Shown here: positions 1 through 64,000 of the stretch, piece by piece | Position numbering within the stretch: the stretch's first letter is position 1 | How the letters are laid out: each line of letters opens with the position of its first letter | IMG/VR virus record: IMGVR_UViG_3300017917_002795 | Location: 32,001-96,000 of that record | DNA: 64,000 nucleotides | Reading direction: 5' to 3' (one strand) | DNA from: a virus | Translations under genes and position numbers: made by a program | Notes under the pieces: model-generated | Database searches by the model: none | The model's input: only the letters and a program-made list of their open reading frames with translations | Told to the model about the DNA's origin: nothing

Positions 1-17
1 TTTAAAAAATTAAAGTT

Positions 18-251
18 ATGAAAAAGTTGTTGTTTATTACAAATGTAGTTGTTATTAATACATTATTGTTGTCGGTATGTTTATGTACTATTAATCCATT
101 TAATTTATCAGTTACTGAAATTATTAATAATGGTATTGAATGGCTGTTTTCGCCTAATCCGATTTATAATATTATTATGATTCTAAGTTTTATTAGTTTG
201 ATCATTTTTAATATTAATCTAATTGTAGATAAAGTAAAATTTAATAAATAA
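18..251 (+). CDS. Small hypothetical membrane protein
   Basis: 77 aa ORF with two hydrophobic segments; A-rich leader; followed by a terminator hairpin. Confidence 0.6.
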   Translation: MKKLLFITNVVVINTLLLSVCLCTINPFNLSVTEIINNGIEWLFSPNPIYNIIMILSFISLIIFNINLIVDKVKFNK

Positions 252-252
252 G

Positions 253-288
253 ATGGAAAATGGGGGTACATAACCCCCCATTTTCATT
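253..288. terminator. Probable bidirectional intrinsic terminator between convergent genes
   Basis: Inverted repeat aaaatggggg..cccccatttt between the + ORF ending at 251 and the - ORF ending at 305. Confidence 0.7.
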
Positions 289-304
289 AATTTATTTTAG
301 TATT

Positions 305-781
305 TTAAATTCCACCAGCACCTAGAATACCAGAGTCCGACCATTCTTCGTTTGAGTTAAATTGCTTTAAATGCCTTTCGATACCACCGGTGATTTTTTC
401 ATTTTTTGGATCAAATAATGATCGGAATGAATTTGGTTTCGTTTCTTCCATATCAGTACTTAACCACGCGAGTATAGTTTTATATTTCATTTTATTAACT
501 AATGCTAATACTTGATCGTATATTTGTTTATTTTTAATACCTCGTACGACTGCGTTATAAACTGACATATTATCGGTACCTAAACCAGCCATGGCAGTTT
601 TTATTTGCTGAATAATTGCATTAGGATTTAATTGTTCCAATAATGCTTTACGTACTTCTAAATACAAACCATGTTGTTCAATAGTTTCCATAATTGAGTT
701 AACAACTAATTCTTTCTGTGCAGCTTCTGACAAATTTTTAGTTCCAAAACGCATCATGTTTTCTGCTAATGTGTTTTTCAT
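305..781 (-). CDS. MKNTLAEN-leader protein with one annexin-like repeat; putative internal head protein
   Basis: Leader shared with 1541..2383; AMAGLGTD motif resembles the annexin GxGTD loop; ATATTTATA motif and AAGGA upstream. Confidence 0.6.
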   Translation of the reverse strand: MKNTLAENMMRFGTKNLSEAAQKELVVNSIMETIEQHGLYLEVRKALLEQLNPNAIIQQIKTAMAGLGTDNMSVYNAVVRGIKNKQIYDQVLALVNKMKYKTILAWLSTDMEETKPNSFRSLFDPKNEKITGGIERHLKQFNSNEEWSDSGILGAGGI

Positions 782-806
782 ATTTTTTTCCTTTGTGGTT
801 ACTTTC
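759..806. repeat. 48-bp exact repeat, copy 1 (leader, RBS and first codons of the MKNTLAEN gene)
   Basis: Identical to 2361..2408. Confidence 0.9.
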
Positions 807-810
807 TTTG

Positions 811-820
811 ATATAAATAT
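811..820 (-). promoter_or_regulatory. Putative late promoter ATATTTATA (minus strand)
   Basis: atataaatat on the + strand, upstream of a minus-strand gene; the same motif precedes about 20 genes in sense orientation. Confidence 0.65.
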
Positions 821-844
821 AGTAATAATGAAAAAACATTTTAT

Positions 845-873
845 TTGGATATATGAAAATATTTTCTTATATT
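845..873 (+). promoter_or_regulatory. Putative early/middle promoter TTGGAT-N17-TATATT
   Basis: Exact 17-nt spacer; the same architecture occurs at 3890, 22287 and 40234. Confidence 0.6.
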
Positions 874-915
874 TATAGTATAATTAATTAGTTAACCATT
901 TAAAAATAAGAGATC

Positions 916-1536
916 ATGAAAAAGTTAGCATTTATTTTTGTTTTATATACAAATACATTATTTTCACAAAATATAGTAACTGATTATTATAAAGAAATTG
1001 CAGCCCACTCTGAGTATGCAAGTGATGGTATTACTTCATTTACTCCACGTACATGGAAAACAGATATAAAAATATTTGTTAAAGGTAATAAAGATTCTGT
1101 AGCCTATTCAGAATTGATTAAAGTTATCAATGAATTAAATGAATTAATTAATACCATTGAAATTAAAATTGTAGATACAGAACCAGAAGCTAACTTAATT
1201 GTTTTCTTCGGTTGGTTTATAGATTATGAAAAAATTGATCCAAATGTTGCACCGTATACAGCAGAAAATTATGGTTTAGCTGCTATATATCACGGTGAAA
1301 ATAATAATTGGATCCGCGGGTCATTTTATGTTGATGTTGTAAGGTGTGAATGGTTACCAAAAGATCGAGCTGAATTATTAAAACGTCATGCTGTACGTGA
1401 AGAACTTACGCAATCATTAGGTTTAATGAATGATTCAATGAAGTATCCTGATAGTATTTTTTATCAAGAATGGTCATTAGTAACTGAATATTCAGATTTG
1501 GATAAACAAATTATAAAAATGCATTACGCATATTAA
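916..1536 (+). CDS. Secreted DUF2927-like (metallopeptidase-like fold) protein
   Basis: N-terminal signal peptide (..TLFS|Q); motif EELTQSLGLMNDS..YPDSIFYQ. Confidence 0.65.
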   Translation: MKKLAFIFVLYTNTLFSQNIVTDYYKEIAAHSEYASDGITSFTPRTWKTDIKIFVKGNKDSVAYSELIKVINELNELINTIEIKIVDTEPEANLIVFFGWFIDYEKIDPNVAPYTAENYGLAAIYHGENNNWIRGSFYVDVVRCEWLPKDRAELLKRHAVREELTQSLGLMNDSMKYPDSIFYQEWSLVTEYSDLDKQIIKMHYAY

Positions 1537-1540
1537 TAAT

Positions 1541-2383
1541 TTATTTTATTTTATTAACATTAACCATCTCACCATAATGCCATGTTAGAACTTCGATATA
1601 ATCTGCATATCCCTTATATTCTGGACAATATCCATCCCCTAATCTTATTCGAATATAATCAACTCCAGCTTTTAATTTTGAACCATTTATATGAAGACTT
1701 TTTGGAATAACCGTTGGATCATCAAATGCTGCTAAAGCTTGATCTGCCCCAGCCCCAGCACCTCTTGCAACAAACAAATCTGATTGCTGTTCTATAGTAC
1801 GATCAGCTGATTCAGATGCTGTACCGTCACTTTGTATAAATGGTTTATTTGGATCTCCAGAATAGTTTGTGGTAACTGGCCGGTTAAATAAATATAAGTA
1901 TGTTGTACCAGATTTTAAATCTGCGTTGTTAGTTACACTACCATAATGTCCAACATAACAAGCTCTTGTCATAAATGAACCTACAATAATCTTATCTGTA
2001 TTATTATTTTCTAACTCTAGAAATCCGTAACCACCAGCACCAGCAACAGCTCCAGATTTAGGATCCCATAATACAAGTTTTTTTGCAAAAACTAAAATAG
2101 TTTTTCCAATTATTTTATTAAGATTGCCCTGATAACCTCCTATATATTCGATCATTGTTTTCCATAATCCATCAGACTTTAAAAACGATCGATTTGGATC
2201 AGATTTCGAAGGAGTAATTGAGATTCCAGGAACGGTCATTAATGATTTTGCATGAGTTCCGGTAATATTAGACTTACCAGAATCAGTTGGTTCTGTTGCC
2301 TGTTCTGCTAATTTAGATCGATCAGTTTCAGAAAGATTTTTTACGCCAAATCTAAGTAAATTTTCTGCTAATGTGTTTTTCAT
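1541..2383 (-). CDS. MKNTLAEN-leader hypothetical protein; putative internal head protein
   Basis: Start moved from 2410 to 2383 because the leader and RBS match 305..781; begins MKNTLAENLLRFGVKNLSE. Confidence 0.7.
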   Translation of the reverse strand: MKNTLAENLLRFGVKNLSETDRSKLAEQATEPTDSGKSNITGTHAKSLMTVPGISITPSKSDPNRSFLKSDGLWKTMIEYIGGYQGNLNKIIGKTILVFAKKLVLWDPKSGAVAGAGGYGFLELENNNTDKIIVGSFMTRACYVGHYGSVTNNADLKSGTTYLYLFNRPVTTNYSGDPNKPFIQSDGTASESADRTIEQQSDLFVARGAGAGADQALAAFDDPTVIPKSLHINGSKLKAGVDYIRIRLGDGYCPEYKGYADYIEVLTWHYGEMVNVNKIK

Positions 2384-2408
2384 ATTTTTTTCCTTTGTGG
2401 TTACTTTC
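2361..2408. repeat. 48-bp exact repeat, copy 2
   Basis: Identical to 759..806. Confidence 0.9.
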
Positions 2409-2498
2409 ATATAAATATACGAATAAAAAAAAATACCAGTTATTTGGATTTGTGAAAATGTTTATATAATATATAGTATAATCCATTAAATTTATTAT

Positions 2499-3530
2499 AT
2501 GATTCGTCTAGGTTACTGCTGCATTAATATGCAACTTTCATCTCAAGGCATCCGCACCGGTCGCACAATGATTGATCGCAAGTTCCGTCTTGGCGGTTTA
2601 CAATTAGCTTCTGACATTGCACTTGCCAATGCTAAAGATTTATTGACTATTCTGCAATGGAATGAATCGCAAGGTATTCGTCTATTTCGTATTGGTTCAG
2701 AATTATTTCCTCGTTGGAATCATTATGAGTTAGCAGATTTGCCAGGTATCGCGGAGATCACACATCATCTTCGCATAGCAGGTGATTATGCTCGTGCTCA
2801 TAATCATCGTCTTACGACACACCCTGGTCCGTTTCATATCTTAGGTAGTCCTGATGATGTGGTTGTTGACAATAGCATCATTGGCCTCGAGCGTCATAGC
2901 GAAATGTTTGACCTTATGGGTTATGCTCCTAGCTTTGACAATCTTATCAATATTCATATTGGTGCTACTTACGGCGATAAGCCTGGTACGGTTGCTCGTT
3001 GGTTGTTTAACTACGCACGTTTATCAGCGTCCTGCCGTGCACGGTTAGTTGTTGAGAATGATGATAAGGCTTCCATGTATTCCGTGCGTGAATTATATGA
3101 GATGGTGCATTCTGTTACGCGTATTCCTATTACATTTGACTATTGGCATCATACATTCAATACAGGTGACATCAGCGAGCAAGAAGCTTTCTTCATGGCA
3201 CGTGACACGTGGGCTATTCATGGTGCTACGCAATGCACTCATTACTCCGAGTCGCGACGTCGTGAGCAGCAACTTCTCATTGAGCGTATGTTTGCACATC
3301 ATGGCATTTCTTTAGAAACTATTGCACAATGGCCAACATTTCACAAACAATACAAAGAATTTACTAAGATCAAGGAGCAAGCTCATGCTGATTTTATCAC
3401 ACAGCTTCCGAATACATATGGTGTTGATGCATTAGATGTTGAGGTTGAGGCTAAGGCTAAAGAGCAATCATTGTTACAACTAAATGTAACATGTTGCCAA
3501 GAACAAAAAACTGCATTGATTTTAGATTAA
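2499..3530 (+). CDS. uvsE: UV DNA damage endonuclease (UvsE/UVDE family)
   Basis: Motifs RLGYCCIN, FRIGSELFP, HPGPF, INIHIG, RLVVENDD, FDYWHH, HAD, VEAKAKE. Confidence 0.92.
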   Translation: MIRLGYCCINMQLSSQGIRTGRTMIDRKFRLGGLQLASDIALANAKDLLTILQWNESQGIRLFRIGSELFPRWNHYELADLPGIAEITHHLRIAGDYARAHNHRLTTHPGPFHILGSPDDVVVDNSIIGLERHSEMFDLMGYAPSFDNLINIHIGATYGDKPGTVARWLFNYARLSASCRARLVVENDDKASMYSVRELYEMVHSVTRIPITFDYWHHTFNTGDISEQEAFFMARDTWAIHGATQCTHYSESRRREQQLLIERMFAHHGISLETIAQWPTFHKQYKEFTKIKEQAHADFITQLPNTYGVDALDVEVEAKAKEQSLLQLNVTCCQEQKTALILD

Positions 3531-3566
3531 CCATATTTATTATAAATTTAAAAAAAAAGGATAGTT

Positions 3567-3746
3567 ATGGCTCATTACCGTTACAAAGCACAAATTACTG
3601 ATGATATTGAAGATGCAAGAGAGATTATCAGAAACACCGGACTTATGCTGCAAGAAGGCAAAATAGATAAAGCATCTGCATTGCATAATTTAGCAACCGC
3701 TCTTAAGAAATTAGATTCTGCACGTTATTTTATCGATAGAGAATGA
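3567..3746 (+). CDS. Small hypothetical protein (59 aa, below the ORF-track cutoff)
   Basis: MAHYRYKAQITDDIEDARE...; AAAGGA RBS and ATATTTAT motif (3533) upstream. Confidence 0.7.
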   Translation: MAHYRYKAQITDDIEDAREIIRNTGLMLQEGKIDKASALHNLATALKKLDSARYFIDRE

Positions 3747-3907
3747 GAAACACAAAATCAACAAAACCACCTAAAGGTTACAAAAAACTGCAATGTAAAT
3801 ATTGTGATGAAATTTGTCAACGAGTAGATGAAAAGGCAACTGCAATAACATGTTCAAAATGTGTTACAAAGCTTGTTGCAGGATTTGTATTGGAAATACG
3901 AAAATAA
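3743..3907 (+). CDS. Small zinc-ribbon protein (54 aa, not in the ORF track)
   Basis: MRNTKSTKPPKGYKKLQCKYC..TCSKC..; two CxxC pairs; ATGA overlap with the upstream ORF. Confidence 0.7.
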   Translation: MRNTKSTKPPKGYKKLQCKYCDEICQRVDEKATAITCSKCVTKLVAGFVLEIRK

Positions 3908-3918
3908 TTCATTATAAT
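3890..3918 (+). promoter_or_regulatory. Putative promoter TTGGAA-N17-TATAAT, probably leaderless
   Basis: The -10 box ends 5 nt before the ATG at 3924; no SD. Confidence 0.6.
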
Positions 3919-3923
3919 AAGTT

Positions 3924-4700
3924 ATGTTAGAAGCAGAAAAAATCAAATCAAATTGGGAACGTTATCGCGGATTAGTTAATGATTTATTTCCATCCCGGAA
4001 AGGCGCATTAAATAAGATGTATGATGATTTCGAAGATCGAATGGCGTTAATGCCAGCATCTTCCATGGAACATTTTCATAATGCATTTGCTGGTGGATAT
4101 GTAGACCATGTACTTCGAGTAATGGATTGTGCGTTAACTTTGCATAATACATGGACAGTTTGTGGTGCTGATATGTCTGGTTATACTACGGAAGAATTGT
4201 TGTTTGCTGCAATGCATCATGATTTAGGTAAAGTAGGATTTCCAGGCGAAGGCAATGAAGTATATCAAGTAGAAACTTCGGATTGGCATCGCAAGAATCA
4301 AGGTAAATTATATAAAACAAATTCAAATATTCCATTCACAATGGTACCAGATTTATCAATTTGGTTGCTTCAAGAATATGGTGTTAAAATATCTTGGAAT
4401 GAGTATCAAGCAATCAAGATTCACGACGGAATGTATGATGATGCAAATAAACCATATTTTGTTGCTAGATCTCCACAAGCTAAATTGAAAACAAATCTTC
4501 CAATCATATTGCATCACGCTGACCATATGGCATCAACTATTGAATATGAGCGTTGGAGAAATGAAAAAGCATCATCTCCGGCTCCTGTTGCAGAAAAAAG
4601 TAAAATCACAAAAAGCAACGGTTTAAAAAACTTAGCAGAAAATAATCCAGATGTTGAAAAGACGTTAACGGATATTTTTAGTGCGTTTAATGCAGAATAA
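3924..4700 (+). CDS. HD-domain phosphohydrolase
   Basis: Metal ligands H(VL)..HHDLGK..HDG..ADH. Confidence 0.85.
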   Translation: MLEAEKIKSNWERYRGLVNDLFPSRKGALNKMYDDFEDRMALMPASSMEHFHNAFAGGYVDHVLRVMDCALTLHNTWTVCGADMSGYTTEELLFAAMHHDLGKVGFPGEGNEVYQVETSDWHRKNQGKLYKTNSNIPFTMVPDLSIWLLQEYGVKISWNEYQAIKIHDGMYDDANKPYFVARSPQAKLKTNLPIILHHADHMASTIEYERWRNEKASSPAPVAEKSKITKSNGLKNLAENNPDVEKTLTDIFSAFNAE

Positions 4701-4705
4701 TAAAC

Positions 4706-4993
4706 ATGATAGCACTTATATTATTATCAATCGTAGCCACAGGAGCCGCAGTATATTTTGGTTATAGAGCTTATATTTTAGCTGGCGTTTTAGCTGACAC
4801 TGATGAATTTTTTGAGTCGATTCAGCAAACAAATGAATACATGTATTCTAGAATTCAGCAATCATATGATGCCATGCAAAAAATTGATCGACTAGGAGCA
4901 TTTGAAAAAGATGATGAAGCTGGAACAACGTTTGATTTGTTAAAACAAGTAATTGAAGAACTTAAAGAGGAATTTGATGGGCAAGAGAGCTAA
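4706..4993 (+). CDS. Hypothetical protein with N-terminal transmembrane helix
   Basis: Hydrophobic N-terminus, acidic helical remainder. Confidence 0.65.
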   Translation: MIALILLSIVATGAAVYFGYRAYILAGVLADTDEFFESIQQTNEYMYSRIQQSYDAMQKIDRLGAFEKDDEAGTTFDLLKQVIEELKEEFDGQES

Positions 4994-5681
4994 AAAACAA
5001 AGTAATGTATATTTTACAAAGATCACTGATATAGCAATTTGTGCATACAATAAAACGGAAGATCAACCTGCTTTTCGCGAAAAAATTTATCGCAGATTTA
5101 TATTTCCGGCATTCATGAAACTTGCAGAAAATTTAATCAACAAGATAAAACCTGATTACATTGATTCGACGTTTAATGATTTACAAACTGATTTAGTTAC
5201 ATTTTTAACGGCTCGTTTAGATAAATTTAAACCAGAAAACGGAAAAGCATATTCTTATTATACAAGAACGTCATTTAACTATTTAATTGCAGAAAATCAA
5301 AAAGGTTATGCAAAGGTAAAGGCTGATGCCCATGTTATTGATGTAGATGAAGATCGCAACATAATCACAGAAATTCACAATGATGAAATGCGTGAAACTT
5401 TAGAATATTTTATGGATGCTTACATTGAATATTGTTATGATAACTTAAATTATATATTTAATAATTCTACAGATATTCATGTTGCTGAATCTGTGTTGCA
5501 TATTTTTGAGACTCGCGAAAATATTGAAGATTTCAACAAGAAAGCGTTGTATATTTTAATTCGAGAACGCACTGGAATGGAAACAACTAACATTACCAGG
5601 GTTGTTAAGACATTAAAACAAATTTACGAAGATAGATTTAAAGAGTACGAACAAACAGACTTCATAAAATTGCCGTTTTGA
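4977..5681 (+). CDS. Phage sigma factor, T4 gp55-like (late transcription)
   Basis: Region-2-like LDKFKPENGKAYSYYTRTSFNYLI; start moved to ATG 4977 behind AGAGGA. Confidence 0.7.
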   Translation: MGKRAKKQSNVYFTKITDIAICAYNKTEDQPAFREKIYRRFIFPAFMKLAENLINKIKPDYIDSTFNDLQTDLVTFLTARLDKFKPENGKAYSYYTRTSFNYLIAENQKGYAKVKADAHVIDVDEDRNIITEIHNDEMRETLEYFMDAYIEYCYDNLNYIFNNSTDIHVAESVLHIFETRENIEDFNKKALYILIRERTGMETTNITRVVKTLKQIYEDRFKEYEQTDFIKLPF

Positions 5682-5708
5682 TATTTATATTTATATAAAT
5701 GTTTTAAA

Positions 5709-6149
5709 ATGGATAGAAACGAAGAATTATTTAAAGGTACTACATTTGCTGATTTGATGTCTGATGTATATCATAATAGCAAGAAAAAAGATCGTCAGAT
5801 AACGCAACTGATTGCTCAGTTACAGCCGTTAATTAAAAATGCATCTGATGCAACTATCATCGTTCCTTTAATTAAGGAATATCTAGATGTTGCTGTTAAG
5901 AATGATGATCATCTAGTTAAATTAACTGCGATTGTTCAGCGTTATATTTCAACTAAACAAACTATTGCAGGTGCTGATTCATTGCTTAGCGATGAAGAAA
6001 AACAACAATTGATTCGAATGGCTGAAACTACATTAGAAACGGAATTGGAAGATGAAATTCGAGATCTTAAACAATTAGATGTAGAAGACGCAAATTTCCA
6101 GAACAAAATAAATCAAGCCAAAAGCAAGTTGACAGGTAATAATGAGTAG
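5709..6149 (+). CDS. Hypothetical helical protein
   Basis: 146 aa ORF; tandem ATATTTATA motifs upstream (5681-5696). Confidence 0.7.
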   Translation: MDRNEELFKGTTFADLMSDVYHNSKKKDRQITQLIAQLQPLIKNASDATIIVPLIKEYLDVAVKNDDHLVKLTAIVQRYISTKQTIAGADSLLSDEEKQQLIRMAETTLETELEDEIRDLKQLDVEDANFQNKINQAKSKLTGNNE

Positions 6150-7206
6150 ACCGTATTCAAATCCAGTTTGGTTTTATGTCGCTGAAGTAACTGCGGTTAC
6201 CCCAAATCCTACTTATGATTTATCAATTGATCGTAAAATAAAAGAAAAAAATCAACCTGCAGACCGCAATGTAAAAAACATATACATGATCGATTGTTCG
6301 ATTATTCAAACCGGTACATGGTCTCCTCCAATCATCGCTAAACCTGCGGATTTGAATACATCTAAAATTCCATTAGTTGGTGAACATGTACTAGTTTTCC
6401 GTGGTTATCGTGCTGATTCCAATGTTGAAAGTAGAAAAACAGAATGGTTTTATCTGAATACATTGTCTATAAGTTCTGATATCAATCTAAATGCTATTCC
6501 AGGTGTTTCTGATTCCAGAATATCAGGGTCTGCAGCCCCAGGTGATTCTTTTAAAGAACGTGTTGTATCCATACTTCAGCAATTTGAAGGAGATGTTGTA
6601 TTGCAAGGACGTTGGGGGAATAGTTTGCGGTTTAGTAGCACAATTGATACTAAAAATATAAAAGTAGAACAACAACCTACATGGATTGGTAACCGTACGG
6701 GAGATCCAATTACTATTATTTCAAATAACCGGATTAATGAAGATGATTCATATGGAATTGAGCAAATAAAAGATGAAAATGCGGCAATTTATTTAACATC
6801 AACCCAACAACTGCCAACATTAACATTAGGAACTTCACAAGAAAAAAATCCATTGCGTTGTTTTACTCCAACAGAATCACAGTATGCAAAATCTCAACTC
6901 ATCGGAACTGCTGATCGCATTGTGCTCAAAGCTAAAACAGACGTTGCAGTTATTGATGCACCGAAAGCAGTTATATTAAATACAACCGGTGATGTGAAAA
7001 TTGGAAGTGATGAAGCAAATATTTCCATGGTTCATGGAGATGTATTGCTTGTTATACTTCAAAAGATATTAAACCAACTCAATGTCCCGGTGCAAGCAGC
7101 TCATTTAACAGGTACGTTTTTAGATAAATCAAATATTCAATCAGCTCAACGTGATTTACAAAAACTACTTAGTTCTAAATATTTTATAAAACAACAAACA
7201 TATTAA
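6142..7206 (+). CDS. Baseplate hub/central spike protein (gp5/VgrG OB-fold-like)
   Basis: IPLVGEHVLVF and EGDVVLQGRWGNSLRF motifs; beta-rich C-terminus; baseplate context. Confidence 0.6.
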   Translation: MSRPYSNPVWFYVAEVTAVTPNPTYDLSIDRKIKEKNQPADRNVKNIYMIDCSIIQTGTWSPPIIAKPADLNTSKIPLVGEHVLVFRGYRADSNVESRKTEWFYLNTLSISSDINLNAIPGVSDSRISGSAAPGDSFKERVVSILQQFEGDVVLQGRWGNSLRFSSTIDTKNIKVEQQPTWIGNRTGDPITIISNNRINEDDSYGIEQIKDENAAIYLTSTQQLPTLTLGTSQEKNPLRCFTPTESQYAKSQLIGTADRIVLKAKTDVAVIDAPKAVILNTTGDVKIGSDEANISMVHGDVLLVILQKILNQLNVPVQAAHLTGTFLDKSNIQSAQRDLQKLLSSKYFIKQQTY

Positions 7207-7215
7207 GGTTATATC

Positions 7216-8064
7216 ATGTCAGCACTAACACCACCATTTGATATTGTTCCTAAATTACCTGGCAAAGGCGTCAATTTAATAGTTAAACAACTTGATCAGC
7301 AAACTAATCGGTTAGTTGAATCAGTAAATAAAACTGTACAAGATTCAATAAAATTACCGCGAGGTTGTAGTTGTGATGATCCTAATGTTAAAAAAATCAA
7401 AGATGATTTAGCTAAAATACAACAGCAAATCACTAAAGTACAACAAACAATTCCTGACATAAGTAAAACTATTAAGACAGTTCAAACATTAGTTAAAACA
7501 GCTAGTGCGGTAAAATCTGCAATTACTGCAGCTCAATTATTGAATCCGGTTACTGCGCCTTTATTTATTGCACAACAATTAACAGCAATACAGGATGCAA
7601 CCATAGCAAATGCAATTGCATCTTTAGAACAATTTAAAACTATACCAGATTCAATAACATCGAAACTTGCTACCATAGTGCCACCGTTAATCAATGCAAT
7701 ACAACGTATATCAGAAACATGTAATGGTGATTTAGATGGTTTAGAAAACTTACAACTACCAAAATCTGTTATCGATGATATTGATGGCGATTACAATGAT
7801 TTAATTGATTCTGACTTCTACAATGAATTAAATGTTTCTGATGATGATTTACAACAAAGGTCAGATACCATTGAATCTTTAGTAGCTCAACAACAATCAT
7901 TATTAACATCATTATTAGAAGCCCCAAGCCGAGTATATCAAGAAAATGGTGCACCAAAATCTAATTTAGGTAAATTGGGCGATTACTATATAGATATTCA
8001 AAATAGAATGATGTATGGTCCAAAATTAGATGCTCAATCATGGGGAACGGGCATAAACTATTGA
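7216..8064 (+). CDS. Hypothetical structural protein
   Basis: Coiled-coil core; C-terminal GAP..LGKLGDYYID..MYGPK module of the kind seen in fibre proteins. Confidence 0.55.
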   Translation: MSALTPPFDIVPKLPGKGVNLIVKQLDQQTNRLVESVNKTVQDSIKLPRGCSCDDPNVKKIKDDLAKIQQQITKVQQTIPDISKTIKTVQTLVKTASAVKSAITAAQLLNPVTAPLFIAQQLTAIQDATIANAIASLEQFKTIPDSITSKLATIVPPLINAIQRISETCNGDLDGLENLQLPKSVIDDIDGDYNDLIDSDFYNELNVSDDDLQQRSDTIESLVAQQQSLLTSLLEAPSRVYQENGAPKSNLGKLGDYYIDIQNRMMYGPKLDAQSWGTGINY

Positions 8065-8092
8065 TCTTTATATTTATAATAAAAGATATCAT

Positions 8093-8599
8093 ATGGATTC
8101 AAAAACATTAATAAAAGCACTTAAAACCGCTGTACGTGAGGTTATAAAAGAAGAATTGACAGAAATTCTTCAAGAAGGTTTACAATCTACTATTAATGAG
8201 ATGAAAATGTCATCCGTAAAGAAACGTGTAACCCAAGAGCCAGTACGAAATAAAACTAGTATTGTTCCAGAAACACAACATGTAAAAAATAAAGTTCAAT
8301 TCAAATCAACCAGCTTTGCAAATATTTTAAACGAAACGCCATCTATGCGAGATCCAGGAACTGGTATATCTAGTTTTGCTGAACTAGTAAATGAAGATAT
8401 TGATACGTTGAGTTTTACATCTGCAGATGCACCTGGTTTTGGTATGATGCGAACAAATCAGCAGCCTAGTAAACCACAAACAATGCATGATCCAGAAACG
8501 GATAAAATTTTACAAGTTGATCCGGTAGTTGCAAAAGCCATAACAAGAGATTATTCTGCTTTGATGAAAGCCGTTGATAAGAAAAAAGGATTCGTATAA
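8093..8599 (+). CDS. Hypothetical protein
   Basis: 168 aa ORF; ATATTTATA at 8070; N-terminal helix rich in I/L-x-E. Confidence 0.65.
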   Translation: MDSKTLIKALKTAVREVIKEELTEILQEGLQSTINEMKMSSVKKRVTQEPVRNKTSIVPETQHVKNKVQFKSTSFANILNETPSMRDPGTGISSFAELVNEDIDTLSFTSADAPGFGMMRTNQQPSKPQTMHDPETDKILQVDPVVAKAITRDYSALMKAVDKKKGFV

Positions 8600-9045
8600 T
8601 GTCATATGTTGTTGTATCTAGCGCGGAAAATGTTAGAACTAATAATACACCACTAGGAATTAGTATAAATTTTTCTAGACCGGGAGTATTTGAATCACTC
8701 ACAGATATTGACACGCAAGCTCGTAACAACTTAAAGAATTTACTCTTAACATTTCCTGGTGAACGATATGAAAATCCAACATTTGGATGTAATTTAAAGC
8801 GTATAATTTTTGAACAAAGCAATTTGTTTGTTAAAGAACAAATTCAAACACTTATAAATGCAGCTGTATCAAATTTTACACCATATATTAACATACAAAA
8901 TCTAAAAATCATTACAGTAGAAGATGACCCGACATTTGAACATTATATTAAAATAACAATTATATTTACTGTAGATCGATCAGCTTTTGAACAACAAATT
9001 ACAATTACTGGAACTGAAAATGGTCAAATAATTGTTGGAGATTAA
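8599..9045 (+). CDS. Baseplate wedge protein, gp25-like
   Basis: NLKNLLLTFPGERYENPTFGCNL is the gp25 family signature. Confidence 0.88.
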   Translation: MSYVVVSSAENVRTNNTPLGISINFSRPGVFESLTDIDTQARNNLKNLLLTFPGERYENPTFGCNLKRIIFEQSNLFVKEQIQTLINAAVSNFTPYINIQNLKIITVEDDPTFEHYIKITIIFTVDRSAFEQQITITGTENGQIIVGD

Positions 9046-9059
9046 CAGAAATAAACATC

Positions 9060-10931
9060 ATGGAAACAAAAAAAGAAATATCATATTTAGGAAAAGATTT
9101 CGGGCAATTCAAGAAAAACTTGATTGATTTTACTAAACAATATTTTCCAGATACATATACTGATTTTAGTGATGCATCTCCTGGCGGAGTGTTTATCGAA
9201 ATGGCTGCGTATGTTGGTGATGTTTTAAGTTTTTATGCAGATACCAATATTCGCGAAACGTTGATGAATCAAGCTTCAGAAACAGGAAATATATTTGATA
9301 TTGCTGCTACATTGGGATATAAAGCAAAAACTGTAACATCAGCACAAACAATGTTAGATGTATTTCATCTTGTTCCTGCTATAGGATCTGGTGTTAATGT
9401 TCGGCCAGATTTTGATTATGCACTTTCTATTAATAGTTTACGGGCACGATCAGGTGGTGTTGTATTTAGATCTACAGATTCATTAGATTTTTCATTTTCA
9501 TCATCTCTAGATCCAACTGAAATTTCTGTGTATGAAGCAGATCCTGCAACAAAAGCGCCAACATATTTTCTTTTAAAGAAACGTGTTAGAGCAGTCTCTG
9601 GTGAAATTCGTACACAATCATTTACCTTTGGATCTCCCGTTGCATATGATAAAGTTTTACTAAATGATACTAATATCGTAGAAATTTTATCAGTAGAAGA
9701 ATCTGATGGTGATAATTGGTATGAAGTTCCATATTTAGCCCAAGATACTATTTTTGAATCAATTCCAAATATCGCAGAAAATGATCCAGAACTTTCTGTG
9801 TTTAGGTCATCATCACCTAGTTTGCTTAAACTACGGAAAACATCAAAACGATTTGTTACTAGGTTACGCAGTGATAATCTTTTAGAAATGCAGTTTGGTT
9901 CTGGGGTATCATTTAACAATGATGAAGAAATTGTTCCAAATCCGGACAATGTTGGAAATGGATTAGCAGGATTTCGGCGAGATATTGATGTTGATATTGA
10001 TCCAGCAAACTTCTTATATACAAGAACATATGGGCAAGCTCCTGCAAATACAACATTAACCGTAACATATGTAGTATCAAATGGATTAGCAGAAAATGTT
10101 GCTGCAAATACTATAACACAATTAGATGTTGTGTCATATTATGATAACATTAATTCTACAACTAATGCAAATATGCTTAATTTTGTAAAATCTTCAGTTG
10201 CTGTTAACAACCCAGAGCCAGCTAATGGCGGAAAATCTGCAGAAAGTATAACAGATATTAAAAATAATGCGATGGCATATTTTGCAACTCAAAATCGTTT
10301 AGTAACCAGAGAAGATTATGTTGTTCGCACATATTCAATGCCAGCTAAATTTGGTTCTGTTGCTAAGGTATATATTGTTCCAGATGATCAAATTTCTCAA
10401 AAAGAAACATTAGATACTCGTATTGCAAATCCATTGGCAATGAATATGTATGTTTTGGGATATGATCAATCAAAACATTTAACTGAATTAAATCAAGCAG
10501 TAAAAGAAAACTTAAAAACATATCTTAGTTATTACAGAATAATGACTGATGCGGTGAATATTAAAGATGCGTTTATTATTAACATTGGCGTTGATTTTGA
10601 AATCACTGTTCTTCCAAACTATAATAGCAATGAAGTTTTATTGAAATGTATATCAGTATTAACAGACTATTTTAATCTCGATCGTTGGCAGATCAATCAA
10701 CCTATTATGAAATCTGATATATCTACTACGATTGCAAATGTTAAAGGAGTTCAAAGTGTTATAGGAGTTAATTTTTTAAATTTATATGATTCTGATTTTG
10801 GATATTCTGGTAATGTTTATGATTTAGATGGTGCAACGCGTAATGGTGTAATTTATCCATCTCTAGATCCTAGTATTTTTGAACTTAAATTTCCTAATAA
10901 TGATATTCGAGGAAGAGTAGTAAGTTATTAA
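9060..10931 (+). CDS. Baseplate wedge protein, gp6/baseplate J-like
   Basis: DF..K..LI..YFPDTYTDF..GDVLSFYAD; FGSG; QNRLVTREDY. Confidence 0.88.
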   Translation: METKKEISYLGKDFGQFKKNLIDFTKQYFPDTYTDFSDASPGGVFIEMAAYVGDVLSFYADTNIRETLMNQASETGNIFDIAATLGYKAKTVTSAQTMLDVFHLVPAIGSGVNVRPDFDYALSINSLRARSGGVVFRSTDSLDFSFSSSLDPTEISVYEADPATKAPTYFLLKKRVRAVSGEIRTQSFTFGSPVAYDKVLLNDTNIVEILSVEESDGDNWYEVPYLAQDTIFESIPNIAENDPELSVFRSSSPSLLKLRKTSKRFVTRLRSDNLLEMQFGSGVSFNNDEEIVPNPDNVGNGLAGFRRDIDVDIDPANFLYTRTYGQAPANTTLTVTYVVSNGLAENVAANTITQLDVVSYYDNINSTTNANMLNFVKSSVAVNNPEPANGGKSAESITDIKNNAMAYFATQNRLVTREDYVVRTYSMPAKFGSVAKVYIVPDDQISQKETLDTRIANPLAMNMYVLGYDQSKHLTELNQAVKENLKTYLSYYRIMTDAVNIKDAFIINIGVDFEITVLPNYNSNEVLLKCISVLTDYFNLDRWQINQPIMKSDISTTIANVKGVQSVIGVNFLNLYDSDFGYSGNVYDLDGATRNGVIYPSLDPSIFELKFPNNDIRGRVVSY

Positions 10932-10966
10932 TCCGCGTATATTTATACTAAAAGGATTAAATAATC

Positions 10967-11539
10967 ATGGGCGTATTATCTAATAATTATGCACAAATTG
11001 TTCCTGGTGCATTAATATCAGCAAGTTATGTGTCTGATATTTACGATGTATTGATGGGTGCAGAATCTGAAAACATAATGTTATCTGGTTCATTAAATGT
11101 AACTGGTAGTATTTATGGAACATTAACAGGAACTGCATCATTTGCTGTTAGTTCTTCTCAAGCAATATCCGCATCATATGTAGAATCATCATCATATTCA
11201 ATTAGTTCATCACATACATTATTTGCAGAAACTGCTTCATACGCTTTTTATGCAGTATCTGCATCATATGAAATTAATTATGAAACTTCTAGTTCATATG
11301 CAGAAACTTCAAGTATTTCATTGAGTTCATTATATTCGGTGACAAGCTCATATGTATCTGGTTCTGAAATATATGTTACATCTGGTTCATTGAATTATAT
11401 TAATGTTTCAGATACATTTATAACACAAGGAACAGTATTAATGTATACAGCATCGTTACCGGAAACAGATCCTGTTGTTAATGGACAGCTATGGAGATCG
11501 GGTAGTTTTCTAATGATTAGTACTGGTTCTGGCGTTTAA
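10967..11539 (+). CDS. Ser-rich fibre/decoration protein (TASF/SASY repeats)
   Basis: SGSLNVTGS..GTASFA..SASY repeats shared with the fibre genes at 47-60 kb. Confidence 0.55.
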   Translation: MGVLSNNYAQIVPGALISASYVSDIYDVLMGAESENIMLSGSLNVTGSIYGTLTGTASFAVSSSQAISASYVESSSYSISSSHTLFAETASYAFYAVSASYEINYETSSSYAETSSISLSSLYSVTSSYVSGSEIYVTSGSLNYINVSDTFITQGTVLMYTASLPETDPVVNGQLWRSGSFLMISTGSGV

Positions 11540-11553
11540 AAAAGGTTAATAAC

Positions 11554-12750
11554 ATGTTTAGAATATTCTATGCAGAACAAGATGCTACGTTATTTGAAGG
11601 TGCAGATTCTGGCAGTATTACTAGTTTTACAAATACTGGTTTAGATGAAATACTCGAAATTGGTAAACGTTTAGGAACAGATGGTTCTACATTATTAAAA
11701 TCTAGATCTGTTATAAAATTCAACATTACCGAAGTTTTATCAGTAGCTGAAAAATATGATGTAGATTTATCTTCATGTAAATTCATGTTACAACTTTATA
11801 CATCTCATGCAAAAAATTTACCAGCAGAATATTCAATTGATGCAAAAATTATCGCACAACCATGGATAAATGGTACAGGGTTTGCATCTTCAAATCCAGT
11901 AATATCTAACGGCGTTAACTGGGCAATGCCAATGGCAGATTGGTCTTTAGATTCACAAACAGGAAATTTATGGATTTCTAGTTCACAGCAAATTCAAGTT
12001 AATAATTCATCGTTACATGTATCTGGTAGTGGTCAGGGTGGTAGTTGGTTGTGGCAATCGGGTAGTGGTATATTTAATATTTCTAACTTCAATCAATCAT
12101 TTTTTACACAACCAGGTTTAGAATCTCAAGAATCATTTTCATATCGACCAACTGATATTAATATGGATGTGACAAATGCTATATTACTTTGGATATCTGG
12201 ATCTGGTGGTAATTCTATTCAAAATAATGGATTTCTTCTTAAATTTTCTGATGTAGATGAAACAAATTCTGCAGTAACTGGATATGTAAATTTCTTTAGT
12301 AGAGAAACACATACTATATATGTTCCTAGATTAACCATGTATTGGGATCAGAGTGAATATTCTTCTTCATTATCTAACATAGATTTAGATTCATTTACTG
12401 TGTTTACAAAAATGAAACCGGAATATAAAGATACTGAAGTAGCGCGTATTCGAATTTATTCTAGAAATAAATATCCCCAAAAATCACCAACTAACTTATT
12501 TCCAACACAAACCGTTAACCGGTTACCAGTAACAACTTATTATTCTGTCATTGATGCAGCTACAGATGAAGTCATAATTCCATATGATGATATTTATACT
12601 AAAGTAAGTTGTGATAATATAAGTAATTTCATTTACATCGATATGAATGGATTTATGCCAGAACGATATTATCGTTTACAGTTTAAAATTGTAGATGGAT
12701 TTACGGAACAATATGTTGATGATGACATTTATTTTAAAGTAGTTAGATAA
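11554..12750 (+). CDS. Virion structural protein (baseplate region)
   Basis: Beta-rich; DATL..NTGLDEILEI..RS.IKF..NNGFLLK..FFSRET..PRL pattern (DNRLRE-like); gene context. Confidence 0.55.
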   Translation: MFRIFYAEQDATLFEGADSGSITSFTNTGLDEILEIGKRLGTDGSTLLKSRSVIKFNITEVLSVAEKYDVDLSSCKFMLQLYTSHAKNLPAEYSIDAKIIAQPWINGTGFASSNPVISNGVNWAMPMADWSLDSQTGNLWISSSQQIQVNNSSLHVSGSGQGGSWLWQSGSGIFNISNFNQSFFTQPGLESQESFSYRPTDINMDVTNAILLWISGSGGNSIQNNGFLLKFSDVDETNSAVTGYVNFFSRETHTIYVPRLTMYWDQSEYSSSLSNIDLDSFTVFTKMKPEYKDTEVARIRIYSRNKYPQKSPTNLFPTQTVNRLPVTTYYSVIDAATDEVIIPYDDIYTKVSCDNISNFIYIDMNGFMPERYYRLQFKIVDGFTEQYVDDDIYFKVVR

Positions 12751-13889
12751 TGGAAAAAGTTGAAAAAGTACGTGAAGCTGAAATAGTACGTGAGTTAGCG
12801 GCGTTCGATTTATCTAAAGATAAAGAAAAAGTTATAATAACTACCGTTGATAGTGTTGTAAAAAATGAATTATTAGATCCAGTTCCACTACGACAACAAG
12901 CAAAATATAAAACTGGCGGGTTAACTGTAACATCTAATAACACAAGTATTATACCTCGAGATGGAGCTGGAAATATAATACTACGAGAAAACGAACAAAA
13001 TAATCCATTACTTATTATTGAACCAGTTGATACTACAATATTATTGGAATCGGTATTAAAAGTTTTAGATACGCGGTTTGAATATTTTAAATTCCCAGTA
13101 TCTACAACAGCAGTCGTCGATCAATCAGCACCAATAACTGAACTTTTAATTGAACCGGAGGTTATAGAATATACGTTTCCTATTTCATACGATTCACAAA
13201 ATCAACCAAATGAATTTTTGAGAATTAATACAACAGATGAAACAACATGGTTTTATAATGATGGAACTACTAGATCTAGCGGATTTAAACAGTTACCGTT
13301 TACCGGTGGTAATCAATCAAAACGAAATGGTTATACATTAACACAAGATGTTATCGATACATTAAAATCTAAGAATAAAACATTAAAATTTACCATTCAA
13401 ACGCAAGTTGCATATAAAACTGATAATTCTACAACACTGATACGATTACAACGTGAAAATGTAAAAGTTTGGAGAATTTGGGAATATCCAGAAATTAATG
13501 CAATTGCACAAACAACTAATCCTGCTCCGGTGTTATCTATGGAGTATGTTTTAAATATAAATGATTTGATAGCTGATGATTTTTATGTTGTAGAAGCAGT
13601 GTCGACTGCTCAAACTAATTTATATGTTGATAGTGCATATTGGACTATAGAAGAAATTGATATTCCTAAAACACGATCATTATCTAATAATGCAGGATAT
13701 GGAGTGTATACTGCTACCGGTGAACAATTACGTATCGTAAAATCATATGTAGATCCAGGACAAAATCCGGAGGTTTTAAAAATTAGTCTTAAGGAACCTA
13801 CTATTGTACAAGTTTTAGATAAAACAACACGTCCGGATCTTGAATCATTTCCCTCTTTTTTGAACCTAGATAGTAATCCTAACGAATAA
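12750..13889 (+). CDS. Hypothetical structural protein
   Basis: 379 aa ORF translationally coupled within the baseplate cluster. Confidence 0.6.
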   Translation: MEKVEKVREAEIVRELAAFDLSKDKEKVIITTVDSVVKNELLDPVPLRQQAKYKTGGLTVTSNNTSIIPRDGAGNIILRENEQNNPLLIIEPVDTTILLESVLKVLDTRFEYFKFPVSTTAVVDQSAPITELLIEPEVIEYTFPISYDSQNQPNEFLRINTTDETTWFYNDGTTRSSGFKQLPFTGGNQSKRNGYTLTQDVIDTLKSKNKTLKFTIQTQVAYKTDNSTTLIRLQRENVKVWRIWEYPEINAIAQTTNPAPVLSMEYVLNINDLIADDFYVVEAVSTAQTNLYVDSAYWTIEEIDIPKTRSLSNNAGYGVYTATGEQLRIVKSYVDPGQNPEVLKISLKEPTIVQVLDKTTRPDLESFPSFLNLDSNPNE

Positions 13890-13900
13890 ATTGATCTATA

Positions 13901-16900
13901 ATGCTAACACAATATAAAAATATCGATCAAATTCTTTTAGCTACTAGTAGTATTTCAGCGGAACGGTTTTCTCGTAGTAAAACTGCATTCTTAAGTTTTG
14001 ATGCTGATGATTCTATTTATTTAAACGCTGATATCACACAACAGCGCGCGGAACAACGCGTTGAATTGCATGTATATAACAATCAAACATGGTTAACGGG
14101 TAATCATAATGTTACGTTGCAATCCAAGATTCCGGAATATCGCGACAATGTATCAAATAAACTTATAAAATTTGATGCACAACCAATAGCTATTGATTTA
14201 TATAAAGAATTTGAAACTTTAAAATTAACAGCTGGAAATTTTCGTATTGCAGTTAATTTTTTTAAGAATCTAATTGGTAATTATGAAAAACAACATTTAC
14301 GAATTGATGAAATTTCACCAGATCGTCGAGAAATTCGTTTACGTGCAATTGATTCAAAAGATCCAGAATTTCTACAACAAATTACAAACTATATTAAAAT
14401 TGTTAAACAGACATCAAGACGTGTTTTTAGAACATATTTGTTGAATTTTAGCAGAAATACATGTATATCATTTATTAATAGTGTTGTTGTTGGTGAATAT
14501 TTGTATGTTAAATTAGAATCAGAACTACCAACTAATATTGATGTAGATTTTAAATGTTGGGTTGTTGAAGAACAAAAAGATTCATATATTGATCTCGTTT
14601 CTATTGTTACAAAAGAAATCCAACGAACTTTTAAATCATTATCAGGACCAAACTGGGATGCGAAAACAGATTCAGCATTATCATCAGAAACAGATTTTAA
14701 AACTTGGACTGAATTATTAGGATCGACAACACAAACATCTCAACAAATTGTAGATACATATTTTTCTGGGAGTTTAAGTGGAATTGAATTAAATATTGAT
14801 TATTCAGATTTTAATAATTTTATTTTTTATAGTTCTGCAGTAGAACGGTTGAAGAATTTTAAGTATAAAATTTCATTGCTTGAATATTATACATCTCAAA
14901 GTTTAATTGTTTCGGAAATTTCTGGTTCTACGGCACAAGCTAATCAACAAGAATATGAATCTTATAAAACTAATTTAGTTAGCGGATTTGATAGTTTCGA
15001 AAAATACTTATACTATCAATCAGCATCATATGTTGAAACTACATATCCTATTGCATCAGAAAAATTTATCGTATCAGATTTAACTGGTAGTTATATAAAA
15101 CCTGCTCCAAAGTCAGGCTCAGCATATCCATATGTATTATATCCGGTTAGTAGTCCGGAATTTACTACATGGTATGATAATTTAATTGATTCTGCATCGC
15201 AATATGATTCATTCAATCTAAATTCATTGGAATATGCACTTCCGGAATATATACGTTTTGATTCTATAAATCAATCAGTAATTACGTTTGTGCGGATGTT
15301 AGGTCAACACTATGACATCATTTACACGTATATTCGTGAAATGTTAAAAATTCAAAAGCGCGAAGAAAATCCTAAATTAGGTATGCCAAATGAATTGTTA
15401 TATTCTGTAGCAAAACAATTTGGATGGACTTTGATTGACGGAAATCAACAACAAGAATTATGGTCATATGCTTTAGGTGTTGATGCAAATGGTGCACCGC
15501 AAACTGGTTCTAATTCAATAAATGGAACCTCGTTACCAGCCAAGGACAGAACGTATAACGTATGGAGACGCATCGTTAATAACTTACCTTATCTACTCAA
15601 ATCAAAAGGGACTAAGCGCAGTATACAAGCATTATTAGCATGCTACGGGATACCACAAAGCATGATATCAATCAACGAATATGGTGGCCCTAGACTTGAA
15701 CGAGCTCCAGTATATGAAAAGTTGAATTTTGATTATGCATTAGATTTAATTAACAATGCCGCTGGTATTGTAACAGTAAATTATACTACTCCGATACGTT
15801 CTGCGGAATTACGTTTACGAACTGTGGATGTTATAAAAAATCCGTTAGTTCCAAACACGCAAAATATCATAACAGTTGGCGGAAACACAGTAACATTAGA
15901 TTTTGTTAGTGGGAATCAAGGTGTATTTAATATCAACGGAAATGCTACTGCGCCAATTGAAATATACAATGATGATTGGGTGACATTGCTTTTACGAAAT
16001 GACGCAACCGATTCGAATTGTGAATTAATAGTTAAAAAATCTAAATATGGTAAAATAGTTGCAGCTGTATCTGCGTCAGATTCAACCCCATTTACTGCAG
16101 GATCAAATGCAGTAGTTTTAGGTGGTACTACGAATGGTTCTAGATTACAAGGACAACTCCAAGAATTACGATTATGGTCATCGAGTTTGCAAGATTCTGC
16201 ATTTAATAATCATGTTAAAGCCCCGGCTGCGTATGATGGAAATGTAGATGCATATTCTGAATTGGTATTTAGATTACCATTAACACAACGCATCGATCAT
16301 GCAGCTACTAGTAGTTTAACTGGTGTACAACCCGTGTCTTCTAGTATTTCTGCATCATTTACCGGTTGGACAAATGCAATACCATATGATTCAATTGAAG
16401 AAACATATTATTATGATGCTATATCATTAGGCGCTGGTACATTTGATGATAATAAAATACGTATAGAATCAAATGAATTGGTTGGCGTATTAGATGTTAA
16501 AACACGAGCAGAACGTAGTCAATTTGATCGAGCTCCATTAGATAATAAAAACTTAGGAGTTTATTTTTCTCCACAAACAATGATTGATGAAGATATCATT
16601 GCACAATTAGGATTCGTTAATTTAGATGAATATATTGGAGATCCTGGAGAAACTAGTGAAACTGAATATCCGGAATTAATTCGTGTTGCTCAAGGATATT
16701 GGAAAAAATATGAAACGCGCAATGATATTAATGCTTATATAAAAATGTTTTCTTTGTTTGATTTATCGTTTTTCAAACAACTAGAACAATTATTGCCAGC
16801 TCGTGTTAATAAAATGACTGGCGTGCTTATTCAGCCTAACATATTAGAACGAAACAAACAAACAATTGTTCCAAAAATACTTCGAGAAGATGTTGCATAT

Positions 16901-17413
16901 TCAACATTAATTCAAAATAATGATGTTTCTGCATCTGGAGATTATTTACATTTACAAGGTCTTGTTGATGGTAAAATACTGCAAATTGAAGGTATAGATG
17001 ATGATCAATGGCAAATGTATTTAACTGCATCACAAGAACAACGATATGGTGGAACAATATATTCACATCAATACTTAATATTATCTGGAAGTGAATATAT
17101 AACTGGTTCAACGCCATATTGGCAAAGTGAAGCCGTATGTCCGACCATAACTAGTAGTATATTATCAGAATTTAAACAAACAAAATTTATAATTCAAGAC
17201 ACAGCTAGTTATCAAGCAGCTCGTGTAACTGATTTTTTTCCAGCAGGAATAGATAATCAACGTTATTCAGGTGTTAAAATGACTAGTCCAGCATTTAATG
17301 TAAATTCAAAACAAACATATGATGGTGGGCCAGTTGTGGAATGGAGATCTGCAAATCCAAATCAATTAATATACCAACGACTCGGCGAACAAGGTAGTTT
17401 CAGAATAACATAA
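13901..17413 (+). CDS. Large baseplate wedge-like protein with a LamG/concanavalin-like domain
   Basis: LLKSKGTKRSIQALLACYGIP (gp7/gpI-type motif); GQLQELRLW LamG-like strand. Confidence 0.6.
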   Translation: MLTQYKNIDQILLATSSISAERFSRSKTAFLSFDADDSIYLNADITQQRAEQRVELHVYNNQTWLTGNHNVTLQSKIPEYRDNVSNKLIKFDAQPIAIDLYKEFETLKLTAGNFRIAVNFFKNLIGNYEKQHLRIDEISPDRREIRLRAIDSKDPEFLQQITNYIKIVKQTSRRVFRTYLLNFSRNTCISFINSVVVGEYLYVKLESELPTNIDVDFKCWVVEEQKDSYIDLVSIVTKEIQRTFKSLSGPNWDAKTDSALSSETDFKTWTELLGSTTQTSQQIVDTYFSGSLSGIELNIDYSDFNNFIFYSSAVERLKNFKYKISLLEYYTSQSLIVSEISGSTAQANQQEYESYKTNLVSGFDSFEKYLYYQSASYVETTYPIASEKFIVSDLTGSYIKPAPKSGSAYPYVLYPVSSPEFTTWYDNLIDSASQYDSFNLNSLEYALPEYIRFDSINQSVITFVRMLGQHYDIIYTYIREMLKIQKREENPKLGMPNELLYSVAKQFGWTLIDGNQQQELWSYALGVDANGAPQTGSNSINGTSLPAKDRTYNVWRRIVNNLPYLLKSKGTKRSIQALLACYGIPQSMISINEYGGPRLERAPVYEKLNFDYALDLINNAAGIVTVNYTTPIRSAELRLRTVDVIKNPLVPNTQNIITVGGNTVTLDFVSGNQGVFNINGNATAPIEIYNDDWVTLLLRNDATDSNCELIVKKSKYGKIVAAVSASDSTPFTAGSNAVVLGGTTNGSRLQGQLQELRLWSSSLQDSAFNNHVKAPAAYDGNVDAYSELVFRLPLTQRIDHAATSSLTGVQPVSSSISASFTGWTNAIPYDSIEETYYYDAISLGAGTFDDNKIRIESNELVGVLDVKTRAERSQFDRAPLDNKNLGVYFSPQTMIDEDIIAQLGFVNLDEYIGDPGETSETEYPELIRVAQGYWKKYETRNDINAYIKMFSLFDLSFFKQLEQLLPARVNKMTGVLIQPNILERNKQTIVPKILREDVAYSTLIQNNDVSASGDYLHLQGLVDGKILQIEGIDDDQWQMYLTASQEQRYGGTIYSHQYLILSGSEYITGSTPYWQSEAVCPTITSSILSEFKQTKFIIQDTASYQAARVTDFFPAGIDNQRYSGVKMTSPAFNVNSKQTYDGGPVVEWRSANPNQLIYQRLGEQGSFRIT

Positions 17414-17456
17414 ATTTCGAAAACGTTATATTTATATAAAAATTTAAAAGGTAAAT

Positions 17457-18107
17457 ATGGGATACTTAGATAATTCAAGTGTAACAATTGATGCGATACT
17501 TACACTAAAAGGTCGTGAATTATTGGCAAAAGGTGGAAATGCATTTCAAATCACTCAATTTGCATTAGGAGATGATGAAATTGATTATTCATTATGGAAT
17601 CCGGATCATCCACTTGGAACAGCATACTATGGTACGATTATTGAAAATATGCCAATAACAGAAGCGATTCCAGATGAAACACAAGCATTAAAATATAAAT
17701 TAATCAGTTTACCGAAACAAACAACTAATATTCCAGTAATTAATGTAGGAAACACTTCAATTACATTAGCAGCTCCAGGAAATAGTTCAATAATTGCACC
17801 AAACACAAGTAATTTTAAAGGCGGTAATGCAACTTTAGGATACACGGCAATATTATCAGATTCTACTGTAGCAGATATCGAAGTAACTAGAGTATTACAA
17901 ACCACAGTTCTTCCTACTACTCCTAGATTTATCGGAGATAATGAAGATGCACAAAGTGTAGCTGTATCTGGTTATGAATTCCGTGTTGTTGCCAAAACAC
18001 ATCTTCTAGAAGACAAACAAGCAACTATTACTATAATAGGTAATGAAACGGGTGGTAGTGTAACAATTACATTAACTGTTAAAAAAGCAACTACAGCAAC
18101 ATTATAA
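17457..18107 (+). CDS. Baseplate/tail-collar-like structural protein
   Basis: AILTLKGRELLA..ITQFALGDDE resembles the N-terminus of tail-collar fibre proteins. Confidence 0.55.
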   Translation: MGYLDNSSVTIDAILTLKGRELLAKGGNAFQITQFALGDDEIDYSLWNPDHPLGTAYYGTIIENMPITEAIPDETQALKYKLISLPKQTTNIPVINVGNTSITLAAPGNSSIIAPNTSNFKGGNATLGYTAILSDSTVADIEVTRVLQTTVLPTTPRFIGDNEDAQSVAVSGYEFRVVAKTHLLEDKQATITIIGNETGGSVTITLTVKKATTATL

Positions 18108-19399
18108 TGGAAAATATTATGATTGATATAACAACATTAAAACAACAACCTAAACAAGGCCAAATGCGAGAAGCTAGAGAAACTAGACAACAAGCAATAA
18201 CAACTGCAAATGTAAATAGTGATATTACACGAGCAGATGCAATTACACAAAACGTACAACAATTAGCTCAACAACTTGCAAATCAAATGATTGCTGAAAT
18301 GCAGCAATCGCAATTAATGGCTAGAAATGGCCGTACTTTTACTAAATTTGATGCTGTAAATGATATTATATCAAATCAAATTGAAGTAGTAACTGGCGGA
18401 GTATGGTCGGATAACGTTGCAAATTTAGAAACATTTTTTACATCATCAGCTCAAACTAATACGCAGAGAAAATATTATGTTGATGTACTTCATAAGAATC
18501 CAGCAGAAACCGGTTCAGCTGTACAATATTCATTAGCATTTGGCCATGCATTAGGCAGCGGTTCTGATTCACAAGGTCAGCTAAATGATTCTCCTAGCAA
18601 GGCAATATATTCACAATATCGACAACTTCTTTTACCTCCAAGTGATACGAGATTTACAACAGCTGGTTCTGGAAGTACTGATTATATTTATGTGATTAAC
18701 TTTAAACGCAATCGATTAAAAGAACGTTTAGATTCAGGAAATTTTGAAATTCCATTGCGTCAATTAGCTAGTGGTCGAGCTTTAAATGCAACTGGAAGTG
18801 TTCCTATTTCTTCGTCAACGAGTGTTATAACACTTATCGATGATTCATCTGCTGCATTACCTAAAATTGGTGAATCTGGAAAAGTTTACAATATCGTATC
18901 TGGATCAATTAATTCAGGTATACATAATCCAACTGCTCCAGTTTATTTTGGATTAGCATATCCAGATTATGGAACTTTGATATTAGATGGAAAAATGTTA
19001 GATCAACATCTTAATTTTCAAACTAACACTGGTTCTAGTTCAGAAGGAAATAATCATTTTGCATTGCACCATTCAATTTCAGCATCAGCACTCATAACTA
19101 ATCCATCAACATCAGATCCATATGGGTTTTTAGCACGTAATTCTGAAAAAGTTACAAGTACACATTATTTTGTGCGTGTTAAAAATGCTGAATATAATTT
19201 TTCAAATAATCCTTCGTATGTAACAGGAAGTGTTGGTCAACTTGCACAATCAACGTTTGTTAATGATCCTAAAACATATATTACTACGGTTGGATTATAT
19301 AATGATAGTCAAGAATTATTAGCAGTATCAAAATTAAGTAAACCATTACTTAAATCATTCCAAAGAGAAGCTCTTATACGAGTTAAGTTGGATTATTAA
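18107..19399 (+). CDS. Baseplate/fibre-attachment structural protein
   Basis: C-terminal YITTVGLYND..ELLAVSKLSKP, paralogous to the end of 19466..21097. Confidence 0.55.
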   Translation: MENIMIDITTLKQQPKQGQMREARETRQQAITTANVNSDITRADAITQNVQQLAQQLANQMIAEMQQSQLMARNGRTFTKFDAVNDIISNQIEVVTGGVWSDNVANLETFFTSSAQTNTQRKYYVDVLHKNPAETGSAVQYSLAFGHALGSGSDSQGQLNDSPSKAIYSQYRQLLLPPSDTRFTTAGSGSTDYIYVINFKRNRLKERLDSGNFEIPLRQLASGRALNATGSVPISSSTSVITLIDDSSAALPKIGESGKVYNIVSGSINSGIHNPTAPVYFGLAYPDYGTLILDGKMLDQHLNFQTNTGSSSEGNNHFALHHSISASALITNPSTSDPYGFLARNSEKVTSTHYFVRVKNAEYNFSNNPSYVTGSVGQLAQSTFVNDPKTYITTVGLYNDSQELLAVSKLSKPLLKSFQREALIRVKLDY

Positions 19400-19422
19400 T
19401 ACAATAAAAATATCTCGAATTT

Positions 19423-19460
19423 GGCCCTGTTATATTTATATTAAATGTAGCAGGGTTTTT
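19423..19460 (+). terminator. 14-bp hairpin with U-tract that embeds the ATATTTATA motif
   Basis: gccctgttatattt-atatt-aaatgtagcagggt followed by tttt. Confidence 0.65.
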
Positions 19461-19465
19461 ACTAT

Positions 19466-21097
19466 ATGGCAGAATCTAAATTAAAACAACAAGATACGTA
19501 TCAAGGAATATATCCTACAGTTTTTAAAAAGATTGATGCTACAGATATTAACGTTAGTCCGTTTCAATCATATAAAACATGGACATTTACAAACAGTAGT
19601 CCTACTAGTAGTATACAAATATTAAAAGGTATATATTCAGATCCAAATTTTTTACCAGCATTAGGTACTAACTTAACGTATAATGATGCTGTGAATAATG
19701 ATGGATCATTGCAAACGCTTACATATTTTTCTATAAATCATTTTTATTATAAATACAAAACAGAACCTACTAAAACTTTTGGTCCTACAGATCTATCTCG
19801 AACTAAAAAAGTTTTATATGAATCTGCTTCTGTTTTTTCTTTTCCACAACGACAAATTGGCGATGGTATTAAACCAGGATCTTTTAAAATAAACGGAAAT
19901 TTCCAAGCTTCGGGTATTTACGGGGTTGGGATTTATGGAAATAGTATATATGGTAATGCTATAAATTCAAATGTTACTATTGTTTCTGATAGATATGGTA
20001 ATTTAATACATTCAGAATATCCAACAGCATCGATTATATCTAATGTAATGTGGTATGAAGGATTTAATGAATATTTTGATACAACACGAGTTGCATATTC
20101 ATCAGCTAATGTTTCATATATTCCAGGAATTTCATATAATTCAGGATCTGGATCATATGGTTATCAAGCTAATTTTGCTGGTGATGGATATATTAAAACA
20201 TCAATCGATGGTTTATATGATCGCAATCATAATTATGCAATTTCATTTTTTATTAAAGCAGAAAATAATACTGCAAATTCTAACATCATTTTAACCAAAT
20301 CTACCAGTTCATTAACACCTCAGTTTCCATTTAAAATTGAATTAACACCAAATAATTACATTGATTTTACGATTGCTGGAAGTACATCAGTTAAAAATAA
20401 TATCACATCTTCTATTGCAATGAATTCAGTTGAACGGCATATATTGTGTCAGAAATCTGGAAGTGTTATGCAGTTATGGATTGATGGTATATTGCATGCT
20501 TCAGCTAGTAGTACGTTTTTAACAGATACCAATTCACCATTAGTAGAATCTGCGCGCATTGATAACGCAGATCCGGTGTTTATTGGTGGATATGAGACTT
20601 CTGGTAGTGGATTAGTTGGTAATATAGATGAAATTCGAATTTATAATAAAGCATTAACATCCACAGAAATTGGTTATTTATGTGATATTAATTCCAATTT
20701 GACATTCATGCAAACTAATCATGTGGGTAACGTATTTTCTAAACAAGGAATAGCCGTAATTTCATCCCCGGATTATCGTTTTGATTACATCGTTAATAAC
20801 AATTTTGAAATTTCATACCGAAGCACCAAAACAATTCATGAATTATCGGTGATTGCTAATGTTAATTCAGGTGATTTTAATATGTCAACCAATTTAACAT
20901 TAACTAAAGATGATGATCAAACATATAAATCATTTGTTAGTAGTAGTAGTTTTTCACCATACATAACTACAATTGGATTATATGATGGCAATGGCCAATT
21001 ATTGGCAGTCGGAAAATTAGCTCAGCCAATACGTAAGCTTACTGATGTTGATATGAATTTATTGGTTCGTATTGATTTAGATAGGAATATATCATGA
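19466..21097 (+). CDS. Structural protein with LamG-like lectin domain
   Basis: YAISFFIK..HI..LWIDG..IGG..GNIDEIRIYNKALT; C-terminal YITTIGLYD..LLAVGKLAQP. Confidence 0.7.
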   Translation: MAESKLKQQDTYQGIYPTVFKKIDATDINVSPFQSYKTWTFTNSSPTSSIQILKGIYSDPNFLPALGTNLTYNDAVNNDGSLQTLTYFSINHFYYKYKTEPTKTFGPTDLSRTKKVLYESASVFSFPQRQIGDGIKPGSFKINGNFQASGIYGVGIYGNSIYGNAINSNVTIVSDRYGNLIHSEYPTASIISNVMWYEGFNEYFDTTRVAYSSANVSYIPGISYNSGSGSYGYQANFAGDGYIKTSIDGLYDRNHNYAISFFIKAENNTANSNIILTKSTSSLTPQFPFKIELTPNNYIDFTIAGSTSVKNNITSSIAMNSVERHILCQKSGSVMQLWIDGILHASASSTFLTDTNSPLVESARIDNADPVFIGGYETSGSGLVGNIDEIRIYNKALTSTEIGYLCDINSNLTFMQTNHVGNVFSKQGIAVISSPDYRFDYIVNNNFEISYRSTKTIHELSVIANVNSGDFNMSTNLTLTKDDDQTYKSFVSSSSFSPYITTIGLYDGNGQLLAVGKLAQPIRKLTDVDMNLLVRIDLDRNIS

Positions 21098-21639
21098 TAC
21101 GTTTAAAACATTTATTAAATGAAATTTCACAACCAGAAATTCAGCGTTTATTAGAAAAAATCAAACAAAAACAATTTCGTTTATTAGCAACCGGTGATAA
21201 TGGTCGTGTTTATGAAATTGATGGGGAAGATAAAGTTTTTAAAATCACACAAGAACGAGATGAATTAGATGTTGCTTCGGTTATTGTAGGTCGTTGGACT
21301 GAGTTTACTACTTTTATTCCAGTATATTACATTAATAACCGGGAATCAATGTATATCATGGCTAATGCTAATCAATTAACTAGTTCTGATAAAATGTATA
21401 TCGATGAATTTATGTCTAGATATAAAGATTTTGCACGTGCAGAAGGAGGCGAAGTTTCAATTTTTGATTTTTTAGATGCAGATGGTGCTCGTAATACTGA
21501 TGTTAAATTAGTGAATTTTTTACGGTCATTACAAACAGATGTTAGCAAAATAGGTATTGATGAATTAGATTTAGATCTTGATTTTAGTTCTAATAATGTT
21601 ATGATTTGGAATGGTAAAATGGTATTAGTTGATTGGTAA
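21094..21639 (+). CDS. Minimal protein-kinase-like fold protein
   Basis: Gly loop ATGDNGRVY, VFK, helix-C Glu, catalytic DFSSNN (DxxxxN), terminal LVDW (DFG-like); leader MIRLKHLLNE. Confidence 0.65.
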   Translation: MIRLKHLLNEISQPEIQRLLEKIKQKQFRLLATGDNGRVYEIDGEDKVFKITQERDELDVASVIVGRWTEFTTFIPVYYINNRESMYIMANANQLTSSDKMYIDEFMSRYKDFARAEGGEVSIFDFLDADGARNTDVKLVNFLRSLQTDVSKIGIDELDLDLDFSSNNVMIWNGKMVLVDW

Positions 21640-21652
21640 AAAATAATTAATT

Positions 21653-22135
21653 ATGAGAAAAAATCACTTTCATAGTGCTGGAAATTCAAAACGAGCTGCA
21701 GCACTTAAATATGGTTATAAATCTGGTTTAGAACATGTTGTAGCAGAATACATAAAAAGTACTGAATATGATTTGAAATATGAAACAGAAACCATACATT
21801 ATATAGTACCAGAGCGCAAAGCAAAATATACACCAGATTTTGTTTTTACGAAACGCAATGGAAATTTTATGTTTATAGAAACAAAAGGACGTTGGACTAC
21901 TGCAGATCGACAAAAAATGAAACATGTATTAGCATCAAATCCTGGAATTGATATACGAATGGTATTTCAAAATCCAAATCAACGCCTATCAAAAACCAGC
22001 AAAACAACATATGAAGAAGCTGCTCGTAAAATGGGTATTATGTATGTTGCAAAAAAAGATATTCCAGCTGAATGGTTAACAGAATGCGTAAAATCGGGCG
22101 AATCTCCGGCAGATGTGAAACGTTTTTTTAGTTAA
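21653..22135 (+). CDS. Holliday junction resolvase, T7 endonuclease I-like
   Basis: YKSGLE..YTPDF..IETKGRW..DRQK..DIRMVFQ. Confidence 0.9.
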   Translation: MRKNHFHSAGNSKRAAALKYGYKSGLEHVVAEYIKSTEYDLKYETETIHYIVPERKAKYTPDFVFTKRNGNFMFIETKGRWTTADRQKMKHVLASNPGIDIRMVFQNPNQRLSKTSKTTYEEAARKMGIMYVAKKDIPAEWLTECVKSGESPADVKRFFS

Positions 22136-22176
22136 GGTTTGATATTTGAAAAATTTTTAATATATTCATGAAGATT

Positions 22177-22247
22177 AATGAAATTTATTTAATTAATAGA
22201 TTGAATGAAATGTTAATGTAATGAAATCGTTAGATCAGTAATGAAAT
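22177..22247 (+). repeat. Four AATGAAAT direct repeats in the AT-rich gap before the primase
   Basis: Copies at 22177, 22204, 22220 and 22240. Confidence 0.7.
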
Positions 22248-22286
22248 GTATGTATCTAACCAATATATAATAATTTAATATATTAA

Positions 22287-22315
22287 TTGGAATCCTTACA
22301 GAATTTCATTATAAT
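22287..22315 (+). promoter_or_regulatory. Putative promoter TTGGAA-N17-TATAAT, probably leaderless
   Basis: The -10 box ends 5 nt before the primase ATG. Confidence 0.6.
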
Positions 22316-22320
22316 AAAAT

Positions 22321-23265
22321 ATGAAGAATATTAAACTTTTGCAATTACTAGAATCAATTCTAGGCAAAGGTAAATCAACTTCCGGAAACAATATTGCATT
22401 TTTCTCACCGTTTGTTTCACACTACAAGCCAAAATTAGAAATTGATATCAACACCAATTCTGCCGGTGAAAATGCTTGGCATTGTTGGATATCTGATAAA
22501 AAAGGTCGTACAATTTCTTCATTGTTTAAACAATTAAATTTACCAAAAGAACGGTTTGAACAACTTGCTAAAATAATAGAATCATCACGATACCGTAGTA
22601 CATCGGCAGAAACAAAACCTGCGCAAATTCTGCAACTACCAGCAGAATATATTCCACTTTGGAAAAAGAAATCTACACCAGATTACCGCAATGCAATGTA
22701 TTATTTATCATCACGTGGTATAACTATGTTCGATATTTTAAAATATAGAATAGGTTATTGTGAATCTGGAGAATATTCCGGTAAAATCATAATACCAAGT
22801 TATGATGCGATGGGACAATTAAATTATTTTGTAAGCCGAGCATTTTATAAAGCAGACACTCAAAAACATAAAAATCCAAAAGTTTCCAAAGATATTATTG
22901 GGTTTGAAATGTTTATCAACTGGTCTCAACCTATCATCTTATGTGAAGGTTCATTTGATGCAATTGCCGTTAAACGCAATGCAATTCCACTTTTTGGAAA
23001 AATAATTCAGCCAGCATTACAAAAGAAGATTATTGAAGAACGTGTACGAGATATATACATTTGCCTTGATGCCGATGCGTTGAAAAATGCATTAGATATT
23101 GCCGAAAGATTTATGGGTGAAGGTTTAAATGTATATTTCGTAGAGTTAAAAAATCAAGATGCATCAGAATTAGGATTCACTCAAATAAGAAAAATTATTG
23201 AAAATACTGATCTATTAACATTTGAACGTGTTATGGAATTAAGAATGGGTTTAATATGGATATAA
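22321..23265 (+). CDS. DNA primase (DnaG/TOPRIM type)
   Basis: IIIPSY..YFVSR, CEGSFDAIAV, ICLDADA, QDASE. Confidence 0.88.
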   Translation: MKNIKLLQLLESILGKGKSTSGNNIAFFSPFVSHYKPKLEIDINTNSAGENAWHCWISDKKGRTISSLFKQLNLPKERFEQLAKIIESSRYRSTSAETKPAQILQLPAEYIPLWKKKSTPDYRNAMYYLSSRGITMFDILKYRIGYCESGEYSGKIIIPSYDAMGQLNYFVSRAFYKADTQKHKNPKVSKDIIGFEMFINWSQPIILCEGSFDAIAVKRNAIPLFGKIIQPALQKKIIEERVRDIYICLDADALKNALDIAERFMGEGLNVYFVELKNQDASELGFTQIRKIIENTDLLTFERVMELRMGLIWI

Positions 23266-26200
23266 AGATTGACAAAATATTTCACATTTCAGACATACAT
23301 ATTCGCACTTTAAAACGTCACGCAGAGTATCGTCATGTATTTGAAAATTTATTCAATTATATTAATCAACATAAAACTGAACATAGCATAGCAGTTGTTA
23401 CTGGAGATATTGTGCATAGCAAATTAGATATGTCACCAGAACTTGTTCAAATGCTAGTTGATTTTTTCAATGGATTCACATTACCTACCATTGTTATTCT
23501 AGGTAACCATGACATGAACTTGAACAATATGCACCGCGTAGATGCAGTTAGTCCGGTGTTAGATGTTATAGGTAATTCAAATATTCGGTTTATCAAAGAA
23601 AATGGCACGTTTGAGTTTGGTGGCATTACATGGAATCATATGGCTGTTGATAAGACACCTGCAGATTATGTTCGAGCTGAAGATTTTACAGCTTCATATA
23701 AAATTGCAATGCACCATGGAGCTGTTCACACTGCAAAAACTGATATTGGATATGAAATTTCAAATGATCATGTTACCACAGATTTATTCGAAGGACATGA
23801 TATTACATTGTTAGGCGATATTCATAAACCAGCTCAATTCTTAGATGATGCTCAAAGCATTGCATATCCCGGTTCGTTGATCCAGCAGAACCACGGAGAA
23901 GCATTAGACCATGGAATTTTAGTATGGGATGTTGCTAGCAGATCAGCTGAATTTGTTCAAATTGAAAATGATTACGGATATGTTACATTAGAAGTGCATG
24001 GTGATAAAATTGTATCACATCCACACCGAATGCCACGAAAACCTAGAATTCGTATTAAATTCAATGATACTAGTGCAGCGGATATGAAAAAATTGATTGC
24101 AACTATTCGCAAGAAATATGATGTTCAAGATATCACAATACAACGAACTATTAACACTGCACAACAAGGCAATATTCAAAATTTAGCTATTGGAAATGTA
24201 CGTGACGTTGAATATCAAAACACACTTTTATCAGATTATATTGATTCAAATTTTCCACAAGCAACGGCAGCTGAAGTTGACGCAATACGACACATTAACA
24301 GAACCATTAATTCAAAACTCCCGGCAGTAGAATCAATTCGTCATACCACGTGGCATCCGGTGTCATTTGAATTTGATAACATGTTTTCATATGGAGAAGG
24401 CAATGTTTTAAATTTTGAAAATTTGTCAGATGTGTGTGGTTTATTTGCTGCTAATACTTCTGGTAAATCTAGTTTACTTGATGCTATTACATACACAATA
24501 TTTGATAAATGCAGTAAAACTGGCAAAGCAAATGAAGTATTAAACAACAAGAAAACATGGTTTCGTGGAGTATTTCGTTTTGAAATGAATGGCATTATGT
24601 ATACCATCGAACGACATGGAACTCAGAATAAAAAACATAAAACTCATGTTAAAGTTGATGTTAATTTTTATACTGATTCGGAAAATCTAAATGGTGAAGA
24701 ACGAAGTGATACTAATAAAAATATACGTAGATATTTAGGAACATATGATGATTTTATTTTAACTGCATTTTCACTTCAAGCAGATAACAACAACTTCATT
24801 GAAAAATCACAGAAAGAAAGAAAAGATTTGCTTTCACAGTTTTTAGACATCACGGTGTTTGAACAACTATATCAACTTGCTGCCGATGAAATCAAGGAAA
24901 CCGCCGGGCGATTAAAAGAATATAAGAAAACGGATTTTGCAGAAATCATTGTTAATGCAGACCAAATCATTTCAGAAAATCAACACACAATTTCCACATT
25001 AGAAAACACAGAAGATGAATTACAAGATAATAGAAATGCAATGCAAGAACAAATTGTTTCGTTGATTGAAACTAAAATGCCAACAACATATGATGGACCA
25101 AATATCAATGCACTGAAACAACAAGAAGCCACATTAATACAACAAATAGAAACAATTCAACAAGACATAGAAACTGCGGAACATGATTTAGATGTATTAA
25201 CTGATAAAATTGAAACACAAGAAACACAATTATCAGAATTTGATATCAATGATATAAACGAAAAAACCAAACAATATTCTAAAATTGAAAACACCGTTAA
25301 TACACTTTTACAGAATCATCGTCAACAAAAGGAAATAGTAAATGGCAAACAAGAGAAAATTGATCACCTTGCAACACACGAATATGATCCGCAATGTAAA
25401 TACTGTACATCTAACGTTTTCGTGCAAAATGCAATCGAAGCCCAGAATACAATTGATTCGGATAGAGCGGTATTAAATGACATTCAAACCCGTATACATG
25501 ATTTGAATTTGGAATTAGATGCTTTAAAGCCGGTGTTTACACAAACTGAACAATATAACGATTTGCAAACTGCAATCAAAACAAACAAGATTACATTGGA
25601 ACGCAATGAACTTCAACTTCAAATTTTAGAAAGCGATTTGCAAACACGTGAATCTGAATTAGAAACTGTTGTTGAACGCCAAGAAATGTTTCGTCGCAAT
25701 GAAACGGCTATCGCTCATAATGAAACTATCGATGTGCAAATTGAAACATGCAAATCTAAAATAACGACCTGCACTGAAAACATCAAACAAATTCAAACTA
25801 AAATCAAATCATTGCATGGGGCTATTGAAGTTTCTAAAACAAAAAAGGCAACAGCATTGCAACAACTTGAAATATATCAACAGTTAGAAATAGAATATAA
25901 AGCATATGAATATTACCTAGCTTCAGTTAAACGAGATGGAATTCCTTATGAATTAATTTCTAAAGCTCTTCCAAAAATTGAGGCTGAAATAAACAATGTG
26001 CTTAACCAAATAGTTGATTTTAATATGGTGTTAAACACGGATGGTAAAAACATTAACGGATACATCATTTACGATGAAGATAATTTTTGGCCATTAGAAT
26101 TAACTAGTGGAATGGAACGTTTTATTTCATCTCTAGCAATACGCATTGCACTTATTAATGTTTCAGCACTACCGCGTCCAAATTTCATTGCAATTGATGA

Positions 26201-26378
26201 AGGCTGGGGTTCATTGGATTCAGACCACATTTCTTCAGTAGTAAACTTATTTGAATATTTTCGTACTAAATTTGACTTTGCTATTATTATCAGTCACGTT
26301 GATTCAATGCGAGACATGGTAGATAATCTTATCGAAGTTAACAAAACATCAGGATATAGTCAGATTAATCATGTGTGA
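23256..26378 (+). CDS. Fused Mre11/SbcD nuclease and Rad50/SbcC ATPase (gp47-gp46-like)
   Basis: Phosphoesterase motifs SDIH, TGD, GNHD, HHG, GDIH; Walker A NTSGKSS; coiled coil with CKYC hook; TSGMER signature; IAIDEG; IISH. Confidence 0.92.
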   Translation: MDIKIDKIFHISDIHIRTLKRHAEYRHVFENLFNYINQHKTEHSIAVVTGDIVHSKLDMSPELVQMLVDFFNGFTLPTIVILGNHDMNLNNMHRVDAVSPVLDVIGNSNIRFIKENGTFEFGGITWNHMAVDKTPADYVRAEDFTASYKIAMHHGAVHTAKTDIGYEISNDHVTTDLFEGHDITLLGDIHKPAQFLDDAQSIAYPGSLIQQNHGEALDHGILVWDVASRSAEFVQIENDYGYVTLEVHGDKIVSHPHRMPRKPRIRIKFNDTSAADMKKLIATIRKKYDVQDITIQRTINTAQQGNIQNLAIGNVRDVEYQNTLLSDYIDSNFPQATAAEVDAIRHINRTINSKLPAVESIRHTTWHPVSFEFDNMFSYGEGNVLNFENLSDVCGLFAANTSGKSSLLDAITYTIFDKCSKTGKANEVLNNKKTWFRGVFRFEMNGIMYTIERHGTQNKKHKTHVKVDVNFYTDSENLNGEERSDTNKNIRRYLGTYDDFILTAFSLQADNNNFIEKSQKERKDLLSQFLDITVFEQLYQLAADEIKETAGRLKEYKKTDFAEIIVNADQIISENQHTISTLENTEDELQDNRNAMQEQIVSLIETKMPTTYDGPNINALKQQEATLIQQIETIQQDIETAEHDLDVLTDKIETQETQLSEFDINDINEKTKQYSKIENTVNTLLQNHRQQKEIVNGKQEKIDHLATHEYDPQCKYCTSNVFVQNAIEAQNTIDSDRAVLNDIQTRIHDLNLELDALKPVFTQTEQYNDLQTAIKTNKITLERNELQLQILESDLQTRESELETVVERQEMFRRNETAIAHNETIDVQIETCKSKITTCTENIKQIQTKIKSLHGAIEVSKTKKATALQQLEIYQQLEIEYKAYEYYLASVKRDGIPYELISKALPKIEAEINNVLNQIVDFNMVLNTDGKNINGYIIYDEDNFWPLELTSGMERFISSLAIRIALINVSALPRPNFIAIDEGWGSLDSDHISSVVNLFEYFRTKFDFAIIISHVDSMRDMVDNLIEVNKTSGYSQINHV

Positions 26379-26402
26379 TATTTATATTAAAATGTCATAT
26401 AC

Positions 26403-29400
26403 ATGAAGCGTAAAGAAGCAGTTTATAAAGGAGTAAATCTTACGGAAGTTTATTTTGAAGATACATCATTAACATCACCAGAATATTTTCAAATATCAGA
26501 ATTTCCAACACGTTTAACTGCTGGGAAAAATCTATTTAAACTTCGAGGACATCCCACAAATTTACGGGTTGGTGGTGTTTTAAATTTAGAAGTATTAGAT
26601 TATAACGGTGATCCTATCTACACAGAAATTGTTGATTATCTTGAAGAAGATAAGTCCCGAGTTATTGCAATCTATATTTATTCTGAAACATCACCGGGCG
26701 ATTGCACAGTAACATTAGTAGCTGAAGCAGTAACGATACAAGGTGCACCAGTGCCAATTGAATGGCAAGGACGTCCTAACGTTAAATGGTCTAGAACTGT
26801 CCCGGTTAATCCAAACGTTTCCAATGAAACTGAAATCATATTTACCAAATCACCAGCAATCATAGTATCAGAACAGATAGGAGTACAATTAAATCGTATA
26901 TATCCATCCAATGAACAATTTCCAACATATACCACCGGTCAAGTTCGTTATTTTTCATTGAATGGGGAGCCTGCTATTGAAATTTCCTCCGGGAAATTCT
27001 CCGGAGACATGAAAACTGGTACTATAACTGTACCGGCTCCAGTAAACCCTGCCCCTACACCTAATTTTCCGGTGGTTTCCACGCCTTACGTGTCTACGAT
27101 AAAAAAGATATTATCTGAAACAACGGCTTTGTTAGATCGCGAATATACGGCTTTTAGTAGCCAAAGCATTGCACCACATATATACACGGAATTTGCAGAG
27201 TCTGCATTTTCAATGTCATATGAAGCATCACCTACGTATGTGGCAACAGAAAACTCACAATCATTCGCATTGATACAACTTAAAGGATTAGATCCATCAA
27301 CTGGTGATGTGTCTCGAATCAAAGTTTATACCAATAACAAAGGTACGGTTGGAACATGGGAATTGGTTAATGATATTGAGTTAGAAGAAACGGAAATATT
27401 CGTAACTAGCACAGCATCATTATTTCCAGATGAATCTATAGGATCATTTGTATCACAGAGTATTATTGACACATATTGGGAAGGATTTACATATCAAGGT
27501 AAAACCACAGCAACTGCACCTGTATTAACATGGTCTACTGCATCTATGAATAATGCCATGGTAATTGGCAATGTTGTTGATATATCTGCTCTAAATGCAG
27601 TGAATGTTGTTCAAACTAAAGAAGCATTTAATGGGGTATTCATTGAAAAATCTGCATATAAAGTTACCATCGATGCAATTGGAAGTAGATCCGCAGATGG
27701 ATTGAATCCAAAACTATCCGTGTATGTGTCTGGATCTGCATTTTCATTTGATACTACCGATTACTTTAATCAAGAATTACCTAGAATTCTAGGTAAACGC
27801 ATCGGAGAAATTGAAATTACATCAAATTCACAACGCATTGATGATAAAGTATTTAATTTTGAATCTGATTATGATGGAACGGGTGCTTTACTATTTGTTA
27901 TAGAAGCTGGCAACTGGGAACTATCTGATGTGCGAACTACTACGGATAATGATGCAGGGTATTCGCCAAACTACACCAGATTGCGTTCTGTTATTAATAC
28001 TCCACATAAATCAAACAATCAGATTTCATTTAAAGTAGAATATTATAATGTTGCTGGCGTAAAGAGTAAACAAGAATCATATCTTTACAACAATTCATGG
28101 AAAGGTGGTAATCGTTATATTGATGGCGATTATTCAATGCTAACCGGTTCACTCTATGTTGCAGATTCATTGGAATCGGGTGTTGCAATATCCGGATATA
28201 AAGATACTGGTTTTGTTAGATCATTAGGATATGAAGGATTTGAAGCTGGATTTCCAGGATTCTTGCTTTGGAGTGGATCTGCATTATCTGGTTCAGCAGG
28301 TTCAAAAGGAGGTGTTCCTTATAGTGGCGTTGGATTAGAACTGTATGCCAATACCGCAAGTTATTTTAGATACTCGACTTCAGATTCAGAAATTGATGTG
28401 CGTACTGACAAATTCTTTTTTGGAAATCCAAATACTGCATATATCAGTGGTAGTAATGGCTTGTTAGAAATTTCATCATCTAAATTTTTATTAAGTAGTA
28501 GTGGAGCTGTTTTTATTGAAGGCGATGTTAATGCAACTGTTGGAAACTTTGAAGATGTGAATATAATAGGTATTCCGGTATTCCAATCAGGATCATTGCT
28601 TTATTTTTTAGAAACATGGTTTACATCATCAACGTATATTTTAAATGCATATAACGGAACACAATCAGCAGCTCCTGTTACATCATATTTTAATTATGGA
28701 TTATTAGGATGGTCTGCTAGTAACAGTGCATTAGCAACGCCTCTTTTTACATCATCGATCATGTCTGCGTCTAAATATTCTGGCGTAACAACTCCAAAAC
28801 CTCCTTTGTTTAAACAATGGTTTGAATATACGCATGACAATTCATATTATCCATATTATCCATATGGATCAAAACAATACAATCCAGTAAATAATGTACA
28901 ATTTAGAATTCCAGATGCTGGCACAGGAACGTATACAATAACTAGTGATATAATAACAATACCTGTCGACATATTATCATCTGATAACATGGAAGGATTA
29001 TTATTGCAAACAGTCGCAATGATTGGGCCTAGTTTTGGAGGATATTCGCCTAGCATAAGTGTTCAAATACAAAATGCTAGCGGAGTAAATTTAAAAACTT
29101 TAACATATACTGTTGATAATTCTAGATGGAATTATTTTAATATTGCATTAACACCTATATTAGTATCATATGATTCCTTTGGAAGCCTGACAATAACTAA
29201 TCAAATACGAATTCGATTAAGTTGGTCTGGTGCAAATACACCAGGGGGTGGTAATCTTAATTGGATTAGATGGGGAGAATTACGAATCATAAAAATACCA
29301 CAAGGACCAGGATTATCAATAACTAACGTTACTTTTGGTGATAGTGCATTATCCTCCGGACCATTATTTAATACATCTGGTAGCACTCAACATCTAGGAC

Positions 29401-29786
29401 ATTTTGTTCCAGAAGACGATAATGCTTATAATTTAGGTATTTCTAACCGTAGATGGGATGATATTTATGCTACTAATAATGTAATTCAAACTTCAGATAT
29501 ATCGCAAAAAGAAAATATAATAGATTCTGATTTAGGATTACATTTCATAAATTTATTGAGGCCGGTTAGTTATAAATTCAAAGAAAGATCTAGAACACAT
29601 TATGGGTTAATCGCTCAAGAAGTTAGTGCATCATTAATGCAATTAGATAAAACAACAAGTGAATTTGCTGGTATCGTGACAGGGTCTTTGCTTGGATTAC
29701 GATATATTGAACTATTATCACCTATGATTAAAGCAATACAAGAACTATCTACAGAAGTACAACAATTAAAATTAAATCAAAAATAA
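26403..29786 (+). CDS. Tail fibre/spike with C-terminal peptidase S74 intramolecular chaperone
   Basis: SDISQKENI..LRPVSYKFK..HYGLIAQEV..LRYIELLSPMIKAIQEL. Confidence 0.8.
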   Translation: MKRKEAVYKGVNLTEVYFEDTSLTSPEYFQISEFPTRLTAGKNLFKLRGHPTNLRVGGVLNLEVLDYNGDPIYTEIVDYLEEDKSRVIAIYIYSETSPGDCTVTLVAEAVTIQGAPVPIEWQGRPNVKWSRTVPVNPNVSNETEIIFTKSPAIIVSEQIGVQLNRIYPSNEQFPTYTTGQVRYFSLNGEPAIEISSGKFSGDMKTGTITVPAPVNPAPTPNFPVVSTPYVSTIKKILSETTALLDREYTAFSSQSIAPHIYTEFAESAFSMSYEASPTYVATENSQSFALIQLKGLDPSTGDVSRIKVYTNNKGTVGTWELVNDIELEETEIFVTSTASLFPDESIGSFVSQSIIDTYWEGFTYQGKTTATAPVLTWSTASMNNAMVIGNVVDISALNAVNVVQTKEAFNGVFIEKSAYKVTIDAIGSRSADGLNPKLSVYVSGSAFSFDTTDYFNQELPRILGKRIGEIEITSNSQRIDDKVFNFESDYDGTGALLFVIEAGNWELSDVRTTTDNDAGYSPNYTRLRSVINTPHKSNNQISFKVEYYNVAGVKSKQESYLYNNSWKGGNRYIDGDYSMLTGSLYVADSLESGVAISGYKDTGFVRSLGYEGFEAGFPGFLLWSGSALSGSAGSKGGVPYSGVGLELYANTASYFRYSTSDSEIDVRTDKFFFGNPNTAYISGSNGLLEISSSKFLLSSSGAVFIEGDVNATVGNFEDVNIIGIPVFQSGSLLYFLETWFTSSTYILNAYNGTQSAAPVTSYFNYGLLGWSASNSALATPLFTSSIMSASKYSGVTTPKPPLFKQWFEYTHDNSYYPYYPYGSKQYNPVNNVQFRIPDAGTGTYTITSDIITIPVDILSSDNMEGLLLQTVAMIGPSFGGYSPSISVQIQNASGVNLKTLTYTVDNSRWNYFNIALTPILVSYDSFGSLTITNQIRIRLSWSGANTPGGGNLNWIRWGELRIIKIPQGPGLSITNVTFGDSALSSGPLFNTSGSTQHLGHFVPEDDNAYNLGISNRRWDDIYATNNVIQTSDISQKENIIDSDLGLHFINLLRPVSYKFKERSRTHYGLIAQEVSASLMQLDKTTSEFAGIVTGSLLGLRYIELLSPMIKAIQELSTEVQQLKLNQK

Positions 29787-29807
29787 CATATTTATATTAA
29801 AATTCAT

Positions 29808-31868
29808 ATGAACAAAATAACAGTGTTATTTCCTGGAGGATTCAAGCCTTTAACTGGAGCTCATCTTGCATTAGCCCAACGTTATGCTGCGTTACCCAAT
29901 GTAGACCGTGTAATACTGCTAATAGGTCCAAAAGATCGAGACGGCATTACACGTGAAAAAACCATTGAAATTTTCAACACATTGAATTCAAATCCACAAA
30001 TTGAAATTCAACCTACTCAATTCAACTCTCCTATTATGGCCGCATATGAATACTTATTTGCATTGCCTGAAGATGCCGTTGGTAATTATGCAATGGCCGC
30101 TTCAACCAAAGGAGATGATTATGTTCGAGCAAAAGCTTTTGTTCCAAACGTAGATAAATACCGAACCGTCGGAGACAAATCCGGACGTAAAATACCACAA
30201 GGTGTTAATGCAACGGAATTGAATTTAGATGTAGATCCATTACTATATAATTCAGGACAACCTATTTCAGCTACCATAGTTCGTCAAGCCATACAAAACA
30301 ATGATTATGACGAATTCCGTGCAGCATATCCAAATAATTCTGATGCTGAAGTACGTAATGCATGGCAAATACTAACCGAAGTACGAGAATCTAACACATG
30401 GCTAGATGAAATTTCTGAAGATGTTATCAAGTTTTTAGAAGGTTATATGGATACTAAAACTGCGGAAAAACACAAATCTAAAATTTCAAAACTAAAACGC
30501 TTTTTGGATTCTAATTTTGGAAAACCATTTACGTATGATTTTGATGAATTTGAAAAAACAGTGGTGGGTGTTAAATTGAATGAAGCTATTCAACTGTTTA
30601 AAGAAGGAGGTGCCGCAGGTCATATGTCACATCCATATGATGATTATGCATTATCTTTTGGTGATATGAAAGAAATTGTTGCTCGAGCTCTTTCTGGACG
30701 ATTAGATATCGAAGAAGCCGTTACTGAAAAGACTGATGGACAAAACATTCAAGTAACATGGAAGAATGGCCAACCTGGTTTTGCTAGAAACAAAGGAACT
30801 GTGATCAATCCAATGACTCCTGATCAGCTGATTGCGGATTTTGAAAGAAAATATCAAGAATCAATACAAAAGAATGGAGCTGAAGCGGCTGAAGGATATA
30901 AACGCGTTGTAGAAGCATACCGAGCATGTGCAGAAGATTTAACAAGCGCATTAACTAAACTTCCGGATGAAACCTTAGCAAAAATATTCAAAAATGGTCG
31001 AGTATTTGCAAACATGGAAATCATTTTTCCAGCCACGCGCAATGTTATATCATATGACAAAGCACATCTTCAATTTCACAATCTAGTTGAATATGATGAA
31101 GCAGGAAATCAAGTTGAAACTGATTTAACTGGAGGAGGAATGCTACAACGTGTCATACAAGATGCAAACGCTCACCTACAAAAAACATTTTCATTTATAC
31201 CACCACAACAAATCAAGATAGGACGCATCACAGATTTTGAAGATCAACAAGCAGCATTTTTCAGTGAAATTGATCAATTACGAAACAAATACAATTTAAA
31301 AGATACGGACCTAGTTTCAGAATATCATAGAGCATGGTGGGCAGATGTAATTCGCTCAAAAGCTCAAGAGTTAGGATATGAAATTCCAGATGATATTTTA
31401 ACCACATTAACTAATCGTTGGGCATTCGCAGATAAAAGCACTAATATATCTATGCTTAAAAAACAAATTGAAAATGCAGACTTTGCCGGTTGGGTAACTG
31501 AATTTGATAAACGTGATTTCAAAACATATCAAAAACAAAACATGGAACCGTTTGAAACAATATTTTTACGGTTAGGTGCAGTAGCATTACGAAATGCAGA
31601 AAATTTCTTAGCTGCAAATCCATCTGCATCAGTTCAACAAATCAAACAAGAAATCGCAGAATTGATCAAAGATCTACAAACACGTGGCGATGAAGCAACT
31701 GTAAAAAAATTAGAACATGAACTTCGTCGCATACAACGCCTAGGAGGTTTTGATGCAATAGTACCATCTGAGGGTGTTGTATTTGTGTACGGAGGGCATA
31801 CATATAAGCTTACAGGATCATTTGCTCCTGTTAATCAAATTTTAGGAGTATTGAAATACGCGCGGTGA
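29808..31868 (+). CDS. Fusion of an HxGH-type (cytidylyltransferase-like) domain and a ligase-like adenylyltransferase domain
   Basis: N-terminal FPGGFKPLTGAH..ISATIVR; C-terminal EKTDGQN (KxDG), NMEII, EGVVF, YKLTG. Confidence 0.65.
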   Translation: MNKITVLFPGGFKPLTGAHLALAQRYAALPNVDRVILLIGPKDRDGITREKTIEIFNTLNSNPQIEIQPTQFNSPIMAAYEYLFALPEDAVGNYAMAASTKGDDYVRAKAFVPNVDKYRTVGDKSGRKIPQGVNATELNLDVDPLLYNSGQPISATIVRQAIQNNDYDEFRAAYPNNSDAEVRNAWQILTEVRESNTWLDEISEDVIKFLEGYMDTKTAEKHKSKISKLKRFLDSNFGKPFTYDFDEFEKTVVGVKLNEAIQLFKEGGAAGHMSHPYDDYALSFGDMKEIVARALSGRLDIEEAVTEKTDGQNIQVTWKNGQPGFARNKGTVINPMTPDQLIADFERKYQESIQKNGAEAAEGYKRVVEAYRACAEDLTSALTKLPDETLAKIFKNGRVFANMEIIFPATRNVISYDKAHLQFHNLVEYDEAGNQVETDLTGGGMLQRVIQDANAHLQKTFSFIPPQQIKIGRITDFEDQQAAFFSEIDQLRNKYNLKDTDLVSEYHRAWWADVIRSKAQELGYEIPDDILTTLTNRWAFADKSTNISMLKKQIENADFAGWVTEFDKRDFKTYQKQNMEPFETIFLRLGAVALRNAENFLAANPSASVQQIKQEIAELIKDLQTRGDEATVKKLEHELRRIQRLGGFDAIVPSEGVVFVYGGHTYKLTGSFAPVNQILGVLKYAR

Positions 31869-31907
31869 TATATTTATATTATATTTATATAGAAAATAGG
31901 ACGAGTA

Positions 31908-32786
31908 ATGGCTGAAAAACATAAAAGCAAATACAAGAAACCAGAAAATAAGAAACCAACATATCGTAAAGATTTAAAAGATTATACGATGGATGATAAA
32001 GAAGGTAAATTGAATCCACATTCTACCAAAGAAAAACAAAGCAATGTTTTGCGTAAAACTGATAAAGATGTTGTAGATGATGGAAAATTTGATGTTAAAT
32101 ACAATGCCGACGATCGTCTTTACAAAGATTTAGAAGATGCTGATTATGATCCAAAACATGCTGCTAAGGTCATGAAAAAGCGTCAAGAAAAAGATGAAAA
32201 AGATAATGCTAAAAACATCAAAGACCGCATAGAAAATTTAACGCGCGAACAAAAAGAACATTTAGTTCGAGAATATGTTAAAAGAAAATTCATCTCTGCA
32301 TTATTTGAACAAGCACCACCTGCACCAGAAGAAGAAGAAGCTCCGGCAGAAGAAACACCAGCAGAACCAACACCTCCTGCAGATGCCGCAGCTCCAACTG
32401 ACGCAGCCGCCCCGGCTCCCGATGCCGCAGCACCGCCTGCACCTGATATGGCAGCACCTCCAGTAGATGCTGCAGCAACTCCTCCTGCTACTCCAGATGC
32501 AACAGCAGCACCAGAAGCACCTGCACCAGAAGAAGAATCTCCAGAAGCAGCAGCTGAAGAAGATTTAGCAAAACAAAAAATTGCATTAAAATACTGGGAT
32601 GAAATACTAGCAAGTCAAAAAGGTCCTAATAGTTTAGTAGATGCTGGATTTGATCCATTAGCAAAAGCATTAGCAAATTTAGGTCCAAAAGATTTGCGAT
32701 TAGCTAAAATAATGATTCTTCGCAGATTAGGTAAAATTCATCCAGCCTCACTTGCAAAACAATCAACAAATAAAACGCCAGAATAA
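31908..32786 (+). CDS. Hypothetical protein with charged N-terminus and Pro/Ala/Glu-rich linker
   Basis: 292 aa; tandem ATATTTATA upstream; APPADAAAP low-complexity tract. Confidence 0.7.
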   Translation: MAEKHKSKYKKPENKKPTYRKDLKDYTMDDKEGKLNPHSTKEKQSNVLRKTDKDVVDDGKFDVKYNADDRLYKDLEDADYDPKHAAKVMKKRQEKDEKDNAKNIKDRIENLTREQKEHLVREYVKRKFISALFEQAPPAPEEEEAPAEETPAEPTPPADAAAPTDAAAPAPDAAAPPAPDMAAPPVDAAATPPATPDATAAPEAPAPEEESPEAAAEEDLAKQKIALKYWDEILASQKGPNSLVDAGFDPLAKALANLGPKDLRLAKIMILRRLGKIHPASLAKQSTNKTPE

Positions 32787-32787
32787 T

Positions 32788-33426
32788 ATGTCAAAAAACA
32801 AGTTACAAAACATCAAAGCCCTTCAACAAATGTTAGAAGGCGACCACAAGTTTCAAACAAAAAAGACCACCGGATTTTCCGATGCCAAAGAAACAGCTAA
32901 ACGCAATCAACGCCATGAGGTTGGTGATGTGTGGGAAGAAACAGATGCCCATGGCAACGTATATGTTATAGAACAACGAGATGGATTTCGAGTACGTAAA
33001 ACAAAGAATTCAGATGTTTTTCAACAAATACGTGATGAATTAAAATCATTTCCTAAGTGTCGTAAAGAAACATGCACATGCACAACACCAAATCACCTAG
33101 ATGAAAAAATGCGTAAATTCAATGGTATGTGTTATGATTGTACAATTGAGTTTGAACATGAAATGCGTAAAGCTGGTACTTATGATGCATATGAACGAGA
33201 ACGCGTTAAGAACAATGCACTAGCCTGGCTTAAAACAGCCGAACAAGATTTAACTATGTTAAAACAAACATATACGGAAGCTGCTAAATTTGTTACTAAT
33301 GCAGATGGAGAAGTAGAAACATATGCTGCTCGTATGACACCAGAACAATTCAATGAACAAGTTGAAGAACAATTTAATAAATTTAAAGAACGATTTTTAT
33401 CAAGAATAGAAGGAGAAAAACAATGA
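32788..33426 (+). CDS. Hypothetical protein with Cys cluster (possible Zn binding)
   Basis: Start moved to ATG 32788; CRKETCTC..CYDC. Confidence 0.65.
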   Translation: MSKNKLQNIKALQQMLEGDHKFQTKKTTGFSDAKETAKRNQRHEVGDVWEETDAHGNVYVIEQRDGFRVRKTKNSDVFQQIRDELKSFPKCRKETCTCTTPNHLDEKMRKFNGMCYDCTIEFEHEMRKAGTYDAYERERVKNNALAWLKTAEQDLTMLKQTYTEAAKFVTNADGEVETYAARMTPEQFNEQVEEQFNKFKERFLSRIEGEKQ

Positions 33427-33770
33427 AAACAATTAAAAAATATTGGGCATTAATCATCGCTGGACTTTTAGGAATTTTAAGTTTAACAGTATTTTTAGGT
33501 AAGAAACGATCAGCAAAACAAGTTGATAAAATTGATGATGTGATAGATCAAAACAACAAACAAGTTGATATTAATGCTGGAAAAATTGAAGTTATCGAAG
33601 AAATAAAACAAGATGTTAAAGAAGAAATTGTTGAAGTAAAAGAAGATATTGTAGCATTAGAAGAACAAAAAACAAAGCCAGTTGCTTCAAAAAAACCTAA
33701 ATCTGCAAAAGCTGCTAAAGAAAATATACTTAGCAAAACAAACAAGAAAAAAAGTTCAAAAAAGAAATAG
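33423..33770 (+). CDS. Membrane-anchored coiled-coil protein (possible spanin/lysis component)
   Basis: N-terminal TM helix, coiled coil, basic tail; AAGGAG RBS. Confidence 0.5.
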   Translation: MKTIKKYWALIIAGLLGILSLTVFLGKKRSAKQVDKIDDVIDQNNKQVDINAGKIEVIEEIKQDVKEEIVEVKEDIVALEEQKTKPVASKKPKSAKAAKENILSKTNKKKSSKKK

Positions 33771-33772
33771 TT

Positions 33773-34159
33773 ATGAAACTATTAATCATTGTATTGGCAT
33801 TCATTCCATGGGTTGGGTTAGGACAAACCAAAATTCCAGATACATGTTTTACAACAGAAGAATTATATTCTATTTCTCAAACATTAGATTCATTATGGAT
33901 TATTGATTCATTGAATAATGCAATTATTTCTAAACAACATGATTTAGTTAAAAAGTATGAATCAGTGATACAATTAGATTCTTTACAACTCAATTATCAA
34001 AAACAACAAGTTGAATTGCTACAAAAGAACATAGATTTGTATATTCAACGTGAAAAATATTTTCAACCAAAGTGGTATGATAACAAAGCCATATGGTTTG
34101 GAAGTGGAATTGTTACTGTATTTTTAACAGCATTTTCTCTTTCATTAATAGTAAATTAA
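33773..34159 (+). CDS. Exported coiled-coil protein with C-terminal TM helix (possible spanin-like)
   Basis: Signal peptide (..GLG|Q), coiled coil, C-terminal hydrophobic helix. Confidence 0.5.
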   Translation: MKLLIIVLAFIPWVGLGQTKIPDTCFTTEELYSISQTLDSLWIIDSLNNAIISKQHDLVKKYESVIQLDSLQLNYQKQQVELLQKNIDLYIQREKYFQPKWYDNKAIWFGSGIVTVFLTAFSLSLIVN

Positions 34160-34160
34160 T

Positions 34161-35738
34161 ATGTCGCAACCGAATATAAAACAGATCATACAGCAACAGT
34201 ACGCAATGTGTGCTAAAGATCCTGTTTTTTTCATGAAGCAATACTGTTATATTCAACATCCTAAAAAAGGAAAGATTAAATTTAATTTATTCCCATTCCA
34301 GGAAGATTCATTAACTGAGTTACGTGATAATCGATACAGTGTAATTTTAAAATCACGGCAGTTAGGTATTTCAACCTTATCAGCAGGATTTGCGTTATGG
34401 AGCATGTTGTTCAAAGAAGATTTCAATGTGCTTGTTATTGCAACCACTCAAGAAGTAGCAAAGAACCTTGTTACCAAAGTGCGAGTGATGCATGAAAATT
34501 TACCGAGTTGGCTGAAAGGAAATGTTGAAGCAGACAATAAACTATCCCTTAAATTTAAGAATGGTTCACAAATTAAAGCTGTATCATCAGCCACTACCGG
34601 TGCGCGTTCAGAAGCATTATCCCTTTTAATCATTGATGAAGCTGCTTTTATACGTAACATAGAAGAAATATGGATAGCATCACAAGCAACCCTATCAACA
34701 GGTGGTGGTGCAATTGTGCTTTCTACTCCTAATGGTGTAGGTAACTGGTTTCATCAAACATGGGCTGATGCAGAAGCTGATATTAATGGATTTCACACAA
34801 TCAAACTGCATTGGACAGTGCATCCAGAACGAGATCAAGCATGGCGCGATCAACAAACACAGTTATTAGGAGAACGTGGTGCTGCTCAGGAGTGTGATTG
34901 CGATTTCATTTCGTCTGGTCACACTGTTGTTGAAGGTGCCATACTAATGGAATATGAAGCTCAATGCACCGAACCAATAGAACGACGAGGAGTTGATGGT
35001 GCTTATTGGATTTGGGAGTATCCGGATTATTCAAAAGATTACATAGTAGTAGCAGACGTTGCTCGGGGTGATAGTAGTGACTGGTCTGCATTTCATGTAA
35101 TTGACATTCAATCTGTAACACAGGTTGCTGAATTCAAAGGTAAAATTCCACCTAATGAGTTTGGAAATATGCTTGTAAGTGTTGCCACAGAATGGAATAC
35201 GGCACTATTAGCTATTGAAAATGCAAACATAGGTTGGGCTGCAATTCAGCCGGCTATTGATCGAAACTATCCAAATCTACATTATACATATCGCGAAGAT
35301 GGTTATACAGATGCAGAAGTTCAACTCAAGAAGAACTATGATATGCAGGATAAAACAAAGATGGTACCGGGTGTATCAACCACAAGTAGAACTCGTCCAT
35401 TAATGATATCATCTTTAGAAATGTATATGCGTGAACGAACACCAGTTATCCGTAGCAAACGACTTATTCAAGAATTGTTTGTGTTTGTGTGGTTAAATGG
35501 TAAAGCTCAATCACAAAACGGTTACAATGATGATTTGGTGATGTCGTTTTGTATTGGATTATGGTTACGAGACACAGCATTACGACTTCGTCAGCAAGGA
35601 ATTGACTTAAACAAACGAGCTATTTCTAATTTTCGACGAACAGATACTAGCATCTTTACCAATAAAAATCAAAGACCAGATTCTGGGTGGTCATGGAACA
35701 ATGGGTTCAACGACGAGAATTTAACCTGGCTTCTTTAA
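34161..35738 (+). CDS. terL: Terminase large subunit (gp17-like)
   Basis: LFPFQ, KSRQLGIST, LLIIDEAAF, LSTPNG, ADVARG, DDLVMS. Confidence 0.95.
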   Translation: MSQPNIKQIIQQQYAMCAKDPVFFMKQYCYIQHPKKGKIKFNLFPFQEDSLTELRDNRYSVILKSRQLGISTLSAGFALWSMLFKEDFNVLVIATTQEVAKNLVTKVRVMHENLPSWLKGNVEADNKLSLKFKNGSQIKAVSSATTGARSEALSLLIIDEAAFIRNIEEIWIASQATLSTGGGAIVLSTPNGVGNWFHQTWADAEADINGFHTIKLHWTVHPERDQAWRDQQTQLLGERGAAQECDCDFISSGHTVVEGAILMEYEAQCTEPIERRGVDGAYWIWEYPDYSKDYIVVADVARGDSSDWSAFHVIDIQSVTQVAEFKGKIPPNEFGNMLVSVATEWNTALLAIENANIGWAAIQPAIDRNYPNLHYTYREDGYTDAEVQLKKNYDMQDKTKMVPGVSTTSRTRPLMISSLEMYMRERTPVIRSKRLIQELFVFVWLNGKAQSQNGYNDDLVMSFCIGLWLRDTALRLRQQGIDLNKRAISNFRRTDTSIFTNKNQRPDSGWSWNNGFNDENLTWLL

Positions 35739-35766
35739 TTAGTTATATTTATATTAAAAAAATAAT

Positions 35767-37602
35767 ATGGCGTCACTTAGAAAACGTTTAAATAACCTAT
35801 TCAATACCAATGTAATTGTACGTGCATATGGTAAAGATCGTTTACGTGTTGTAGATACAAATCATCTTCAATCAGCTGGTAACTTAAATCAAACTAAAAT
35901 AGCCGACCGTTATACTAGACTGCATGGTGCAAATCGTCATCGTGTTGGAGGAATGGGTGGCTATGATTCTAATTACTATATGCATCAAAACCGTATGCAG
36001 TTATATACGGATTATGAAATGATGGATAAAGATCCCATTATTAGTGCTGCATTAGATATTTACGCAGATGAATCAACATTAGCGGATCAGTTTGGTGATA
36101 TTTTAACAATCAAAACCAACAAAACAAACATTCAAAAGATACTTTACAATTTATTTTATGATGTATTAAACATTGAATTCAATATGTGGCCATGGATTCG
36201 TAACATGGTAAAATATGGAGATTTCTTTTTGAAATTGGATATTGCAGATGAATTAGGTGTCATTAATGCTCGTCCATTTTCAAGCTATGAAGTAGAACGT
36301 TGGGAAGAATTTGATGAAGAATCAGGTGACTATAAAATTAAGTTTCGCCATGCTTCTAGTCCTAACTTAATGTATGATGTATTTGAGGTAGCACATTTCA
36401 GAATGCTATCCGATTCAAATTTTTTACCATATGGTAGGAGCATGTTAGAAGGAGCTCGTAAAGAATTTCAAAAACTAACAATGCTTGAAGATGCAATGCT
36501 TATTCACCGCATCATGAGAGCTCCAGAAAAACGTATTTTCAAAATTGATATCGGTAATATTCCACCAAATGAAGTTGATTCTTTCATGGAACAGATCATC
36601 AATAAAATGAAAAAAATTCCGCACGTTGATCAAAATACAGGTAACTATAATCTTAAATTTAATTTGAACAACATGTTAGAAGATTACTATTTACCAGTTC
36701 GCGGTGGTCAATCATCTACAGCAATTGACACATTACCTGGAATGCAATTTACCGGTATCGATGATATTGAATATGTGAAAAACAAAATGATGGCTGGATT
36801 GAAGATACCTAAATCATTCTTAGGATATGGCGAAGCAGTTGAAGGTAAAACTACATTAGCATCATTAGATATTCGATTCGCAAGAACAATTGAACGAATT
36901 CAAAAAATAGTTTGCTCAGAATTATATAAAATAGCAATCGTGCATTTAGCTACACAAGGTTATGAAAATGAAGATCTAGTTGGATTTGAATTAGAACTAA
37001 CAGCACCATCAATTATATATGATCAGCAAAAAGTTGCATTAATGACTGAAAAGATGACATTAGCAACTAGCATGAAAGATAGCAAATTAGTATCAGACAA
37101 GTACATATATGAATATATCTTTAATATGTCTGAAGAACAATGGTTAGAAGAAAGAACCAATGTTATTGAAGATTTGAAACTTAGATTCCGTCAAAATCAA
37201 ATTGAACAGGAAGGAAATGATCCATCTGTAACTGGCGTGTCATATGGAACGCCACATGATTTAGCTTCAATGCACATGAGCTCCGATGAAGTAGAAGAAA
37301 AAGATAAAGGAGGTCGTCCAAAAGAAGGAATTAAATTTGGTCAACATAAAAACGCATTTGGATGGGATCCAACCGGCAAAAAAGAAATTGACCAAGCATT
37401 TAATCCGGAAAATCAAAAAACCACATTTTTATCTGATCCGCGCAGAGAAAGAAAATTGGATTTAGCATCAGAGAATGTTATCAAGGCATTGAAAATAAAG
37501 AAACCTAAACGACGTAATGTGATATTAGAAACATTGAACACTACTAATAACACTGATATTTCTGATGCTGGAACATTATTAGATGAGAATAATATACTAT
37601 AA
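35767..37602 (+). CDS. Portal protein (gp20-like)
   Basis: YEMMD.DPIISAALDIYADE, LEDAMLIHRIMRAPEKRIFKIDIGNIP, EDYYLPVRG, IDTLPG. Confidence 0.95.
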   Translation: MASLRKRLNNLFNTNVIVRAYGKDRLRVVDTNHLQSAGNLNQTKIADRYTRLHGANRHRVGGMGGYDSNYYMHQNRMQLYTDYEMMDKDPIISAALDIYADESTLADQFGDILTIKTNKTNIQKILYNLFYDVLNIEFNMWPWIRNMVKYGDFFLKLDIADELGVINARPFSSYEVERWEEFDEESGDYKIKFRHASSPNLMYDVFEVAHFRMLSDSNFLPYGRSMLEGARKEFQKLTMLEDAMLIHRIMRAPEKRIFKIDIGNIPPNEVDSFMEQIINKMKKIPHVDQNTGNYNLKFNLNNMLEDYYLPVRGGQSSTAIDTLPGMQFTGIDDIEYVKNKMMAGLKIPKSFLGYGEAVEGKTTLASLDIRFARTIERIQKIVCSELYKIAIVHLATQGYENEDLVGFELELTAPSIIYDQQKVALMTEKMTLATSMKDSKLVSDKYIYEYIFNMSEEQWLEERTNVIEDLKLRFRQNQIEQEGNDPSVTGVSYGTPHDLASMHMSSDEVEEKDKGGRPKEGIKFGQHKNAFGWDPTGKKEIDQAFNPENQKTTFLSDPRRERKLDLASENVIKALKIKKPKRRNVILETLNTTNNTDISDAGTLLDENNIL

Positions 37603-37632
37603 CATATTTATTTAAAAGTGTTGAAAATTAAT

Positions 37633-38487
37633 ATGAAAAAACTTAAACATTCGAAGTATAAAAATACTGGCATTCTTTTTGAAATGCTTGTACAGAAATT
37701 AACATCGGAAACGTTATCTTCAAACAAATCAATAACCATTGATATCATTAAAAAATATTTTGGAAAAAACACAGAACTTTCAAAGGAATTACAATTATAC
37801 AATGCATTGATTAAAGAACAACACAAAACTGAAGCTCGTGCCTTAGATTTTATTCGCACAGTTAAAGATACCCATAAAAAATTAAATCAAACCGTATTAA
37901 CCCGTCAAAAATATAATTTAGTTAAGGAAATTTCTGAGAATTTTGTTTTTGAAAATATGTCAAAAATTCACATTGGAAACTACAAAGCTCTTGCATCAAT
38001 TTACATGTTGTTTGAATATGATGAAACGGATAATCCAAAACAAATTATGGAATGTAAGAATGTAATTTTAGAAAATGTTCTTTTGCATGACCGCAACAAA
38101 TCAACAAAAGATCCGATATTAGAAGCATTTGAACAACAAGATAAAGATGTTCGTTTATTAACATATAAATTTCTTATTGATAAATTCAACACAAAATATT
38201 CATCAACGCTATCAGAATCACAGAAACAATTGTTGAATAAATACATCACCAATGTTAATGATACTGAAGCACTTCGAGAATACGTTCAAAAGATCATTCC
38301 AACTATCAAAAAACAACTTGCTGCAAGTTCTAAACGAATTGAGGATGTGGTAACTAAAATTAAAGTTGAAAAACTTTCAGAAATGCTTTGCAATGTTGAA
38401 TCAATCAAAAAACTTAAAGAATCACATATATTAAACTTAATGAGATATATGGATTTAGTTGATGAATTAAATGAAGTAAGTGCATGA
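37633..38487 (+). CDS. Hypothetical head-module protein
   Basis: Start moved to ATG 37633 (MKKLKHSKYKNTGILFE); lies between portal and protease. Confidence 0.7.
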   Translation: MKKLKHSKYKNTGILFEMLVQKLTSETLSSNKSITIDIIKKYFGKNTELSKELQLYNALIKEQHKTEARALDFIRTVKDTHKKLNQTVLTRQKYNLVKEISENFVFENMSKIHIGNYKALASIYMLFEYDETDNPKQIMECKNVILENVLLHDRNKSTKDPILEAFEQQDKDVRLLTYKFLIDKFNTKYSSTLSESQKQLLNKYITNVNDTEALREYVQKIIPTIKKQLAASSKRIEDVVTKIKVEKLSEMLCNVESIKKLKESHILNLMRYMDLVDELNEVSA

Positions 38488-39194
38488 AATCATTCTTACA
38501 ACAAATAGAAGAAGCATTTGAAGCAGTTGATAAAACTGATGATATCATTGATGATATTGCAAATCGCCATGATAATATCGAAGATGAATTAGAAGAAGTA
38601 TCTACATCTGGTGGTGCTGGTGCATATATGACACCAAATGCATTCTCTCCAGCTGATGATGATACTGTTGAAGTATTAGGATATAAACGAGTACGAGAAT
38701 CCGTTAACACGCCACCATCATATAAATTAGGACAATATCAAAGTCCAGAATCTGCAGAAGAAGAATGGAATGATAAATTTCCTTTTTCTACTAAAAAATG
38801 GTATAATTCGGATATGAAATATCCATCAGTTGATATGACAGAAACGCCTAGTAGAACACGTAAAGAAGATGTTCCTAAAATATCTTCACAGCGTGTTTTA
38901 GCAGATATAGTAAATGAAGCGTTGGATATAAAATATGAACAACTAGTTGAATCATATCGTTCATATAAAACTGCATCTGGTGATAAAAAGCCGTCTAAAA
39001 CTATAAAAGAAACCATTACAAACATTGCACGTCAACTCAAAGAAATTGAAGATTCAGTAAACCATGCATCTCGATTTAAAAATGAATCAGGCGTTACATC
39101 ATCTGCATATGGTCCTAGCACAACACGCGCATTAACCAAAATATCAGAAAGATTAATTAAAATATCAGAACGAGTAAGAACGTTAGGGGAGTAA
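38484..39194 (+). CDS. Hypothetical prohead core-like protein
   Basis: Several I/L/V-x-E sites; head-module context. Confidence 0.6.
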   Translation: MKSFLQQIEEAFEAVDKTDDIIDDIANRHDNIEDELEEVSTSGGAGAYMTPNAFSPADDDTVEVLGYKRVRESVNTPPSYKLGQYQSPESAEEEWNDKFPFSTKKWYNSDMKYPSVDMTETPSRTRKEDVPKISSQRVLADIVNEALDIKYEQLVESYRSYKTASGDKKPSKTIKETITNIARQLKEIEDSVNHASRFKNESGVTSSAYGPSTTRALTKISERLIKISERVRTLGE

Positions 39195-39195
39195 A

Positions 39196-39825
39196 ATGTC
39201 AAAACAACTATTAGTAGAATTCATGCCATTTCATCCGATTAGTTCATTAAATGAAACTAGCGGTGCTGCATTTGGCATTCCAGGAGGTTTTGTCGTACAA
39301 GGAGTTTTACAAAGAGCAGGTGCTAAAAATCAAAACGGTCGTGTATATCCTAAACCAATATTACATAGAGAATGTGTTCGATATCAAAAAGAATATATCG
39401 ATCAGCACCGAGCATTAGGAGAATTAGATCACCCAGAATCATCAGTAGTCAACTTAAACAATGTGTCACACAATGTTTTGAAAATATGGTGGGATGGTGA
39501 TGATTTAAAAGGTGCAGTTCAAATTCTAGATACTCCATCTGGAAATATTTTGAAATCATTGTTTAAGGCTGGCATCACATTAGGTATTTCTAGTCGCGGT
39601 TTAGGCTCTGTTAAAGAATTGCGAAATGAGGGAGTAGTTGAAGTTCAAGAAGATTTTGAATTAATATGTTGGGACTTCGTGTCTAATCCTTCGACTCATG
39701 GTGCTTTTATGCGGCCTACAAGGATGAATGAATCAACTGATAATAATATAGAACAAAATAAATACGCACGTGTAAATCAAATCATTACGTCGATTTTGTG
39801 TGAAGATGGTAAATGTAGGATATAA
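39196..39825 (+). CDS. Prohead core protease (gp21-like)
   Basis: NQNGRVYP, GELDHPE, GISSRGLGS, DFVSNPST. Confidence 0.93.
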   Translation: MSKQLLVEFMPFHPISSLNETSGAAFGIPGGFVVQGVLQRAGAKNQNGRVYPKPILHRECVRYQKEYIDQHRALGELDHPESSVVNLNNVSHNVLKIWWDGDDLKGAVQILDTPSGNILKSLFKAGITLGISSRGLGSVKELRNEGVVEVQEDFELICWDFVSNPSTHGAFMRPTRMNESTDNNIEQNKYARVNQIITSILCEDGKCRI

Positions 39826-39827
39826 AA

Positions 39828-40232
39828 ATGGGAAAGAAACTAGAAACTTTAAAAAATTTATTATATGAAATGGATTCTAAAAAGAATGTGTTTCAAGAAG
39901 GTCCAGCTCCGTTAACATTAGAAGAAAAACGAGCTTTTTCAGAATCATTAAAAACATTTTCGCAGTTAGGCGAATCTGTGTATAGCAAAAGAAAATTAGA
40001 AGAAGCTGTAACTACCATTGAACGAATGGTTGAAACTGCACGTAGATTGGTTAATGAAGCATCTGACGATGTTGTAGAATCAACTGCGGCTGGTCGTCAT
40101 TTCAATTATATGGATAATGCTTTGAAAGAATTCAAAAAATCAGCCAATGAAATTTTGATTCATGAACGTCGTTGTTCACAGGCATATGAAGACATTGCAG
40201 AAGGCCTTAAAAAATATTATGATGTTGGATAA
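39828..40232 (+). CDS. Hypothetical helical protein
   Basis: 134 aa ORF; leader ending LKNLLYE. Confidence 0.65.
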   Translation: MGKKLETLKNLLYEMDSKKNVFQEGPAPLTLEEKRAFSESLKTFSQLGESVYSKRKLEEAVTTIERMVETARRLVNEASDDVVESTAAGRHFNYMDNALKEFKKSANEILIHERRCSQAYEDIAEGLKKYYDVG

Positions 40233-40233
40233 T

Positions 40234-40262
40234 TTGGATTCGTAAAACAAATTCAATATATT
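40234..40262 (+). promoter_or_regulatory. Putative promoter TTGGAT-N17-TATATT upstream of 40275 and bS21
   Basis: Same spacing as the copies at 845, 3890 and 22287. Confidence 0.55.
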
Positions 40263-40274
40263 ATAAAGGTAAGT

Positions 40275-40784
40275 ATGATGAATACGCTTAAAAAATTATA
40301 TAGAGACTTTTTCGGTTTAACGGAACAAACAATTGTTAATAAAAAACATCCGGTAGTTCCTGGACTAGATCCTAAAGATACCGCTAATCTAGCAAACTAC
40401 AACAAAGAACTACAAAAAACGCAGGCTTTAATGAAAGGCATGACATCAGAAGGAGAAATTGAAGAAGCTAAACTAGATAACAGCATAACAGATTATCAAG
40501 GCGGCGTTGAATATGTATTACATGATCCAGCTGTCGCACAAGCAACGTCCGATTCAATTCGTCAATGGGCTGAGAAAAAAGGGTTTACTGTTGTTAAACA
40601 ACAAGTATCTAAATCAGGTCGTGTTGGATATTTTTATTTTAGATTGGGTCAAGATCCTGCTCGCGAATCACAAAAAATTCAAGGATATTTTGCACAACGT
40701 CCAGAATTAAAACATTTCCGATTCAATGTTAGATCTGCTAAGCCAAAAGCAAATTTACCAGCAAAAATAGTTAAGAAAATTTAA
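40275..40784 (+). CDS. Hypothetical protein
   Basis: 169 aa ORF; leader ending FFGLTEQ. Confidence 0.65.
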   Translation: MMNTLKKLYRDFFGLTEQTIVNKKHPVVPGLDPKDTANLANYNKELQKTQALMKGMTSEGEIEEAKLDNSITDYQGGVEYVLHDPAVAQATSDSIRQWAEKKGFTVVKQQVSKSGRVGYFYFRLGQDPARESQKIQGYFAQRPELKHFRFNVRSAKPKANLPAKIVKKI

Positions 40785-40794
40785 ACACAAATAT

Positions 40795-41040
40795 ATGAGT
40801 AAAAAACAGAAACAACACAAAACAATCGTGCCAGGTAATTCAATGGCAGTAAAAGTTTTAGGATCATCTAAAGAAGATTTAGCATATGCTCTTAAAACAT
40901 GGAAACGCAAAATTAAATCATCAGAAGTTTTAGAAAAAGTTAAAGACAATAAAACTTATGAAAAACCTAGCGTTACTCGACGTGCACAAATGATATCAGC
41001 TCGTTATTTACAATATGTAAAAGATTTGCATAGAGATTAA
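40795..41040 (+). CDS. rpsU: Phage-encoded ribosomal protein bS21
   Basis: V.V....L..ALK.WKRK...VL......YEKPSVTRR bS21 pattern; 81 aa, basic. Confidence 0.85.
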   Translation: MSKKQKQHKTIVPGNSMAVKVLGSSKEDLAYALKTWKRKIKSSEVLEKVKDNKTYEKPSVTRRAQMISARYLQYVKDLHRD

Positions 41041-41069
41041 AATTTAAACAACATTACATTGCATTAACG

Positions 41070-41099
41070 GCCCTAGCTTGAAAAAGTTAGGGCTTTTTT
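41070..41099 (+). terminator. Intrinsic terminator after bS21
   Basis: gccctagctt-gaaa-aagttagggc followed by T6. Confidence 0.85.
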
Positions 41100-41229
41100 A
41101 CTGTTTTTTCAAACGGTGCGGTATTTATTTGAGAATACGCTATTTTCTATATAGTGTTTATAAAATATTTATTCTTATTAAGATTCCAAATAATCTTATT
41201 TCCAAAAAACAAATTTAAGGAGAACAAAC

Positions 41230-42234
41230 ATGGCAAAATCAGATTTGCTAAAAGAAGCAATCGCTGATGCTAAAGCTGTTAGAGAAACTGCATTAGCAAA
41301 CGCAAAAATTGCACTTCAAGAACAGTTTGCCCCTAGAATCCAATCAATGCTATCTGCTAAATTAGCTGAAGAATTAGAAGATGAAGAAGTAGCAGCAGAT
41401 TTGGAAGCAGGAGCAGAAGATATCGAAGCAGGTGCAGAAGAATTAGAAGCTGGCGCAGACGCTGGACAAGATGTAGGTGATTTATCAATCGACGCTGATG
41501 GTGACGGAGAATTTGATGAATTTGACATTATGTCTCAAGAGCCAATCGCTGGTGAAGAAGAAATGGGCGCAGAAGCTGGTATGGAAGGCGAAGAAGCTGC
41601 ACCAGACGCAGAGTACGAAGACAGTATGGAAGAAGATCTTAATCTAGAAGAAATTCTACGTGAATTGGAAATGCCTATGGATGACATGGATGCTGAAGCT
41701 GGAATGGAAGCTGAAGAGCCAGTTGCCGAAGGATATGGTCATGATGAAGAAGATGTAGTAGAAGAAAACATCGACGAGATCATTGAAGCTATTCTACGCG
41801 AAACTGAAGAAGTAGAAGATTCGTCAGATGCTTCAAAATTAGAAGAAGAAAATGCAGAATTGAAAGAAGAACTAGAAGAAGCTTATAGCACAGTTAAACA
41901 ACTTAAATCAGTTATCAACGAAGTAAACCTTCTTAATGCAAAACTTCTTTACACAAACAAATTGTTCCGTAACTTTGAATTGAATGAATCACAAAAAATG
42001 AAAGTTATCGAGAACTTTGATAGAGCAGCAAATACAAGAGAAGCAAAATTAGTATTCGCAACATTGGCTGAAAGTTTCAATAAACCTAAATTGACTCCAA
42101 AGCGTAAAATGGTTAAAGAATCAATTGCATCTAAACCTGTTGCTACTACAGCACCATCAAAAGAAACAACACAAATTCTTTCAGAAGGTTTTGAAATGGC
42201 AAACCGTTGGAAGAAATTGGCAGGATTAATTTAA
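41230..42234 (+). CDS. Prohead scaffold/core protein (gp22-like position)
   Basis: Highly acidic, C-terminal coiled coil, immediately upstream of the major capsid gene; AAGGAG RBS. Confidence 0.75.
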   Translation: MAKSDLLKEAIADAKAVRETALANAKIALQEQFAPRIQSMLSAKLAEELEDEEVAADLEAGAEDIEAGAEELEAGADAGQDVGDLSIDADGDGEFDEFDIMSQEPIAGEEEMGAEAGMEGEEAAPDAEYEDSMEEDLNLEEILRELEMPMDDMDAEAGMEAEEPVAEGYGHDEEDVVEENIDEIIEAILRETEEVEDSSDASKLEEENAELKEELEEAYSTVKQLKSVINEVNLLNAKLLYTNKLFRNFELNESQKMKVIENFDRAANTREAKLVFATLAESFNKPKLTPKRKMVKESIASKPVATTAPSKETTQILSEGFEMANRWKKLAGLI

Positions 42235-42264
42235 TTTTTAACAAAAACAAAAAAAAGGATAAAG

Positions 42265-43929
42265 ATGAGTTTAAATTCATTATTACAAAGCCCGGATAAT
42301 TCTCAAAGAGCTGCAGCAGTAGCTACTATTAAGAAATGGGAAAAAACCGGTTTATTAGAAGGTCTTCGTAACGAGACTGAAAAAGCAGGTATGGCTCAAT
42401 TGCTTGAAAACCAAGCACGTCAATTAGTAAAAGAAGCTTCACAAACAGGTACCGCAGAAGGATCTGAAGAGTGGGCTGGTGTAGCACTTCCATTGGTACG
42501 TCGTATCTTTGCTGAATTTGCTGCTAAAGAATTCGTATCAGTTCAACCAATGAACTTGCCTTCAGGTCTAGTATTTTACCTAGATTTTAAATATGGTACA
42601 GGTGTACCAGGATTCACTGCAGATCAAGCAGATCCAGTTTCAGCAGCTGGTCATCCATTTGCATCTCCTGAGTCTGATGATTCATTGTTTGGTGTAACTA
42701 ATACATCTGTTGACCCAACTGGTGGTCTTTATGGTGCTGGTCGTTTTGGTTATTCAATCAACGAAGTTACTGCATCAGTAGCAGCAACAACTGCATCAGT
42801 TGATTCTGGTTCAGTGAATTTTGATTCAGCATATACAAATACAGCATTGTCTGGATATACAAAAGTTTTAGTTTCAACTGGTTCGTTACCTTCAGCAGAT
42901 TTAACTGCAGTTAGATCATTTGTATTAACTTCAGGTTCGGCTGGTACAATTGTAACTACAGCAATGAACATTCCTGCATTTACAAAACTTAATTTATCAT
43001 CAGGAAATGTTGAATTTATCGTGTCTAAATCAGCTGGTATGAATGGTGTATCTGGATATACAGTAGCATATAGCAAACAACCTATCTCTTACAACAGAGG
43101 TGATTTTGAAGATGCAAATCCATTCAAAGGTTCTGGCGCTAATCAAGGTATCAACAACGGTACAGATATCGCAATTCCAGAATTGAACTTGGAGCTTCAA
43201 TCAGAGCCAATCGTTGCTAAAACACGTAAGTTGAAAGCAGTTTGGACTCCTGAATTTGCTCAAGACCTTAACGCTTACCATTCAATTGATGCTGAAGCTG
43301 AATTGACTTCAATGCTTTCTGAGTATGTATCTATGGAAATCGATTTAGAGATTCTTGATATGTTGATTTCTGCAGCTCCAACAACTGAGTATTGGTCAGC
43401 TAAAAACAATAACATCTGGAATGGTTCTGGATTCACACAATCATCTGCAGTAGCTGGTGATGGTTTCTATAACACTCAAGGTGGATGGTTCCAAACATTG
43501 GGTACTAAACTTCAAAAAGTGTCTAACAAAATTCACCAAAAAACATTGCGTGGTGGTGCTAACTTCTTAGTAACTTCTCCTGCAGTTGCAACTATTCTTG
43601 AGTCTATCCCAGGATTTGCTGCTGACACTGATGGTACTAAATTAGAATTTGCTGCTGGTGTTCAAAAAATTGGTGCTATCAATAACAGATACACAGTTTA
43701 CAAAAACCCATACATGAAAGAGAACGTAATCCTTATGGGATTCAGAGGAGCACAATTCCTTGAAACAGGTGCTGTTTATTCTCCATACATTCCACTTATC
43801 ATGACTCCATTGATTTATGATCCAATCAACTTCACTCCACGTAAAGGTGTTATGACACGTTACGCGAAGAAAGTGGTTCGTCCAGAGTTCTACGGTAAAG
43901 TATATGTACATGGTTTAGAAACTCTTTAA
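42265..43929 (+). CDS. Major capsid protein (gp23-like)
   Basis: LPLVRR, VSVQPMNLPSGLVFYL, AKTRKLKAVWTPEFAQDL, EIDLEIL, YSPYIPL, FTPRKGVMTRY. Confidence 0.96.
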   Translation: MSLNSLLQSPDNSQRAAAVATIKKWEKTGLLEGLRNETEKAGMAQLLENQARQLVKEASQTGTAEGSEEWAGVALPLVRRIFAEFAAKEFVSVQPMNLPSGLVFYLDFKYGTGVPGFTADQADPVSAAGHPFASPESDDSLFGVTNTSVDPTGGLYGAGRFGYSINEVTASVAATTASVDSGSVNFDSAYTNTALSGYTKVLVSTGSLPSADLTAVRSFVLTSGSAGTIVTTAMNIPAFTKLNLSSGNVEFIVSKSAGMNGVSGYTVAYSKQPISYNRGDFEDANPFKGSGANQGINNGTDIAIPELNLELQSEPIVAKTRKLKAVWTPEFAQDLNAYHSIDAEAELTSMLSEYVSMEIDLEILDMLISAAPTTEYWSAKNNNIWNGSGFTQSSAVAGDGFYNTQGGWFQTLGTKLQKVSNKIHQKTLRGGANFLVTSPAVATILESIPGFAADTDGTKLEFAAGVQKIGAINNRYTVYKNPYMKENVILMGFRGAQFLETGAVYSPYIPLIMTPLIYDPINFTPRKGVMTRYAKKVVRPEFYGKVYVHGLETL

Positions 43930-43949
43930 TAGTTAACTATTTACTAATT

Positions 43950-43982
43950 AGAAAGGGGGTGGCTTCGGTCACCCCTTTCTTA
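43950..43982 (+). terminator. Intrinsic terminator after the major capsid gene
   Basis: agaaagggggtggc-ttcg-gtcacccctttct. Confidence 0.85.
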
Positions 43983-44012
43983 CTGTTTGTATATTTATAT
44001 TAAAAAAAGATT

Positions 44013-44288
44013 ATGGCAGTAGATAGACACAAATATTCAATGGATGTGATCATACGATATGCTGGTCGTTTGATTGATGTATTAGATCGTTTGCGAGCAA
44101 TTCGAATGGTGTTGATGGTTCATATTGAACAAGATTTAGGTCCTGATAAAGAACGCATTAACATTAAAATCATGACTCCATATCCACCTCGTGAAACTTT
44201 TCATGCAATTCGTAAATTAGCTCTAGGAAAGATTGAAGAATTACATGAAATGTCTCTACAGGAATCAACTCTTACGAAACTATTTTAA
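44013..44288 (+). CDS. Small hypothetical protein
   Basis: 91 aa; ATATTTATA at 43991. Confidence 0.65.
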   Translation: MAVDRHKYSMDVIIRYAGRLIDVLDRLRAIRMVLMVHIEQDLGPDKERINIKIMTPYPPRETFHAIRKLALGKIEELHEMSLQESTLTKLF

Positions 44289-44360
44289 TGATATGTCTGT
44301 TGATATAAAATACATCACAGTATTATCAATAAATATATTTATATAAAAAAAAAGGATATC

Positions 44361-45584
44361 ATGGATTACAGCGAAAATAAGCCAATATGGCCTGGATCAT
44401 CTTCATTTTCCCCTGGTAAAACACCGTTTGGATATTTTGATTCTGATCCGGTATTTGCTTCGCATGCTGATAAGTTTGCTGAGTTTGCTGCTAATTCAGT
44501 TGGTTATCCAGTAATGGATGTTGAACTTCAAGATGTTAACTTTTATACGGCATTTGAAGCTGCTGTAATAGAATATTCAAATCAAGTAAATCAAGTTAAT
44601 ATAGTTAACAATTTGCTCAATACAATAGGATTGCAAACTCAATCTAATCTAATAGGAAGTGAAGGTTTAACTGGAAAACCAGTAGGTAATTCACTTTCAT
44701 ACATTGTTAAACTGAGTAAAGCATACGGAACTGAAGCTGAATCGGGTGGTACCATTAAATGGTATTCTGCATCATTTGATGTGGTGAATATGAAACAAAC
44801 ATATAGTATCCGCGAAGCAGTTTCAGCATCATTAGGCATCACTTTAAGTGATACTAGTTCAATTGAAATACGCAGAGTGTTGCACTATATGCCGCCTGCC
44901 ATTGTTAGATATTTTGATCCATTTGTTGGAACGGGATTAGGTTCTCAAGCATTATTAGATGCATTTGATTTCGGAGGATTTTCTCCTTCTGTAAACTTCA
45001 TGATGATGCCAATACATGCAGATTTACTTCGTTTGCAAGCCATTGAGTTCAATGATCAGATACGTAAATCACATTTTTCTTTTGATATTCATGGAGATGA
45101 TATACGGATTTATCCGGTACCAGGAACACAAGGAACTGCATCTACGCCATATTTTGGGAAGGTTTGGTTTGAATTCTTGTTTGAAGAACAAAAAAATAAG
45201 GATGCACTCTTATTTGGCAATACAGCACTTGTAAACGGTGTTGTCAGTGACGCATCTAATATACCATATACGTTCCAAACATACGGGAACATTAATGATA
45301 TGGGGCGTGCGTGGATACTGAGATATGGTTCGGCACTTGCCAAAGAAATGTTAGGTTTCGTCCGCAATAAGTATTCTTCTGTGCCAATACCGAATGGCGA
45401 AGTAACGCTTAATGGTGCAGAATTAGTATCACAAGCACAGAGTGAAAAAACAGAATTAATTTCTCAACTGAGAGAATTTTTAGAAAAATTGACAAAAGAA
45501 CAAATGTTGACGCGTCAAACGGCTGAAGCAAATCAAATGAATGAGTTGCTAGCAAAAGCGCCGTTGCGCATATATGTTGGATAA
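44361..45584 (+). CDS. Neck/head-completion protein (gp13-like)
   Basis: GYPVMDVEL..; W..RY..ALAKEMLG..R.KY..VPIPNGEVTLNG.EL. Confidence 0.75.
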   Translation: MDYSENKPIWPGSSSFSPGKTPFGYFDSDPVFASHADKFAEFAANSVGYPVMDVELQDVNFYTAFEAAVIEYSNQVNQVNIVNNLLNTIGLQTQSNLIGSEGLTGKPVGNSLSYIVKLSKAYGTEAESGGTIKWYSASFDVVNMKQTYSIREAVSASLGITLSDTSSIEIRRVLHYMPPAIVRYFDPFVGTGLGSQALLDAFDFGGFSPSVNFMMMPIHADLLRLQAIEFNDQIRKSHFSFDIHGDDIRIYPVPGTQGTASTPYFGKVWFEFLFEEQKNKDALLFGNTALVNGVVSDASNIPYTFQTYGNINDMGRAWILRYGSALAKEMLGFVRNKYSSVPIPNGEVTLNGAELVSQAQSEKTELISQLREFLEKLTKEQMLTRQTAEANQMNELLAKAPLRIYVG

Positions 45585-45595
45585 GGAGTTAGACG

Positions 45596-46114
45596 ATGGC
45601 ACTTTTTGGAGGAAAACGGGATGCACGTTTCTTGGCTTCTATCAATGCGGAGTTGATCAATGCTATCGTAGATACAGAAATTGAATACTTCAAACTGCAA
45701 GTAGAACAAAGCAATTCTAATCTATATGGAGAATCTGAACGAAAAGCATATTTTGATTCAATATTGATTCCATGTTTGATTACAAAAGATGAAAAAGCTT
45801 CTGCAATGGATGATTATGGTCATACATATACACGTACTGCCAAGTTTGCATTGTCTCGAGATTTATTAGAACGAGCTGGTTTATATCCGGAAGTTGGTGA
45901 TATTGTGTTATGGGATAATGAATATTTTGAAATCGATAATGTTGATGCAAATCAATATTTTGTAGGTAAGAATCCAGAAACATGGCCAAACGGAGACGAT
46001 CATGGATACAGTGTTTCGGTGGTATGTGATGCCCATGCAACTCGTCAAACACCATTAGGTATACGAGATATTCGGCGAGGTGGTAACAATGATTTTGGAT
46101 ATAAAGGATTTTAA
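45596..46114 (+). CDS. Neck/head-closure protein (gp14-like)
   Basis: NLYGES..; YPEVGDIV.W..YFEI; follows the gp13-like gene. Confidence 0.7.
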   Translation: MALFGGKRDARFLASINAELINAIVDTEIEYFKLQVEQSNSNLYGESERKAYFDSILIPCLITKDEKASAMDDYGHTYTRTAKFALSRDLLERAGLYPEVGDIVLWDNEYFEIDNVDANQYFVGKNPETWPNGDDHGYSVSVVCDAHATRQTPLGIRDIRRGGNNDFGYKGF

Positions 46115-47337
46115 TGGCCAAGAATAGACAAAACATAGATCGTAAAACTAACAAACCTAATCCGCGTCGCACAGAAGGTCTTACACCAGATCCAATTTTA
46201 AATCGTGCTGAGCAGATACGCAGAGATGATGATGTTATTCGCACTGAAAAGCGTACGGTTTATGATATTGACTTTGCTATCAAATGGTACATTGACAATG
46301 AAATTCAGCCACAAATTATGGCAGATCAAACCCTAATTCCAGTACCAGTAATATTTGCCAACGGAGAAAAATGGGACAATGTCCGCAGATTAGGTTATCT
46401 TCGTGATGAAAAGGGTAAGCTTCAATCTCCACTCATCATGCTGAAACGAAATTCAGTGCAAGAACGAGATAACAACAAACATCTGGATGTTAACCGACAG
46501 TTTCCAGGAAACCAATTTGTTCACAAACAATCATATAATAAACGAAACCGATACGAAGATCAACTTTTTCCAATACCAAATCCACAACGCGCTGAATCAA
46601 AAGAAATCTATGTAATTGATATTCCAAAATATGTAACTGTTGAATATGAAATGTTGATGTGGTGTGATTTTACCACACAACTAAATGATTTAATTGATCA
46701 ACTACTTCCATATAATCGTTATGGATGGGGCAATGAGTCAAACAAGTTTCATGTGTCATATGGTGCTACTAGTTTTGAAACAGTTAATACGGTTGGGGAA
46801 GATCGCTTAGTTCGTGCTACTTTGCCGATGACTGTGTTAGGCACATTGTTATCAGCTCAAGAAACTCGAGTGGAAACATTGAGAAAGATGTATTCAATTA
46901 AAAAAGTTTCATTTGATGTTATAGTAGATGTTGGCGACTTAAATATATTTTCGACAACTACAGTGCCACAAAACATTTTGCAATACCAGACCAATGTATT
47001 ATCTGGTGCTAATATTGTTGTTAGCGGAGGCGGCGGAGCACAAACAATTAATGCTACTGCAATGACATATTTGACCAATGTAACGGAACGACAATCTGCA
47101 TATGTAAATTCAACTACCATAACAATTGCTGCACTTGCTGCCGTGAATCCTGTATTATATACAACCGCAACTAAAGATGAATTTGATTTATATATTAATG
47201 GTCAATACATTGATAAAGCGGCATATACATGGACACCTAGTGATATTTTATCGCAAACGATTGTGTTTGATACTGCTATATTGAATTATAGTATAGATCC
47301 ATCTGATGTGATAATTGTTAAAGGGAGATGGGCATAA
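46114..47337 (+). CDS. Tail completion/sheath stabiliser (gp15-like) with extra C-terminal beta domain
   Basis: IPVPVIFANGEKW, PLIMLKR, P.YVTVEYE; C-terminal FDLYINGQ..DVIIV domain. Confidence 0.65.
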   Translation: MAKNRQNIDRKTNKPNPRRTEGLTPDPILNRAEQIRRDDDVIRTEKRTVYDIDFAIKWYIDNEIQPQIMADQTLIPVPVIFANGEKWDNVRRLGYLRDEKGKLQSPLIMLKRNSVQERDNNKHLDVNRQFPGNQFVHKQSYNKRNRYEDQLFPIPNPQRAESKEIYVIDIPKYVTVEYEMLMWCDFTTQLNDLIDQLLPYNRYGWGNESNKFHVSYGATSFETVNTVGEDRLVRATLPMTVLGTLLSAQETRVETLRKMYSIKKVSFDVIVDVGDLNIFSTTTVPQNILQYQTNVLSGANIVVSGGGGAQTINATAMTYLTNVTERQSAYVNSTTITIAALAAVNPVLYTTATKDEFDLYINGQYIDKAAYTWTPSDILSQTIVFDTAILNYSIDPSDVIIVKGRWA

Positions 47338-47945
47338 TGAGGCAATTCAAACCGGGTCAGTTACAATCAGGATCTTTATATCCAATTTCAGCCAGTTTTG
47401 CATTAACTGCTTCATATGCTACAAATGCTGGCATTGACACCGGATCACTTGTTTCTACAGCATCATTTAATTCATTTACTGCATCATATACAACCGGATC
47501 ATTTACAGGATCATTCATCGGAGATGGAAGTGGTTTAACCGGCGTTATACCTCCTTTAAGTTCTAGTTATATATTTGTTGGTAACGCATCTAATGTTGCA
47601 ACCGGCGTTTCAATGTCTGGAGATGTTGCAATTGATCAGAATGGTGTTACTACAATTCAACCGCATGTAGTTTCTTATGATAAGATTCAATATGTTTCTC
47701 AATCTGCTATATTAGGTTCGTTAAGTGGATCTGGATCGCCAGTATCTGAAATTCCAATTATTGATGCATACTTAACCTCTAGCATTCCGGCTTCATTGCT
47801 CAATGACACAAACAATTGGGATATTAATGGAAACTACATAGGAACTGCAATATCGGGCACATATCAAGGACAATCACATTACAATGCAAACTATTGGTTT
47901 ACAGCAGTCAATGACAATACGTGGATAAGATTAATTAGAGGATAA
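47337..47945 (+). CDS. Ser/Thr-rich fibre/decoration protein
   Basis: TAATG-coupled start at 47337; TASF and GSFTGSFIGDGSGL motifs. Confidence 0.6.
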   Translation: MRQFKPGQLQSGSLYPISASFALTASYATNAGIDTGSLVSTASFNSFTASYTTGSFTGSFIGDGSGLTGVIPPLSSSYIFVGNASNVATGVSMSGDVAIDQNGVTTIQPHVVSYDKIQYVSQSAILGSLSGSGSPVSEIPIIDAYLTSSIPASLLNDTNNWDINGNYIGTAISGTYQGQSHYNANYWFTAVNDNTWIRLIRG

Positions 47946-47951
47946 CACAGA

Positions 47952-48434
47952 ATGAGCATTATTTTATACAAAGATCGTTTCATATCTAATAGCACGCCAG
48001 TCGATGTGTTATTAGAAGGTGGTGCGTTCCGTGTATTTGAAGGCGATATTTCTGAGTTAAACAATTTACCGCAAGACCGGCGAAAACCAGGTATGATTTG
48101 TGGTATATTGAATGGCCAGTCTTACTACATATTGAATCAGGGTCCATGGTCATACACAGATTCGGATTGGGAAGAAATTGTTGTTGTTCGAAAATCACAA
48201 GAAATATATTTTGTTGATAAAGAAACACCAACCGGCACGGTAGATGATATGAACATGATATTTGAATTACAACATCAACCAGTTGCAGATTCAGAACATG
48301 TTTATATTAATGGTATACTTCAAACGCCAGGAGATACTGCAGATTATGTTATCGCAACCAATCAAATCATATTTGCTGAACCACCATTTCCTGGTGCTAA
48401 TATACGGTGTACATACCGATATGTAAATGTTTAA
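47952..48434 (+). CDS. Structural protein with a C-terminal beta domain shared with 48833..51364
   Basis: ETPTGTVD..N.IFEL..SEHVYINGILQ..DY..I.F..PP..G. Confidence 0.6.
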   Translation: MSIILYKDRFISNSTPVDVLLEGGAFRVFEGDISELNNLPQDRRKPGMICGILNGQSYYILNQGPWSYTDSDWEEIVVVRKSQEIYFVDKETPTGTVDDMNMIFELQHQPVADSEHVYINGILQTPGDTADYVIATNQIIFAEPPFPGANIRCTYRYVNV

Positions 48435-48527
48435 AAATTTTTCGCCAATATTGTATAGTTTTTTGTAGTTTTATAAAACATGCATATATTTATATTTGAA
48501 TTCAAAAAAAATAGAATTCTTATTTAT

Positions 48528-48749
48528 ATGAACTATTTAACTTCAGATTTATATTTAACGGCCTACCTTAAGATCAAGGGACATAAATTCATTGTAGAAA
48601 AATCTGCAAAGAAATCTACATTTGTTTTCCAATCTAGTCCCGAACTATTATCCCATGTAGATGAATATTTAACGGAAACGGGTTCGTGCGAACCTTTGGC
48701 TTTCACAAATGCCATAAAGAACCTTAAAAATCTTTTATTCAACAAGTAA
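48528..48749 (+). CDS. DUF5659-like small protein
   Basis: TSDLYLTAYL..G..F.F pattern; start moved to ATG 48528. Confidence 0.55.
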   Translation: MNYLTSDLYLTAYLKIKGHKFIVEKSAKKSTFVFQSSPELLSHVDEYLTETGSCEPLAFTNAIKNLKNLLFNK

Positions 48750-48832
48750 TCCGGTTGGATTGCTACATTTTGAATGGGATCATACTGGTTCATTGAACTT
48801 AATTAATTTTTAAAAAAAAGGAACAAAACAAA

Positions 48833-51364
48833 ATGTCTACAACTAAAATCGTCTTAAATAGACAATCTGATTTAATTTTAGATAACGCGCAAATCACTGC
48901 TCCGGTTGGTATCGTTGTTGCGGATATCGATGGTTTAGAATCAGCAATTGCTTCTATCGATTCTAACGTGTCAACTGAAGTTTCTCGCGAGATCTCTTCT
49001 AGAGTATCTGGTGATGCATCTGTTGCTGCAAATTTATCTACAGAAGTTGAAAACCGTGAAGCTGCAGTATCTGCTGAAGAATCTCGTGCAATGGTAGCTG
49101 AGCAATCATTACAAAACAATATCGATGCTGAAGCATCTGTACGTATTGTTGGTGATGAAAGTTTAGAAGCTGCAATGTCAACTGCTGATGCTTCATTGGA
49201 TGCTAAAGTATCTTCTGAAACTGCTCGTGCAGAATCAGCTGAATCTTCATTAGAAGGTAGAATTGATTACATCGTATCAAACGTTGATCCTGCTGCTTTA
49301 GATTCATTAACTGAAATCGTTGGTGCTTTCCAAAGTGCAGATGGTGACCTTAACGGTGCTATCACTTCATTGGCTACTGCTGCTGGTGCTTCTTTAAGCT
49401 CTGAAGTATCTCGTGCTACATCAGCTGAAGCTTCTTTGGCTTCTGATCTATCTGTTGAAATCGCTGATAGAGAAGCTGCTATCTCATTAGAAGAAGCTGC
49501 TCGTATCTCAGGCGATGCTTCTGTTGTTGCTGACTTGTCTGTTGAAACTGCAAACCGTGAGGCTGCTGTATCGGCTGAGGCTTCTGCACGAGTATCTGGT
49601 GATGCAAGTTTAGAGTCTAAAATTACTGCTGATTTATCTACTGCAAATGCTTCTATCGAAGGTGCATTGAGTACTGAAATTTCAGCTCGTATCTCTGATG
49701 TAGATGCTGAAGAATCTGCTCGTATTTCTGGTGATGCTTCTTTAAGTGCTGCACTTTCTGTTGAAGTATCGGCAAGAATCGCTGACGTTGATGCTGAAGA
49801 GTCTGCTCGTATCGCTGCTGTAAGTGTTGAAGAATCTGCTAGAGTATCTGGTGATGCTTCTTTGGCTGCTGGTTTGTCTTCTGAAGTATCTGCAAGAATC
49901 GCAGATGTAGACGCTGAAGAATCAAGAGCAATGAGTGTTGAAGGCGTATTGAGCGCTGATTTATCATCTGAAGTATCTGCAAGAATTGCTGATGTTGACG
50001 CTGAACAATCAAGAGCTGAATCTGCTGAAGCATCATTGGCTTCTGGACTTTCTGTTGAAGTATCTGCAAGAATTGCTGATGTTGATGCTGAACAATCAAG
50101 AGCTGAATCTGCTGAAGCTTCTTTAAACGTTGCTTTGTCTTCTGAAGTTTCTGCAAGAATCGCTGACGTTGACGCTGAAGAGTCTGCAAGAATATCTGCA
50201 ATTGACAACGAAGCTTCTATCCGTTTGGCTGCTGACCAATCATTGGCAACGGCTGTATCTGCTGAAGCATCACGTATCGATGTTATCCTTGATGGTTCAG
50301 ATGTTGATCTTGATCAATTTGCTGAAATCGTTGAGTTCGTTAACGGAATTGACCTTGAAAACGATAACGCATTGTTAAGTGCTGTAACTTCAATTGGTTT
50401 AGATATCGATGCTGAAGAATCTCGCGCGGTATCTGCTGAAGCTTCTTTGAACTCTGCATTATCTGTTGAAATCTCAGCTCGTATCTCTGATGTAGATGCT
50501 GAACAATCACGTGCAGAATCAGCTGAAGCATCTTTGGCTTCTGGTCTTTCTGTTGAAATCTCAGCTCGTATCTCTGACGTTGACGCTGAAGAATCTCGTG
50601 CAATGAGTGTTGAAGCTGTATTAAGTGGTGATTTATCTTCTGAAGTTTCAGCTCGTATTGCTGATGTTGACGCTGAAGAATCTCGTGCGGTATCTGCTGA
50701 AGCGTCTTTAAACGTTGCTTTATCTTCTGAAATTTCAAGAGCTGAATCTGCTGAAGCGTCTTTAGCTACTGAATTATCTTACGAAGTATCTTACTTAATT
50801 GCAAACACAGACTTAACTTCAATTGACTCATTTGCTGAAGTATCAACTGAATTGTCAAATGAAATCTCTACAAGAGAATCTGCTGACAACTCACTTGAAG
50901 CTTATGTTTCAACTGAAATCGATGGTTTGGCTGCAGCTGATGAAGCAACTATTGAACTTGATACTGTTGGAAACGTAATTCGTTTGAAAGAAACAATTGC
51001 AGCACCTGCAAGTGGTTTAAGAACATTCGAAGGTGATGTTGAAGTATCTGGTGACTTGACAGTTGGTGGTGTTAACGTAATTGCTGAAATTAGCTCAGAA
51101 GTTTCTCGTGCAGAATCTGCTGAATTGAGCTTGGCTGATGACTTTGCAAACATCTACTTCAAGAAAGTTGCTGTATCTGGAACAATTAATGGTTCAAACG
51201 ATGTATTTACTCTAGCAAGTGCTGTAAGAAATGGCTCAGAAGCTATTTACTTGAACGGTCTATTGTTGAGTGCATCTGATGACTATGCAGTTTCTGGTAC
51301 ATCGTTAACATTTGTTGCCGCTCCTGAAGCTGGTGATAAAGTTGTTGTTTACGGTATGTATTAA
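48833..51364 (+). CDS. Long repeat coiled-coil fibre protein
   Basis: Repeated 11- and 18-residue units (EVSARIADVDA / EESRAESAEASL..L); three LDSL.EI-type breaks; C-terminal beta domain. Confidence 0.75.
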   Translation: MSTTKIVLNRQSDLILDNAQITAPVGIVVADIDGLESAIASIDSNVSTEVSREISSRVSGDASVAANLSTEVENREAAVSAEESRAMVAEQSLQNNIDAEASVRIVGDESLEAAMSTADASLDAKVSSETARAESAESSLEGRIDYIVSNVDPAALDSLTEIVGAFQSADGDLNGAITSLATAAGASLSSEVSRATSAEASLASDLSVEIADREAAISLEEAARISGDASVVADLSVETANREAAVSAEASARVSGDASLESKITADLSTANASIEGALSTEISARISDVDAEESARISGDASLSAALSVEVSARIADVDAEESARIAAVSVEESARVSGDASLAAGLSSEVSARIADVDAEESRAMSVEGVLSADLSSEVSARIADVDAEQSRAESAEASLASGLSVEVSARIADVDAEQSRAESAEASLNVALSSEVSARIADVDAEESARISAIDNEASIRLAADQSLATAVSAEASRIDVILDGSDVDLDQFAEIVEFVNGIDLENDNALLSAVTSIGLDIDAEESRAVSAEASLNSALSVEISARISDVDAEQSRAESAEASLASGLSVEISARISDVDAEESRAMSVEAVLSGDLSSEVSARIADVDAEESRAVSAEASLNVALSSEISRAESAEASLATELSYEVSYLIANTDLTSIDSFAEVSTELSNEISTRESADNSLEAYVSTEIDGLAAADEATIELDTVGNVIRLKETIAAPASGLRTFEGDVEVSGDLTVGGVNVIAEISSEVSRAESAELSLADDFANIYFKKVAVSGTINGSNDVFTLASAVRNGSEAIYLNGLLLSASDDYAVSGTSLTFVAAPEAGDKVVVYGMY
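49660..50780 (+). repeat. Coding tandem repeats, mostly 87-bp (29-aa) period
   Basis: For example, gaagtatctgcaagaattgctgatgttga(c/t)gctgaacaatcaagagctgaatctgctgaagc recurs 87 bp apart near 49970 and 50057. Confidence 0.8.
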
Positions 51365-51378
51365 TAGTTTAAATTTAT

Positions 51379-51402
51379 GGGGAGGATGAAATACTCCTCC
51401 CT
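51379..51402 (+). terminator. Hairpin (terminator-like) abutting ATATTTATA at 51403
   Basis: gggagga..tcctccc. Confidence 0.6.
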
Positions 51403-51452
51403 ATATTTATACAAAACAAAATAAATAAACTAAAAAAAAATAAAAAAAAACT

Positions 51453-53201
51453 ATGGCAACTTTTATAACATCCAAAGGGGTTGGGGAAACAATATCAATC
51501 ACTGTTGTAACCTCTACCGGATATTGGAAATATAACCATAACGGGACAGATTCAAGTGCTTTCGTAAATGGTGAAGACGGAGTGATAACTATATCAAACG
51601 CAAATGGTGAATTTACACTTATTTCATGTGATAGTGAAGGTAATGTAAGTGGGGATATTATTTATTTGGAATCACAAAATAACCAAATAACTTCATTTAA
51701 TGGAACAGGTTTAACATCATTAACTGAGTTGTATTTAGGTGGTAACCAATTAACATCATTTGATGGTACTGGTTTATCAGATTTAAACGTTTTGTATTTA
51801 ACCAATAACCAATTAACTGGATTTACGGGAACAGGTTTATCTTCTTTAACTCAGTTGTATTTATACAATAACCAATTAACCGGATTTACGGGAACAGGTT
51901 TAACATCATTAACTGAGTTGTATTTAGAAAATAACCAATTAACATCATTTGATGGAACAGGTTTATCTTCTTTAACTACATTGGGTTTATATAATAACCA
52001 ATTAACTTCATTTGACGGAACGGGTTTATCTTCTTTAACTACATTGGGTTTATATAATAACCAATTAACTTCATTTGACGGAACGGGTTTATCTGGATTA
52101 ATTAATTTAAATATAGAAAATAACCAATTAACTGGATTTACAGGAACTGGTTTATCTTCTTTAACTGAGTTGTATTTAGGTAATAACCCACTCACATCAT
52201 TCAATGGTGGAGATATGGGTCAAATCACAAGTTTAAATTTTCAAGGTAACTTGGGTATTTCAACACTAGAATCATTTGATGGTGGTAATATGACTGGTTT
52301 AACTGAATTGTATTTACACAATAACCAATTAACTTCATTTGATGGAACTGGTTTATCTTCTTTAACTCAGTTGGATTTAAACACCAACCAATTAACTTCA
52401 TTTGACGGAACAGGTTTATCTGGTTTAACTTCATTGGCTTTATATGGCAACCCACTCACATCATTCAATGGTGGTGACATGGGTCAAATCACCGAGTTAA
52501 ATTTTCCTGATAGTTGGAATATTACAACGCTACAATCATTTGATGGTGGTAATATGACTGGGTTAACTTCGTTATATTTATATAACAACCAATTAACTTC
52601 ATTTGATGGAACTGGTTTATCTGGATTAACTTCGTTATCTTTATATAACAACCAATTAACTTCATTTGATGGATTTATTTTTCCTGAAAGTTTAACTTAT
52701 TTAGAATTAAACAACAACCAATTAACTTCATTTGACGGAACTGGTTTATCTGGATTAACTTCGTTATCTTTAAACAGTAACCAATTAACTTCATTAGATG
52801 GATTTATTTTTCCTGAAAGTTTAACTTATTTAGAATTAAACAACAACCAATTAACTTCATTTGACGGAACTGGTTTATCTTCGTTAAATGGATTGTATTT
52901 AGCTAACAACCAATTAACATCAATTAATATTGCTGGTTGTGATATTCTTCGATATCTATACGTTAATGATAATCCATTAACACCCGTTATCAACAATTCA
53001 CTTCTAGCAAAACTTGCAGCAAATGAATTAGTAAATGATTGGAATTCTGGTGAATTCATCACAACAGGAGGAAGAACATCTGCTGGTACAACTGATTATG
53101 ATTATTTGATCGCAAATGGTTGGTCAATTGGAGGTGCTGATTTAGTTCCCGTTGTAACAGGTAAACTACGTGTTAAAGGTGTTGGACAGATTAATCCATA
53201 A
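51453..53201 (+). CDS. Leucine-rich repeat protein (about 21 LRRs, mostly 21 aa)
   Basis: LxxLxLxxNQLTSFDGTGLSS repeats; no signal peptide. Confidence 0.92.
   Translation: MATFITSKGVGETISITVVTSTGYWKYNHNGTDSSAFVNGEDGVITISNANGEFTLISCDSEGNVSGDIIYLESQNNQITSFNGTGLTSLTELYLGGNQLTSFDGTGLSDLNVLYLTNNQLTGFTGTGLSSLTQLYLYNNQLTGFTGTGLTSLTELYLENNQLTSFDGTGLSSLTTLGLYNNQLTSFDGTGLSSLTTLGLYNNQLTSFDGTGLSGLINLNIENNQLTGFTGTGLSSLTELYLGNNPLTSFNGGDMGQITSLNFQGNLGISTLESFDGGNMTGLTELYLHNNQLTSFDGTGLSSLTQLDLNTNQLTSFDGTGLSGLTSLALYGNPLTSFNGGDMGQITELNFPDSWNITTLQSFDGGNMTGLTSLYLYNNQLTSFDGTGLSGLTSLSLYNNQLTSFDGFIFPESLTYLELNNNQLTSFDGTGLSGLTSLSLNSNQLTSLDGFIFPESLTYLELNNNQLTSFDGTGLSSLNGLYLANNQLTSINIAGCDILRYLYVNDNPLTPVINNSLLAKLAANELVNDWNSGEFITTGGRTSAGTTDYDYLIANGWSIGGADLVPVVTGKLRVKGVGQINP
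51660..52985 (+). repeat. 63-bp coding tandem repeats (LRR array)
   Basis: Conserved aaccaattaac(t/a)tcatttga(t/c)ggaac.ggtttatc alternating with variable segments. Confidence 0.9.
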
Positions 53202-53222
53202 CATTTACATTTAACCAAACAC

Positions 53223-53254
53223 AAAGAAAGGGACTTCAAAAGAGTCCCTTTTTT
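53223..53254. terminator. Bidirectional terminator between convergent genes
   Basis: aaagaaagggact..agtccctttttt. Confidence 0.85.
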
Positions 53255-53273
53255 ACATTCCTATAGGTAACAT

Positions 53274-54458
53274 TTACATATATAGGTTCGTCATTGGATC
53301 ATATACCAATCCTTTATTTCCACCATTAAATAAACCTTCAATTAAACGGTCATATGTTTCAACCACTTCTTCATTATCAATATGGTAACGTTGTAAAACT
53401 TTATCGTTTCTCTCATTGTATTCATCTATATTTTTATCGTGTTCTGTTAAAATATAGTTTAATGTTTTAGAAGCCTCAACCGTATCTGAACCCTCATAAT
53501 AATATCCCAAATCTTTACACATTAGAGCATTATGTAATACTGGATACCCTAAATAAGCAGCATCCAAATACAGATAATTTAATGGATTTAATAGTTGATG
53601 ACAAATCAACACATCCAAATGTTGAGTTAACATATAAGCTGTTTGATAACGCGACTCAGAACTTATCTTACCTTCTCTAAACAAATCAAATGTTTGAATT
53701 ATGGACATAAATTCTCGATGTTTTGAAACTACCGTTCCATTTGTAATACGAAGTTTATCAATGTGTTTTCGGCCTGTAATAGTGCGATACGATTCCTCAG
53801 CAATCATGGCTGGAATCAAACAAAACTTAACAATGTTTAGGTTTGGCTCCATAATACCTAAAATTTTCTTTTCTTTGGTGTTATCGTATTGCCAATCTTT
53901 TTTATATTTTTCGGCCTTGAATCCTTTATGTATTTCTCTAACCGCCTCAAACAGAAATTTTTCTGACCATATAAAAGGAACAGATAGAGCATTTGTGCGA
54001 TACAATGTCTTATATAATCCAGAATTTACCTCATCTTGTTGTGGAACATACCATATTTCATCATATTGACGTTCATATTGAAACTTCTTATCCTCACTTG
54101 GACGAAACAAAATATTTTCCATATGGATCACATAGTTGTTTCCACATTTGTAAGATACGACTTTTTTATTATCTCCAGAACGTTTAAATGTTTCAAGTTG
54201 ATAGTCGTGTATTTGAGCACCCATCACAATTAATAGGTCCATTTCCAAGAACTTATCGTTAAAGTAATGAATGTCTATTCCATCAAGGTATGAAGGACGT
54301 TCTGTAAAATCTACATTCATTGAGTTTAAAATGCAGACGTCATAGCCTTTCTTTGAATTTTTCAACAGGTGTACAAGCATCAAAACATTTTGTTTGATAC
54401 CGTTTGTCCAAATGGATTCTTTGTTGTCTTTTAAGCCGAGTGTAATTCCTATTTTCAT
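53274..54458 (-). CDS. DUF2827-like protein, putative GT-B glycosyltransferase
   Basis: IWTNGIKQN, CGN, VPFIWS, MEPNLNIVK..IP, HQ..NPLNYLYLDA..GYPVLHN..GYYY. Confidence 0.7.
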   Translation of the reverse strand: MKIGITLGLKDNKESIWTNGIKQNVLMLVHLLKNSKKGYDVCILNSMNVDFTERPSYLDGIDIHYFNDKFLEMDLLIVMGAQIHDYQLETFKRSGDNKKVVSYKCGNNYVIHMENILFRPSEDKKFQYERQYDEIWYVPQQDEVNSGLYKTLYRTNALSVPFIWSEKFLFEAVREIHKGFKAEKYKKDWQYDNTKEKKILGIMEPNLNIVKFCLIPAMIAEESYRTITGRKHIDKLRITNGTVVSKHREFMSIIQTFDLFREGKISSESRYQTAYMLTQHLDVLICHQLLNPLNYLYLDAAYLGYPVLHNALMCKDLGYYYEGSDTVEASKTLNYILTEHDKNIDEYNERNDKVLQRYHIDNEEVVETYDRLIEGLFNGGNKGLVYDPMTNLYM

Positions 54459-55012
54459 AGTCGTTTTCCGTGTTTATTTACAAATTGTTCTACAAGTTTA
54501 TTTCTACGTTCTTCAGATGGTGCGTGAGCATATAACCAGATAAATGATGCTTCTATGGCGGCTAATTCTTCACGCTTATGCATTATCCGTTGTTTCAATA
54601 TATCTTTATCCTCAGGATCTATGGAGTGCGTTATATTCAATCTATGGCATATTTCATACAATGCAAACAAATCAAATTCTTCAGCTGCATTTGTAGCTTC
54701 TACATATAATTCATGAAGACTTGTATCTGCACATCGGTCCGGATGAGTGTGTTTTGCAATTTCTCGGTACAATCGTTTTACTTTGTCTCGAGTGCTAGCA
54801 TCCACTGTGTCAGGATCAATGCGTCGTTTTGCTGGACGTTCTGGCATTGATTCTGGTTCAGGCTCTGGTTCTCCGTTTGCTTCTCTAACACGTTTTAAAA
54901 ATTCTGTTTTGTTAGCGGCAATGATTTCTTGTTTGTATTCTTCATCTAACAATAAAAAACTATATTCTTGCAACAATTTCTTCACCTCAAGATGCTGTAT
55001 TTTATCATTCAT
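54455..55012 (-). CDS. J-domain (DnaJ-like) co-chaperone protein
   Basis: VKRLYREIAKHTHPDR helix II-HPD motif followed by helix III. Confidence 0.75.
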   Translation of the reverse strand: MNDKIQHLEVKKLLQEYSFLLLDEEYKQEIIAANKTEFLKRVREANGEPEPEPESMPERPAKRRIDPDTVDASTRDKVKRLYREIAKHTHPDRCADTSLHELYVEATNAAEEFDLFALYEICHRLNITHSIDPEDKDILKQRIMHKREELAAIEASFIWLYAHAPSEERRNKLVEQFVNKHGKRL

Positions 55013-55024
55013 TGCCGGTTTATA

Positions 55025-55061
55025 ATAAATATGATAAGATATTTTAATACGGATATTTATA
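55025..55061. promoter_or_regulatory. Divergent pair of ATATTTAT(A) motifs
   Basis: ataaatat at 55025-55032 (minus operon) and atatttata at 55053-55061 (plus operon). Confidence 0.65.
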
Positions 55062-55081
55062 TATAAAAAAAGTTAACGGAT

Positions 55082-58000
55082 ATGCCAATTGCTAGCAAGA
55101 ACATTAATGCCGAAAAGATCCAGGGAAATTTAGACATCACCACAGTCAGTGCTTCAGCATTTACTGGTAGTTTCATTGGAGATGGTGCTGGTTTATACAA
55201 CTTACCAACCGGTTCATTGTTAACTACCGCATCATTCAATGCTTATACAGGATCTAATACTAGCCAATTTGCCGGAACTGCATCATTTGCATATAGTTCT
55301 AGCGACGCCATTACAGCATCATACTATGCAGAAACAGATCCTATCTTTACAGCAGTTTCTGGGACATTTACGACAACAGCATCATTTGAAGCATTTACAG
55401 GTTCAATTCAACCACAAGTTGATGCCCTGATTGCTGCAACATCAAGCTATGTTCAATCAAGCCAAACTGCTTCAATGACTGTATTGAGTTCATCTTATGC
55501 TCAAACAGCCTCAAATATATTAGGTGGCAAAGCAACACATGTACCATACTTCATAACAGACACAACACTAGCTACTAGCTCAATATATCAATCAGGTTCA
55601 ACTAGTGTTATAATCAACCAAGATAACAATACAACAGCCAATCCAGAAGCATTGTATGTTTGGCAACCAAGTACCACATCAATCAATGTAATATCCGGAA
55701 AAGGTAATTTAAACAATTACTTGCAATTGAATATCCAAAATACCAATCAAGGCCCAGATGCATCATCAGATATCGTAGCAACAGCGAATAACGGAAGCGA
55801 AACGGACAACTACATTGATATGGGTATCAATAGTCAGAATTATGCTGGATTTTTAGGAGGACCAAACGACTCATATTTATACTCCCATGGTCAAAATATG
55901 TGGTTCGGAAACATCAATGATGGCCATGATATAATCTTCTTTAATAGTTCAAGTCAAGAGGCAATCATAAAACTTACGGCTGCTGGTCAAGCTGAAATAA
56001 CTGGATCGCTGTTTGGTACTGCATCATGGGCTAGAAATGCTGTAAGCGCATCAACCACAGTAACTGCATCTTATGCTATATTAGCAGAAAATGCTAAAAA
56101 TGCAGTAAGCGCATCTCATGCTACAAATTCAATGAATTCATTGAATGCCATAAGCGCATCTCATGCGTTATTGGCTGATAATGCCCTTGCAGCAAATTAT
56201 GCAGCTAGCGCCGGGAATGGTGGAGTAACCCAACTAATAGCCGGATCTGGTGTTACATTATTGCCCCCAAGCGGATTAGGCAATGTAACGGTGATTGCCA
56301 CAGGTACAGGTGGTGTAACAATCATATCCGGATCGATTGTAACTGGATCATTCACTAATACAACATCATACACATTCAATCACAACCTAGGCATTAGAAC
56401 ACCTATCATAACAGTATTTGATTCCAATTACAATCAAATTATTCCACAAAATATACAACTTGTAGACACAGCTAGCGCCATAATAACATTTCCAACTCTA
56501 GAAAGTGGATTTGCCATTGGGTCAACTGGTGGAACAACCGGAACTGCACTATCTTCTTCATATTCTACATTTTCAACATATGCAGACACAGCATCATATT
56601 TTGCAGAAACAGATCCAGTATTTGTAGCTCGAAGTGCATCATTAGCAACGACGGGTTCAAACACGTTTAGAGGTAACCAAACAATATCAGGTTCAGTAAC
56701 AATAACTGGATCATTAACTGTATCTGGATCAAGCACATTTACAAAGATAGGTCCTTCTATATTTAGTGGTAGTGTGACTTTGGTAAATGGTGCTACTGGT
56801 TCTTTATTTGGAACATCATCATTTGCAATAACTGCATCATATGCCCTAAATGTACTAAGCGCATCATACGCTCAGACATCATCATATGCTTTACAAGTAT
56901 TAAGTGCTTCATATGCTTTAACATCTTCATATGCTACATTTGCTGAAACTGCTTCATCTTCGTTAAATGCACAAGATATTTTGATATATGTTTTAAACCA
57001 ATCCGGTCAAAATATTGCAAAAGGTGTTGTAGTTCATATAACTGCATCTGGAAACTCAAGTGACATCCCTAGAATCATAACAGCATCATATGAAAATGAT
57101 TCAAATTCAGCTAACACTTTAGGTGTTACAAATCAAGCAATTGCAAATGGTGGTTTAGGTTATGTAATGACTGAAGGTGTGCTTAGAGGGATTGATACTT
57201 CAAATTTCCAATCGGGTCAATTAATATATTTAGGTGCAACTGGTTCTATAATTGGAACTGCTCCTGTAGCACCTCTACATGCTGTGCGTTTAGGCCAAGT
57301 AGTAAGAGAACAATCAAATAATGGTTCAGTTTATGTTCGTGTAGATAACGGTTATGAAATAGGTGAATTACATGATGTTAGAGATACAACTACAACTAGT
57401 TCATTTGGTGATTTATTAATTAAGAGTGGTAGTGTTTGGACTAACTCAAAACAACTAACAGGCTCATACGGAATAACAGGCTCCCTAACAATATCAGGTT
57501 CTTCTACTTTTACCAATATAGGCCCTGCTGTATTTACGGGTAGTGTTAATATAACAGGTTCTACTACACAAACAGGAAATAATACGTTAATTGGTAACAC
57601 AACATTAAGTGGTAGTATTGATGTAAGCGGATCTCAAACCTTTAATGGTACATCATCTTTCTATGGTAATCATCTATTAAGTGGAAGTAATACTATTAGA
57701 GGAAATACTTTTATGTTTGGTAACATACAAGTAAGTGGATCTTCTAATTTTAATAACAGTGAATTCATAGTAACTGGTTCTACATCTATCTTAGGTAATT
57801 TCAATGTAAAAGGTACATCTGTATTCTCAGATACAACATTTACAGTTACTGGATCTCAGTATTTCACCGGATCATCTTTTATAAACGGCAATCAAACGTT
57901 AACAGGTAATTCAACAGTTACGGGTTCGTTAAATGTATTGGGAAATATCAACGTAGTAAGTGGTTCATCTTTTACGAGATGGGGTAACAAATTATTCAAT

Positions 58001-58429
58001 TATGGACAATTCGCCCATACAGCATCCATCCCAGTAACAGCAAATGTATCAGCATCATTTGTTTTACCATTAACCTATTTTAATGATGGTGTACGCATAA
58101 CTAGTGGTAGTAGAATCACATTTGAAAATACTGGTTTATATAACATACAATATTCAGCGATAGCAAATCAAGGAGTAGGATCGCCTACTTTACGTCTATG
58201 GTTTAGAAAAACAGGATCAAATATAGATAATTCTACTTCAATAGTACAATTACAAAACAATAGTCAAACAGCATTAACCTATAATTTTGCATTTCCTTTT
58301 AATGCAAATGAATATGTTGAATTGTGGTATCAATCAAGCACAGCAAACACATCATTCCCATACACAGCTGCAGGAAACGGATTTCCAGCATCGCCATCGA
58401 TAATATTAACAGTAACACAGATAGCATAA
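55082..58429 (+). CDS. Large Ser/Thr/Gly-rich modular fibre protein
   Basis: TASYA repeats, GSxxITGSL beta repeats, internal domain shared with 59389..59985, C-terminal jelly-roll-like domain (GLYNIQYSA..EYVELWYQ). Confidence 0.75.
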   Translation: MPIASKNINAEKIQGNLDITTVSASAFTGSFIGDGAGLYNLPTGSLLTTASFNAYTGSNTSQFAGTASFAYSSSDAITASYYAETDPIFTAVSGTFTTTASFEAFTGSIQPQVDALIAATSSYVQSSQTASMTVLSSSYAQTASNILGGKATHVPYFITDTTLATSSIYQSGSTSVIINQDNNTTANPEALYVWQPSTTSINVISGKGNLNNYLQLNIQNTNQGPDASSDIVATANNGSETDNYIDMGINSQNYAGFLGGPNDSYLYSHGQNMWFGNINDGHDIIFFNSSSQEAIIKLTAAGQAEITGSLFGTASWARNAVSASTTVTASYAILAENAKNAVSASHATNSMNSLNAISASHALLADNALAANYAASAGNGGVTQLIAGSGVTLLPPSGLGNVTVIATGTGGVTIISGSIVTGSFTNTTSYTFNHNLGIRTPIITVFDSNYNQIIPQNIQLVDTASAIITFPTLESGFAIGSTGGTTGTALSSSYSTFSTYADTASYFAETDPVFVARSASLATTGSNTFRGNQTISGSVTITGSLTVSGSSTFTKIGPSIFSGSVTLVNGATGSLFGTSSFAITASYALNVLSASYAQTSSYALQVLSASYALTSSYATFAETASSSLNAQDILIYVLNQSGQNIAKGVVVHITASGNSSDIPRIITASYENDSNSANTLGVTNQAIANGGLGYVMTEGVLRGIDTSNFQSGQLIYLGATGSIIGTAPVAPLHAVRLGQVVREQSNNGSVYVRVDNGYEIGELHDVRDTTTTSSFGDLLIKSGSVWTNSKQLTGSYGITGSLTISGSSTFTNIGPAVFTGSVNITGSTTQTGNNTLIGNTTLSGSIDVSGSQTFNGTSSFYGNHLLSGSNTIRGNTFMFGNIQVSGSSNFNNSEFIVTGSTSILGNFNVKGTSVFSDTTFTVTGSQYFTGSSFINGNQTLTGNSTVTGSLNVLGNINVVSGSSFTRWGNKLFNYGQFAHTASIPVTANVSASFVLPLTYFNDGVRITSGSRITFENTGLYNIQYSAIANQGVGSPTLRLWFRKTGSNIDNSTSIVQLQNNSQTALTYNFAFPFNANEYVELWYQSSTANTSFPYTAAGNGFPASPSIILTVTQIA
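55208..55290 (+). repeat. 83-bp dispersed repeat, copy 1
   Basis: 78/83 identical to 58596..58678. Confidence 0.85.
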
Positions 58430-58430
58430 A

Positions 58431-59072
58431 ATGAGAATATTTCAACCCATAATCTCCGGATCATTTACAACCTCAGGATCTGTATTTTTACAAGGTTTAA
58501 CATCTACATCTCAGCCAAATGTTATTTTAATTGATACTGCATCTGGACAATTATACTTTACATCATCCGCTGATTTTGGCAGTGGTAATGTAGATACCGG
58601 TTCATTGTTAACTACTGCATCATTCAATGCATATACTGGATCTAATACTAGCCAATTTGCTGGAACTTCATCATTTGCTCAAACTACTAACACTGCAATA
58701 ACAGCTCAAACTGCATCATATAGCAGTATTTTAACGGTTAGTAGTAAATTATTAATTGATGCTACATTAACGGATTATGCATCTGTCACATCTACAATTG
58801 TAGGGTCAAATAACCTTGTTACACAGGCAACAGGATCATATACATCTGCATTTGGTAAGTATACGTTACATAATGGCGCAAATGCAAGATCCGGAGAGTT
58901 TTGGACGGTATGGAACGGCACAACAACAGTGTATACAGATACATCAACCAATGACATCGGAAACACTGATACAATTACATTTAATTCAGCCATAATCGGA
59001 AACAACATACAAATAGATGCAGTAGCTGGTTCATCTGGCTGGTCTGTGAAAATGCTAATAACTTTCATATAA
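58431..59072 (+). CDS. Fibre/decoration protein
   Basis: TASF motifs; shares an 83-bp segment with 55082..58429. Confidence 0.65.
   Translation: MRIFQPIISGSFTTSGSVFLQGLTSTSQPNVILIDTASGQLYFTSSADFGSGNVDTGSLLTTASFNAYTGSNTSQFAGTSSFAQTTNTAITAQTASYSSILTVSSKLLIDATLTDYASVTSTIVGSNNLVTQATGSYTSAFGKYTLHNGANARSGEFWTVWNGTTTVYTDTSTNDIGNTDTITFNSAIIGNNIQIDAVAGSSGWSVKMLITFI
58596..58678 (+). repeat. 83-bp dispersed repeat, copy 2
   Basis: 78/83 identical to 55208..55290. Confidence 0.85.
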
Positions 59073-59120
59073 CATATTTATAATAAACCGAGTCTTGGAT
59101 AGGGAAAAGATTTAGAAATT

Positions 59121-59357
59121 ATGGCTAACGAATTCATAGCACGCAACGGCCTTATTGCACAAAACAACACAGTTATAACTGGTTCATTGACCGTAACAAA
59201 CGGTATTACAGGAAGTTTATATGGAACTGCAAGTTGGGCCACACAAGCCATAACAGCATCATTCTTGCCCATCGGAACATACAACATAACATCGAGTTGG
59301 GCCGTAAGTGCATCAAACTCAATATCCGCATCATACATTGACGGAGGATTTTATTAA
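59121..59357 (+). CDS. Short fibre-type protein (MANEF.. leader, C-terminal DGGFY)
   Basis: ITGSL..GTASWA motifs; own ATATTTATA motif upstream. Confidence 0.65.
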   Translation: MANEFIARNGLIAQNNTVITGSLTVTNGITGSLYGTASWATQAITASFLPIGTYNITSSWAVSASNSISASYIDGGFY

Positions 59358-59388
59358 TGTATATTTATATAAAAAAATGATGTAAATT

Positions 59389-59985
59389 ATGTCGACTAGA
59401 ACCATACATTGGACCGAAGATACTAAAACGATGAAAATCCGCACTGACATTCCGGGATTTTTCATTGAGTTCAGCAATCAGATGGTTTACCGCATAAAAA
59501 ACGAAACTGGCACGACATTAACACCGGGTACGGTTGTGCGGTTTTCTGGTTCTGACACATTTCCTACGGTTGCATTAGCTGATTATACTTCATACGCAAC
59601 ATCAGAAGGAACATTGGGAATTGTAGCACATTCAATATCCAATGACGCTGAAGGATATGTAGTAACAGCCGGTATAGCTCGAAACATCCCGTTAACTGGA
59701 TATGACAACGGTACAGACCTTTATTTGCATTCCTCCGGTTCATTCACTGCAACACGTCCTACCGCACCTCTTCCGGAAGTGTATTTAGGTACTGTGATAC
59801 GATCAGGCAGCGCTGGCATAATGAGTGTAAACATTGAATTAGGCGCTGAATTAGAAGAATTGCATAATGTTAAAATAAATAATCCTAACAATGGAGATAT
59901 ATTATCTTGGGATTCAACACAAAACGTTTGGAAAAATATTAACAACACAAATTCATCCTCCTCGGTAGATGGCGGAACATATTAA
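59389..59985 (+). CDS. Decoration/fibre-anchor-like protein
   Basis: Homologous to the internal domain of 55082..58429; C-terminal DGGTY. Confidence 0.6.
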   Translation: MSTRTIHWTEDTKTMKIRTDIPGFFIEFSNQMVYRIKNETGTTLTPGTVVRFSGSDTFPTVALADYTSYATSEGTLGIVAHSISNDAEGYVVTAGIARNIPLTGYDNGTDLYLHSSGSFTATRPTAPLPEVYLGTVIRSGSAGIMSVNIELGAELEELHNVKINNPNNGDILSWDSTQNVWKNINNTNSSSSVDGGTY

Positions 59986-59997
59986 TATATTTAAAAG

Positions 59998-60687
59998 ATG
60001 GCAGATAAAATATTACATAAACGTAGTTTAACACCAGGCAGTGTTCCTACAACCGCATCAATTCTTCCAGGCGAATTGGCAATAAATGTACCAGATGGTA
60101 AATTGTTTTTACGGCAATCTGGCAGTGTAGAACGAATCGTTAACATAGGAGAATCGGCTTCATTTGCAGCAACTGCATCATTTGCCACTTCAGCGTCCAC
60201 AGTACCTGCTAGTGGTGTTGTAGGTTTAAATTTATCTCAAATAGCAACAGGGAGTGTAACTGCATCTGTTTCTGCAACACAATTTACAGTTTCCAGCGGA
60301 AGCACAACAGAATTCACTGTGACAGGAACGGGGGTGACCATAGGAAGTGTTATAACAGATACACATACCGTTACCGGTTCATTACTCGTGTCTGGATCAG
60401 TCATTGCAGCAAGTTTTTCTGGTTCATTTACTGGTTCATATACTGGTTCATTTAGAGGTGATGGATCCCTTTTAACGGGTATAGAAAACATTCGACGAAG
60501 CGATTTTACTGGGTCAGTTGATCCAAATATCAGTTTGCTTTATTTAGGTGAAGCACGGCTTGGATCTTTAGAATCAGATGCAGTTTGGAGTATTTCTCAA
60601 CTCACTATATCTTCATCTGGGGCAACAACCACACGAACCACTTCAAGTGCAGCTTGGACAAACAGATACACATACACATATTTATAA
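59998..60687 (+). CDS. Fibre protein with Mtd-N/hyaluronidase-like N-terminal module
   Basis: ILHKRS..PG.VP....LPGELAIN..DGKLF; GSFTGS..GDGS.L. Confidence 0.6.
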   Translation: MADKILHKRSLTPGSVPTTASILPGELAINVPDGKLFLRQSGSVERIVNIGESASFAATASFATSASTVPASGVVGLNLSQIATGSVTASVSATQFTVSSGSTTEFTVTGTGVTIGSVITDTHTVTGSLLVSGSVIAASFSGSFTGSYTGSFRGDGSLLTGIENIRRSDFTGSVDPNISLLYLGEARLGSLESDAVWSISQLTISSSGATTTRTTSSAAWTNRYTYTYL

Positions 60688-60700
60688 TAAAGGAAATGTT

Positions 60701-60991
60701 ATGCCAATACAATCTGTAAACCCGATCATAGTAGATGACGTTGAATATCCATACTACACAGTAAACCTATCAATTTCACCTTTAGTTAAAGACACGGAAG
60801 TTGGTGCTAGTGTTGCAATGCGTTTAACACCGTACCGTGAATTGGAGGGAGGACGCCCTGATATATTACAAGGACATGATCAGCCTGTGGTTTATTTGGA
60901 TGTATTTGCTTCTGAAGACGTGCCAGCTGAAACGGCAGCATACAACATTTTAGGAATCATTCAACAATTCATAACGGAAAAAGGATTGTAA
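60701..60991 (+). CDS. Small hypothetical protein
   Basis: Start moved to ATG 60701 behind ATATTTATA (60678) and AAGGA. Confidence 0.65.
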   Translation: MPIQSVNPIIVDDVEYPYYTVNLSISPLVKDTEVGASVAMRLTPYRELEGGRPDILQGHDQPVVYLDVFASEDVPAETAAYNILGIIQQFITEKGL

Positions 60992-62407
60992 ATGCCGAAT
61001 AGATGGCCCATAGCAAGTGGTAATTGGAGTAATTCCACAATTTGGAATGGTGGTTTAGGAGTACCTACAGCATCTGATGATGTATATGCTAATAGTCAAT
61101 CAATTTATATTGATACCGATATAACAGTACTAACATTACGTAATGCAGCTATAACCGGTGTAACACAAGGTGGAATATTTTATTTAAATAATGGTGTTAA
61201 TGTTAATTTAACAGGCGTACCGGCAATGTTCCATACAGGACCTTCAGTATTTGCAGTTACAAACACTCCATTGGTAATAATATCTGGATCGAATACTGCA
61301 ACTATTACTGGCAGTTTAGGAGCAACTTTATTTGGTCCAAAAATACATTTACAAGATAATTCAAGTTTACGTATTTCTGGAAGTGTAGTTTCTACAACTA
61401 ACACAGCAAATATAGGAATACGACATAGTTCAACTGGTAATCTAACTATAACGGGTAGCATCACCGGTAGTTCGGGAGGAGGATCAGCTCATTGTATATA
61501 TGTCGATGGATCTGGTTCTTTATTCATTTCTGGTAGCGTATTAGGAGCAGGATCGTCTTATGGCATATACAATTTATCATCAGGAAATGTTCGTATTATA
61601 GGAACAATCACCGGCGCTAGTGGTAACAATACAGCAGTTTCTGTATATAATTTATCTAATGGAAATATTATAGTTACAGGTAGTATTTTAGGTGCACCTG
61701 ATGCTAACTTTAATGGTAAACAGGGTATATACAATGCAGGCGCTGGAAGTGTCTACATTTCCGGCAGTGTGTTTGGAGGTCGAGGCGGCCAACAAGCAAA
61801 TGGAGTAGCAAATGCATCAGTAGGTACGGTTATTATAGATGGCACCGTAACAGCTGGTCAAGCTGGCTCTGGACCGAACGCTTCAATGTACGGTGTATTT
61901 AACTCAGGAACGGGAACTTTAATTGTTAGAGGAGCTATCTCAGCTAGTATAATATCACCAGGTGTTGGAGCTACGTCAACTACATCAACAAACCTATTCA
62001 CAGGCCCATTTCGTAACACAGGTTCATTCAATGCAGTTTACGCATATCGTATGCAAATGTTAAGCACTTCATCTCAATGGACATTTGATACTGAAGTAGC
62101 GGGTGTAACAAAAACCCTAACTACCATAGAATCTATAACTGGAGCTCCATCTGCATCTAATGTTAGGGATGGTGTTACTTATGGTTTAAATGGCAATTTA
62201 ACGGGTTCACTTAAAATGCCTAATCCAACAACTGTTCGACTTGGAGTTGCAACAGATAATACAACAGGCTCTGCCATTTTAACAGCAGAAGATATGTTTA
62301 ATGTTGCAACACAAACATTAACTACCTCGGGTAGTATAGGAAATTTATTAACCGGATCTTCCACTGTGCAAACAACGGGAGCTACCATATCCGCATTTAA
62401 AGTATAA
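60992..62407 (+). CDS. Gly/Ser-rich beta-helical fibre/adhesin, paralogue 1
   Basis: MPNRW..SGNWSN..IW..PTASDDVYAN; repeated GI.N...G...I.GS; C-terminal PSASNVR.G..YG..DNTTG. Confidence 0.7.
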   Translation: MPNRWPIASGNWSNSTIWNGGLGVPTASDDVYANSQSIYIDTDITVLTLRNAAITGVTQGGIFYLNNGVNVNLTGVPAMFHTGPSVFAVTNTPLVIISGSNTATITGSLGATLFGPKIHLQDNSSLRISGSVVSTTNTANIGIRHSSTGNLTITGSITGSSGGGSAHCIYVDGSGSLFISGSVLGAGSSYGIYNLSSGNVRIIGTITGASGNNTAVSVYNLSNGNIIVTGSILGAPDANFNGKQGIYNAGAGSVYISGSVFGGRGGQQANGVANASVGTVIIDGTVTAGQAGSGPNASMYGVFNSGTGTLIVRGAISASIISPGVGATSTTSTNLFTGPFRNTGSFNAVYAYRMQMLSTSSQWTFDTEVAGVTKTLTTIESITGAPSASNVRDGVTYGLNGNLTGSLKMPNPTTVRLGVATDNTTGSAILTAEDMFNVATQTLTTSGSIGNLLTGSSTVQTTGATISAFKV

Positions 62408-62409
62408 TT

Positions 62410-63609
62410 ATGCCGAATAGATGGGCTATATCATCAGGTAATTGGAGTAATGCTGCTATATGGAGTGGTAGTATAATACCTACTGCATCTGACGATGTAT
62501 ATGCTAACAATCAAACAGTTACAATAGACCAAAACATTACCGTACTTAGCTTAAGAAATTCTACATCTGTTGGAGGTAGTGGTATAGCAGGCGGTATCTC
62601 TGCAAGTGGGCAATTTATATTAAATGATTATATTACTATAACAACAACTGGTTTAGGAGTATATGCTACAAATCCGGCTTGTGTAAATTATAGTGGATCC
62701 TTTTCTGCATCAATTATTGCTAACTGCTATGCATCGCATACCACAGATGCTATACCAGGCGTATTGAATTCAGGTTCAGGTATACTTAATATAATAGGAA
62801 ATGGTTATGGTTCTGGTAACGCTCCATTTGCTGGTGCACGAGCAGGTACACCTGGTATAATTAATAGAAGTACCGGAACAATAAATATATTAGGTAATGG
62901 TTATGGTGGAATAGGTGTAAACGGTGGTAGTGACGGAATACGTAATAATGGAGCTGGTAGTATTAATATTACCGGAAGTTTATATTCAATATTAATACCA
63001 TCAAATGGAAATACAACTAATGCAGGTGCTAGAAATTCGTCAACTGGAACTATTAATATTTCTGGTAGCATCATATCAGGCTTTGGCGTTGCATTAATTA
63101 ATGATTCTACTGGGCCTATTAACATAATAGGCTCTATATATTCATCTAATAATGCTGTTGGAGTATCGTCAACATCTACTGGAATTATAACAGCAACAGG
63201 CCCATTCTACAACACCAATACCCGTAACGCAGTATTTGCACAAAATCTCCAATTTATATCAGGATCGCCTACCACATGGACATTTGATACAGAAACTTTT
63301 GGAGGTACAACAACATTATATTCATCTGGCTCAGTATCTGGTTATCCATCCACCTCAAATGTAAGAGCAGGAATCATATATGGAGACACAAACCAATTTA
63401 CAGGCGTTGTAGTAATACCTTCTGCATCAAATGTAATTCGAGGTGCATTAGTAGATAACACTACTGGTTCAGCTTCATTCAATGTAAATAATGCATGGAG
63501 TGCATTAACAAGCAGTTTATCATTAACAGGAAGTTTAGGGGCACGTTTACGCAACGTTTCAACAGTTACAACAGCCGCAGGCGCAATAGCTTCAAAAGGA
63601 AAATTATAA
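62410..63609 (+). CDS. Gly/Ser-rich beta-helical fibre/adhesin, paralogue 2
   Basis: Same N- and C-terminal motifs as 60992..62407. Confidence 0.7.
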   Translation: MPNRWAISSGNWSNAAIWSGSIIPTASDDVYANNQTVTIDQNITVLSLRNSTSVGGSGIAGGISASGQFILNDYITITTTGLGVYATNPACVNYSGSFSASIIANCYASHTTDAIPGVLNSGSGILNIIGNGYGSGNAPFAGARAGTPGIINRSTGTINILGNGYGGIGVNGGSDGIRNNGAGSINITGSLYSILIPSNGNTTNAGARNSSTGTINISGSIISGFGVALINDSTGPINIIGSIYSSNNAVGVSSTSTGIITATGPFYNTNTRNAVFAQNLQFISGSPTTWTFDTETFGGTTTLYSSGSVSGYPSTSNVRAGIIYGDTNQFTGVVVIPSASNVIRGALVDNTTGSASFNVNNAWSALTSSLSLTGSLGARLRNVSTVTTAAGAIASKGKL

Positions 63610-63612
63610 GAT

Positions 63613-64000
63613 ATGCCATATATTAGATACGCAGTTCAAAACGGAGCATGGAGTAGTGGATCTACTTGGGATAATGGTGCAGTACCATTAAATGGAGATG
63701 ATGTATATGCTGATGGGAGAACCATAACAATAAATCAAAACATCGACGTATTTAGAATTACTAATACACCTAGCCCATCTCGTTTACCAGGAAATGCAAT
63801 ACCCATAATGACTTCAAACACAACACCAGAAGGTGCTGTATCTGCAAGTAGTTTTAGTGGTACATTATTTCCGTGGCGTGCATTTGATAATAGTTATTCA
63901 ACATGGTGGCAGTCTGTAACAGCAAATTCAGCTTCAATTGCATATCAATTTTCTTCTGGAAAAGTAATTAAACAATATGCATTTTATTCACATGCTACAA
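63613..64000 (+). CDS. Third paralogue (partial, runs off the window) with discoidin/F5-8-like insert
   Basis: Translated by hand: MPYIRYAVQNGAWSSGSTWDNGAVPLNGDDVYADG..MTSNTTPEGAVSASS..AFDNSYSTWWQS; open to the window end. Confidence 0.7.
   Translation, partial: MPYIRYAVQNGAWSSGSTWDNGAVPLNGDDVYADGRTITINQNIDVFRITNTPSPSRLPGNAIPIMTSNTTPEGAVSASSFSGTLFPWRAFDNSYSTWWQSVTANSASIAYQFSSGKVIKQYAFYSHAT

What the first reader, a model, noticed from the sequence alone, without database searches (positions are those of the whole stretch)
18..2498. Repeating cassette: a fixed promoter and leader module driving unrelated cargo genes
Seen: two minus-strand genes share an exact 48-bp stretch (759-806 = 2361-2408) covering the RBS and first codons, and a ~19-aa leader (MKNTLAEN.. 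RFG.KNLSE). After the leader the proteins are unrelated. Both upstream gaps have the same layout, with ATATTTATA facing left and ttatttggat..TA facing right. The unit [+ MKKL.. exported gene][- MKNTLAEN gene][divergent promoters] occurs twice. Inference: a late promoter plus packaging leader acts as a reusable address label, and recombination at the repeat swaps the cargo domain, giving a shufflable library of injected proteins.
Basis: partly seen in the sequence, partly recalled or inferred. Interest (0 to 1): 0.8.

Follow-up and report, generated by a model that had tools for sequence, protein, structure and literature searches.

The report
Portable head-loading leader on phage cargo genes
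Two late genes of an uncultured T4-like phage start with the same promoter, ribosome site and about 27-residue peptide, a tag found on over a thousand otherwise unrelated phage proteins. It most likely works like phage T4's "load into the head, then cut off" signal, though no protein data exist.

Summary
An exact 48-bp repeat (759-806 = 2361-2408) joins two minus-strand genes that share residues 1-26 and nothing else. Only these two copies exist in the 140.6-kb genome.

The module is not a local duplication. A 32-position leader profile finds 1,115 proteins (50%-identity representatives), almost always at residue 1. Sampled cargos fall into more than 50 BLAST-unlinked groups.

In related phage contigs the leader genes sit in one hypervariable island beside uvdE. 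DNA homology from the uvdE side ends inside or at the end of the leader in 41 of 60 contigs.

The leader carries three [LI]xE motifs (E7, E19, about E27), and conservation stops after the third. The phage has a T4 gp21-type (S77) prohead protease, and its head-core proteins are enriched in [LI]xE.

The ATATTTATA motif upstream is the one found before the phage's structural genes.

Best reading (0.6): a T4-style capsid-targeting propeptide on swappable cargo. Packaging, cleavage and injection are inferred, not shown.

New here: the islands alternate leader genes with signal-peptide genes on the other strand.

The scan noted similar CTS-like leaders on other DNA (94 findings in at least 89 genomes). 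This leader family was seen only in this genome.

The parts
18..251 (+). Partner gene of unit 1: a 77-aa small membrane protein (MKKL..., two hydrophobic segments), convergent with leader gene A.
   Evidence: ORF. Homologous small MKK... proteins pair with the same cargo class in L014, L027, L065 and L070.
256..285 (.). Bidirectional terminator-like hairpin between the convergent genes.
   Evidence: 11-pair stem, 6 GC pairs, T runs on both strands.
305..781 (-). Leader gene A, 158 aa. It has the long pro-region form (codons 1-49, window 781-635, with [LI]xE at E7, E19, E32, E49) followed by a helical cargo with a GLGTD annexin-like motif.
   Evidence: (L47 and E49 invariant in 21 homologues).
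759..806 (-). Copy A of the exact 48-bp repeat: ribosome site plus codons 1-8.
812..820 (-). ATATTTATA late-type promoter motif, 39 nt before ATG 781.
   Evidence: The motif occurs 35 times on the + strand and 4 on the - strand, following gene direction. It precedes the portal, a tail-sheath-like gene and several large ORFs next to the baseplate-wedge gene.
842..906 (+). Rightward promoter module (TTTGGAT ... TATAGTATAAT plus 5' leader). Positions 863-906 are an exact 44-nt copy of genome 31965-32008.
916..1536 (+). Partner gene of unit 2: 206 aa with a signal peptide, DUF2927 family.
   Evidence: PF11150, E 3e-22.
1541..2383 (-). Leader gene B, 280 aa. It has the short pro-region form (codons 1-27, window 2383-2303, with [LI]xE at E7, E19, E27) followed by a mixed alpha/beta cargo with no known relatives.
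2361..2408 (-). Copy B of the exact 48-bp repeat.
2410..2418 (-). ATATTTATA late-type promoter motif, 35 nt before ATG 2383.
2441..2482 (+). Rightward promoter module before uvdE (TTTGGAT ... TATAGTATAAT).
2499..3530 (+). UV-damage endonuclease UvdE gene, the conserved right-hand anchor of the hypervariable island.
   Evidence: PF03851, E 2e-52.
39196..39825 (+). Prohead protease (Peptidase_S77, T4 gp21 type), the presumed enzyme that removes the leader.
   Evidence: E 2e-31; aligns to T4 gp21 5JBL at E 3e-20; GELDHP and GISSRG present.

Best explanation
The two genes belong to a large, phage-only family of late proteins. Their first ~27 residues (49 in one subclass) form a portable pro-peptide: MKNxLAE-N[LM]xRFGxKNL[ST]E-x7-LxE.

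Inferred mechanism. The genes are transcribed from the phage's structural-gene promoter motif. The leader docks the protein onto the scaffolding core of the assembling prohead. The T4 gp21-type protease then cuts after the Glu of the [LI]xE sites, the last of which marks the leader/cargo junction. The mature cargo stays in the head and leaves with the DNA, as T4's internal proteins and Alt do.

Promoter, ribosome site and leader are conserved as DNA while the cargo is not. The module therefore also acts as a recombination handle. Related phages carry different cargos at the same island beside uvdE, and copies within one genome are homogenised.

Shown here: the repeat, the family and its size, the promoter motif distribution, the island and its breakpoints, the [LI]xE pattern, and the protease gene. 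Inferred: docking, cleavage, packaging, ejection and any anti-host role of the cargo.
For: 1. Family size. The leader sits on about 125 proteins among the hits of two word-index searches. It is in 76 IMG/VR loci, with up to 5 copies per locus. A leader profile finds 1,115 representatives at E<=0.001, and the leader begins at residue 1 (RFG motif start at residue 9) in 121 of the 136 newly fetched proteins among the 150 listed.
2. Cargo diversity. 196 unique proteins give at least 55 BLAST-unlinked cargo groups, and a further 51 groups among 123 new representatives. The identical leader variant sits on 19 groups.
3. Selection on the peptide. Arg11 uses all six codons and Gly13 uses four.
4. A third [LI]xE with its Glu at residues 22-40 is present in 58 of 63 cargo-group representatives, against 0.08 expected. 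Conservation ends there.
5. The same cargo occurs behind a different leader, with the junction again at LxEQ.
6. The S77 protease is present here and in all 5 large leader-bearing contigs tested.
7. [LI]xE is enriched in this phage's head-core proteins (12 vs 5.2, 8 vs 2.8, 7 vs 2.2, 15 vs 9.3) but not in the portal.
8. ATATTTAT lies within 80 nt upstream of 71 of 84 leader genes, most often 33-35 nt before the ATG. The same motif precedes structural genes.
9. Hybrid leaders such as MKLEKLLAENMLRFG and MIKLKNILQENMRSFG join this leader to the 10-residue MIxLKxLLxE tag, which resembles the T4 CTS.
10. Homology from uvdE ends in leader codons 12-27 in 41 of 60 contigs.
11. Leader DNA identity is 0.91 within genomes and 0.77 between genomes for genes with unrelated cargo.
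12. T4 precedent. Propeptides of 10-19 residues target internal proteins to the core and are removed by gp21. The IPs share only this leader (PMC9026906, PMC3012670, PMC12373910). Multiple cleavage sites in propeptides are known from phiKZ and SPN3US (PMC9026906, PMC5694885).
Against: No virion proteome, N-terminal sequence or expression data exist for this phage or any relative with this leader, and no cultured phage carries it. The leader has no significant sequence similarity to the T4 CTS (MKTYQEFIAE). It is longer, with a strongly conserved RFGxKN block that T4 lacks and whose role is unexplained. The specificity of this phage's protease is assumed from T4 (L/I-x-E, from my own knowledge) and supported only by motif enrichment. 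Many cargos are larger than the T4 IPs, and they are not notably basic (median net charge +3, range -10 to +13). The breakpoint clustering is partly the same fact as 'leader conserved, cargo not'.
Confidence: 0.6

Rival explanations
1. The leader is an assembly or attachment tag for another virion site (neck, tail, baseplate, fibres or head surface), or a binding tag for a common chaperone. On this reading it is not a signal for the inside of the head, and the proteins are virion-associated or assembly-associated but not internal cargo.
For: The genes have the late-type promoter. The conserved RFGxKN block has no counterpart in the T4 CTS and could bind some other partner. No data place the proteins in the head.
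Against: There are three regularly placed [LI]xE motifs, and conservation ends at the last. Hybrids exist with the CTS-like MIxLKxLLxE tag. Attachment domains of fibres are normally longer folded domains, whereas the leader is modelled with low confidence as short helices.
Confidence: 0.13
2. The leader serves a non-virion purpose inside the infected cell. It could be a membrane or pole localisation helix, a degron or timing tag, or a signal for non-classical export. The LxE motifs would then be incidental features of an amphipathic helix.
For: Nothing excludes it directly. The genes are always interleaved with exported-protein genes, which might hint at an envelope-related role.
Against: The leader is not hydrophobic: only 1 of 65 opposite-strand island ORFs is signal-like. 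The third LxE lies exactly at the conservation boundary in 58 of 63 groups. The pattern is essentially phage-only: 76 viral loci against 1 hit, on a 3.7-kb MAG contig, in 596 Gb of prokaryote genomes.
Confidence: 0.12
3. The conserved stretch matters mainly as nucleic acid, for example as a translation-initiation or mRNA-stability element, or as a target of a phage small RNA. The shared peptide would be a by-product.
For: In this genome the identical part (48 bp) is the ribosome site plus the first eight codons, and identity drops right after. Another note of this scan reports a small RNA antisense to a shared early-gene leader in the same genome.
Against: Across phages the amino acids are kept through synonymous changes: six Arg codons, four Gly codons, five Leu codons. 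The ribosome-site region varies between phages. The profile search works at the protein level.
Confidence: 0.05
4. This is a simple local duplication: two paralogues whose bodies have diverged beyond recognition.
For: The two units lie next to each other and have the same layout.
Against: Each cargo has its own homologues elsewhere, with the same or with another leader. The folds differ. Profile comparison finds only the leader. The same leader is on more than 50 unlinked cargo groups.
Confidence: 0.03

Closest known systems
Phage T4 internal proteins IPI, IPII, IPIII (and Alt), with the capsid targeting sequence (CTS) and gp21 processing; the polymorphic ip loci of T-even phages (Repoila et al. 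1994, as cited in PMC3012670 and PMC12373910; PMC9026906)
   Same: A short N-terminal propeptide is the only thing shared by otherwise unrelated late proteins. It ends in a Glu preceded by L/I-x. The phage has a gp21-type protease, a gp22-like scaffold, and gp20 and gp23 homologues. The genes cluster in a non-conserved hotspot between conserved genes. The first seven residues (MKNxLAE) and their 10-residue hybrids (MKLEKLLAE) look like a CTS.
   Different: There is no significant sequence similarity to MKTYQEFIAE. The leader is 27-49 residues long with three or more [LI]xE sites and an invariant RFGxKN block. The host range is different (probably Bacteroidota; nearest isolates are Flavobacterium phage immuto, Microcystis phage Mel-JY01 and Rhodothermus RM378). 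The scale is far larger (1,115 representatives). The promoter motif reads ATATTTATA in gene direction, not TATAAATA. The genes alternate with exported-protein genes. Nothing has been shown biochemically.
Ejection and inner-body proteins of giant phages phiKZ, 201phi2-1 and SPN3US, processed by gp21-related proteases (PMC9026906, PMC5694885)
   Same: The propeptides carry several cleavage motifs, each cut after Glu. The redundancy is thought to ensure removal of the propeptide. Paralogues share identical N-termini.
   Different: Those motifs are S/A/G-x-E and the propeptides are often more than 100 residues. They do not form a single portable leader on dozens of unrelated cargos.
PeSL mobile regulatory cassettes of T4-type phages (Arbiol et al. 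2010, PMC2839356; PMC4122927)
   Same: Short conserved regulatory modules are repeated in hyperplastic regions. They flank variable non-essential genes and are proposed to drive modular shuffling by recombination.
   Different: PeSLs are early sigma-70-like promoters joined to a terminator stem-loop, and they are non-coding. Here the repeated module is a late-type promoter, ribosome site and coding leader, arranged back-to-back with a second rightward promoter module.
Polymorphic toxin and effector systems with a conserved N-terminal trafficking part and swappable C-terminal cargo (CDI, Rhs, and MIX/FIX-marked T6SS effectors; from my own knowledge, not checked here)
   Same: The logic is the same: one address label on many cargos, with recombination at the conserved part.
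   Different: The machinery and organisms are different. There are no immunity genes of that kind here, although the constant pairing with an exported-protein gene is unexplained.

Membership tests
T4-type capsid-targeting (CTS) internal/ejected proteins | A short N-terminal propeptide shared by proteins that are otherwise unrelated | tested here: met
   only residues 1-26 match; more than 50 unlinked cargo groups; the same leader on 19 groups.
T4-type capsid-targeting (CTS) internal/ejected proteins | The propeptide ends at a prohead-protease motif (L/I-x-E, cut after Glu) | tested here: inconclusive
   The motif is present at E7, E19 and about E27, and conservation ends after the last (58 of 63 groups against 0.08 expected). 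Actual cleavage is not testable here.
T4-type capsid-targeting (CTS) internal/ejected proteins | The phage encodes a gp21-family (S77) prohead protease and a T4-type head module | tested here: met
   (Peptidase_S77, Portal_T4, Gp23; alignment to 5JBL). All 5 large leader-bearing contigs also have S77.
T4-type capsid-targeting (CTS) internal/ejected proteins | Late expression together with the head genes | tested here: inconclusive
   The genes share the ATATTTATA motif with structural genes, and the motif follows gene direction. No transcript data.
T4-type capsid-targeting (CTS) internal/ejected proteins | Sequence similarity of the leader to the T4 CTS MKTYQEFIAE | tested here: not met
   No match to any record of the phage collection, which holds many T4-type coliphage genomes. 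By eye the two share only M-K at the start, a hydrophobic core and a terminal x-E.
T4-type capsid-targeting (CTS) internal/ejected proteins | Physical presence in proheads and virions, and ejection into the host | not testable with these tools
   No isolate carries the leader, and no proteome is available.
T-even polymorphic ip locus (hypervariable hotspot between conserved genes) | A conserved position with different leader-bearing genes in related phages | tested here: met
   28 distinct islands of 0.3-8.6 kb lie between the homologue of genome ORF 31352-31918 and uvdE; breakpoints fall at the leader.
PeSL regulatory cassettes | An early sigma-70-like promoter fused to a terminator stem-loop, non-coding | tested here: not met
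   The module here is a late-type motif, ribosome site and coding leader. The only hairpin (256-285) lies between the convergent genes, not in the module.

The most novel reading that the evidence does not exclude
The island may be a two-strand cassette array in which each unit couples a head-packaged, injected protein with an exported envelope protein, both driven from back-to-back conserved promoter modules. The pairs would be functional partners. For example, an injected effector could be matched with a periplasmic or membrane protein that shields the already infected cell from the same effector of superinfecting phages, as T4 Spackle blocks the gp5 lysozyme. In addition, the RFGxKN extension may be a second address that sorts this cargo class apart from proteins bearing the plain 10-residue tag.
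Probability: 0.15. Interest if true: 0.8.

Novelty: new variant of a known kind. Interest (0 to 1): 0.55.

Why it matters
If the leader is a head-loading signal, this clade of freshwater Bacteroidota-type T4-like phages carries a very large exchangeable repertoire of proteins delivered with the DNA. That is more than a thousand distinct proteins, nearly all of unknown fold or function. In T4 the three such proteins with known targets are all inhibitors of host restriction enzymes (PMC12373910). The cargo list would therefore be a ready-made catalogue of candidate anti-defence or host-takeover proteins, recognisable from sequence by a 27-residue tag.

The tripartite leader also offers a second, independent capsid-targeting sequence for protein packaging in phage engineering. 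The strict alternation with exported-protein genes is a new regularity that needs explaining.

Tried and rejected
- Pfam and PHROGs gave nothing for either leader protein.
- tblastn of the 158-aa protein against 50,697 phage records gave no match. The nearest isolate by capsid protein, Flavobacterium phage immuto, has no RFGxKN leader and no uvdE homologue, so there is no cultured model.
- The 280-aa cargo model (pLDDT 77) has no match by Foldseek or VIA-align against the PDB, and the protein atlas gave only unnamed viral clusters.
- For the 158-aa cargo, only weak annexin rows appeared (E about 1-3). This is a lead, not a finding.
- A generic sigma-70 promoter scan was no better than shuffles.
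- Repoila et al. 1994 could not be read, so it is cited only through reviews.
- I tested whether partner gene and cargo are fixed pairs. They are partly linked and partly reassorted, which does not decide between functional coupling and mere linkage.
- I rejected the upstream ATG 2410 as the start of gene B, because it lies within the promoter motif and homologues start at the MKN Met.
- RNA-seq look-ups were not run. Old runs are held as contigs only and could not show packaging.
Full report
**Observation**

The window starts inside a small island of four genes that ends at a uvdE gene.
- Two minus-strand genes, 305-781 (158 aa) and 1541-2383 (280 aa), begin with the same 48 bp: 759-806 = 2361-2408, exact, none expected by chance.
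- The repeat holds the ribosome site and the first eight codons (two bases of codon 8).
- Similarity continues at 80% over 95 nt, and both divergent intergenic regions align along their whole length.
- The proteins share MKNTLAEN..RFG.KNLSE. BLASTP and profile-profile comparison link residues 1-26 only.
- The models differ: one is all-helical, the other mixed alpha/beta.
- The whole genome is one 140,594-bp contig, and the window is bases 32001-96000 of it. It has just these two copies at DNA and peptide level.

**What the genome is**

The window encodes a T4-type head module:
- large terminase and Portal_T4;
- a Peptidase_S77 prohead protease;
- an acidic scaffold-like protein;
- a Gp23-family capsid protein.

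The protease aligns to T4 gp21 (PDB 5JBL, E 3e-20) and has GELDHP and GISSRG where the T4 chain has the corresponding segments. The nearest isolates by capsid protein are Flavobacterium phage immuto (56%), Microcystis phage Mel-JY01 and Rhodothermus phage RM378. This is therefore a distant T4-like phage, probably of Bacteroidota. The exported proteins have MKKL...SQ/AQ type signal peptides.

**The promoter**

- ATATTTATA occurs 35 times on the plus strand and 4 times on the minus strand, following gene direction.
- It lies 20-35 nt before the starts of the portal gene, a tail-sheath-like gene and several large ORFs next to the baseplate-wedge gene. It lies 39 and 35 nt before the two leader genes.
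- In 84 distinct leader genes from other phages, 71 have ATATTTAT within 80 nt, most often 33-35 nt before the ATG.
- It is thus the structural-gene (late-type) motif of this lineage. In gene direction it is not T4's TATAAATA.

**The leader is a widespread, portable peptide**

- Two word-index searches returned about 125 metagenomic proteins with the leader at 80-100% identity and unrelated bodies.
- A degenerate DNA pattern found 76 IMG/VR loci with 104 leader genes, up to five per locus. It found one hit in 596 Gb of prokaryote genomes, on a 3.7-kb MAG contig.
- A 32-position profile found 1,115 representatives (clusters at 50% identity) at E<=0.001. The leader begins at residue 1 (RFG motif start at residue 9) in 121 of the 136 newly fetched proteins among the 150 listed.
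- 196 unique leader proteins fall into at least 55 BLAST-unlinked cargo groups. 123 new representatives fall into 51 groups. One identical leader variant sits on 19 groups.
- Selection acts on the peptide: Arg11 uses all six codons, Gly13 four, Leu17 five.

**Anatomy of the leader**

- [LI]xE occurs with its Glu at residue 7 (in all proteins) and at residue 19 (169 of 196).
- A third [LI]xE has its Glu at 22-40 in 184 of 196 proteins and in 58 of 63 cargo-group representatives. The mode is E27, then E30 and E32. The expectation from the protein bodies is 0.08.
- Conservation stops right after this third site, typically at LxE followed by Q or A.
- The 158-aa class has a longer conserved pro-region that ends at an invariant L47-x-E49.
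- Four homologues of the 280-aa cargo carry a quite different leader (KFIITEEE.SRILG...YLMEQ), and the junction again falls at LxEQ.
- Hybrid N-termini such as MKLEKLLAENMLRFGVKN, MIKLKNILQENMRSFGTKN and MIRLKNLLKENMRRFGTKN suggest that MKNxLAE is a short form of the 10-residue MIxLKxLLxE tag.
- The N..RFGxKNLxE block is an added module of unknown role.

**Is [LI]xE the protease's motif here?**

Only indirect evidence is available. Against 1,000 composition-preserving shuffles, [LI]xE is enriched in the head-module proteins expected to be degraded:

| Protein | Observed | Shuffle mean |
|---|---|---|
| 289 aa | 12 | 5.2 |
| 236 aa | 8 | 2.8 |
| 134 aa | 7 | 2.2 |
| scaffold-like | 15 | 9.3 |
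| portal | 4 | 7.4 |

The capsid protein has two sites (E32, E48) before its Gp23 domain starts at residue 68.

**The locus**

- In related contigs most leader genes lie in one island, between the homologue of genome ORF 31352-31918 and uvdE, and are divergent from uvdE.
- Twenty-eight distinct islands measure 0.3 to 8.6 kb.
- Of 60 contigs whose DNA aligns across the start of uvdE, the alignment ends as follows:

| Where the alignment ends | Contigs |
|---|---|
| Leader codons 12-27 | 41 |
| First codons, ribosome site or promoter | 10 |
| Before the module | 8 |
| 2 nt past codon 27 | 1 |

- On the other side, homology often ends at window 28, just after the MKK start of the plus-strand gene.
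- Leader DNA (57 nt) of genes with unrelated cargo is 0.91 identical within a genome and 0.77 between genomes. Only 2% of between-genome pairs reach 0.91 (L062 and L072 are near-duplicates).
- In this window the 158-aa gene carries MKNTLAEN, whereas most homologues of that cargo carry MKNLLSEN. This fits local conversion by its neighbour.

**An added regularity**

Within the 28 islands, ORFs of at least 120 aa divide by strand.
- On the uvdE strand, 38 of 40 are signal-peptide-like. The other two are start miscalls.
- On the opposite strand, 41 of 65 have the RFGxKN leader and 10 have an MIxLKxLLxE-like tag. Most of the rest have other LxE-ending N-termini or miscalled starts. Only one is signal-like.

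Among 82 distinct convergent pairs, 47 cargo groups meet 35 partner groups. Some pairs recur and many are reassorted. I cannot tell functional coupling from linkage between two recombination-prone promoter modules.

The rightward module ends in TATAGTATAAT. It occurs five times in the genome, always on the plus strand. Two copies share an exact 44 nt.

**Mechanism and comparison**

In T4, 10-19-residue propeptides target IPI-III to the scaffolding core and are removed by gp21. The first ten residues of IPIII suffice to load foreign proteins. The IPs share only this leader and sit in variable hotspots (PMC9026906, PMC3012670, PMC12373910, the last two citing Repoila et al. 1994). Propeptides with several cleavage sites are known from phiKZ and SPN3US (PMC9026906, PMC5694885).

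The present system fits this scheme in every feature that sequence can test. It fails only on sequence similarity to the T4 CTS. I therefore say it works like a CTS system (confidence 0.6), not that it is the same family. Packaging, cutting and ejection are untested.

The rival explanations are another virion site or a chaperone tag (0.13), an intracellular tag (0.12), an RNA-level element (0.05) and a plain duplication (0.03).

**Cargo function**

Cargo function is unknown. The 280-aa body has no sequence, fold or atlas relatives of known function. The 158-aa body is a helical domain with a GLGTD motif and only weak annexin rows.

**Relation to the rest of the scan**

Notes on CTS-like leaders exist for at least 89 other genomes. 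A look-up by sequence found this leader only in this genome's own windows. My scores rest on the tests above.

Noticed in passing
genome 31965-32008 (window -35..8) and window 863-906: A second exact repeat of 44 nt. It is the rightward promoter and 5' leader (…TATAGTATAAT…) of the two plus-strand MKKL genes. TATAGTATAAT occurs five times in the genome, all on the plus strand (16877, 19581, 31976, 32874, 34472), which suggests a distinct promoter class.
   Followed up: partly
28 islands in loci L002-L075; window 18-251 and 916-1536: Every island alternates signal-peptide genes on the uvdE strand (38 of 40) with LxE-leader genes on the other strand. Why exported proteins and presumed head cargo are interleaved is unexplained.
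   Followed up: partly
window 305-781, residues about 53-139: The cargo of the 158-aa protein is a helical domain with a GLGTD motif. Foldseek lists annexins A2 and A5 among weak rows (E 1-3, about 82 columns). The annexin-like reading remains a lead only.
   Followed up: partly
P0079-P0082: Homologues of the 280-aa cargo carry a different conserved leader, M.KFIITEEE(K/R)SRILG...YLMEQ. This is a further leader family ending in LxE.
   Followed up: no
genome 21296, 22021, 22637, 23140, 24507, 25718, 113551; window 21094-21639: Eight genes start with MI[RKQ]L[KR].LL.E-type decapeptides (the subject of another note). At the place orthologous to genome 113551, contig L019 has an RFGxKN-leader gene instead, so the two leaders may be interchangeable.
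   Followed up: partly
window 40275-40784: A 169-aa protein inside the head module, between the protease and the scaffold, starts MMNTLKKLYRDFFGLTEQ. This loosely resembles the leader (MxNTL, an F-G pair, LTE).
   Followed up: no
islands of L013, L032, L051, L054, L063, L075: Large opposite-strand proteins (291-645 aa) start with yet another N-terminus, such as ..LVLEEVIRIKLFED..TIILEEAIRAKLAEQ or ..LLETIIREELSLLQE. This resembles the 'IIREE' leader noted elsewhere in the scan.
   Followed up: no
window 48833-53201: Long arrays of 63-, 87- and 129-nt coding repeats (Ser/Ala/Glu-rich) lie in two large plus-strand genes, probably fibre proteins.
   Followed up: no
L078 (MAG contig CAZKLA010000117.1, labelled Aquiluna sp.): This is the only hit of the leader pattern in the prokaryote genome collection. 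It is a 3.7-kb contig, probably phage DNA binned into an actinobacterial MAG.
   Followed up: no
window 1536-1541: The DUF2927 gene and leader gene B converge with only four bases between their stop codons and no terminator hairpin. This is unlike unit 1, which has the 256-285 hairpin.
   Followed up: no

What the first reader, a model, noticed from the sequence alone, without database searches (positions are those of the whole stretch)
51453..53201. Phage LRR array with constant backbone and variable binding face
Seen: about 21 LRRs in which NQLTSFDGTGLS.L is nearly fixed, also at DNA level. The exposed strand positions vary (TELYLGG, NVLYLTN, TTLGLYN, INLNIEN, TQLDLNT, TSLALYG, TYLELNN). Higher-order duplications occur (GDMGQI..GNMTGL twice, FIFPESL twice). 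The gene has a late motif, no signal peptide, and lies among fibre genes. Knowledge: those positions form the concave ligand-binding surface of LRRs. Inference: a virion-displayed or anti-defence binder diversified by repeat shuffling, conceptually like lamprey VLRs and needing no reverse transcriptase.
Basis: partly seen in the sequence, partly recalled or inferred. Interest (0 to 1): 0.7.

Follow-up and report, generated by a model that had tools for sequence, protein, structure and literature searches.

The report
Phage LRR binder in swappable slot
An uncultured Flavobacteria-type phage encodes a leucine-rich-repeat protein with a constant scaffold and a highly variable binding face, in a fast-changing gene slot next to a fibre gene, so it is probably an exchangeable host-binding part of the virus particle rather than a programmed, immune-like diversity system.

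Summary
Window 51453-53201 (+) encodes a 582-aa protein with about 21 LRRs of 21 aa (Pfam LRR_4 3e-59). The backbone (NQLTSFDGTGL..L..L.L) is almost fixed, down to its codons. Positions 16, 18 and 20 of the unit are close to random, and an AlphaFold2 model (pLDDT 87) places them on the concave beta-sheet.

The gene follows a promoter-like motif that it shares with structural genes. It lies between a coiled-coil fibre gene and a conserved DUF2827 gene.

In 25 related phage loci this slot holds one of three things: LRR genes of the same family (222-1569 aa, 1-5 modules), DUF285 solenoid genes, or nothing. Slot proteins of every kind carry a short peptide, KLR[VI]KG, which I propose docks them to the virion.

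Nothing supports a VLR-like programmed mechanism. The 140.6-kb record has no donor cassettes, reverse transcriptase, deaminase or recombinase. The diversity looks evolutionary: duplication and recombination of repeats plus selection on the binding face.

No near-identical allele was found, so variation within a population could not be tested. Virion attachment and the ligand are inferred, not shown. I call it a new variant of a known kind, of moderate interest.

The parts
48833..51364 (+). Upstream neighbour: an 843-aa repetitive coiled-coil, fibre-like protein with conserved N-terminal and C-terminal domains. It is the left border of the variable slot.
   Evidence: ORF. 87-nt repeats. Only weak Pfam coiled-coil matches. 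Present next to the slot in related loci. The termini are conserved in alignment A2. No sequence match in the PDB.
51380..51401 (+). GC-rich hairpin (GGGAGGA...TCCTCCC) directly after the fibre gene stop codon.
   Evidence: Read from the sequence.
51403..51411 (+).
   Evidence: 25 matches against 4.4 expected; present upstream of 14 of 48 plus-strand starts.
51413..51450 (+). A-rich leader before the start codon.
51453..51680 (+). N-terminal beta domain (aa 1-76; MATFITSK...GYWKYNHNG...ANGEFTLISC). It heads every LRR module of the family.
   Evidence: Six strands with pLDDT 85-94. ESM Atlas structural look-alikes are the N-terminal parts of Bacteroidota LRR proteins (TM 0.62-0.73; a lead only).
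51681..52970 (+). LRR array, aa 77-506: 13 canonical 21-aa units, two 46-aa double units, two 22-aa FIFPESL units and one terminal variant.
52971..53141 (+). C-terminal cap domain (aa 507-563): a helix at 511-528 and a small alpha/beta part (GGRTSAGTTDYDYLIANGW).
   Evidence: 88% identical to P0007 over aa 500-582.
53142..53201 (+). Flexible C-terminal tail (aa 564-582) carrying the peptide KLRVKG (nt 53163-53180), followed by the stop codon.
   Evidence: pLDDT below 50 for residues 564-582. The motif occurs once in the 140.6-kb genome and 29 times in the window plus 18 related loci, always in slot genes.
53227..53251 (.). Hairpin between the convergent LRR and DUF2827 genes; terminator-like.
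53274..54458 (-). Right border of the slot: a conserved DUF2827 protein of 394 aa.
   Evidence: Pfam DUF2827 2e-97. 64-94% identical in 27 related viral loci.
54455..55012 (-). A 185-aa protein with a weak J-domain match, co-oriented with DUF2827 and conserved beside it in relatives.
   Evidence: Pfam DnaJ 2.8e-4, below the curated cut-off. Synteny.

Best explanation
The gene encodes a soluble LRR solenoid. It is transcribed from its own promoter-like element, of the type that also precedes structural genes. I propose that it is mounted on the virion, probably on or near the coiled-coil fibre encoded just upstream, through its flexible C-terminal tail carrying KLRVKG. On the virion it would bind a surface structure of the host through the Tyr/Ser/Asn/Glu-rich concave face of its roughly 21 repeats.

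The gene occupies an exchangeable cassette slot. Related phages carry other LRR arrays, DUF285 solenoids or carbohydrate-binding-like add-ons there, and all of them have the same short peptide.

The array evolves by ordinary tandem duplication, deletion and recombination of repeat units. Purifying selection holds the scaffold fixed, and diversifying or relaxed selection acts on positions 16, 18 and 20.

Shown: the fold class, the position of the variable residues, the turnover of the slot, the shared peptide, and the absence of dedicated diversification enzymes. Inferred: virion attachment, the docking role of the peptide, the ligand, and the late timing.
For: - Fold: Pfam LRR hits. AlphaFold2 model with pLDDT 87.3 and pTM 0.73. 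Foldseek hits to SHOC2, InlJ (3bz5), Leptospira LIC11098 and InlA at E 1e-13 to 1e-10.
- Variable face: position entropies; the same pattern in 169 units from 14 genes, with 3.4, 3.2 and 3.4 bits at positions 16, 18 and 20 against less than 1 bit at 11 backbone positions.
- Selection within the gene: backbone without positions 5, 7 and 12 has pN 0.011 and pS 0.19; face positions 16, 18 and 20 have pN 0.585. In the two 264-nt copies, face pN is 0.47 against backbone pS 0.17.
- Context: the motif ATATTTATA lies 42 nt upstream and is shared with the portal gene and a Peptidase_S74 fibre gene. Terminal hairpins flank the gene.
- Slot turnover: of 25 related loci with a visible slot, 15 carry LRR genes of this family. 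These range from 222 to 1569 aa and from 1 to 5 N-domain starts by a rough motif count. Three of the other loci carry DUF285 genes, and two have nothing between the fibre and DUF2827 genes. Several loci are near-duplicates (L008/L010, L016/L018/L019, L022/L029, L024/L025, L020/L028, L026/L027), so there are about 15 distinct configurations.
- Closest relatives by the DUF2827 protein differ completely in the slot. L008 and L010 (94%) have two 237-aa LRR genes. L005 (92%) has a DUF285 gene. L006 (91%) has an empty slot.
- Shared peptide: KLR[VI][KR]G occurs 29 times in six-frame translations of the window plus 28 loci, and every copy lies in a slot gene. 13 copies are at the C-terminal end of LRR proteins, 11 at the N-terminal start of non-LRR proteins, and 5 lie between an LRR module and a further domain. 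The DNA under the motif varies at synonymous sites, so the peptide is what is conserved.
- Nearest relative by the C-terminus, P0007: 88% identical over aa 500-582, but it has two modules with different arrays.
Against: - There is no homology to any experimentally proven receptor-binding protein. The three PHROG families hit are of unknown function. There is no match in 50,697 deposited phage genomes (with the low-complexity filter on).
- No proteomic or structural evidence shows that the protein is in the virion.
- The slot is empty in L006 and L013, so the cassette is dispensable.
- The genes to the right (DUF2827, a J-domain-like protein, and in relatives sulfotransferases and a GT25 glycosyltransferase) are enzymes. 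The region could therefore be an accessory island rather than part of the particle.
- The docking role of KLRVKG rests only on conservation, position and predicted disorder.
- Evidence for positive selection is suggestive, not decisive. Pooled over the recent duplicates, face pN is 0.28 against pS 0.22 over all sites. Units 5 and 6 differ by 3 synonymous and 0 non-synonymous changes. Gene conversion could also lower the backbone pS.
Confidence: 0.5

Rival explanations
1. The protein is displayed on the virion but is not the infection receptor binder. Instead it is a decoration that makes the particle stick to polysaccharide matrices, particles or non-host surfaces, raising encounter rates, as proposed for Ig-like capsid decorations.
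For: It shares the context evidence of the best explanation. The gene lies right after the head genes and a coiled-coil, whisker-like fibre, not in a recognisable baseplate cluster. Some relatives add a C-terminal carbohydrate-binding-like domain; PF02839 is listed for several hits, and L022, L024, L025 and L029 carry such ends. The slot can be empty, as expected for a non-essential decoration.
Against: Nothing separates it from the receptor-binding reading. The extreme turnover of the slot among close relatives is more typical of host-range determinants.
Confidence: 0.2
2. It is a non-structural intracellular binder made late in infection, for example an inhibitor of a host defence sensor or another host protein. 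The variable face would then track variable host targets.
For: There is no signal peptide, so the protein stays in the cytoplasm until lysis. LRRs are general protein-binding scaffolds. The slot is an accessory, fast-changing locus with enzymes beside it.
Against: It is co-oriented with, and immediately follows, a fibre gene. It shares the promoter-like motif of structural genes. The alternative cassettes are DUF285/BspA-type solenoids and carbohydrate-binding-like domains, which are typical of surface adhesins. The conserved terminal peptide is easier to explain as a common mounting device than as part of many different inhibitors.
Confidence: 0.15
3. It is a programmed, VLR-like, DGR-like or shufflon-like system that generates diversity within a phage population by copying or inverting cassettes.
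For: Backbone synonymous sites are less diverged than the flanks, which frequent unit exchange could produce.
Against: The 140.6-kb record has one LRR gene. A 35-nt unit probe with up to 8 mismatches hits 15 times, all inside the gene. The record has no RVT_1, no dCMP/cytidine deaminase fold, no resolvase or invertase and no tyrosine recombinase. Face codons differ at all bases, not only at adenines. One caveat applies: the record is estimated to be 83% complete.
Confidence: 0.03

Closest known systems
Bacterial LRR surface adhesins with short repeats (Listeria internalins such as InlJ and InlA; Leptospira LIC11098)
   Same: They share the solenoid fold with a concave parallel beta-sheet and an Asn ladder. 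They are among the Foldseek top hits (3bz5, 4u08, 1o6s). Their binding residues lie on the concave strands.
   Different: This protein has no signal peptide, no helical N-cap and no Ig-like inter-repeat domain. Instead it has a beta-rich N-domain and a small helical C-cap followed by a flexible tail. It is encoded in a phage. That InlJ has 21-residue repeats is recalled, not tested.
Bacteroidota cell-surface LRR proteins (many with a T9SS sorting domain)
   Same: An N-terminal beta domain precedes NQLT-type LRRs. ESM Atlas structural neighbours of residues 1-80 are the N-terminal parts of such proteins (TM 0.62-0.73; a lead only). Distant sequence hits include Bacteroidota proteins (P0099, P0103, P0105).
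   Different: No signal peptide and no Por_Secre_tail domain was found. The specific N-domain, C-domain and KLRVKG tail were found full-length only on viral-type contigs and on one contig of a Flavobacteriaceae MAG (L032), which has the same phage synteny.
Lamprey variable lymphocyte receptors (VLRs)
   Same: An LRR scaffold with a conserved backbone and hypervariable concave-face residues, and arrays of variable unit number.
   Different: VLRs are assembled somatically from flanking donor cassettes with AID/APOBEC-like deaminases (recalled). Here there are no donor cassettes and no deaminase fold. The diversity is between lineages.
Modular phage receptor-binding proteins with a conserved anchor and exchangeable distal parts (for example tailspikes of Klebsiella phages with short conserved N-terminal docking peptides; recalled)
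   Same: Both have a hypervariable locus next to a fibre gene and interchangeable binding modules that share a short conserved terminal element.
   Different: Here the modules are LRR and DUF285 solenoids, not beta-helix depolymerases. The shared element is only 6-8 residues and sits at either end of the protein. Docking has not been shown.
LRR/beta-helix domains predicted in host-recognition proteins of the jumbo phage Goslar, and DUF285/BspA-like ORFs in Vibrio phage pir03
   Same: These are tailed-phage proteins with LRR or DUF285 solenoids, proposed or annotated as surface or host-recognition parts. I read passages of bioRxiv 10.64898/2026.04.21.720040 and table rows of PMC7765460.
   Different: The anchor modules differ (DUF7941 in Goslar). 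There is no sequence relationship to this family; no match was found in the phage collection.

Membership tests
Leucine-rich repeat proteins (Pfam LRR clan) | Tandem LxxLxLxxNxL units | tested here: met
   LRR_4 3.4e-59 and LRR_8 9.8e-44. 13 canonical units plus variants. Asn-1 is invariant in 169 of 169 units of the family.
Leucine-rich repeat proteins (Pfam LRR clan) | Curved solenoid with a parallel beta-sheet on the concave face | tested here: met
   AlphaFold2 model with pLDDT 87.3 and regular strands every 21 residues. Foldseek PDB hits to LRR structures at E 1e-13. This is a prediction, not a solved structure.
VLR-type somatic LRR assembly | An incomplete expressed gene plus silent donor LRR cassettes elsewhere in the genome | tested here: not met
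   One protein-level match in the record. 15 of 15 DNA probe hits lie inside the gene. The record is 83% complete.
VLR-type somatic LRR assembly | An AID/APOBEC-type cytidine deaminase | tested here: not met
   PF00383 has no match in the record, and the control rings in 12 of 14 genomes. Specific APOBEC models were not run.
VLR-type somatic LRR assembly | Many different arrays within one population or individual | not testable with these tools
No near-identical allele was found in any collection.
Diversity-generating retroelement target | A reverse transcriptase and a template repeat with adenine-specific differences | tested here: not met
   No RVT_1 match. No second copy of the unit outside the gene. 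Face codons vary at all four bases.
Shufflon or invertible tail-fibre segment (Mu G, P1 C, R64) | A site-specific recombinase and inverted crossover sites | tested here: not met
   No resolvase and no tyrosine recombinase. KLRVKG occurs once in the genome, and its DNA is not conserved between loci.
Phage receptor-binding or fibre-associated protein | Encoded in the structural region and expressed with structural genes | tested here: inconclusive
   It follows the head genes and a fibre-like gene and has the shared promoter-like motif. Timing and the promoter's class are inferred. The neighbours to the right are enzymes on the other strand.
Phage receptor-binding or fibre-associated protein | Physical presence in the virion and binding to the host surface | not testable with these tools
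   The phage is uncultured, and no proteomics is available.
Bacteroidota T9SS-secreted LRR surface proteins | A signal peptide and a C-terminal Por_Secre_tail sorting domain | tested here: not met
   Pfam finds only LRR families. The N-terminus is modelled as folded beta strands.

The most novel reading that the evidence does not exclude
This phage lineage uses a plug-in system for host recognition. Unrelated solenoid binders (21-aa LRR arrays, DUF285 arrays, carbohydrate-binding-like domains) are all fitted with the same 6-8-residue amphipathic peptide (KLR[VI]KG) at whichever end is free. Any cassette dropped into the slot can then mount on one fixed virion site. In addition, the nucleotide-level constancy of the LRR backbone, shared across phages whose flanking genes are saturated at synonymous sites, is maintained because it serves as a recombination substrate. 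This lets repeat units be exchanged within and between co-infecting phages. It would be an evolutionary, enzyme-free counterpart of VLR assembly.
Probability: 0.2. Interest if true: 0.65.

Novelty: new variant of a known kind. Interest (0 to 1): 0.45.

Why it matters
If the LRR and DUF285 cassettes are virion-mounted host binders, they would add the LRR solenoid to the known folds that tailed phages use for recognition. They would also give a compact, repeat-based scaffold whose specificity residues are easy to read: three positions per 21-aa unit. The short shared peptide would be a simple handle for predicting, and in laboratory phage-host pairs testing, which genes of uncultured Flavobacteriia phages determine host range. 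The locus is also a clear natural case of a constant scaffold with a hypervariable face evolving without any dedicated mutator.

Tried and rejected
- Near-identical alleles. The search of 5.8 billion proteins gave at best 44-68% identity. Viral contigs gave 45-48%, metagenome contigs at most 65% and genome contigs 44%. dN/dS between orthologous repeats was therefore impossible. I used paralogous units and higher-order duplicates instead.
- Cultured relatives. tblastn of the LRR protein and of DUF2827 against 50,697 phage records found nothing. The fibre hit only one weak 'tail fiber protein' segment. The nearest named phages are Flavobacterium phages of the genus Immutovirus, by the major capsid gene only (75.5% nt).
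- Second fold. The DUF285 protein of L005 gave a confident solenoid, but residues 1-102, which include the KLRIKG start, had pLDDT below 50 with an alignment of only 5 sequences. This says nothing specific about the motif.
- KLRVKG as a DNA recombination site. Rejected, because the codons under it differ between loci.
- DGR, VLR-like and shufflon-like mechanisms. Rejected; see the membership tests.
- Antisense ORFs inside the array (for example 51851-52204 on the minus strand). I take these to be shadows of the repeat.
- Earlier notes of this scan. Nothing was returned.
- Literature. Full-text searches for phage LRR tail-fibre or receptor-binding proteins and for 'Flavobacterium phage' with 'leucine-rich' (0 papers) found no description of this family.
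Full report
**What is there**

Window 51453-53201 (+) is one ORF of 582 aa. Tandem Repeats Finder reports 63-nt arrays over 51678-52207 and 52294-52922. It also reports higher-order periods of 189, 264 and 129 nt. Pfam gives LRR_4 3.4e-59 and LRR_8 9.8e-44.

Cutting the protein at its N-x-L-T anchors gives:
- an N-terminal domain (aa 1-76);
- 13 canonical 21-aa units (NQLTSFDGTGLSxLxxLxLxN);
- two 46-aa double units (GGDMGQI...GGNMTGL);
- two 22-aa FIFPESL units;
- one terminal variant;
- a C-terminal part (aa 507-582).

**Constant backbone, variable face**

In the 13 canonical units, 10 of 21 positions never change. Positions 16, 18 and 20 have 2.66, 2.20 and 2.35 bits of entropy. Positions 21, 13 and 15 vary less, and positions 5 and 7 switch together (S..D or G..T).

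The constancy reaches the codons. Asn-1 is AAC in 13 of 13 units, although AAC is 27% of Asn codons in long ORFs of the genome. Gly-8 is GGA in 12 of 13 units and Gly-10 is GGT in 13 of 13.

An AlphaFold2 model built with a 17-sequence alignment has mean pLDDT 87.3 and pTM 0.73. Its short strands fall on unit positions 16-20, so residues 16, 18 and 20 face the concave side. Foldseek finds LRR solenoids: SHOC2, InlJ 3bz5, LIC11098 and InlA.

Nei-Gojobori counts over the 13 units give:
- backbone pS 0.235 and pN 0.07;
- without positions 5, 7 and 12, backbone pS 0.19 and pN 0.011;
- face positions 16, 18 and 20, pN 0.585.

In the two 264-nt copies, face pN is 0.47 against backbone pS 0.17.

Two results point the other way. 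Pooled over the recent duplicates, face pN is 0.28 against pS 0.22 for all sites. Units 5 and 6 differ by three synonymous changes and no replacement. Diversifying selection on the face is therefore likely but not proven, because gene conversion of the backbone could give a similar picture.

**Genomic setting**

The window is part of a 140,594-bp viral record estimated to be 83% complete, with 35% G+C. The terminase, portal and major capsid genes lie upstream. The capsid gene is 75.5% identical in DNA to Flavobacterium phages of the genus Immutovirus.

The LRR gene follows an 843-aa repetitive coiled-coil fibre-like gene. Between the two lie a hairpin, the motif ATATTTATA (51403-51411) and an A-rich leader. 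The motif occurs 25 times in the window against 4.4 expected. It lies upstream of 14 of the 48 plus-strand starts that I printed, among them the portal gene and a Peptidase_S74 fibre gene. I infer that it marks late genes; this was not shown.

After the stop codon comes a hairpin shared with the convergent DUF2827 gene.

**The slot in relatives**

Using the DUF2827 protein as a handle, I fetched 27 related viral loci (64-94% identity). In 25 of them the slot is visible. Several are near-duplicates, so there are about 15 distinct configurations.
- 15 loci carry LRR genes of this family, from 222 to 1569 aa. They hold one or two genes per slot and one to five N-domain starts per protein by a rough motif count.
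- L005, L011 and L014 carry DUF285 solenoid genes instead. L009 carries both kinds. Pfam DUF285 scores are 7e-84 to 5e-159 for the three proteins scanned. The L014 genes were judged by 67-76% identity to the L005 protein.
- L006 and L013 have nothing between the fibre and DUF2827 genes.
- Other loci hold small or unknown proteins, and some add sulfotransferase and GT25 genes.

The closest relatives by DUF2827 differ completely in the slot. L008 and L010 (94%) have two 237-aa LRR genes. L005 (92%) has a DUF285 gene. L006 (91%) is empty.

The relative closest in the C-terminal 83 residues is P0007 (88%). It has two modules with other arrays.

A contig of a MAG titled Flavobacteriaceae (L032) has the same fibre-LRR-LRR-DUF2827 order. 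This gives a weak hint about the host.

**Family-wide pattern**

In 169 units from 14 genes, positions 16, 18, 20 and 21 have 3.4, 3.2, 3.4 and 2.8 bits. Eleven backbone positions have less than 1 bit. Asn-1 is AAC in 147 of the 169 units.

The same three unit types (canonical, GGDM/ITTL pair, FIFP) recur in different orders and numbers. This count comes from regular expressions that miss some units.

**A shared peptide**

KLR[VI][KR]G occurs once in the whole record. It occurs 29 times in six-frame translations of the window plus 28 loci, in the window and 18 of those loci, and every copy lies in a slot gene:
- 13 copies at the C-terminal end of LRR proteins;
- 11 copies at the N-terminal start of DUF285 or other proteins;
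- 5 copies between an LRR module and a further domain.

The codons under it differ between loci, so the peptide is what is conserved, not a DNA site. In the model, the tail 564-582 that carries it has pLDDT below 50.

I propose that it is a common docking strand. This is an inference.

**What it is not**

The record has none of the following:
- a second LRR gene;
- LRR-unit-like DNA outside the gene (15 of 15 probe hits are inside it);
- a reverse transcriptase;
- a dCMP/cytidine-deaminase fold;
- a resolvase;
- a tyrosine recombinase.

A programmed VLR-like, DGR-like or shufflon-like mechanism is therefore not supported. The caveat is that 17% of the genome may be missing.

**Unexplained**

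Backbone pS between the window's units and those of L022, L023 and L025 is 0.29-0.37. That is about the same as within the window's own gene. For the same phage pairs, DUF2827 has pS 0.75-0.77 and the N-domain 0.56-0.63. Synonymous codon differences are only slightly lower within genes than between them (0.204 against 0.265; 0 of 300 shuffles reach this difference).

Possible causes are exchange of units between phages, selection on the DNA itself, accuracy-driven codon choice, or plain codon bias. All remain open.

**Literature**

LRR/beta-helix domains are predicted in host-recognition proteins of phage Goslar (passages read). DUF285/BspA-like ORFs are annotated in Vibrio phage pir03 (table rows read) and in a giant virus (passages read).

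Three full-text searches found no description of this family.

The following statements are recalled and come from no call: plant R-gene LRRs, VLR assembly, docking peptides of Klebsiella phage tailspikes, and the 21-residue repeat of InlJ.

**Verdict**

It is not supported as a programmed system. The LRR part is ordinary LRR evolution in an unusual carrier. The exchangeable LRR/DUF285 slot with a shared terminal peptide is the more interesting part.

Noticed in passing
window 53163-53180; loci L005-L029 (positions listed): The peptide KLR[VI][KR]G marks every kind of protein encoded in the slot: LRR, DUF285, carbohydrate-binding-like and small unknown proteins. It sits at the C-terminus, the N-terminus or between domains. 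All 29 copies lie in slot genes, and the codons under it are not conserved.
   Followed up: partly
window 53274-55012 (minus strand); L016 11247-13097, L007 7447-9270, L017 14602-16419: The slot is bordered by a conserved DUF2827 protein and a weak J-domain protein. In several relatives there are also two sulfotransferase-like genes and a GT25 glycosyltransferase-like gene. These may be glycan-modifying accessory genes beside the fibre locus.
   Followed up: partly
window, 25 sites (for example 5681, 8070, 10939, 17428, 19432, 26378, 29788, 31870, 35745, 44335, 51403, 55053, 59361): The motif ATATTTATA is enriched about six-fold (25 against 4.4 expected) and lies just upstream of many genes, mostly on the plus strand. 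It is probably a phage promoter element. Its reverse complement contains TATAAATA, which I recall as the T4 late promoter core.
   Followed up: partly
window 51681-52970 compared with L022, L023 and L025 LRR genes: Synonymous sites of the repeat backbone are about half as diverged between phages as those of the flanking DUF2827 gene and the N-domain. Position-specific codons (AAC for Asn-1, TTG for Leu-17, GGA for Gly-8) are shared across the family.
   Followed up: partly
window 48833-51364 and its relatives (647-1209 aa): The coiled-coil fibre gene is itself a repeat array (87-nt units; SxEVSARIADVDAEESRA...). Its length varies between relatives, while both termini are conserved. Its C-terminal domain resembles that of the 160-aa protein at 47952-48434.
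   Followed up: partly
L022 11257-13320, L024/L025 11259-, L029, L005 9327-9554, L011 about 11473: A C-terminal domain ending in YAPSGYGPFGGYIDVYWTL occurs fused after KLRVKG in some LRR proteins and as a stand-alone mini-ORF in other loci. PF02839 (CBM_5_12) is listed for several family members.
   Followed up: no
L032 (contig of a MAG titled Flavobacteriaceae bacterium): A 22.5-kb contig binned with a Flavobacteriaceae MAG carries the same order of genes: fibre, two LRR genes, DUF2827. It is likely a phage contig and gives a weak hint about the host.
   Followed up: partly
window 19466-21097 and 26403-29786: Other candidate binding proteins lie in the window: a 543-aa protein with a Laminin_G_3 (ConA-like lectin) domain, and a 1127-aa fibre with a Peptidase_S74 chaperone domain at its C-terminus.
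   Followed up: no
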